This document shows, one piece after another, positions 1 through 32,000 of a stretch of 32,000 nt of DNA. Both the position numbers and the translations under genes were made by a program. The DNA is from Acaryochloris marina MBIC11017 (lineage in GTDB: Bacteria; Cyanobacteriota; Cyanobacteriia; Thermosynechococcales; Thermosynechococcaceae), in NCBI RefSeq assembly GCF_000018105.1, contig NC_009925.1, positions 360,001 to 392,000 of the forward strand, written 5' to 3'. Every line of letters begins with the position of its first letter. The first letter of the stretch is position 1. Under the pieces are notes generated by a model that worked only from the letters and a program-made list of their open reading frames with translations, did not search any database and had not been told where the DNA came from.

Positions 1-719
1 TCAGTTTTTAGGCTTTGGTAGTATTGCTGTTGTAGCTTTATTTTCAACAATCGATCAGAAAAAATTTCAAAGGATTCGGGACAGTATTTTGAAATATTCT
101 GGTGTAAATCAATAAATACATTGCAGTCTTGCTTCCTTTTCCCAAAAGATATTTCATGAGCAATAAAATCATAGTGAAAATTCTTAATTATCTTGTAGAG
201 AATCGAATAATTCCATCCTTGGTTTACATAAGGAGAACGATAATTAAGACTAATCAGTAGATTTACACAACGTTTAAAGTCTTTTCTTGAAACTAAAAAA
301 TCTAAGTCACAGAACTGTCTAGCATGAGTACCTCCGTAAGCAATCTGCGCAAGTGTTGGCCCTTTGAAAGGGATCACATCAATATCATGGGTTTCAAACA
401 GGTTCAATAACTGTTTAAGTTCTTCCACATGTAAAGTATTTTTTAAAGTGATTTCACAAGAATACTTTCTAAGGCTAGCAAGCAGATAATCTGGAATATT
501 TTTATGAGTATGTTGCTTAAGACATTGGTATACGGGTGGTATTACTTTATGGAACTTAGTTAACCTCAAAAAATGGTGCCAATCAATACTATGATGATCT
601 AGTATCGCATTAATTTTAAAATACCTAGTTTGTGATTTTAATTGAAGACAGGATAAAAGCAGCTTTTGCTCATTAGAGAATTCAGTAGAACTTCTTTTTT
701 TCAGTTTTATATAAATCAC
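1..719 (-). CDS. Nucleotidyltransferase family protein (PF14907-like), C-terminus outside the window
   Basis: Hand translation of the minus strand is open from a stop at about 735 down to position 1. There is no in-frame ATG, so GTG at 719-717 is the likely start. The product reads VIYIKLKKRSSTEFSNEQKLLLSCLQLK...HVEELKQLLNLFETHDIDVIPFKGPTLAQIAYGGTHARQFCDLDFLVSRKDF. The EQxLLLxC N-terminus and the PFKGP...Y......R...DLDxLV block are as I recall for the uncharacterised nucleotidyltransferase family. The ORF is absent from the track because it has no stop in the window. Confidence 0.7.
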   Translation of the reverse strand, partial: MIYIKLKKRSSTEFSNEQKLLLSCLQLKSQTRYFKINAILDHHSIDWHHFLRLTKFHKVIPPVYQCLKQHTHKNIPDYLLASLRKYSCEITLKNTLHVEELKQLLNLFETHDIDVIPFKGPTLAQIAYGGTHARQFCDLDFLVSRKDFKRCVNLLISLNYRSPYVNQGWNYSILYKIIKNFHYDFIAHEISFGKRKQDCNVFIDLHQNISKYCPESFEIFSDRLLKIKLQQQYYQSLKT

Positions 720-769
720 AAAACGATAGCAATATCAATTTCAATATACAAATAATCTAAAGATACTTA

Positions 770-1654
770 CTAACAAAGAGGCATTAATCTTCGATGATAT
801 CCTTGTTCATGAATCTGGATTTTCTCAACGGTTTTTGATATTGAATTTAGATCGAGAGGTCTTGTAAGTAAATAGACTGGTACCTTCTTAAGCAGGGCCG
901 TACATTGCTCAAAGTGAAGCTTCACAAACTGAGGATGAATTAGTTCCTTAGTTGCTCGAGAATTTTTTAAAATCTCTAGAAATGCTTGCTGTGGATTAAG
1001 CTTGATAATAGAAAATTCCTTCCCTTGATTAAGGACATAGATACTTGATAAGGGTAGGGCAGGAAATTCTTTTTGAGGAAGAAGGTGAACCTTCTTAGAA
1101 GAGTAGCCGTATATTGATTTAAGCTTATCAGGCTGATGTCCCATTGCAATAGCGGAATCAGGCCATAACTTGATCCGGGGGATGCTGGGTAGAACAGTTG
1201 GAAAATCGGAAGCAAATTGAATGGCTAATACATCGTCAGTAATTACCGAGCAATCATGATGATGGAATGCTTCTGCCAAAGTGGACTTGCCAGCCTTCGA
1301 ATGACCTAAAAATGCAGTAGCAGCATTTTGTAATACAACACAGCTTCCATGCAAAACAAGCTGACCTTGTTGGCGAAGAAGAATAGTAAAAATTGGCCCA
1401 TAGAGTATGGATCGAACTAAACCGATTTCGACATTAGCAAAAGGCTCAATGACTATTTCTTGTCCTTTATACACAAGGAAACGAAGAATGTTCGATATTC
1501 TACCTCGAAAACAGAAGCCAGCATCATGCTTATGATGGTATGTTGCTAATTTATCAATCTTTAGTACTACATCTGGGCGTCCATCTGCTTCAACAAGCTC
1601 AGGCAAGTAAATATCTGACTGAATACAGAAACCAAACACCGAATAGACTGGCAT
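770..1654 (-). CDS. HPr-kinase-related (HprK C-terminal-like) P-loop serine kinase homologue
   Basis: 294-aa ORF. LVLHGSCVVLQNAATAFLGHSKAGKSTLAEAFHHHDCSVITDDV matches the HprK-like pattern LHAS.V...G.ailF.G.SG.GKST.A.....G....DD. It is co-directional with the peptide gene upstream and the nucleotidyltransferase downstream. Confidence 0.75.
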   Translation of the reverse strand: MPVYSVFGFCIQSDIYLPELVEADGRPDVVLKIDKLATYHHKHDAGFCFRGRISNILRFLVYKGQEIVIEPFANVEIGLVRSILYGPIFTILLRQQGQLVLHGSCVVLQNAATAFLGHSKAGKSTLAEAFHHHDCSVITDDVLAIQFASDFPTVLPSIPRIKLWPDSAIAMGHQPDKLKSIYGYSSKKVHLLPQKEFPALPLSSIYVLNQGKEFSIIKLNPQQAFLEILKNSRATKELIHPQFVKLHFEQCTALLKKVPVYLLTRPLDLNSISKTVEKIQIHEQGYHRRLMPLC

Positions 1655-1689
1655 ATCAAGTTTATTGATATAGTTAATAGCTTGATATT

Positions 1690-1720
1690 AAAGAGGAAAG
1701 AACTAATTTCTTCCCTCTTT
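1690..1720 (-). terminator. Imperfect hairpin between the peptide gene and the kinase gene (possible attenuator or partial terminator)
   Basis: Plus strand aaagaggaaagaa-ctaa-tttcttccctcttt. The stem is about 13 bp with one bulge and a 4-nt loop. It lies 16 nt after the peptide stop codon and is followed on the minus strand by an A/T-rich stretch. Confidence 0.35.
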
Positions 1721-1735
1721 AATGGTAAATTCTGC

Positions 1736-1900
1736 CTAACCGTCATCAAGTTCCGGAGCAATTACAGCTGCAGATTCAAAATCATCATCAACTTCTTCAA
1801 ATTGTTCTTCAAACTCCCTAGCTTCATCATCAAATTCTTGTGTGATACCTACTAAAGAACCAAAGGCAGTCAACTTAGGTGTTGAAAATTTCCGTTTCAT
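1736..1900 (-). CDS. 54-aa candidate RiPP precursor: lasso-type leader followed by a hyper-acidic C-terminal region
   Basis: ATG at 1900-1898 and TAG at 1738-1736, with GGAG (1914-1911) 10 nt upstream. Product: MKRKFSTPKLTAFGSLVGITQEFDDEAREFEEQFEEVDDDFESAAVIAPELDDG. Residues 5-21 fit YxxPxLx3Gx5Tx, with F in place of Y. It is too short for the ORF track. Confidence 0.6.
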   Translation of the reverse strand: MKRKFSTPKLTAFGSLVGITQEFDDEAREFEEQFEEVDDDFESAAVIAPELDDG

Positions 1901-2100
1901 AATTCAAAAGCTCCAAATAGCGTGTGGATTAGTTAAGGCATGTTCAACGAGAATGAATTAAGTTTAGTAATTCGCAATCTATCGAAAAATTTATATCAAA
2001 AATAAATTCACAAAATAGCCCTTAATAATTACAATATAGTTACTCATGATCACTTTAAGAAAAATCAAAAAAATACTGTAGATAACAAACAAGATGATTC

Positions 2101-4278
2101 TTATTTTGAAATAACTTGCTTTAATAAATTTCTCTTTATTGCAGTCTTCTCTTGATTAGAGTTGTGACCATATCGCGAATAATAAGAATAAAGCTCATTC
2201 TTATTAAGAATTCCGTTAATAACCGTTCCCAAAACACTCAAATTTGAATGAATCAATAGCTCATGGGCTTTCTGAGCATACTCACGCTCTAAATGACCTG
2301 GGCGAGCAACTAATAGGATGCCATCAACTACTTTGCCAATAATAAGGGGATCAGCAACAGAAACCAGAGGTGGTGCATCAATAAGGATGTAGTCATAATG
2401 TTCTATTTGAACCTGTACAAAATTAGCAAATTGTTCAGATTCCAACATCGGTAGTGGATTGGATGAAATCCTTCCTGCAGTAATAATCTCTAAATTATCT
2501 GCAACCTTATGAGTTGGCAATTCTTGATGATAATTAAAATGTTTATTCAATAATATATGCGTTAAGCCTTCTTGATTCCCTAATTCCCAGATTTGATGTT
2601 GAGAGGCTAAGCGAATATCAGCATCAATCAATAAAACTCGATGGTTCATTTGAGCCAAAGAAACCGCTAAATTAGCACAAGTCGTACTTTTACCCTCTTG
2701 GTTTATGGCACTAGTCATCATTAATACTCTAGGAGAATGTTCCAAACCATGGAATTTCAAGCTAGATTGGAGCATTCTGTAAGCTTCACTTAAGTGAGAA
2801 GCAGGGTCGGACAAAGTTGGTAGTTTTAGGGATTCCGCTTCACTTTCGTCAAACAAAGGAATTTCACCTAACACTCGATAAGGGTAAACTTGTCTAATTT
2901 CATCTTTGGATTTTAGCTTTCGATCTATTCGTTCTAGAACATAGACTACCCCTGATGCCAAAAGTATACCTGCTAATCCGCCTCGCATCGCTGCTGAGAT
3001 AAAAGTGGTTTTAGATGGTTCCGGATCAGTCGCACTTTCTAAAATACTCACAGTCAAGGGAGACTGATTTTCAGTAACTTTCAACTCTTGAATTTGTTCA
3101 AGCAAATTTCGATAGGTAGAAGCAGATGCTTTTGCAGTTCTCTCTAGCTCATTCTGACGTTGTTCTAATTGAGGCAAATTTCGTGCTTGCTGACGATAAC
3201 TAGACAATTGTTGTCTCAATTTCAACTGTTGCTTAGACAACCCATTACGCCTAATATCCAGCTGGATAAGTTGGGAGCGCAAATCATCTTCTTGATTCGA
3301 GTCAAAATTTAACTGGGCATCAGACTGAGCAAATTTTTCTATTTTTTGGCTTAGCAATTGCTTTAATTGAGCCTGCCTCTCCAATAATTCCAAAACAGCG
3401 GGATGATCTTCTCTAAAGTTTGATTTTGCTTCCGCTAGGTCTTTGTCTATCTCCTCAAGGCTAGTTGATATATTCTTGTGGGCAGTTGAAATTCCTAATA
3501 TTGCTTGCTGTGGATTCACTTTTAGCATATTTTGCAGACTTAGCTGCTGAGTTTGCACCTCTACTAACTCCCTATCGATTTCATCTAGGGCTGTCTGGAG
3601 TTGAGAAAGGTTAGTTGCGTTAGCAGATTTAGCAATCTCTAGATCGGCAATCTGATAGGTTTCCTTAAATTTGCGCAATGCTGTTTCTGCAGAGTTAACG
3701 CGCTGCTTAACTTGAGGCAGTTGTTTTTCAATAAACGAAATTGCTGATTGGGTAGATGCTTGTTTCGACTTAGGAGTATTGTCAACATATTGCTGCATCA
3801 GCAAGTTAACAATATTTTTGGGAAATTCGCGATTATAACTTTTGAATCGAATCTGGACTACGTTAGTCTCATCAAATTGAGAAATATCTAACCCAGATTT
3901 AATTTGCTCTACGCTAGGCCGGGAGAACAGACCTTGACTTTCAATGGCCAAAGCAAGCATACTAAGCCGTCTGGGACTTTTCATAGTAAGGATTTCAGTG
4001 TCTAGTGACCTTTGCCAACGTAAACTAGATTGTTGCCGACTTTCATCATCGACTGCAGAATCTAGACCAATTAATTTTGAGCTCCGTTGACTTTCCTCAA
4101 ATTTCAGTTGCCCAACCGCTTCATAAATAGGTTTCTCTTGAAAAGCTTGCAGCAACGCAAGTGATAAAACGGTCAAAAAAGTAAATCCCGCAGGCAAACC
4201 TCGTCTCTTCAGCATCAACCAATAATTTGACAAATCAGACTGTTCAGAGGATTGAACAATATTTAACGGTTGATTCAT
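2101..4278 (-). CDS. Polysaccharide co-polymerase / tyrosine autokinase (Wzc/GumC family), paralogue 1
   Basis: 725 aa. It has an N-terminal TM segment, a Wzz-like region and a long coiled-coil periplasmic part, then a second TM segment. The CpsD/CapB-type P-loop domain follows (SAINQEGKSTTCANLAVSLA, LLIDADIRL, ILIDAPPL), with a C-terminal Tyr cluster ELYSYYSRYGH. Confidence 0.85.
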   Translation of the reverse strand: MNQPLNIVQSSEQSDLSNYWLMLKRRGLPAGFTFLTVLSLALLQAFQEKPIYEAVGQLKFEESQRSSKLIGLDSAVDDESRQQSSLRWQRSLDTEILTMKSPRRLSMLALAIESQGLFSRPSVEQIKSGLDISQFDETNVVQIRFKSYNREFPKNIVNLLMQQYVDNTPKSKQASTQSAISFIEKQLPQVKQRVNSAETALRKFKETYQIADLEIAKSANATNLSQLQTALDEIDRELVEVQTQQLSLQNMLKVNPQQAILGISTAHKNISTSLEEIDKDLAEAKSNFREDHPAVLELLERQAQLKQLLSQKIEKFAQSDAQLNFDSNQEDDLRSQLIQLDIRRNGLSKQQLKLRQQLSSYRQQARNLPQLEQRQNELERTAKASASTYRNLLEQIQELKVTENQSPLTVSILESATDPEPSKTTFISAAMRGGLAGILLASGVVYVLERIDRKLKSKDEIRQVYPYRVLGEIPLFDESEAESLKLPTLSDPASHLSEAYRMLQSSLKFHGLEHSPRVLMMTSAINQEGKSTTCANLAVSLAQMNHRVLLIDADIRLASQHQIWELGNQEGLTHILLNKHFNYHQELPTHKVADNLEIITAGRISSNPLPMLESEQFANFVQVQIEHYDYILIDAPPLVSVADPLIIGKVVDGILLVARPGHLEREYAQKAHELLIHSNLSVLGTVINGILNKNELYSYYSRYGHNSNQEKTAIKRNLLKQVISK

Positions 4279-4461
4279 GAGTGGATACCAGTAACCAGAT
4301 TAGACAAAAGACCGTTCAAAAACGAAATACAAATAAAAGGATTAAGGGTTAATGACTCACTTAAAAAAACAGAATAAATTTATCACCTACTTTTCAAGTG
4401 GGTCTGTAGCTCAAAAGCTTGGGTGATCCTCAAAGTACTCTTAAGCTATTCACAAATAAAT

Positions 4462-4902
4462 TCAAGAATTATGTCTAAACCGCTTCATTAGATAACCTGG
4501 ATTTCTGGACTGTCTTAAGGTAAATTCACTTACTGATGGATTACCTCGAGGATAGCCTACACCTACAACCCGCCTCCAGATATCATTTGGAGGAGTGGAA
4601 ACTCGGTAGGTACGATCATTTTTGTATATGTAATACCATTTAACATCTTGACATTCTTCACACCAAAAAGCCTCTAACCAGTGGTTTCGTAAGACAACTT
4701 CAGAGTGAGTTTCTAGAATCCTTCGTGTAGCTTGTTTACCCATCCCATGTTGCTTAAGATGAGAAGTCTGGTTGGAATAAATTGAAAACTTTTGGCTGGC
4801 GCTATCCAAGTAGCACTTATGTATTGGGCAGTATATCGCTCTGCGCTTTGAGCGATTCCGATTGTGATCGCACCTTCTCCCCAAATTCGGCCTCCTTTGC
4901 AC
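4462..4902 (-). CDS. Hypothetical basic Cys/His-containing protein
   Basis: 146-aa ORF with a very basic N-terminus (RRPNLGRRCDHNRNRSKRR). The CPIH...CEEC spacing suggests a possible zinc site. I recognise no family. The true start may be an internal Met. Confidence 0.45.
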   Translation of the reverse strand: MQRRPNLGRRCDHNRNRSKRRAIYCPIHKCYLDSASQKFSIYSNQTSHLKQHGMGKQATRRILETHSEVVLRNHWLEAFWCEECQDVKWYYIYKNDRTYRVSTPPNDIWRRVVGVGYPRGNPSVSEFTLRQSRNPGYLMKRFRHNS

Positions 4903-5064
4903 GTAAATAAATCATTCGCGGCATCACAAGGTTCGTGTTTTGAGGCTGAGATCGAAAGCGACCATCGAAGACCCAGAAACAGTAATCTAAAAAATTATTC
5001 AGTTAAATCCAATTTCCATCGTTTGGAGAACAGCTATCCCAAACCAAGTAGGATTAAGCTTTAA

Positions 5065-6085
5065 TATATGCAACCGCATCCTTATTTGTTAAAGAAGCGA
5101 AAGCCTTAGCTCATTTATCAAGAGATTCTAAAAATAAAGCTGCTCAATTACTATACGAATGTCAGTCATATTTCCCCCTATGAATCGTTAAGCTAACAAT
5201 GGTCATAGTCTTGGACAAGAAAGGCAAGCAAAAACAAATATCGTCAGTTCAAATACACAAACACTCAAACAGAAATTAATTTTTGCAAAATTTTATCTTG
5301 CCCAATTTTATTATTTCAGCTGAAAGCATAACATGTATTTTTTATTTAGAAGTCACATTAAGTCATGTATCTAGTAATTTAAAGTCACCAAGTAAAAACC
5401 GCTGAAAACTTAATATTTTTCTCAAATTAAGTCATATAAATGTAATTCATACTACTGTCTATATTACTTATATGACATTAACTCTCATTCTTACAGATCA
5501 CCGACGCTAATGATTGTGATCTCTGATACCTTTATTTTAACTTTGTGTTATTTCAGTTCTAGAACTCAACAACCATGCAATCGACAGCTCCAAAATATCC
5601 TAAAACTAGTCGATAATTCTTCCAAAACATATTCTCTATCTACAAATAAATAACAACCTCATCCACTTCCAAGAAAAAGCCTCCTATGAGTGGCCAAGGT
5701 GTTGTTTCTGTTATTAAAACACATGGATTTATTCCTTGGCTAGACTAAAAAATCTCGATTTCCAATCACTTATCACAGGATATTTCAGCACTTTTTTAAT
5801 GACTCCCCCCATCACAGGTGATTAATTGATTTTTCTTATCCATTCCATCAACTTATGGTCTATCCAGTGATAAAAGATCTCATCTATCTTAAGCAGTCAG
5901 CCACTTCAATCACATAGCTTCTGGATGTATTCTTGCAGAGCCCCTGAGTTATACTCATTGTTCGAGGTATATTCAACTCTAGCGACAGAAAACCAGCATC
6001 CATGCCTTGCCAGTATGGTTATGAGAAGAGTAATAGACCTCTCCTGTAAGGGAACTATGAAGTTAGTGAATGGAGATAATTAACC
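5065..6085. promoter_or_regulatory. About 1 kb AT-rich ORF-free spacer with clustered short motifs, upstream of the epimerase gene and of the 4462-4902 gene
   Basis: No ORF of 60 aa or more in any frame. There are four AAGTCA direct repeats within 5350-5436, a 9-bp inverted repeat GTCATATAA/TTATATGAC (5431-5439 / 5469-5477), and eight ATCAC/GTGAT pentamers between 5488 and 5912. These include AGATCAC-N14-GTGATCT (5487-5521) and ATCACAGGTGAT (5811-5822). Confidence 0.4.
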
Positions 6086-7057
6086 ATGCGAGTTCTGGTT
6101 ACAGGTGCCGCCGGTTTTATTGGTTACCATCTATCTCAACGCCTTTTGCTAGATAGAGCACAGGTATTTGGAATCGACAATCTCAATAACTATTATGCTG
6201 TCGATCTCAAAAAATCACGACTCGCCCAATTAGAGCCCAATCAGAATTTCCAGTTCCAATGTCTAGATCTCAGCGATCGCAACGGTATGGAAACCCTGTT
6301 TGAGAGCAATACCTTTGATGGTGTAATTCATTTAGCTGCTCAGGCTGGGGTTCGCTATTCTCTAGACAACCCTCATGCCTATGTAGACAGTAATCTGGTG
6401 GGCTTCCTTCATATCCTTGAGGGCTGTCGCCAAAGCAACATATCTCATCTGGTTTATGCGTCCTCTAGCTCAGTCTATGGTGCCAATAAAAAAGTCCCTT
6501 TTTCCGTAGAAGATAATGTGGACCATCCCGTTTCTTTATATGCCGCCACCAAGAAATCGAATGAGTTAATGGCCCATTCCTATAGCCATCTATATCAAAT
6601 ACCGATCACCGGACTGCGATTTTTTACGGTATATGGTCCCTGGGGACGGCCAGATATGGCCTATTTCAAGTTTGTGGATGCCATAGCAAATAACAAATCC
6701 ATCGATGTCTACAACCACGGAAAAATGCAGCGAGATTTTACCTATATCGATGATGTCGTCGAAGGTATTGTCCGAGTTCTCCATCAGCCTCCAAACCCAG
6801 ACACCACAACCCCTCCCTACAAGCTCTACAACATTGGCAATAACCAACCCGTAACCCTGATGCGCTTTATCGAAGTAATTGAAACCGCCATGGGTAAAAC
6901 GGCGGACAAGAACTTTTTACCCATGCAACCGGGGGATGTCCCAGCAACCTATGCAGACGTAGATGCCTTAATGAATGACGTGGGCTTTCAACCCAAAACC
7001 CCAATTGAAGATGGGATTCAAAAATTTGTAACTTGGTATCGCAGCTATTATCAATAG
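6086..7057 (+). CDS. NAD-dependent epimerase, UDP-glucuronate 4-epimerase-like (CapI/WbnF type)
   Basis: 323 aa. Motifs: VTGAAGFIG Rossmann fold, HLAAQAGVRYS, ASSSSVYG, YAATKK catalytic YxxxK, and RFFTVYGPWGRPDMA, which is typical of UDP-GlcA 4-epimerases. Confidence 0.8.
   Translation: MRVLVTGAAGFIGYHLSQRLLLDRAQVFGIDNLNNYYAVDLKKSRLAQLEPNQNFQFQCLDLSDRNGMETLFESNTFDGVIHLAAQAGVRYSLDNPHAYVDSNLVGFLHILEGCRQSNISHLVYASSSSVYGANKKVPFSVEDNVDHPVSLYAATKKSNELMAHSYSHLYQIPITGLRFFTVYGPWGRPDMAYFKFVDAIANNKSIDVYNHGKMQRDFTYIDDVVEGIVRVLHQPPNPDTTTPPYKLYNIGNNQPVTLMRFIEVIETAMGKTADKNFLPMQPGDVPATYADVDALMNDVGFQPKTPIEDGIQKFVTWYRSYYQ
6273..6280. repeat. HIP1 octamer GCGATCGC
   Basis: Exact match read in the sequence. 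Confidence 0.95.
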
Positions 7058-7433
7058 CTCATTTCAAACCTGTGTTTTCTTCCATCTCTGCCTAAAACTT
7101 CAGCAAAGCTTGTGGATTGCCTTCATCAGAATCAAGGTGGAATCCGATGTTAGCAACGTTTTTGTCCTAAAAACGAATGGGTGGAACGTCAACCTATTTC
7201 GTTTCTAATCTAAATCACAGAATTCCATCAGGGTAACCTCAGTCTCTTTGATTAGATTAGTGAATATCAAGGGTACTTCAATCCCCTTACAAACCAAACT
7301 CACCATCGTTATCTATACGCACCTATCGATAGCAGCTGACTATCCCTTATCGGATACTCCTAGGTCGAGCTATAGATTCTAAGGGTTAGAAACGCGCTGG
7401 TAATTTCCACCAAAACAAAACACCTTTAAAACC

Positions 7434-7805
7434 ATGACCCCCCACATATTGCTGGTTGAAGATGAAGTTAGAATTGCTCAGCTCGTTGAACTGGAATTAT
7501 CCGATGCAGGGTATCAAGTCAATATTGCCCATGATGGCCAAGTCGGCTTAGAACTTGCCCAGGCCATCCAACCAGATGCCATCGTTCTGGATTGGACCCT
7601 GCCAAATTTGACAGGTTTAGAAATATGTCAGCAACTTCGGGCAACCGGGAATGCAGTTCCGATTGTGTTTGCGACCGCCATGGATGATCAACCCCATCGT
7701 CAAGCGGCTATGGCCGCAGGTGCCAATGCCTATGTTGTCAAACCCTACAGTATTAGCGATTTGATGGAGACCCTGACTGCTCAGCTTCCCAGCGCTGCCG
7801 CTTAA
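7434..7805 (+). CDS. Single-domain response regulator (CheY-like receiver)
   Basis: 123 aa. Motifs: ILLVEDE acidic pocket, phospho-acceptor context VLDWTLPNLTG, and conserved Lys in VVKPY. No output domain. Confidence 0.9.
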   Translation: MTPHILLVEDEVRIAQLVELELSDAGYQVNIAHDGQVGLELAQAIQPDAIVLDWTLPNLTGLEICQQLRATGNAVPIVFATAMDDQPHRQAAMAAGANAYVVKPYSISDLMETLTAQLPSAAA

Positions 7806-7809
7806 ATTC

Positions 7810-17483: not shown

Positions 17484-18047
17484 CTAAACCTGAGACATTG
17501 CAAACCGAGGCAAACAATCCATCAGCTCCGACATTTTAGGTAACGCAGCATCTTTCTTCGATAGGATCGGCTGGTCGATGGGCCAGTCTATGGCCAAGGC
17601 CGGATCATCCCAAGCCACCCCTTGCTCATCCGTTGGGTCGTAAAAATCACTGCATTTATACATAAAATCTGCCGTCTCGCTTAAGACACAAAAGCCATGG
17701 GCAAAACCAGGTGGAACATACATCTGTTTATTGTTTTCACCAGAGAGATACTCCCCAAACCACTGACCAAAATAGGGTGACCCCCGTCGTATATCAACAG
17801 CTACATCAAAAACCTCCCCCGCACTGACCCTGACTAATTTCCCTTGGGGAGACTTCAGCTGAAAGTGGAGGCCTCGCAATGTTCCATGGGCAGACCGAGA
17901 ATGATTGTCTTGAACAAAAATCTCATCAATACCAGATGCTGTATACCGTTGGCGATGATAAGTTTCCAAGAAAAAGCCCCGTTGGTCCGAAAATACACGA
18001 GGTTCAATCACTAAAACACCCGGCAAAGGAGTTTCTATCACATTCAC
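17484..18047 (-). CDS. rfbC: dTDP-4-dehydrorhamnose 3,5-epimerase
   Basis: Motifs [34 protein letters not shown] and [11 protein letters not shown] prefer GTG 18047, which overlaps the rfbA stop as GTGA and gives the canonical N-terminus. The track's ATG 18107 would overlap rfbA by 64 nt. Confidence 0.9.
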
Positions 18048-18925
18048 AGGGGTTGACCTCCCTCTTCCAGCACTCTCAGGAGATACTCTCCATAACTGTT
18101 CTTGCACAAATCTCGACTTAATTCTTTAACTTGAGCAGCTGAGATATATCCCATTCGATAAGCCACCTCTTCCACACAGGCAATCTTCAATCCTTGTCGT
18201 TGTTCAATCGTCTCCACAAAAGCAGCCGCTTGCAGCAAACTTTCATGGGTGCCCGTATCTAGCCACGCCACCCCACGACTCATTTTCTCAACTTTTAATT
18301 GTCCTTGTTTGAGATATGTTGTATTGACATCCGTTATTTCTAATTCCCCTCTAGGAGAAGGCTTCAAAGTTTTAGCAATATCAACCACTTGGTTGTCATA
18401 AAAATAAAGCCCCGTCACTGCGTAATGAGATTTTGGGTGCTGGGGTTTTTCCTCAATATCCGTAACCTGACCTTGTTGATCGAAGGCTAACACCCCGTAC
18501 CGCTGTGGATCCTTGACCCAATAGCCAAACACAATCCCCCCCTCAGTGAGTCGCGATATTTGCTGAAGTCGCTCTGCTAGTGCCGATCCATAGAAAATAT
18601 TATCTCCAAGAATCAGAGCAACCGAATCATCACCAATAAAGTCCTGACCAATAATAAAAGCTTGGGCCAAACCTTCAGGTTTAGGTTGTTCTGCATAGGA
18701 AAAGGTTAATCCCAGCTGATGACCATCTCCAAATAATCGCTGAAACAACGGTAAATCTTGAGGGGTAGAGATAATCAGAATTTCCCGGATCCCCGCCAAC
18801 ATTAAGGTTGAGAGGGGATAGTAAATCATGGGCTTATCGTATACAGGCATTAGCTGTTTAGATAGCACCCGAGTAATGGGATAAAGCCTAGTACCTGAAC
18901 CGCCAGCCAGAATAATTCCTTTCAT
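18044..18925 (-). CDS. rfbA: Glucose-1-phosphate thymidylyltransferase
   Basis: 293 aa. [18 protein letters not shown], the LGDNIFYG-type motif, and [15 protein letters not shown]...[15 protein letters not shown]. Confidence 0.95.
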
Positions 18926-19014
18926 CAGTATTATCTCGGCAATCTATAACTGCAGCGTTCTTTCTTCAAACTATGCCCATCTAACTGGAGATGTATAACA
19001 TGAGCAAAGCTCTC

Positions 19015-20082
19015 TTACTGCTGAGTAGCCGTTAATCCCAACCGTTGGCGTTCATACTGGTCGGATGTAACCTGATCACACCATGCCTGATGGTCTAAAT
19101 ACCACTGCACCGTTTTCCTTAATCCAGACTCAATAGTGACTTGCGGAGACCAACCCAGGTGTTGTTTGATTTTAGAAAAATTGATCGCGTACCGTCGATC
19201 ATGCCCCGGTCGATCTTGCACAAAAGTAATTAAATTTGCATGGGGTCTGTGGGCTGAATGAGGAAGCAGATCATCCAAAATTGCACAGATTTGTTGGACG
19301 AGCCAGAGATTCGTTTTTTCCGCGTTCCCGCCAATATTGTAGGTTTCACCCATTTCCCCTTGAGTCAACACCAGATCTATGGCTCGACAGTGATCTTCCA
19401 CAAAGAGCCAATCTCGAATATTTTGCCCATCTCCATACACAGGCAACGGCTTGCCCTCAATTGCATTCAAGATCATCAAAGGAATTAACTTCTCTGGGAA
19501 TTGGTAAGGGCCGTAGTTATTGGAACAGTTGGTAATTAACGTTGGCAGATTGTAAGTGTGGAAATAAGATCTCACCAGGTGATCGGAGCTGGCTTTGGAG
19601 GCAGAATAAGGGCTATTAGGAGCATAGGCCGTCGATTCCGAGAACGGAGGATCTACAGCCGAGAGGGTCCCAAAGACTTCATCCGTCGAAACATGCAGAA
19701 ACCGAAAGCTGTTTCGTTCAGCCACAGAGAGGTTCTGCCAGTAGGACCGAACCGTTTCTAATAGGTTGAAAGTGCCAACAATATTCGTTTGAATAAAGGC
19801 ATCTGGGCCATCAATGGAACGGTCTACATGGGTTTCAGCTGCAAAATTGAGAATCGCCCTAGGACGATACTGAGTTAGCAAGTCTTCAACAAGCTGACGA
19901 TCACCAATATCCCCTTGAATAAAGATATGGTCTGGATCAGACTTCAGGGAATCTAAAGTAGATAAGTGGCCTGCATAGGTCAACTTATCTAGGTTCAATA
20001 CCAAGCCTTCATCATTCTGCCGCTTGCGCAAAACATAGTTTGCGCCAATAAAACCGGCTCCCCCCGTAACCAGAATCGTCAT
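19015..20082 (-). CDS. rfbB: dTDP-glucose 4,6-dehydratase
   Basis: 355 aa. [22 protein letters not shown], the YSASKASSD catalytic YxxxK, and [11 protein letters not shown]. Confidence 0.95.
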
Positions 20083-20124
20083 GATATTTTGTTTTTTAGT
20101 AATTGACTCGTCAATTTACCTTAG

Positions 20125-20742
20125 CTAAGCAGAGGTGGGTTGAACAATCCCCCGCTCCTGTAAAAATTCAATCACCTGCTGTGCACAAACCTCTAGGGAA
20201 TCTTCCCCCGTCTTCACGATAATCTCTGGTTCTTCAGGTGGCTCATAGGGAGAAGAAATACCTGTAAAGTTAGGGATTTCTCCCGATCTAGCCTTCTTAT
20301 ATAACCCTTTTACATCTCGCTCTTCACAAACTTCTAGACTAGCTTGGCAATATATTTCAATAAAGTCACCTTCTGGAACCAATTCACGAACACGATCTCG
20401 ATCAGCCCGAAATGGAGAAATAAATGCCGACAAAACAATGATGCCTGCTTCCGTAAATAGTTTAGCGACTTCACCAATTCGGCGAATATTTTCAACTCGA
20501 TCTTCACTCGAAAAACCAAGATCTGCACACAAGCCGTGGCGAATATTATCTCCATCGATAACAAAAGTTCGGCAGTTCATCTTAGATAGGGCATCTTCAA
20601 CGGTGTGAGCCAGCGTCGATTTACCCGCACCAGATAGTCCCGTAAACCAAAGGATAGTACTCAGGTGGCCATTTTGCTCCTGTCGGTTCTGGCGTGTGAC
20701 GGTAGACTTATGCCAGACAACATTAGAAGATTTCATAATCAT
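20125..20742 (-). CDS. cysC: Adenylyl-sulfate (APS) kinase
   Basis: 205 aa. [14 protein letters not shown]-loop, [10 protein letters not shown]-type motif ([11 protein letters not shown]), FISPFRADR and PYEPPE. Confidence 0.92.
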
Positions 20743-20756
20743 AATCAGTGAGGAAT

Positions 20757-22991
20757 TTAGGAGCGCTCTACGGCATTAACATCAGCTTTTTTCTTCTTTT
20801 TCTTGGCTTTCGACTGTTTGCCCCCGGAATTCTCTCCATAATAATCTTGAGCATAGTAATAATAATAACTATCTGGCTCGTTTTCAGGTATAACACCATT
20901 AATGACAAGTCCTAAAACCTTCTGGCCAGCACGTTCCAATGCATCTTTCGCAGATTGAGCAGAGCCAGTGTCCACCAAGCCTGGACGAGTTACTAAGAGA
21001 ACACCATCCGTCATTTTACCGAGTAGAAGAGCATCGGCAGCAACCGCTAGCGGTGGAGAATCAATCAGTACGTAATCATAGGCTTGATGAAATTCTTCAA
21101 GCAATACAGCCATGTGATGGGAGTCAATTAAAGGCACTGGATTAGGAGGTGTAACCCCTGCCGTCAAAATATCCAGCTGATCATCCTCAGGGCGGATAGC
21201 TTCATGCCAATCTTTTTGTTCTACCAAAACATTGCTCAGTCCTAAAGCGTTTGGCAACTCCCAAACCTGGTGTTGAGAAGGGCGTCTCATATCTGCATCG
21301 ATAACCAATACTCGATGCCCCAGTTCACCCAATGCTAAAGCTAAGTTGGCCACAACGGTTGACTTCCCTTCCTTAGGGATGGAACTGGTGACCACAAAAA
21401 CCTGCACATGATGATCCGAGCTCAGAAATTTAAGATTAGCCTGAAGCATACGATAGGATTCACTCACGGAAGAGCGAGGAGAATCTCGAACCACCAAATC
21501 AGGTGTGGGACGATCCAATCCCTTGCGGGTCATCTTTTCAGCATCTTTCAGTAATGGAATATTTCCTAGAACTGTGTAATCAAAGAGTCCTGTTGCTTCT
21601 TGGACTGTCTTAACAGAAGTATCTAAGGCTTCAAGAAGTAATGCGGTCCCTAGTCCTAGCAAACCTCCAAGGAAAAAACCAACAGCCAGATTAAAAGCTT
21701 TGCGGGGAGAAACCGGTTCTTTGGGTTCTAAGGCTGCTGCAATAACGCGGACATTACCAATATTCTGATTCTCACTAATCGTAATTTGCTGCAACGCCTT
21801 TAATAACTCTTCATAAGTGGTTTGAGCGACAATCCTATCCCGTTCTAGAGCAATTAATTGCTGCTCTAATTTAGGGATTATGCCTTGCCGACGTTTGTTT
21901 TCAGCTTGAGTTTGGGCCAGAGATAGAACTTGTTTCTCCAAGCCTAAGCGCTCAACTTCAGCTTCAACCAAAGCATCCGTCAGGGACTGCCGGGATTCTC
22001 CTGCTTGCAGATTACGAAGAGGTTGGGGTTGTTTTGTCTCAATAATTTGGCTTGTTTGTTCCCCTAACACCCCTTTCAGAGCAATCCTTTTTTCTTTAAG
22101 ATCAAGAACGGTGGGGTGGGTAGGTTGAAATACTTTTAAGGCTTCAGCAAGTTCTCGCTCATTCTCTTGGTAATCGGCAAGGGCTTGTTGAACCACCGTC
22201 GATTGGCTCAAAGCATTGATGTCTTCTCCTTGCTGAGGAGTCAGTCCCAATTTATTTCTAAGGGCGCGACTTTTGGCCCTGGCATTGATAAGAAGACTTT
22301 GCATCTTAGCTGCTTCTTGGTAAAAGTTGCCTTCAACCTCCACAGACACTTTAGCTTCTTCTTCTAAAGCAATAATTCCGTTCGTCTCCTTAAACCGCCG
22401 TAAGGATAGATCCAGATTTTTTAGTTTTGCAGCCACCTCTGGAACCTGTTTTTCAATAAACACCCTTGCAGAGGCCGCTTCTGCTCGGTTCGTTTCAATA
22501 TTGTTCTTGAGATAATCATCCATCAGCCGATTCACAACATCAGCGGACTCCTTAGGGTCAATGCTTTTGTAGGTGACCTTTAGAACATCGGTATCTCTAA
22601 CGTTAAAAACAGTCAAGGCTTCTATGAAGTCCTTGGTTTCTAGGGGTTGATCCTCATCATCGACTAGCTTCAGTGCAGTAATGGTTTGTCTTAAAATTGG
22701 CTCTGAACGAATAATCTCTGCTTCCGTTTGAACCGGACTACTCTTACTAGACAAGGCTTCTAAGCCCCCCAGCCCACCAATTTCCAGGTCAGCAATTGTT
22801 GCACCGCCTTGTTTCTTCAACAAAAGCTTACCTTCTGCTTCATAAACAGGCTTTTGCAAAAATGTTGCCAATGCAGTCAGAACAAAAACCGAACCAAATA
22901 CGGCCGTAGCAGGTATCCATCGACGTCTAAGTATGCGGAAGTAGTTACGGACATCGATGCTTTCATGTGAATACTCATTACTCATTGGCAA
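20757..22991 (-). CDS. Polysaccharide co-polymerase / tyrosine autokinase (Wzc/GumC family), paralogue 2
   Basis: 744 aa with the same architecture as 2101-4278. P-loop [19 protein letters not shown], then [11 protein letters not shown] and VLIDSPPL. The C-terminal Tyr cluster [11 protein letters not shown] is followed by a poly-Lys tail. Confidence 0.85.
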
Positions 22992-23206
22992 TATGGGGGT
23001 CTTCTCAATTCATTTCAGAGCAAAGGGTTGAGGATAATTTAGCTGTCAGCTATCCAAATGGCAAATTTCTTTGAAGGTTACCATCTCAATTTCCCTAGAA
23101 TGGAACATTACTTTTGCATTAAATCATTCTTCGGTGAAGATTTGAGAAGTAGAGCTGGATGTCCAATAATTGGCACATACATGGTTTTCCCCACTTCGGT
23201 TAAAAA

Positions 23207-24163
23207 TCACTGGTTCCCTTGGGGAATTATTGTATTCCGTTCCCAGAAGATTTCTTGGGCAAATCCTTGAATAGCTGGGTTGGAGTCAGCTAGTTCGATA
23301 CGCCGTTCGGACAACAAGCAATACTCCTCATCAATTTCTATGCCGATAAATTGTCTTTGCAGTTTTTTAGCCACAACAGACGTTGTGCCACTGCCCAAGA
23401 AAGGATCTAGAACAGTATCTCCAGGGTTGCTACTTGCCAGTATGAGCTTTGCAACTAATTTCTCGCTTTTTTGAGTGGGGTGATCAGTATTTTCTGGCAT
23501 GGACCAAAAAGGTATCGAAATATCAGTCCATAAATTAGACGCAAAGGTATCTCTAAAGTTGCCATTTTCCGTTTGAGACCAATCTTTAGGAGACCCATCT
23601 GGACGACGATAGGGTGCTAGTACCCGTCGTCGTTGCTTCACAGCCTGACTATTGAAGGTGTATGAGTTCGAGTTTGTGCAAAACCAAATATCTTCACTCG
23701 CATTTTTCCAATTTGAATGGGCGCCTCTCCCTTTCTCGCGCTCCCATGTGATCCGGTTCCGGACCTGAAAATGAGAAGTTGCAACTGTGAAAATTGAAGC
23801 CGATGAGAACCAGTCACCACAGATATATATCGAGGCATCAGGACGTAGTAGGGGTTTGAGCTTAGAACAAATATAATCTAACCATTCGGTATAGGCTGCA
23901 ACAGATTGCTTGGCAAACGTTCGACCATTAAAGACTTTATTCAAGTTATAAGGTGGGTCAAGAATTAACAAGTTGATACTGCCTTGAAGCAGTTTGGGAG
24001 CTATATCGAGGCAATCTCCTTGAATCGTAATATCGACCTTCGGTGATGTTTTTGTAATATTTTTGACGAGTTTCAATCTCAATCGCTCACGGTCTGCCGT
24101 ACTGAGGGTCAATGTACGGTTCATAGGAGCTCTTTTCTTTTGCGTTTGAGGTAGGTCTGACAT
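23207..24163 (-). CDS. Site-specific DNA methyltransferase, beta class (N6-adenine or N4-cytosine)
   Basis: 318 aa. Motif IV LILDPPYN precedes motif I DPFLGSGTTSVVA, which is the beta-class order (PF01555-type). No restriction endonuclease candidate is adjacent. The start could be the second Met (MNRTL). Confidence 0.85.
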   Translation of the reverse strand: MSDLPQTQKKRAPMNRTLTLSTADRERLRLKLVKNITKTSPKVDITIQGDCLDIAPKLLQGSINLLILDPPYNLNKVFNGRTFAKQSVAAYTEWLDYICSKLKPLLRPDASIYICGDWFSSASIFTVATSHFQVRNRITWEREKGRGAHSNWKNASEDIWFCTNSNSYTFNSQAVKQRRRVLAPYRRPDGSPKDWSQTENGNFRDTFASNLWTDISIPFWSMPENTDHPTQKSEKLVAKLILASSNPGDTVLDPFLGSGTTSVVAKKLQRQFIGIEIDEEYCLLSERRIELADSNPAIQGFAQEIFWERNTIIPQGNQ

Positions 24164-24247
24164 AATCAGGTGTCTTACCTATATAAGCAGTTCCAAGAGG
24201 GAGCCTAGCACCTAAACTAATTAAAGTTAGCTCAATTTCCACGAGTT

Positions 24248-24769
24248 TTGATGAACAAAGCAGATCTGGCAAAAGCAATTTATGAAACATCCCATATCAC
24301 AGGTGAGTTTTTACTGCGATCGGGACAAATGAGCCATGAGTATTTTGATAAATATTTATTTGAAGCAAATCCAACTTTGTTGAAGGCCATCGCCGAACAT
24401 TTAGCCGCCATGATCCCCACTCCTGTGGATGCCTTAGCCGGCTTGGAAATGGGCGGCATTCCGATTGTGGCAATGCTATCTCAAATCAGTGGATATCCAT
24501 CCCTTTTTGTCAGAAAGAAGGCGAAACCGTACGGTACCTGCAAACTAGCGGAGGGAGGAGAAATTGAAGGAAAACGGCTAGTCATCATTGAAGATGTGGT
24601 GACTTCAGGTGGACAGATCAAACTTTCAGCCCAGGACTTACGTTCCCTAGGCGCTACGGTTACGGACGTCATGTGTGTCATTGATCGTGAAGCCGGTGGA
24701 CAAGCCAATCTAAATGCTGAAGGTTTAACGCTCCATCCCCTATTTACGATGACAGAATTAAAGCAGTAA
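24248..24769 (+). CDS. pyrE: Orotate phosphoribosyltransferase
   Basis: 173 aa. FLLRSGQMSHEYFDKY and the PRPP-binding loop RLVIIEDVVTSGG. Confidence 0.85.
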   Translation: MMNKADLAKAIYETSHITGEFLLRSGQMSHEYFDKYLFEANPTLLKAIAEHLAAMIPTPVDALAGLEMGGIPIVAMLSQISGYPSLFVRKKAKPYGTCKLAEGGEIEGKRLVIIEDVVTSGGQIKLSAQDLRSLGATVTDVMCVIDREAGGQANLNAEGLTLHPLFTMTELKQ

Positions 24770-24924
24770 GCTCAATAGTCCCTTAGCCTCCAATGGCTTA
24801 CCTTCAAATTTGCTCCTAGAACAAGAACCAGATGCAACCGTTGCTTTCAATTATGGATTGAAAAATAGTGATACGGCTTTTCAGATTACACCCGGTTGGT
24901 TGGGCAAGGAAGATTGCGGGCTTG

Positions 24925-25743
24925 ATGATGCGATCGCATCTACCGATCACGATTTTTCTATGTTTTTCAATCTTGACCGGATGTAGTTTCTTCTCAACTT
25001 TCCCCCAATCAAAGGTTGACCACTTAGCTCTCGGGAATCCTAGTCAAGCCAGAGTCGTCTTGGCCAACAGTAATAATTATTTGATGGAAAAGCCTCAATT
25101 TGCCCTGTCTTACAACCGCAGCAAGGGAATTCCCAACTGGGTGAGTTGGCAGCTTGATCAAACTTGGTTAGGAGACGTCGAACGTCGCAATGATTTTCGA
25201 GCGGATCAAGGCTTGCCGCCAAAATGGGAGAAAGTTGACTCAAGAGACTATACCCGGAGTGGCTATGATCGAGGGCATATGGCTCCTTCTGGTGATCGAA
25301 CTAATTCAGAAGTCAACAATTCTGCAACCTTCGTCATGACCAATATTGTGCCCCAGCGGCCAGATAACAACCGAGGGCCATGGGTTGACCTGGAGAATTA
25401 CTGTCGAGATTTAGTGGATGAAGGCAAAGAGCTATTCATTATTGCGGGAGGATATGGGAAACGAGCTGCGATCGCAAAAGGAAAAGTCACACCTCCCCAA
25501 AGCCTCTGGAAAATCATCGTCGTAATGGATGAGACAACATTAGGTGTAAATGGTATTTCTACCAATACTCCAGTAATTGCCGTTGATATTCCCAATAAGC
25601 AGGGGATTAAATCCCATGAATGGCAACGGTACATTGTCACCGTCGACCATTTAGAACATGAAACGGGGTATGACTTCTTGTCTAATATCCCCGACCCCCT
25701 TCAAGCTAGATTAGAAAGCCAAAAAGCTGTTTTAAGCACATGA
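24925..25743 (+). CDS. DNA/RNA non-specific endonuclease (NucA/Serratia family), probable lipoprotein
   Basis: Active-site DRGHMAPS...N motif, with NIVPQ downstream. The lipobox is FSILTGC after a basic N-terminus when started at ATG 24925. The track's GTG 24868 adds 19 residues before the signal peptide. Confidence 0.85.
   Translation: MMRSHLPITIFLCFSILTGCSFFSTFPQSKVDHLALGNPSQARVVLANSNNYLMEKPQFALSYNRSKGIPNWVSWQLDQTWLGDVERRNDFRADQGLPPKWEKVDSRDYTRSGYDRGHMAPSGDRTNSEVNNSATFVMTNIVPQRPDNNRGPWVDLENYCRDLVDEGKELFIIAGGYGKRAAIAKGKVTPPQSLWKIIVVMDETTLGVNGISTNTPVIAVDIPNKQGIKSHEWQRYIVTVDHLEHETGYDFLSNIPDPLQARLESQKAVLST
24930..24937. repeat. HIP1 octamer GCGATCGC
   Basis: Exact match read in the sequence. 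Confidence 0.95.
25468..25475. repeat. HIP1 octamer GCGATCGC
   Basis: Exact match read in the sequence. Confidence 0.95.
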
Positions 25744-25913
25744 AAGAGCAGGCTGCAAAAGTCATGCTCAGCACTTCCTCATAATCTGTACCCCACACTC
25801 CACGCCCACTCTAGACACGGCAATAGAGACATCTGAATATGATAAGATCCTCGGATGGCTCTTACCGAGTTCAATCCTATCCTGGCAAAGTCTAAGCCCA
25901 TTCCGGTTAGTTT

Positions 25914-27296
25914 ATGGTATCCCTCCAACCACCAGATATCAGCTCATCTACTCCAATCGCGGAGACCTCTCCCAATCAACAAATACTTCCCCTATCTGCC
26001 AAAATTGATCAAACAGGACAGATGGTTATTGGTGGATGTTTGGTTACCGATCTCGTTAAGCAATTTGGCTCTCCCCTATACATCGTAGATGAACTCACCC
26101 TAAGGACTGCCTGCCAACAGTACCGTCTCTCATTTCAAAAATTCTATCCTGGACCATCTCAAATCCTCTACGCCTCCAAAGCCTGGAGCTGTATGGCTAT
26201 CTCCGCACTAGTCGCTAATGAGGGCTTAGGACTAGATGTAGTATCGGGTGGTGAACTATACACCGCCCTACAAGCAGGCGTGGATCCTGAAACGATCTAT
26301 TTTCACGGCAATAACAAATCAGTGCCTGAGCTGGAAATGGCGCTGTCTTGTGGCTGTACCATCATTGCGGATAACTGGCTTGAATTAGAACAACTCACAG
26401 AACTCCTCGACACAATCGATGCCTTGCCAAACCCTCCTCGGGTCATGCTCAGAATTACCCCTGGTATTGAATGCCATACTCATGAATATATTCGAACAGG
26501 CCATCTAGATAGTAAATTCGGTTTTGACCCGAACCAAATCGATCAGGCCTTGTCCTTCGCTCAAAAAAACCCTCAAATTACTTGGGTTGGCTTTCATGCT
26601 CATATCGGGTCTCAAATCTTTGAACTGCAACCTCATCAAGATCTCACCAGTGTGATTGTCGAGTGGTTAGCTAAAGCACAAGCTTTAGGCTTATCCATGA
26701 ACGAACTCAACATCGGTGGCGGTCTAGGCATTCGTTATGTTGAGTCAGATGACCCACCCAGCATCGCTCAATGGTCAGAAATCGTCTGCAACGGCATTTC
26801 ACAAGCCTGCCAAACAGCCAATATTCCACTTCCAAAGCTACTCTGCGAACCAGGACGCTCCCTAGTAGGTACATCCTGCATTACAGCTTACACGGTGGGA
26901 GCCAAAAAGAACATTCCCGATATCCGCACTTATCTTTCTGTAGATGGTGGAATGTCCGATAATCCCCGCCCCATTACGTACCAATCCGTTTACAGTGCTG
27001 CCATTGCCAACCACATGGACTCTTCTGCCACAGAGATCGTCACCGTAGCAGGTAAACATTGTGAATCTGGGGATGTCTTGCTGAAAGATATCCCTCTTCC
27101 TCCAAGTCAACCCGGAGATATTCTGGTAGTAATGGGAACAGGAGCATACAATTACAGCATGGCATCCAATTACAATCGAATCTCGCGACCTGCTGCCGTT
27201 CTTGTACAAAACGGAGATGCCAATTTAATTCTTAAGAGAGAAACTTATCAAGACCTTATTCGTCAAGATTGTTTGCCAAGACATTTAGAGCCATAG
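25914..27296 (+). CDS. lysA: Diaminopimelate decarboxylase
   Basis: 460 aa. The PLP-lysine context YASKAW, HAHIGSQ, the NIGGGLGI glycine loop, CEPGRSLV and CESGD are typical of fold-III decarboxylases of the LysA type. Confidence 0.93.
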   Translation: MVSLQPPDISSSTPIAETSPNQQILPLSAKIDQTGQMVIGGCLVTDLVKQFGSPLYIVDELTLRTACQQYRLSFQKFYPGPSQILYASKAWSCMAISALVANEGLGLDVVSGGELYTALQAGVDPETIYFHGNNKSVPELEMALSCGCTIIADNWLELEQLTELLDTIDALPNPPRVMLRITPGIECHTHEYIRTGHLDSKFGFDPNQIDQALSFAQKNPQITWVGFHAHIGSQIFELQPHQDLTSVIVEWLAKAQALGLSMNELNIGGGLGIRYVESDDPPSIAQWSEIVCNGISQACQTANIPLPKLLCEPGRSLVGTSCITAYTVGAKKNIPDIRTYLSVDGGMSDNPRPITYQSVYSAAIANHMDSSATEIVTVAGKHCESGDVLLKDIPLPPSQPGDILVVMGTGAYNYSMASNYNRISRPAAVLVQNGDANLILKRETYQDLIRQDCLPRHLEP

Positions 27297-27408
27297 GTTG
27301 GTTAAACCTCATAGCGATAACCAAGCTAGCCCTCTATTCTCTAATTATTGCACTAATTACTGATAACGCTAAACTGACATAGGTATACGAGAAGGTTAGG
27401 CCAAAGGC

Positions 27409-28323
27409 ATGGACGGGGTTAAGGAATGGCTGATAAACCATGACTGGGTTCAGACCTTTCGTTCCTTAATTGATATCAGCCTCGCTTTAGCTTTAACGTA
27501 CATGCTGCTCTTAGTCATTGCTGAGCGGCGAACCCTATGGATGGTAAGAGGTGTCGTTTTTCTTGTTCTAGCAACCGTTGCTAGCAAACTATTGCAATTC
27601 AATTACCTCAACCAATTACTCACTTTCTTACTCATTGGCTCTGCCGTAGCCATGGCCGTCATCCTGCAATCAGAAGTCCGACGATTTCTGGAGCAATTGG
27701 GAAGAGGCGAACTGTTGAAAATGTTACGTCCCGCGCAGCAGGTCACCCAAAATCCAGATAACATCATCGATGAAATTGTTGATGCAATTAAAGAACTCTC
27801 CCAAAATCGGACCGGCGCTTTACTCATCATTGAAACTCGAAATATTCCGATTGATGAACGAGACTTTTCAGTACCAGGAATAAAGTTAAGTGCAGAAATT
27901 TCTCGGGAGCTCATTCAAACCATTTTTCAAACAACTACCTTGTTGCACGATGGTGCCATATTGATCCGAGGGGACAGGATCGTTTCAGCTGGCGTTATTC
28001 TACCTATTTCTGAACAAACCGCTTCTCGCCAATTAGGCACTCGCCACCGTGCAGCGATGGGGATCACAGAACGGGTTGATAATTGTGTCTGTATCGTCGT
28101 TTCTGAAGAGACCGGCTCCATCTCCCTAGCTGAACAAGGTATACTGAGACGCCCTTTAACTAGCAGTAAATTGAGAGAATTGTTGGCTGATCGATTAATC
28201 TTATCTGTGGATAGAGAAGTTGTCACCCCAAGCTTGAGAAGTTTAGGCAGGAAAATCAGAAAACAAATCTTTTCTTTGCTTTCTCTCATATTCCCATTGC
28301 TCAAATCTCGCAAGAATATATGA
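27409..28323 (+). CDS. cdaA: Diadenylate cyclase (membrane-anchored CdaA type)
   Basis: 304 aa. Three N-terminal TM helices are followed by a DAC domain: [48 protein letters not shown]. Confidence 0.9.
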
Positions 28324-29072
28324 CGTTAAATTCAAGTCTTCCAAAGCAACTCCCTTCAGACCTAGATGTTCAGCGACTACCCAAACATGTCGCCGTCATC
28401 ATGGATGGTAATGGGCGATGGGCCAAGCAGAGAGGATTACCCCGCATTGTCGGACATCGTCGTGGGGTAGATACCCTGAAGTCACTCCTGCGTTGTTGCA
28501 AAGATTGGGGAGTCCAAGCACTCACAGCGTATGCTTTTTCCACAGAGAATTGGGGACGTCCGCTTGATGAAGTGGAATTCTTGATGATGCTATTTGAAAG
28601 GGTTTTGCGTCGCGAATTACAAGAGATGATTGATGAAGGCGTACAAATACACTTTGTCGGTGATTTAGAAGCTCTGCCGTTGACGCTACAAACAGAAATA
28701 CAGCGAGCAATGACTGCGACAAAAGACAATCACACCATCAAATTTATCGTCGCCACTAATTACGGAGGTCGTAGAGAAATTATTCAAGCATGCCGCAATA
28801 TTGCCTCTAAAGTTCAGCATAATCAAATCAACCTGGATGATATTGATGAAAGCTTATTTGAGCGGCATCTATATACAGCCGGAATTATAGACCCAGACCT
28901 GTTAATTCGAACCAGTGGAGAAATGAGAGTCAGTAATTTCCTCTTGTGGCAAATGGCCTATGCGGAACTCTATGTTACCAAGACCCTGTGGCCAGACTTC
29001 GATCGAGATGAGTTCCATCAAGCCCTTAAAGACTTCCAAGATAGGCATCGAAGATTTGGTAAAGTCAACTAA
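28320..29072 (+). CDS. uppS: Isoprenyl transferase (undecaprenyl-diphosphate synthase)
   Basis: 250 aa. [36 protein letters not shown] and RRFG. The ATG overlaps the cdaA stop as ATGA (28320-28323). Confidence 0.93.
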
Positions 29073-29242
29073 TCATTTAGTAAGATGCTGCATATTTTGC
29101 ATAAATTACTGATAAGCCTAAGTAAGCCCAGTTCAGATTAAGTCCATTTTTTAAGGTTCTTCTACTGAAGAAGACAGGTTTTCACTCACGGAAGACTAGG
29201 AGTTTTAGCATATCTCAAGCTTAGGCCAAGTGATAATACCCA

Positions 29243-29524
29243 CTAAGGACCAGAAAACACTGCATCCTCAATATCTTGGCGACTTAAAGAGTACTTGAAG
29301 GTTCGTTGAATATCGCGTTCAGTGGAAACAGCTGGCACGTATACAACAGACAACTCCTCGATATCTAGCCATATTTCTGCCTTCCACTGATCACGCTCAA
29401 CACGCCAAAGATGCAAATCCTGAGAATCTTGGTGGCATCCAAGCTGGTGAAGCCATAGCTCAATTTGAGGAAGAGGATGATTATACAGCGGAGTTTTAGG
29501 ATCTGGTAAACAGGATTCAGTCAT
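29243..29524 (-). CDS. DUF3143-family protein (cyanobacteria/plastid lineage)
   Basis: 93 aa. LYNHPLPQIELWL...W.AEIWLD...L.V.Y...RTFKYSLSRQDIEDAVFSGP matches my recollection of DUF3143. Confidence 0.7.
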   Translation of the reverse strand: MTESCLPDPKTPLYNHPLPQIELWLHQLGCHQDSQDLHLWRVERDQWKAEIWLDIEELSVVYVPAVSTERDIQRTFKYSLSRQDIEDAVFSGP

Positions 29525-29861
29525 TAGCTAACTCTTACAACTTAGACACAAATTGATCGAGAGTATGTCACCTTTGCAAGTATGTAAATTTCGAAAGTAA
29601 CAGCTTGGCATCTGAGATCAAGGCTAGCAGGAATTACTGAAATGAGTATAAACACTTAGAAATGAAGGTGACATACTCCCAAATTGATCAATAGTTGGGT
29701 GCTTAATTATAAAGAAAAACACAAGGCCAATGAAGGAGAGTTGAAGATGCCCATAACTCATCAAACGAGGCTCAATACTAAATCTTCCTAAAACCACATC
29801 ATCATATGCTAAAAAGCAATAGAGAGAATCGTCTTACAAACTCCTAAAGAAAATTTCAAAT

Positions 29862-30308
29862 TCATATCAGGTAAAGAGTAGCAAGTCCTACAAACATCAT
29901 TTCTCCACGGGCAAAACCCAACACCACAGCCAAGATTAAACACCCTAAGAAGGTTATACACAAAATTAATAATGCAACAAGCTCGCCAGAAGACAAAGGG
30001 CGTTCTTGGATTTGAACCTGTGAAGATGCCAATGGATTATCTGAACTGCGCACCTTCTGCACGGAGGTATATTTGGCAGGCGAAACACCTAAACGATAAT
30101 CATATGATTTTCTTAGTTCAGGACTACTCAAAACTCTATATGCATCATTAAGTTGTTGAAATTTTTGGATCGCAGTTTCCTTGGGTAAAGCCGTTGTGTC
30201 AGGATGGTAAACCTTGCTCTTTCTTCGATAAGCATCATGGATCTCATCACTAGAAGCTCCAGGAGAAAGATCTAGCAACTGGTAGAAATTTGAATCCATC
30301 GACATCAC
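29862..30308 (-). CDS. J-domain (DnaJ-like) protein with C-terminal membrane anchor
   Basis: 148 aa. NFYQLLDLSPGASSDEIHDAYRRKSKVYHPD contains the HPD tripeptide. The C-terminal hydrophobic helix is LVALLILCITFLGCLILAVVLGF. Confidence 0.8.
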   Translation of the reverse strand: MMSMDSNFYQLLDLSPGASSDEIHDAYRRKSKVYHPDTTALPKETAIQKFQQLNDAYRVLSSPELRKSYDYRLGVSPAKYTSVQKVRSSDNPLASSQVQIQERPLSSGELVALLILCITFLGCLILAVVLGFARGEMMFVGLATLYLI

Positions 30309-30362
30309 TCTAGTTCAAGCTTTTTATAATTCTGTGCTAAAGAATTCAACACTCAAAGAAAT

Positions 30363-30430
30363 TCCTAATACATATTGTAAGCAAGCTCTATCTCTTAGTC
30401 GATAGAGCTTGCTTACAATATGTATTAGGA
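30363..30430 (-). terminator. Perfect 30-bp-stem hairpin (8-nt loop) downstream of pilC; likely terminator or processing element
   Basis: 30363-30392 (tcctaatacatattgtaagcaagctctatc) is the exact reverse complement of 30401-30430. The loop is tcttagtc. On the minus strand the stem is followed by AUUUCUUUG. Confidence 0.5.
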
Positions 30431-30489
30431 GCTAGCGAAATTTAGCGTAAATCACACTTAAACTGAGTAAACCACTGAATAACCCTTGA

Positions 30490-31710
30490 TTAACCGATTA
30501 GATCGAAGATCTTGAACATAGGCAAATACATAGCCACAAGAATGGAACCAACCATACCTCCTAAAACAACGATCATCAAGGGTTCCATCACACTAGTCAT
30601 GGCTTTAACCGCCTGTTCGACTTCATCTTCATAAAAATCAGCAACCTTCATCAGCATCTTGTCAATCTCTCCTGTTTCTTCCCCAACATTGATCATTTGA
30701 GTCGCTAGGAGAGGAAATACTTTTTCTTTTTGCAACGCTAAGCTCAACATGCCACCCCCTTGAATTTCTCGTCGAGCTTCATCAATAGCGTTAGATACAA
30801 CCTGGTTTCCTGCAGTATCACGAACAATTTCGAGAGAATAGAGAATAGGCACACCCGAACGAGAAAGTGACCCAAAAGTTCGACAAAATCTAGCCACAGC
30901 CGTCTTTTGAATCAGATCACCAAACAGAGGCAACTTAAGCATGATTCGATCAATAGTTTCTCTGCCTGCTCGGGTTCGATAGTACTGCCGAAGGGCAAAT
31001 GTGGATCCAAAAACTACAATGGCAGCTGAAATCCCATAAATCGGTGTTCTCAGAAATTCACTGAGATTCACCATAAATTGAGTAAATGCAGGTAAGTCAC
31101 CACCTAATTGGCTAAATATGCCGTCAAATACTGGGATAAGGAAAATAACCATTCCCAAAAAGATTGAAACAGCGATAAAACCAACGACAACTGGATATGC
31201 TAGCGCTGATCGAATCTGGTTTTTCAAACGCGCTTGATCTTCCAGCAAAGTGGCTAGACGATTGAGAACCTCATCCAAAACACCACCTGTTTCACCTGCT
31301 TGAATCATGGCAACATACAGCTGATCGAAAGCAGCAGGGTGGCCCCTCATAGCATCTGATAAGCTAACGCCTTGTTGGACAGCAGCATTGACATCTAGAA
31401 GTGCCTTTTTAAGCTTAGGATTCTTACACTGTTCAGACATAACTCCCAAGCCCCTTACCAATGCAACCCCGGCATTGACTAGAGCTGAAAACTGTCTCGA
31501 GAACAAAGCTTTATCTTTAACAGTGATGGACTGAAGAAAACTCAGATCCAGCTCAGCATTCATGCTGAAGCCTTGAGATTCCTTTATATCAAGGATCTGT
31601 AGCCCTTGGCGTTGGATATTAGAACGAGCTTCTTTTTGAGAGGTTGCGTTTACCCTTTTTTGGCTTGATTTTCCTTGAGAGTCTCGCGCACGGACGACGT
31701 AAGTTGGCAT
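30490..31710 (-). CDS. pilC: Type IV pilus assembly platform protein PilC (GspF family)
   Basis: 406 aa with two GspF repeats. Motifs FSRQFSALVNAGVALVRGL, AMIQAGETGG, NVGEETGEID, and the C-terminal VLGGMVGSILVAMYLPMF. Confidence 0.92.
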   Translation of the reverse strand: MPTYVVRARDSQGKSSQKRVNATSQKEARSNIQRQGLQILDIKESQGFSMNAELDLSFLQSITVKDKALFSRQFSALVNAGVALVRGLGVMSEQCKNPKLKKALLDVNAAVQQGVSLSDAMRGHPAAFDQLYVAMIQAGETGGVLDEVLNRLATLLEDQARLKNQIRSALAYPVVVGFIAVSIFLGMVIFLIPVFDGIFSQLGGDLPAFTQFMVNLSEFLRTPIYGISAAIVVFGSTFALRQYYRTRAGRETIDRIMLKLPLFGDLIQKTAVARFCRTFGSLSRSGVPILYSLEIVRDTAGNQVVSNAIDEARREIQGGGMLSLALQKEKVFPLLATQMINVGEETGEIDKMLMKVADFYEDEVEQAVKAMTSVMEPLMIVVLGGMVGSILVAMYLPMFKIFDLIG

Positions 31711-31767
31711 AACTCAATTCTCAGCAGTAAATGAAGAAAGAACGAATGTTAGGTTTATACTCAATGC

Positions 31768-32000
31768 TTATCGCCGATAGGGTGCGGCACCAGAGCCACG
31801 TTGATTCCCCATAGGAGCTGCCCCCATAAGGCGTTGCATTTCATCAGGTCGGGAGGTTTTTGATACAGCAGATTCAAAGGAAATCGTACCTGCACGATAC
31901 AGTTCTGCTAAAACTTTTTCCAACGTTACCATCCCCAACTTTCCACCAGTTTGAATCGCAGAATAGATCTGGGACGTTTTCCCTTCACGAATTAAGTTAG
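31768..32000 (-). CDS. pilT: Twitching-motility ATPase PilT, C-terminal part (N-terminus outside the window)
   Basis: Hand translation gives NLIREGKTSQIYSAIQTGGKLGMVTLEKVLAELYRAGTISFESAVSKTSRPDEMQRLMG...YRR. The stop is TAA at 31770-31768. The LIREGK..QI.S..QTG...GM.T block is the PilT C-terminal signature. Confidence 0.85.
   Translation of the reverse strand, partial: NLIREGKTSQIYSAIQTGGKLGMVTLEKVLAELYRAGTISFESAVSKTSRPDEMQRLMGAAPMGNQRGSGAAPYRR

What the first reader, a model, noticed from the sequence alone, without database searches (positions are those of the whole stretch)
1..1900. Unannotated 54-aa peptide with a lasso-type leader and hyper-acidic core, co-transcribed with an HprK-like kinase and a nucleotidyltransferase next to an EPS gene
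Seen in sequence: a minus-strand ORF too short for the ORF track (1900..1736) encodes MKRKFSTPKLTAFGSLVGITQEFDDEAREFEEQFEEVDDDFESAAVIAPELDDG. Residues 5-21 (FSTPKLTAFGSLVGITQ) fit the lasso-peptide leader consensus YxxPxLx3Gx5Tx at every constrained position. F replaces Y at -17, followed by P at -14, L at -12, G at -8 and T at -2.

Established knowledge, from memory: this motif is the one recognised by PqqD-like RRE (B1) proteins.

The predicted core is unlike any lasso core I know. It would begin with Glu instead of Gly/Ala/Ser/Cys, 16 of its 33 residues are Asp/Glu, and it ends in Gly. A Glu at core position 8 could still serve as a ring acceptor.

The next two co-directional genes are an HprK-like P-loop kinase (770-1654) and a PF14907-like nucleotidyltransferase (1-719, truncated). 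As I recall, a kinase plus nucleotidyltransferase accompanies the paeninodin-type lasso clusters, where the kinase phosphorylates the precursor. It also defines the TIGRFAMs 'HPr-rel-A' cassettes that sit beside EPS loci and have no described substrate.

Inference: this peptide may be the missing substrate of such a cassette, or a new RiPP class that uses a lasso-type leader. No RRE, leader peptidase or lasso cyclase is visible in the window. They could lie beyond coordinate 1.
Basis: partly seen in the sequence, partly recalled or inferred. Interest (0 to 1): 0.88.

Follow-up and report, generated by a model that had tools for sequence, protein, structure and literature searches.

The report
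Cyclase-less lasso-derived acidic peptide module
A small, very acidic peptide gene in the cyanobacterium Acaryochloris marina descends from a lasso-peptide precursor and keeps its kinase and nucleotidyltransferase partners. It has lost the enzymes that tie the lasso knot and now sits inside a sugar-coat (exopolysaccharide) gene cluster, much like the "linear phosphorylated peptides" recently described only in Bacillota.

Summary
The 54-aa ORF at 1900..1736(-) is real. It is conserved, under purifying selection, in at least seven Acaryochloris strains.

Its first 28 residues match the NCBIfam cyanobacterial lasso-precursor model NF033528 (E 4.7e-7, 29.7 bits, below the 33-bit cutoff). It occupies the slot just upstream of an HprK-like kinase, the slot that leader-bearing lasso precursors fill in about 40 canonical clusters.

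They do not. None is found in the 32-kb window or in 10 kb past coordinate 1, nor in any of the six other syntenic Acaryochloris loci. Of 57 reference loci with related kinases, 53 carry a lasso cyclase. A complete lasso cluster (cyclase AM1_1915) exists elsewhere in the same genome.

The conserved module is Wzc, peptide, hairpin, kinase, PF14907 nucleotidyltransferase and a GT4 glycosyltransferase, inside the fast-diverging part of an exopolysaccharide locus.

The most likely reading is a cyanobacterial, independently evolved analogue of Bacillota linear polyphosphorylated peptides (Popov 2026), lacking its own RRE and peptidase. The main rival is maturation in trans into a true lasso.

The kinase is not a TIGR04352/TIGR04355 "HPr-rel-A/B" member.

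Verdict: a new variant of a known kind, of moderate to high interest.

The parts
1736..1900 (-). Precursor-like peptide gene, 54 aa plus stop
   Evidence: ORF listing and translation. NF033528 lasso_cyano matches residues 1-28 at E 4.7e-7. Orthologues of 56-61 aa occur in six other Acaryochloris loci, with dN/dS 0.09-0.5 at dS 0.8-2.4.
1838..1900 (-). Leader region, residues 1-21 (MKRKFSTPKLTAFGSLVGITQ): F-17, P-14, L-12, G-8, T-2
   Evidence: The pattern MK.KF..P.LT.FG....[I/L]T. is invariant across 7 strains. It is the only motif match in the window.
1739..1837 (-). Predicted core, residues 22-54, 16 of 33 Asp/Glu, net charge about -15
   Evidence: E1, DD[F/I]ES and P[D/E]L are invariant in 7 strains. 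In 4 of 7 orthologues the N-terminal stretch E[F/I/Y]G..[G/S]PED aligns with the canonical ring AFGxxGxxD.
1772..1774 (-). Codon of Ser43 (core Ser22), the only Ser/Thr/Tyr in the core and invariant in the family; inferred phospho-acceptor
   Evidence: Alignment of 7 orthologues. The acceptor role is an inference from LppK, BsfK and PadeK, which phosphorylate Ser (PMC13381572, PMC10368454, PMC9266682).
1911..1914 (-). GGAG Shine-Dalgarno-like element, 10 nt before the ATG
   Evidence: Read from the sequence.
1687..1723 (-). Perfect 16-bp stem-loop between the peptide stop and the kinase start, with no T-run; probably a partial attenuator or transcript stabiliser
   Evidence: RNA fold of 1655-1745: -23 kcal/mol, z = -4.1. 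A strong stem-loop of different sequence occurs at the same place in six of the seven strains, with a weaker one in L075.
770..1654 (-). HprK-like (PEPCK-fold) peptide kinase, 294 aa. Catalytic motif kept: H102 (1349-1351), P-loop G117-T125 (1280-1306), D140-D141 (1232-1237)
   Evidence: The motif matches the H-G-G-K-S-D-D set shown to be essential in BsfK (PMC10368454). The precomputed Pfam entry is PF27840 ScmC (faint).
1..719 (-). PF14907 nucleotidyltransferase (PsmN/LppN-like). The N-terminal 239 of 390 aa lie in the window. The DxD metal site D138/D140 is at 300-308
   Evidence: Pfam E 7.4e-41 for the window part and 2.6e-60 for the full length from L001. The PsmN D134/D136 equivalent is essential (PMC6993621).
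2101..4278 (-). Wzc-like polysaccharide co-polymerase / BY tyrosine autokinase, 725 aa. It occupies the place held by B1-B2-C in related clusters
   Evidence: TIGR01007 E 9e-47. Gene maps of the related loci. It diverges together with the peptide module, 59-82% identity between strains.
4462..4902 (-). Cys-rich ORF 'f22' (93-146 aa, depending on the start codon) of unknown function. Its homologues directly precede lasso B1 in L018, L023 and L024
   Evidence: 45-47% identity to those ORFs. Gene maps. No Pfam, NCBIfam or PDB match.

Best explanation
The peptide is a descendant of a cyanobacterial kinase-associated lasso precursor. Its cluster lost the RRE (B1), the leader peptidase (B2) and the macrolactam cyclase (C), and became a fixed part of a Wzc-dependent exopolysaccharide locus in Acaryochloris.

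Shown:
- The leader, and remnants of the ring and tail, are homologous to canonical precursors.
- The peptide, hairpin, kinase, nucleotidyltransferase and GT4 order is the same in seven strains.
- The kinase and nucleotidyltransferase keep their catalytic residues.
- B1, B2 and C are absent in cis.
- The ORF is under purifying selection.

Inferred mechanism:
1. The peptide gene is transcribed with the downstream genes. The conserved stem-loop keeps peptide mRNA in excess over enzyme mRNA.
2. The HprK-like kinase (poly)phosphorylates the single invariant Ser of the core, in the DD[F/I]ES motif.
3. The PsmN/LppN-like PF14907 enzyme, possibly together with the adjacent GT4, adds sugar to the phosphate.
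4. The product stays linear. It is a highly anionic phospho(glyco)peptide that works with, or in, the exopolysaccharide layer.

By function this is a cyanobacterial counterpart of the Bacillota linear polyphosphorylated peptides (LPPs). It arose independently and has no RRE or signal-peptidase-like leader peptidase of its own. How the conserved leader is read is unresolved. It may be read by the kinase directly or by the B1 of the genome's separate lasso cluster. Whether the leader is removed is also unresolved.
For: - Leader homology: NF033528 at E 4.7e-7 for the window peptide, and 19-28 bits for three orthologues.
- About 40 of 57 reference loci have a leader-bearing small ORF immediately upstream of the kinase homologue.
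- Of those 57 loci, 53 have a cyclase, 48 a B1 and 38 a B2. All 7 Acaryochloris loci of this type have none.
- Family identities were confirmed: NF033535 cyclase 1063 bits, lasso PqqD, lasso B2.
- In a neighbour-joining tree the orphan kinases are monophyletic. They are sister to the Nostoc/Moorena-type lasso kinases, not to the kinase of A. marina's own lasso cluster.
- The f22 ORF is shared with L018, L023 and L024, where it precedes B1.
- Flanking genes are 87-100% identical between strains. Wzc, peptide, kinase and nucleotidyltransferase are only 39-82% identical, yet the ORF, its leader and the Ser motif persist, with dN/dS 0.09-0.5.
- A stem-loop is present at the same place in six of the seven strains, with a weaker one in L075.
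- The kinase H-K-D-D/P-loop motif and the nucleotidyltransferase DxD are intact.
- Precedents: the LPP family, embedded in capsule loci, with LppK polyphosphorylating a core Ser (PMC13381572); PsmN is needed to add hexose onto phospho-Ser (PMC6993621); BsfK phosphorylates an internal Ser (PMC10368454).
Against: - There is no biochemical or expression data for this locus.
- LPP systems keep a dedicated RRE and an SpI-like peptidase. Neither is detectable here (Pfam lists).
- BsfK works poorly without its B1, and the core alone is not a substrate (PMC10368454). A kinase acting without an RRE is therefore not the expected behaviour.
- The fully conserved T(-2) and P/L/G leader positions are those read by B1 and B2, which points towards processing by lasso enzymes in trans.
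- The MsbA-like ABC exporter is present in only 3 of 7 strains and is not specifically related to the lasso-adjacent exporters. Export is therefore unexplained.
- Paeninodin-type kinases act on a C-terminal Ser, which this peptide lacks.
Confidence: 0.45

Rival explanations
1. A true lasso peptide made in trans. The peptide would be an extra precursor that is bound, cleaved after Q21 and cyclised (E1 amine to E8 or D9) by B1/B2/C of the separate lasso cluster in the same genome (cyclase AM1_1915). The local kinase and nucleotidyltransferase would act as its private tailoring enzymes.
For: - The same genomes carry a complete cluster: PqqD, B2, oxygenases, kinase, cyclase, 46-aa precursors and an ABC transporter. 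This holds for MBIC11017 (P0177 = ABW26933.1 on the 6,503,724-bp chromosome), for AP026075 and for NIES-2412.
- All leader positions read by B1 and B2 (P-14, L-12, G-8, T-2) are invariant in 7 of 7 orthologues.
- An acidic residue is present at core position 7-9 in every orthologue. Four of seven keep E-x-G-x-x-[G/S]-P-E-D, which aligns with the canonical ring AFGxxGxxD.
- Asp, Asn, Phe and Thr occur at position 1 in other putative precursors of this kinase-associated group.
Against: - The module comes from a different kinase lineage than the resident cluster.
- Phe replaces the Tyr that gives high-affinity RRE binding in 7 of 7 orphans, against 1 of 39 canonical peptides (the role of Tyr is from PMC13381572).
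- Glu at position 1 is seen in none of 39 canonical peptides.
- The conserved 'ED[R/S]ERE' block sits at core positions 6-11 in some orthologues and 8-13 in others, so ring size is not conserved in register.
- With about 48% acidic residues, an acceptor at positions 7-9 is expected by chance.
- The canonical cluster appears to be present in every Acaryochloris genome seen, so its co-occurrence with the orphan is uninformative.
Confidence: 0.27
2. Not a modified natural product at all. The peptide would be a small acidic cytoplasmic protein that regulates or scaffolds exopolysaccharide assembly, for example by binding basic patches of Wzc. The leader-like N-terminus would have been re-used as a protein-interaction motif. 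The kinase might phosphorylate it as a switch.
For: - The core is conserved rather than hypervariable.
- The peptide diverges in step with Wzc, 59-82% against 48-65% identity.
- No exporter is conserved.
- No peptidase or RRE is present in cis.
Against: - Tight linkage to a PF14907 enzyme. The only known role of that family is sugar decoration of phosphorylated peptides (PMC6993621).
- The leader keeps exactly the RiPP-recognition positions.
- A precursor-type stem-loop follows the ORF.
- There is no direct evidence for any Wzc interaction.
Confidence: 0.15
3. An evolutionary relic: a decaying precursor gene left behind after B1-B2-C were lost, with no function of its own.
For: The cluster has clearly lost its core lasso enzymes.
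Against: - An intact ORF, start codon and SD element persist in 7 strains although synonymous sites are near saturation (dS 0.8-2.4). dN/dS is 0.09-0.5 in both leader and core.
- Partner enzymes keep their catalytic residues.
Confidence: 0.03
4. The substrate of a TIGRFAMs 'HPr-rel-A' cassette (HprK-related kinase A plus a PqqD-family protein).
For: The kinase fold and a neighbouring exopolysaccharide locus resemble that cassette in general terms.
Against: - TIGR04352 scores 14.1 bits and TIGR04355 18.5 bits, against cutoffs of 200.
- No PqqD-family gene is present in 42 kb.
- The nearest relatives of the kinase are lasso-cluster kinases.
Confidence: 0.02

Closest known systems
Linear polyphosphorylated peptides (LPP; lppA-K-B-S-D-N) of Bacillota (Popov et al., Nat Commun 2026, PMC13381572)
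   Same: - A precursor with a lasso-like xxPxL leader.
- An HprK-like kinase and an 'uncharacterised NTP transferase'.
- No macrolactam cyclase.
- Embedded in polysaccharide or capsule loci.
- Co-resident with a phosphorylated-lasso cluster in the same genome.
- An MsbA-like pump is present in some strains.
   Different: - No discrete RRE and no SpI/SipW-like leader peptidase.
- The leader lacks the extended YxxPxVLxHQxIxFETxxS consensus and has Phe instead of Tyr.
- The core is hyper-acidic and conserved, not variable.
- The phylum is Cyanobacteria, whereas the authors state that LPPs are restricted to Bacillota.
- The kinase tree indicates an independent origin from a cyanobacterial lasso cluster.
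Cyanobacterial kinase-associated lasso clusters (NF033528 precursors, NF033535 cyclase; e.g. the Nostoc, Calothrix and Moorena loci L010-L024)
   Same: - Homologous leader, the same peptide-then-kinase order, and a homologous kinase (37-44% identity).
- PF14907 and the f22 ORF are also present in the Moorena-type loci L018/L023/L024.
- Remnants of the ring (xFGxxGxxD) and tail (S..V[V/I].P) motifs survive.
   Different: - B1, B2 and C are absent.
- The peptide scores below the NF033528 cutoff (29.7 against 33 bits).
- Glu at position 1, Phe at -17, and 48% acidic residues against 3-22%.
Paeninodin / pseudomycoidin / Bsf phosphorylated (and glycosylated) lasso peptides
   Same: - The same kind of tailoring pair. 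The HprK-like kinase acts on the linear precursor, and the PsmN-like nucleotidyltransferase is needed for hexose on the phosphate.
- The catalytic H-K-D-D motif is conserved.
   Different: - Those are threaded macrolactams with B1/B2/C in cis.
- The acceptor Ser is C-terminal (paeninodin, pseudomycoidin) or at core position 3 (Bsf). Here the only Ser is at core position 22 of 33.
TIGRFAMs HPr-rel-A / HprK-related kinase B systems (TIGR04352, TIGR04355) and SynChlorMet ScmC (PF27840)
   Same: The same broad HprK/PEPCK-fold kinase superfamily, and association with PqqD-type peptide systems in general.
   Different: Scores are far below the family cutoffs, and no PqqD partner is present. These are related folds, not the same system.

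Membership tests
Lasso peptide biosynthetic gene cluster (canonical) | Asn-synthetase-like macrolactam cyclase (C) in the cluster | tested here: not met
   A custom HMM built from 53 cyclases gives no hit at E<10 in the window, L001, L007, L067, L069 or L071, and none at E<1e-5 in L075-L077. A cyclase exists elsewhere in the genome (AM1_1915).
Lasso peptide biosynthetic gene cluster (canonical) | PqqD-like RRE (B1) and transglutaminase-like leader peptidase (B2) | tested here: not met
   The B1 and B2 HMMs give no hits in any of the 7 Acaryochloris loci. The family identity of the HMM seed sequences was confirmed.
Lasso peptide biosynthetic gene cluster (canonical) | Precursor with a YxxPxLx3Gx5Tx leader and an Asp/Glu acceptor at core position 7-9 | tested here: met
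   All constrained leader positions are present, with F for Y, and Glu is at core position 8. The acceptor criterion carries little weight in a core that is 48% acidic.
NF033528 lasso_cyano precursor family | Score at or above the curated cutoff of 33 bits | tested here: not met
   29.7 bits, E 4.7e-7, over residues 1-28 only. Orthologues score 19-28 bits, and a Nostoc precursor scores 45.6 bits. The leader is homologous, but the peptide is not a member by the curated threshold.
Linear polyphosphorylated peptides (LPP, PMC13381572) | HprK-like kinase plus uncharacterised NTP transferase, no cyclase, located in a polysaccharide locus | tested here: met
Linear polyphosphorylated peptides (LPP, PMC13381572) | Discrete RRE (LppB) and SpI/SipW-like leader peptidase (LppS) | tested here: not met
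   No PqqD hit. No signal-peptidase family appears among the Pfam hits of any called gene in the 7 loci. The ORFs without a Pfam entry were rescanned and gave none.
Linear polyphosphorylated peptides (LPP, PMC13381572) | Leader consensus YxxPxVLxHQxIxFETxxS | tested here: not met
   Read directly from the sequence: only the xxPxL part is shared, and the Acaryochloris consensus is MK.KF..P.LT.FG....[I/L]T.E.
Linear polyphosphorylated peptides (LPP, PMC13381572) | Polyphosphorylation of a core Ser by the kinase | not testable with these tools
   Needs mass spectrometry. The only sequence-level support is one invariant core Ser and intact kinase catalytic residues.
HPr-rel-A / HprK-related kinase B systems (TIGR04352 / TIGR04355) | Kinase scores above the family cutoff (200 bits) and has a PqqD-family partner | tested here: not met
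   14.1 and 18.5 bits. No PqqD gene.
Lasso-tailoring HprK-like kinases (PadeK/ThcoK/BsfK type) | HprK/PEPCK P-loop fold with the conserved His, GxxGxGKS and Asp-Asp motif, and a position next to a leader-bearing precursor | tested here: met
   H102, G117-T125 and D140-D141 are invariant or nearly invariant in alignments A1 and A2. PDB profile hits to HprK. Foldseek hits to PEPCK and HprK/P. Gene neighbourhoods.
PF14907 NTP_transf_5 (PsmN/LppN-like) | Pfam score above the gathering threshold, with the DxD metal site | tested here: met
   140.8 bits for the window part and 204.5 bits for the full length, against a 31.2-bit cutoff. D138-L-D140 is present.

The most novel reading that the evidence does not exclude
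The acidic peptide is a ribosomally made, phospho-Ser-primed component of the exopolysaccharide itself. After phosphorylation, the PF14907 enzyme and the locus glycosyltransferases would build or attach sugar chains on the phosphate. Acaryochloris would then make a peptide-anchored (phosphoglycosylated) polysaccharide whose peptide part co-diversifies with the serotype-like variable region. This would be produced without any RRE, leader peptidase or cyclase. It would give the kinase + nucleotidyltransferase peptide systems that sit in polysaccharide loci of both Bacillota and Cyanobacteria a physiological role. It would also define a new kind of glycoconjugate.
Probability: 0.1. Interest if true: 0.88.

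Novelty: new variant of a known kind. Interest (0 to 1): 0.6.

Why it matters
Cyclase-less derivatives of phosphorylated lasso pathways were first reported in 2026 and were described as confined to Bacillota. Their final products and biological role are still unknown.

This locus shows the same outcome arising independently in a cyanobacterium. The precursor, kinase and nucleotidyltransferase are kept, the knot-forming enzymes are lost, and the module again sits inside a polysaccharide locus. That recurrence argues for a real functional link between these phosphopeptides and cell-surface polysaccharides.

The Acaryochloris version has practical advantages as a test system:
- It has a single candidate acceptor Ser.
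- Its core is conserved.
- It has no RRE or peptidase in cis.
- A canonical lasso cluster is available in the same cultured, sequenced strain (MBIC11017).

It is therefore a compact system for asking how leader recognition works without a dedicated RRE, whether cross-talk between pathways occurs, and what the PF14907 enzyme really does.

Tried and rejected
1. A word-index homology search with the peptide found only the peptide itself. An exhaustive phmmer search of 1.84 billion representatives found one true relative, P0195, plus low-complexity noise. The family could only be traced through the kinase.
2. The search for related loci with the 24-sequence kinase alignment failed because no stretch was conserved enough. 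The 12-sequence alignment worked.
3. A paper search for 'ScmC' together with 'lasso' returned only LASSO-regression papers. The name ScmC was later explained by the NCBIfam entry 'SynChlorMet cassette protein ScmD'.
4. The JBC 2016 paeninodin kinase paper (PMC4919450) is not held. A review and the Bsf paper were used instead.
5. The idea that the MsbA-like ABC transporter is the lasso-type exporter of the module was rejected. It is absent from 4 of 7 strains, and its best matches are second, non-adjacent ABC genes, matching over the ATPase domain only.
6. The idea that f22 or the 193-aa and 520-aa unknown ORFs hide an RRE or a peptidase found no support in Pfam, NCBIfam, PDB or the custom HMMs.
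7. The idea that the kinase N-terminal domain is a fused RRE was rejected. The whole protein aligns with PEPCK/HprK folds, and the same domain is present in kinases that have a B1 next door.
8. A PADLOC scan for a defence-system reading gave nothing meaningful.
9. The consensus scan found no sigma-70-like promoter in the intergenic region directly upstream of the ATG and no canonical intrinsic terminator.


Full report
**1. What is in the sequence**

The minus-strand ORF 1900..1736 encodes MKRKFSTPKLTAFGSLVGITQEFDDEAREFEEQFEEVDDDFESAAVIAPELDDG. A GGAG lies 10 nt before the ATG.

Residues 5-21 fit [Y/F]xxPxLx3Gx5Tx. This is the only match to that pattern in six-frame translation of the 32-kb window; shuffled sequence gives a mean of 0.095 matches.

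NCBIfam NF033528 ('lasso_cyano', lasso peptide) aligns to residues 1-28 with E 4.7e-7 and 29.7 bits. That is just under its curated cutoff of 33 bits.

The predicted core has 16 Asp/Glu in 33 residues, one Arg, and a single hydroxyl residue, Ser43.

Downstream and co-directional are two genes:
- A 294-aa kinase (770-1654). It gives only weak single-sequence hits: TIGR04355 18.5 bits and TIGR04352 14.1 bits against cutoffs of 200, and Hpr_kinase_C at E 0.12. A family profile finds HPr kinase/phosphorylase as the best PDB match at E 1.7e-7. Its AlphaFold model (mean pLDDT 90.3) matches PEP carboxykinase and HprK/P folds.
- A PF14907 nucleotidyltransferase (1-719, cut by the window edge), E 7.4e-41.

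Upstream is a Wzc-type tyrosine autokinase / chain-length protein at 2101-4278.

The sequence comes from the Acaryochloris marina chromosome of 6,503,724 bp. NCBI already lists the peptide as a hypothetical protein.

**2. What lies beyond coordinate 1**

Contigs carrying identical proteins extend the locus. After the 390-aa nucleotidyltransferase come, in order:
- a GT4 glycosyltransferase;
- an MsbA/PglK-like ABC exporter;
- a sulfotransferase;
- further glycosyltransferases;
- a 520-aa polytopic membrane protein.

No RRE, B2 protease or cyclase is present. I built HMMs from the cyclase, B1 and B2 families found next to related kinases. Their identities were confirmed as NF033535 lasso cyclase (1063 bits), lasso PqqD chaperone and lasso B2. 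These HMMs find nothing in the window, in L001 or L007, or in six other syntenic loci.

**3. Where the module comes from**

The kinase has relatives in 57 loci of reference genomes, mostly cyanobacteria, together with Rhodothermales, Sphingomonas and others.
- 53 of these loci carry a lasso cyclase, 48 a B1, 38 a B2, 47 an ABC transporter and 22 a PF14907 gene.
- The typical order is B1, B2, C, [A], kinase, ABC, and sometimes a nucleotidyltransferase.
- In about 40 loci one to three small ORFs with MKKxYxxPxLxxxGxxxxxTx leaders lie directly upstream of the kinase. One Nostoc example scores 45.6 bits on NF033528.

The window peptide therefore sits in the precursor slot of a kinase-type lasso cluster.

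In a neighbour-joining tree, the kinases of the Acaryochloris cyclase-less loci form one clade. That clade is sister to the Nostoc/Calothrix/Moorena lasso kinases. It is distant from the kinase of A. marina's own lasso cluster.

A Cys-rich ORF of unknown function (window 4462-4902) is 45-47% identical to ORFs that directly precede B1 in the Moorena producens 3L locus and two related loci. In Acaryochloris the Wzc gene lies between this ORF and the peptide. The simplest history is a Moorena/Nostoc-type lasso cluster in which B1-B2-C was lost and Wzc now takes their place.

**4. Conservation**

Six further Acaryochloris loci, with kinases 49-64% identical, share one order. It runs histidine kinase, response regulator, epimerase, the Cys-rich ORF, Wzc, small ORF, kinase, PF14907, GT4, and then variable polysaccharide genes.

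Their small ORFs of 56-61 aa are clearly orthologous. Invariant positions are:
- MK.KF..P.LT.FG....[I/L]T in the leader;
- then E;
- later DD[F/I]ES..[V/I][V/I].P[D/E]L.

Pairwise dS is 0.8-2.4, near saturation, while dN/dS is 0.09-0.5 in both leader and core. The gene is therefore maintained by selection and is not a relic.

Flanking genes are 87-100% identical to those of the window strain. The module genes are much less so:

| Gene | Identity to the window strain |
|---|---|
| Wzc | 59-82% |
| Peptide | 48-65% |
| Kinase | 49-64% |
| Nucleotidyltransferase | 39-64% |
| GT4 | 22-94% |

The module thus belongs to the fast-diverging, serotype-like part of the polysaccharide locus.

A strong stem-loop separates the peptide and kinase genes in six of the seven strains, although its sequence differs between them; L075 has only a weaker one. 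In the window it is a perfect 16-bp stem at 1687-1723 (z = -4.1 for the folded region). It has no T-run, and the terminator scan does not call it. Its position is typical of elements that raise precursor mRNA over enzyme mRNA; that role is inferred.

An exhaustive HMMER search of 1.84 billion cluster representatives found only one further relative, which is of the same family. At this sensitivity the acidic family is confined to the Acaryochloris lineage.

**5. How it differs from canonical precursors**

I compared it with 39 distinct leader-bearing peptides upstream of related kinases.

| Feature | 39 canonical peptides | 7 Acaryochloris acidic peptides |
|---|---|---|
| Residue at -17 | Tyr 38, Phe 1 | Phe in all 7 |
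| Core residue 1 | A 20, D 6, G 5, F 3, S 2, N 2, T 1 | Glu in all 7 |
| Acidic fraction of core | 0.03-0.22 | 0.48 (window peptide) |

Traces of the ancestral core remain. In four orthologues, E[F/I/Y]G[D/E][N/S][G/S]PED aligns with the canonical ring AFGxxGxxD, including the Asp9 acceptor. The tail ES..VV.P resembles the canonical GS(xDG)V[L/V][I/V]P. In the window peptide and its two closest orthologues the ring-like stretch has diverged, and the conserved acidic block shifts register by two residues.

**6. Enzymes look active**

The kinase keeps His102, the G117-x-x-x-x-G-K-S-T P-loop and Asp140-Asp141; these are invariant or nearly so across the family. They correspond to the residues shown by mutagenesis to matter in BsfK and in the paeninodin-type kinases (PMC10368454, PMC9266682).

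The nucleotidyltransferase keeps D138-x-D140. This is the counterpart of PsmN D134/D136, whose mutation abolishes hexose addition to phospho-Ser (PMC6993621).

**7. The rest of the genome**

A search with an Acaryochloris lasso cyclase found a cluster whose members include ABW26933.1 (AM1_1915) on the same 6,503,724-bp chromosome. Copies also occur in the AP026075 and NIES-2412 genomes, which also carry the acidic-peptide module.

That locus has PqqD, B2, a 2OG-oxygenase, a 307-aa ORF, an HprK-like kinase, a JmjC-like gene, the cyclase, one or two 46-aa precursors and an ABC transporter. The precursors read MKKFYDAPQLRTYGSVEDMTK|NAPSINAID...DDITS, with a C-terminal Ser. The locus is itself followed by GT, Wzc and Wzx genes. 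Lasso machinery is therefore available in trans.

**8. Comparison with what is known**

- Popov et al. 2026 (PMC13381572) described 'linear polyphosphorylated peptides' in Bacillota. These clusters sit within capsule loci. They encode a precursor with a lasso-like YxxP leader, the HprK-like kinase LppK, a discrete RRE, an SpI/SipW-like leader peptidase, an MsbA-like pump and an NTP transferase, but no cyclase. LppK polyphosphorylates core Ser3. The final product and role are unknown, and the authors state that LPPs and paeninodins are restricted to Bacillota.
- Zyubko et al. 2019 showed that PsmN is required to add hexoses onto the phosphorylated Ser of pseudomycoidin.
- Duan et al. 2023 showed that BsfK phosphorylates an internal Ser. 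B1 strongly stimulates this, and the core alone is not a substrate.

The Acaryochloris module matches LPPs in logic: it has no cyclase, it has a kinase and an NTP transferase, and it lies in a polysaccharide locus. It fails the LPP membership tests for the RRE, the SpI peptidase and the extended leader consensus, and it has an independent cyanobacterial origin. It is not a TIGR04352/TIGR04355 system. No paper in the library links Acaryochloris lasso-type genes to this locus.

**9. Interpretation**

- Best supported (about 0.45): a lasso-derived precursor that is now the substrate of the cis-encoded kinase and PF14907 enzyme. The product would be a linear, extremely anionic phospho(glyco)peptide connected with the exopolysaccharide. 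The steps after transcription are inferred, not shown.
- Main rival (about 0.27): the peptide is still cut and cyclised by the AM1_1915-cluster enzymes in trans. This is favoured by the perfectly kept P/L/G/T leader positions. It is disfavoured by Phe at -17, Glu at position 1, the shifting register of the acidic block and the different lineage of the module.
- An intracellular regulatory role (about 0.15) cannot be excluded.
- A relic is essentially excluded by the selection analysis.
- The HPr-rel-A idea is excluded by family scores.

**10. Verdict**

This is a new variant of a recently described kind, not a new RiPP class. Its value lies in three points: independent recurrence across phyla of cyclase-less phosphopeptide modules inside polysaccharide loci; the absence of any RRE or peptidase in cis; and a simple, conserved, single-Ser substrate in a cultivable strain.

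Noticed in passing
window 4462-4902 (-); L018 5655-6098, L023 4810-5265, L024 6180-6632: A Cys-rich 140-150 aa ORF (CPIHxCYLDS ... EAFWCxxCQ..KWYY) has no Pfam, NCBIfam or PDB match. It is conserved (45-47% identity) immediately upstream of lasso B1 genes in Moorena-type clusters and upstream of Wzc in all Acaryochloris acidic-peptide loci. It may be a regulator or an unrecognised accessory protein of these clusters.
   Followed up: partly
L066 about 9747-11005 (Abditibacteriaceae MAG); L055 9821-11575 (Legionellaceae MAG): L066 has a leader-bearing peptide (KKTYSAPDLTVYGSMKQMTQ...) directly upstream of a kinase homologue, with no B1, B2, cyclase, nucleotidyltransferase or ABC gene within +-10 kb. 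It may be a second, independent cyclase-less case. L055 has the kinase, B1 and B2 but no cyclase.
   Followed up: no
L072 5374-14918 and L074 4318-13862 (A. marina, elsewhere on the chromosome): The canonical A. marina lasso cluster carries a 2OG-Fe(II) oxygenase and a JmjC/cupin gene besides the kinase. It has one or two 46-aa precursors ending in Ser, whose predicted core starts with Asn. It is directly followed by GT-Wzc-Wzx polysaccharide genes. Both lasso-type modules of this genome therefore abut Wzc-type loci.
   Followed up: partly
window 10132-10599 (-) and the adjacent 133-aa ORF (L001 658-1523): A PIN-like 155-aa ORF (Pfam PIN, E 2e-4) is paired with a 133-aa ORF, in toxin-antitoxin-like fashion. 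The pair is present in this strain between the 192-aa ORF and the histidine kinase gene, but is absent from the same place in L067 and L069.
   Followed up: no
L013, L016, L017, L020, L031 (upstream of the kinase); L010, L014, L021, L037, L047, L051, L052: Several Nostoc/Anabaena loci carry three tandem precursor genes with nearly identical leaders and variable cores. Several other loci carry two kinases or two complete lasso clusters side by side.
   Followed up: no
L071 9076-9630, L077 9088-9639: In two strains a DUF218 gene is inserted between Wzc and the peptide gene. In four strains the ABC exporter of the window type is replaced by a Wzx flippase further downstream. The only constant core of the module is therefore peptide, kinase, nucleotidyltransferase and GT4.
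   Followed up: partly
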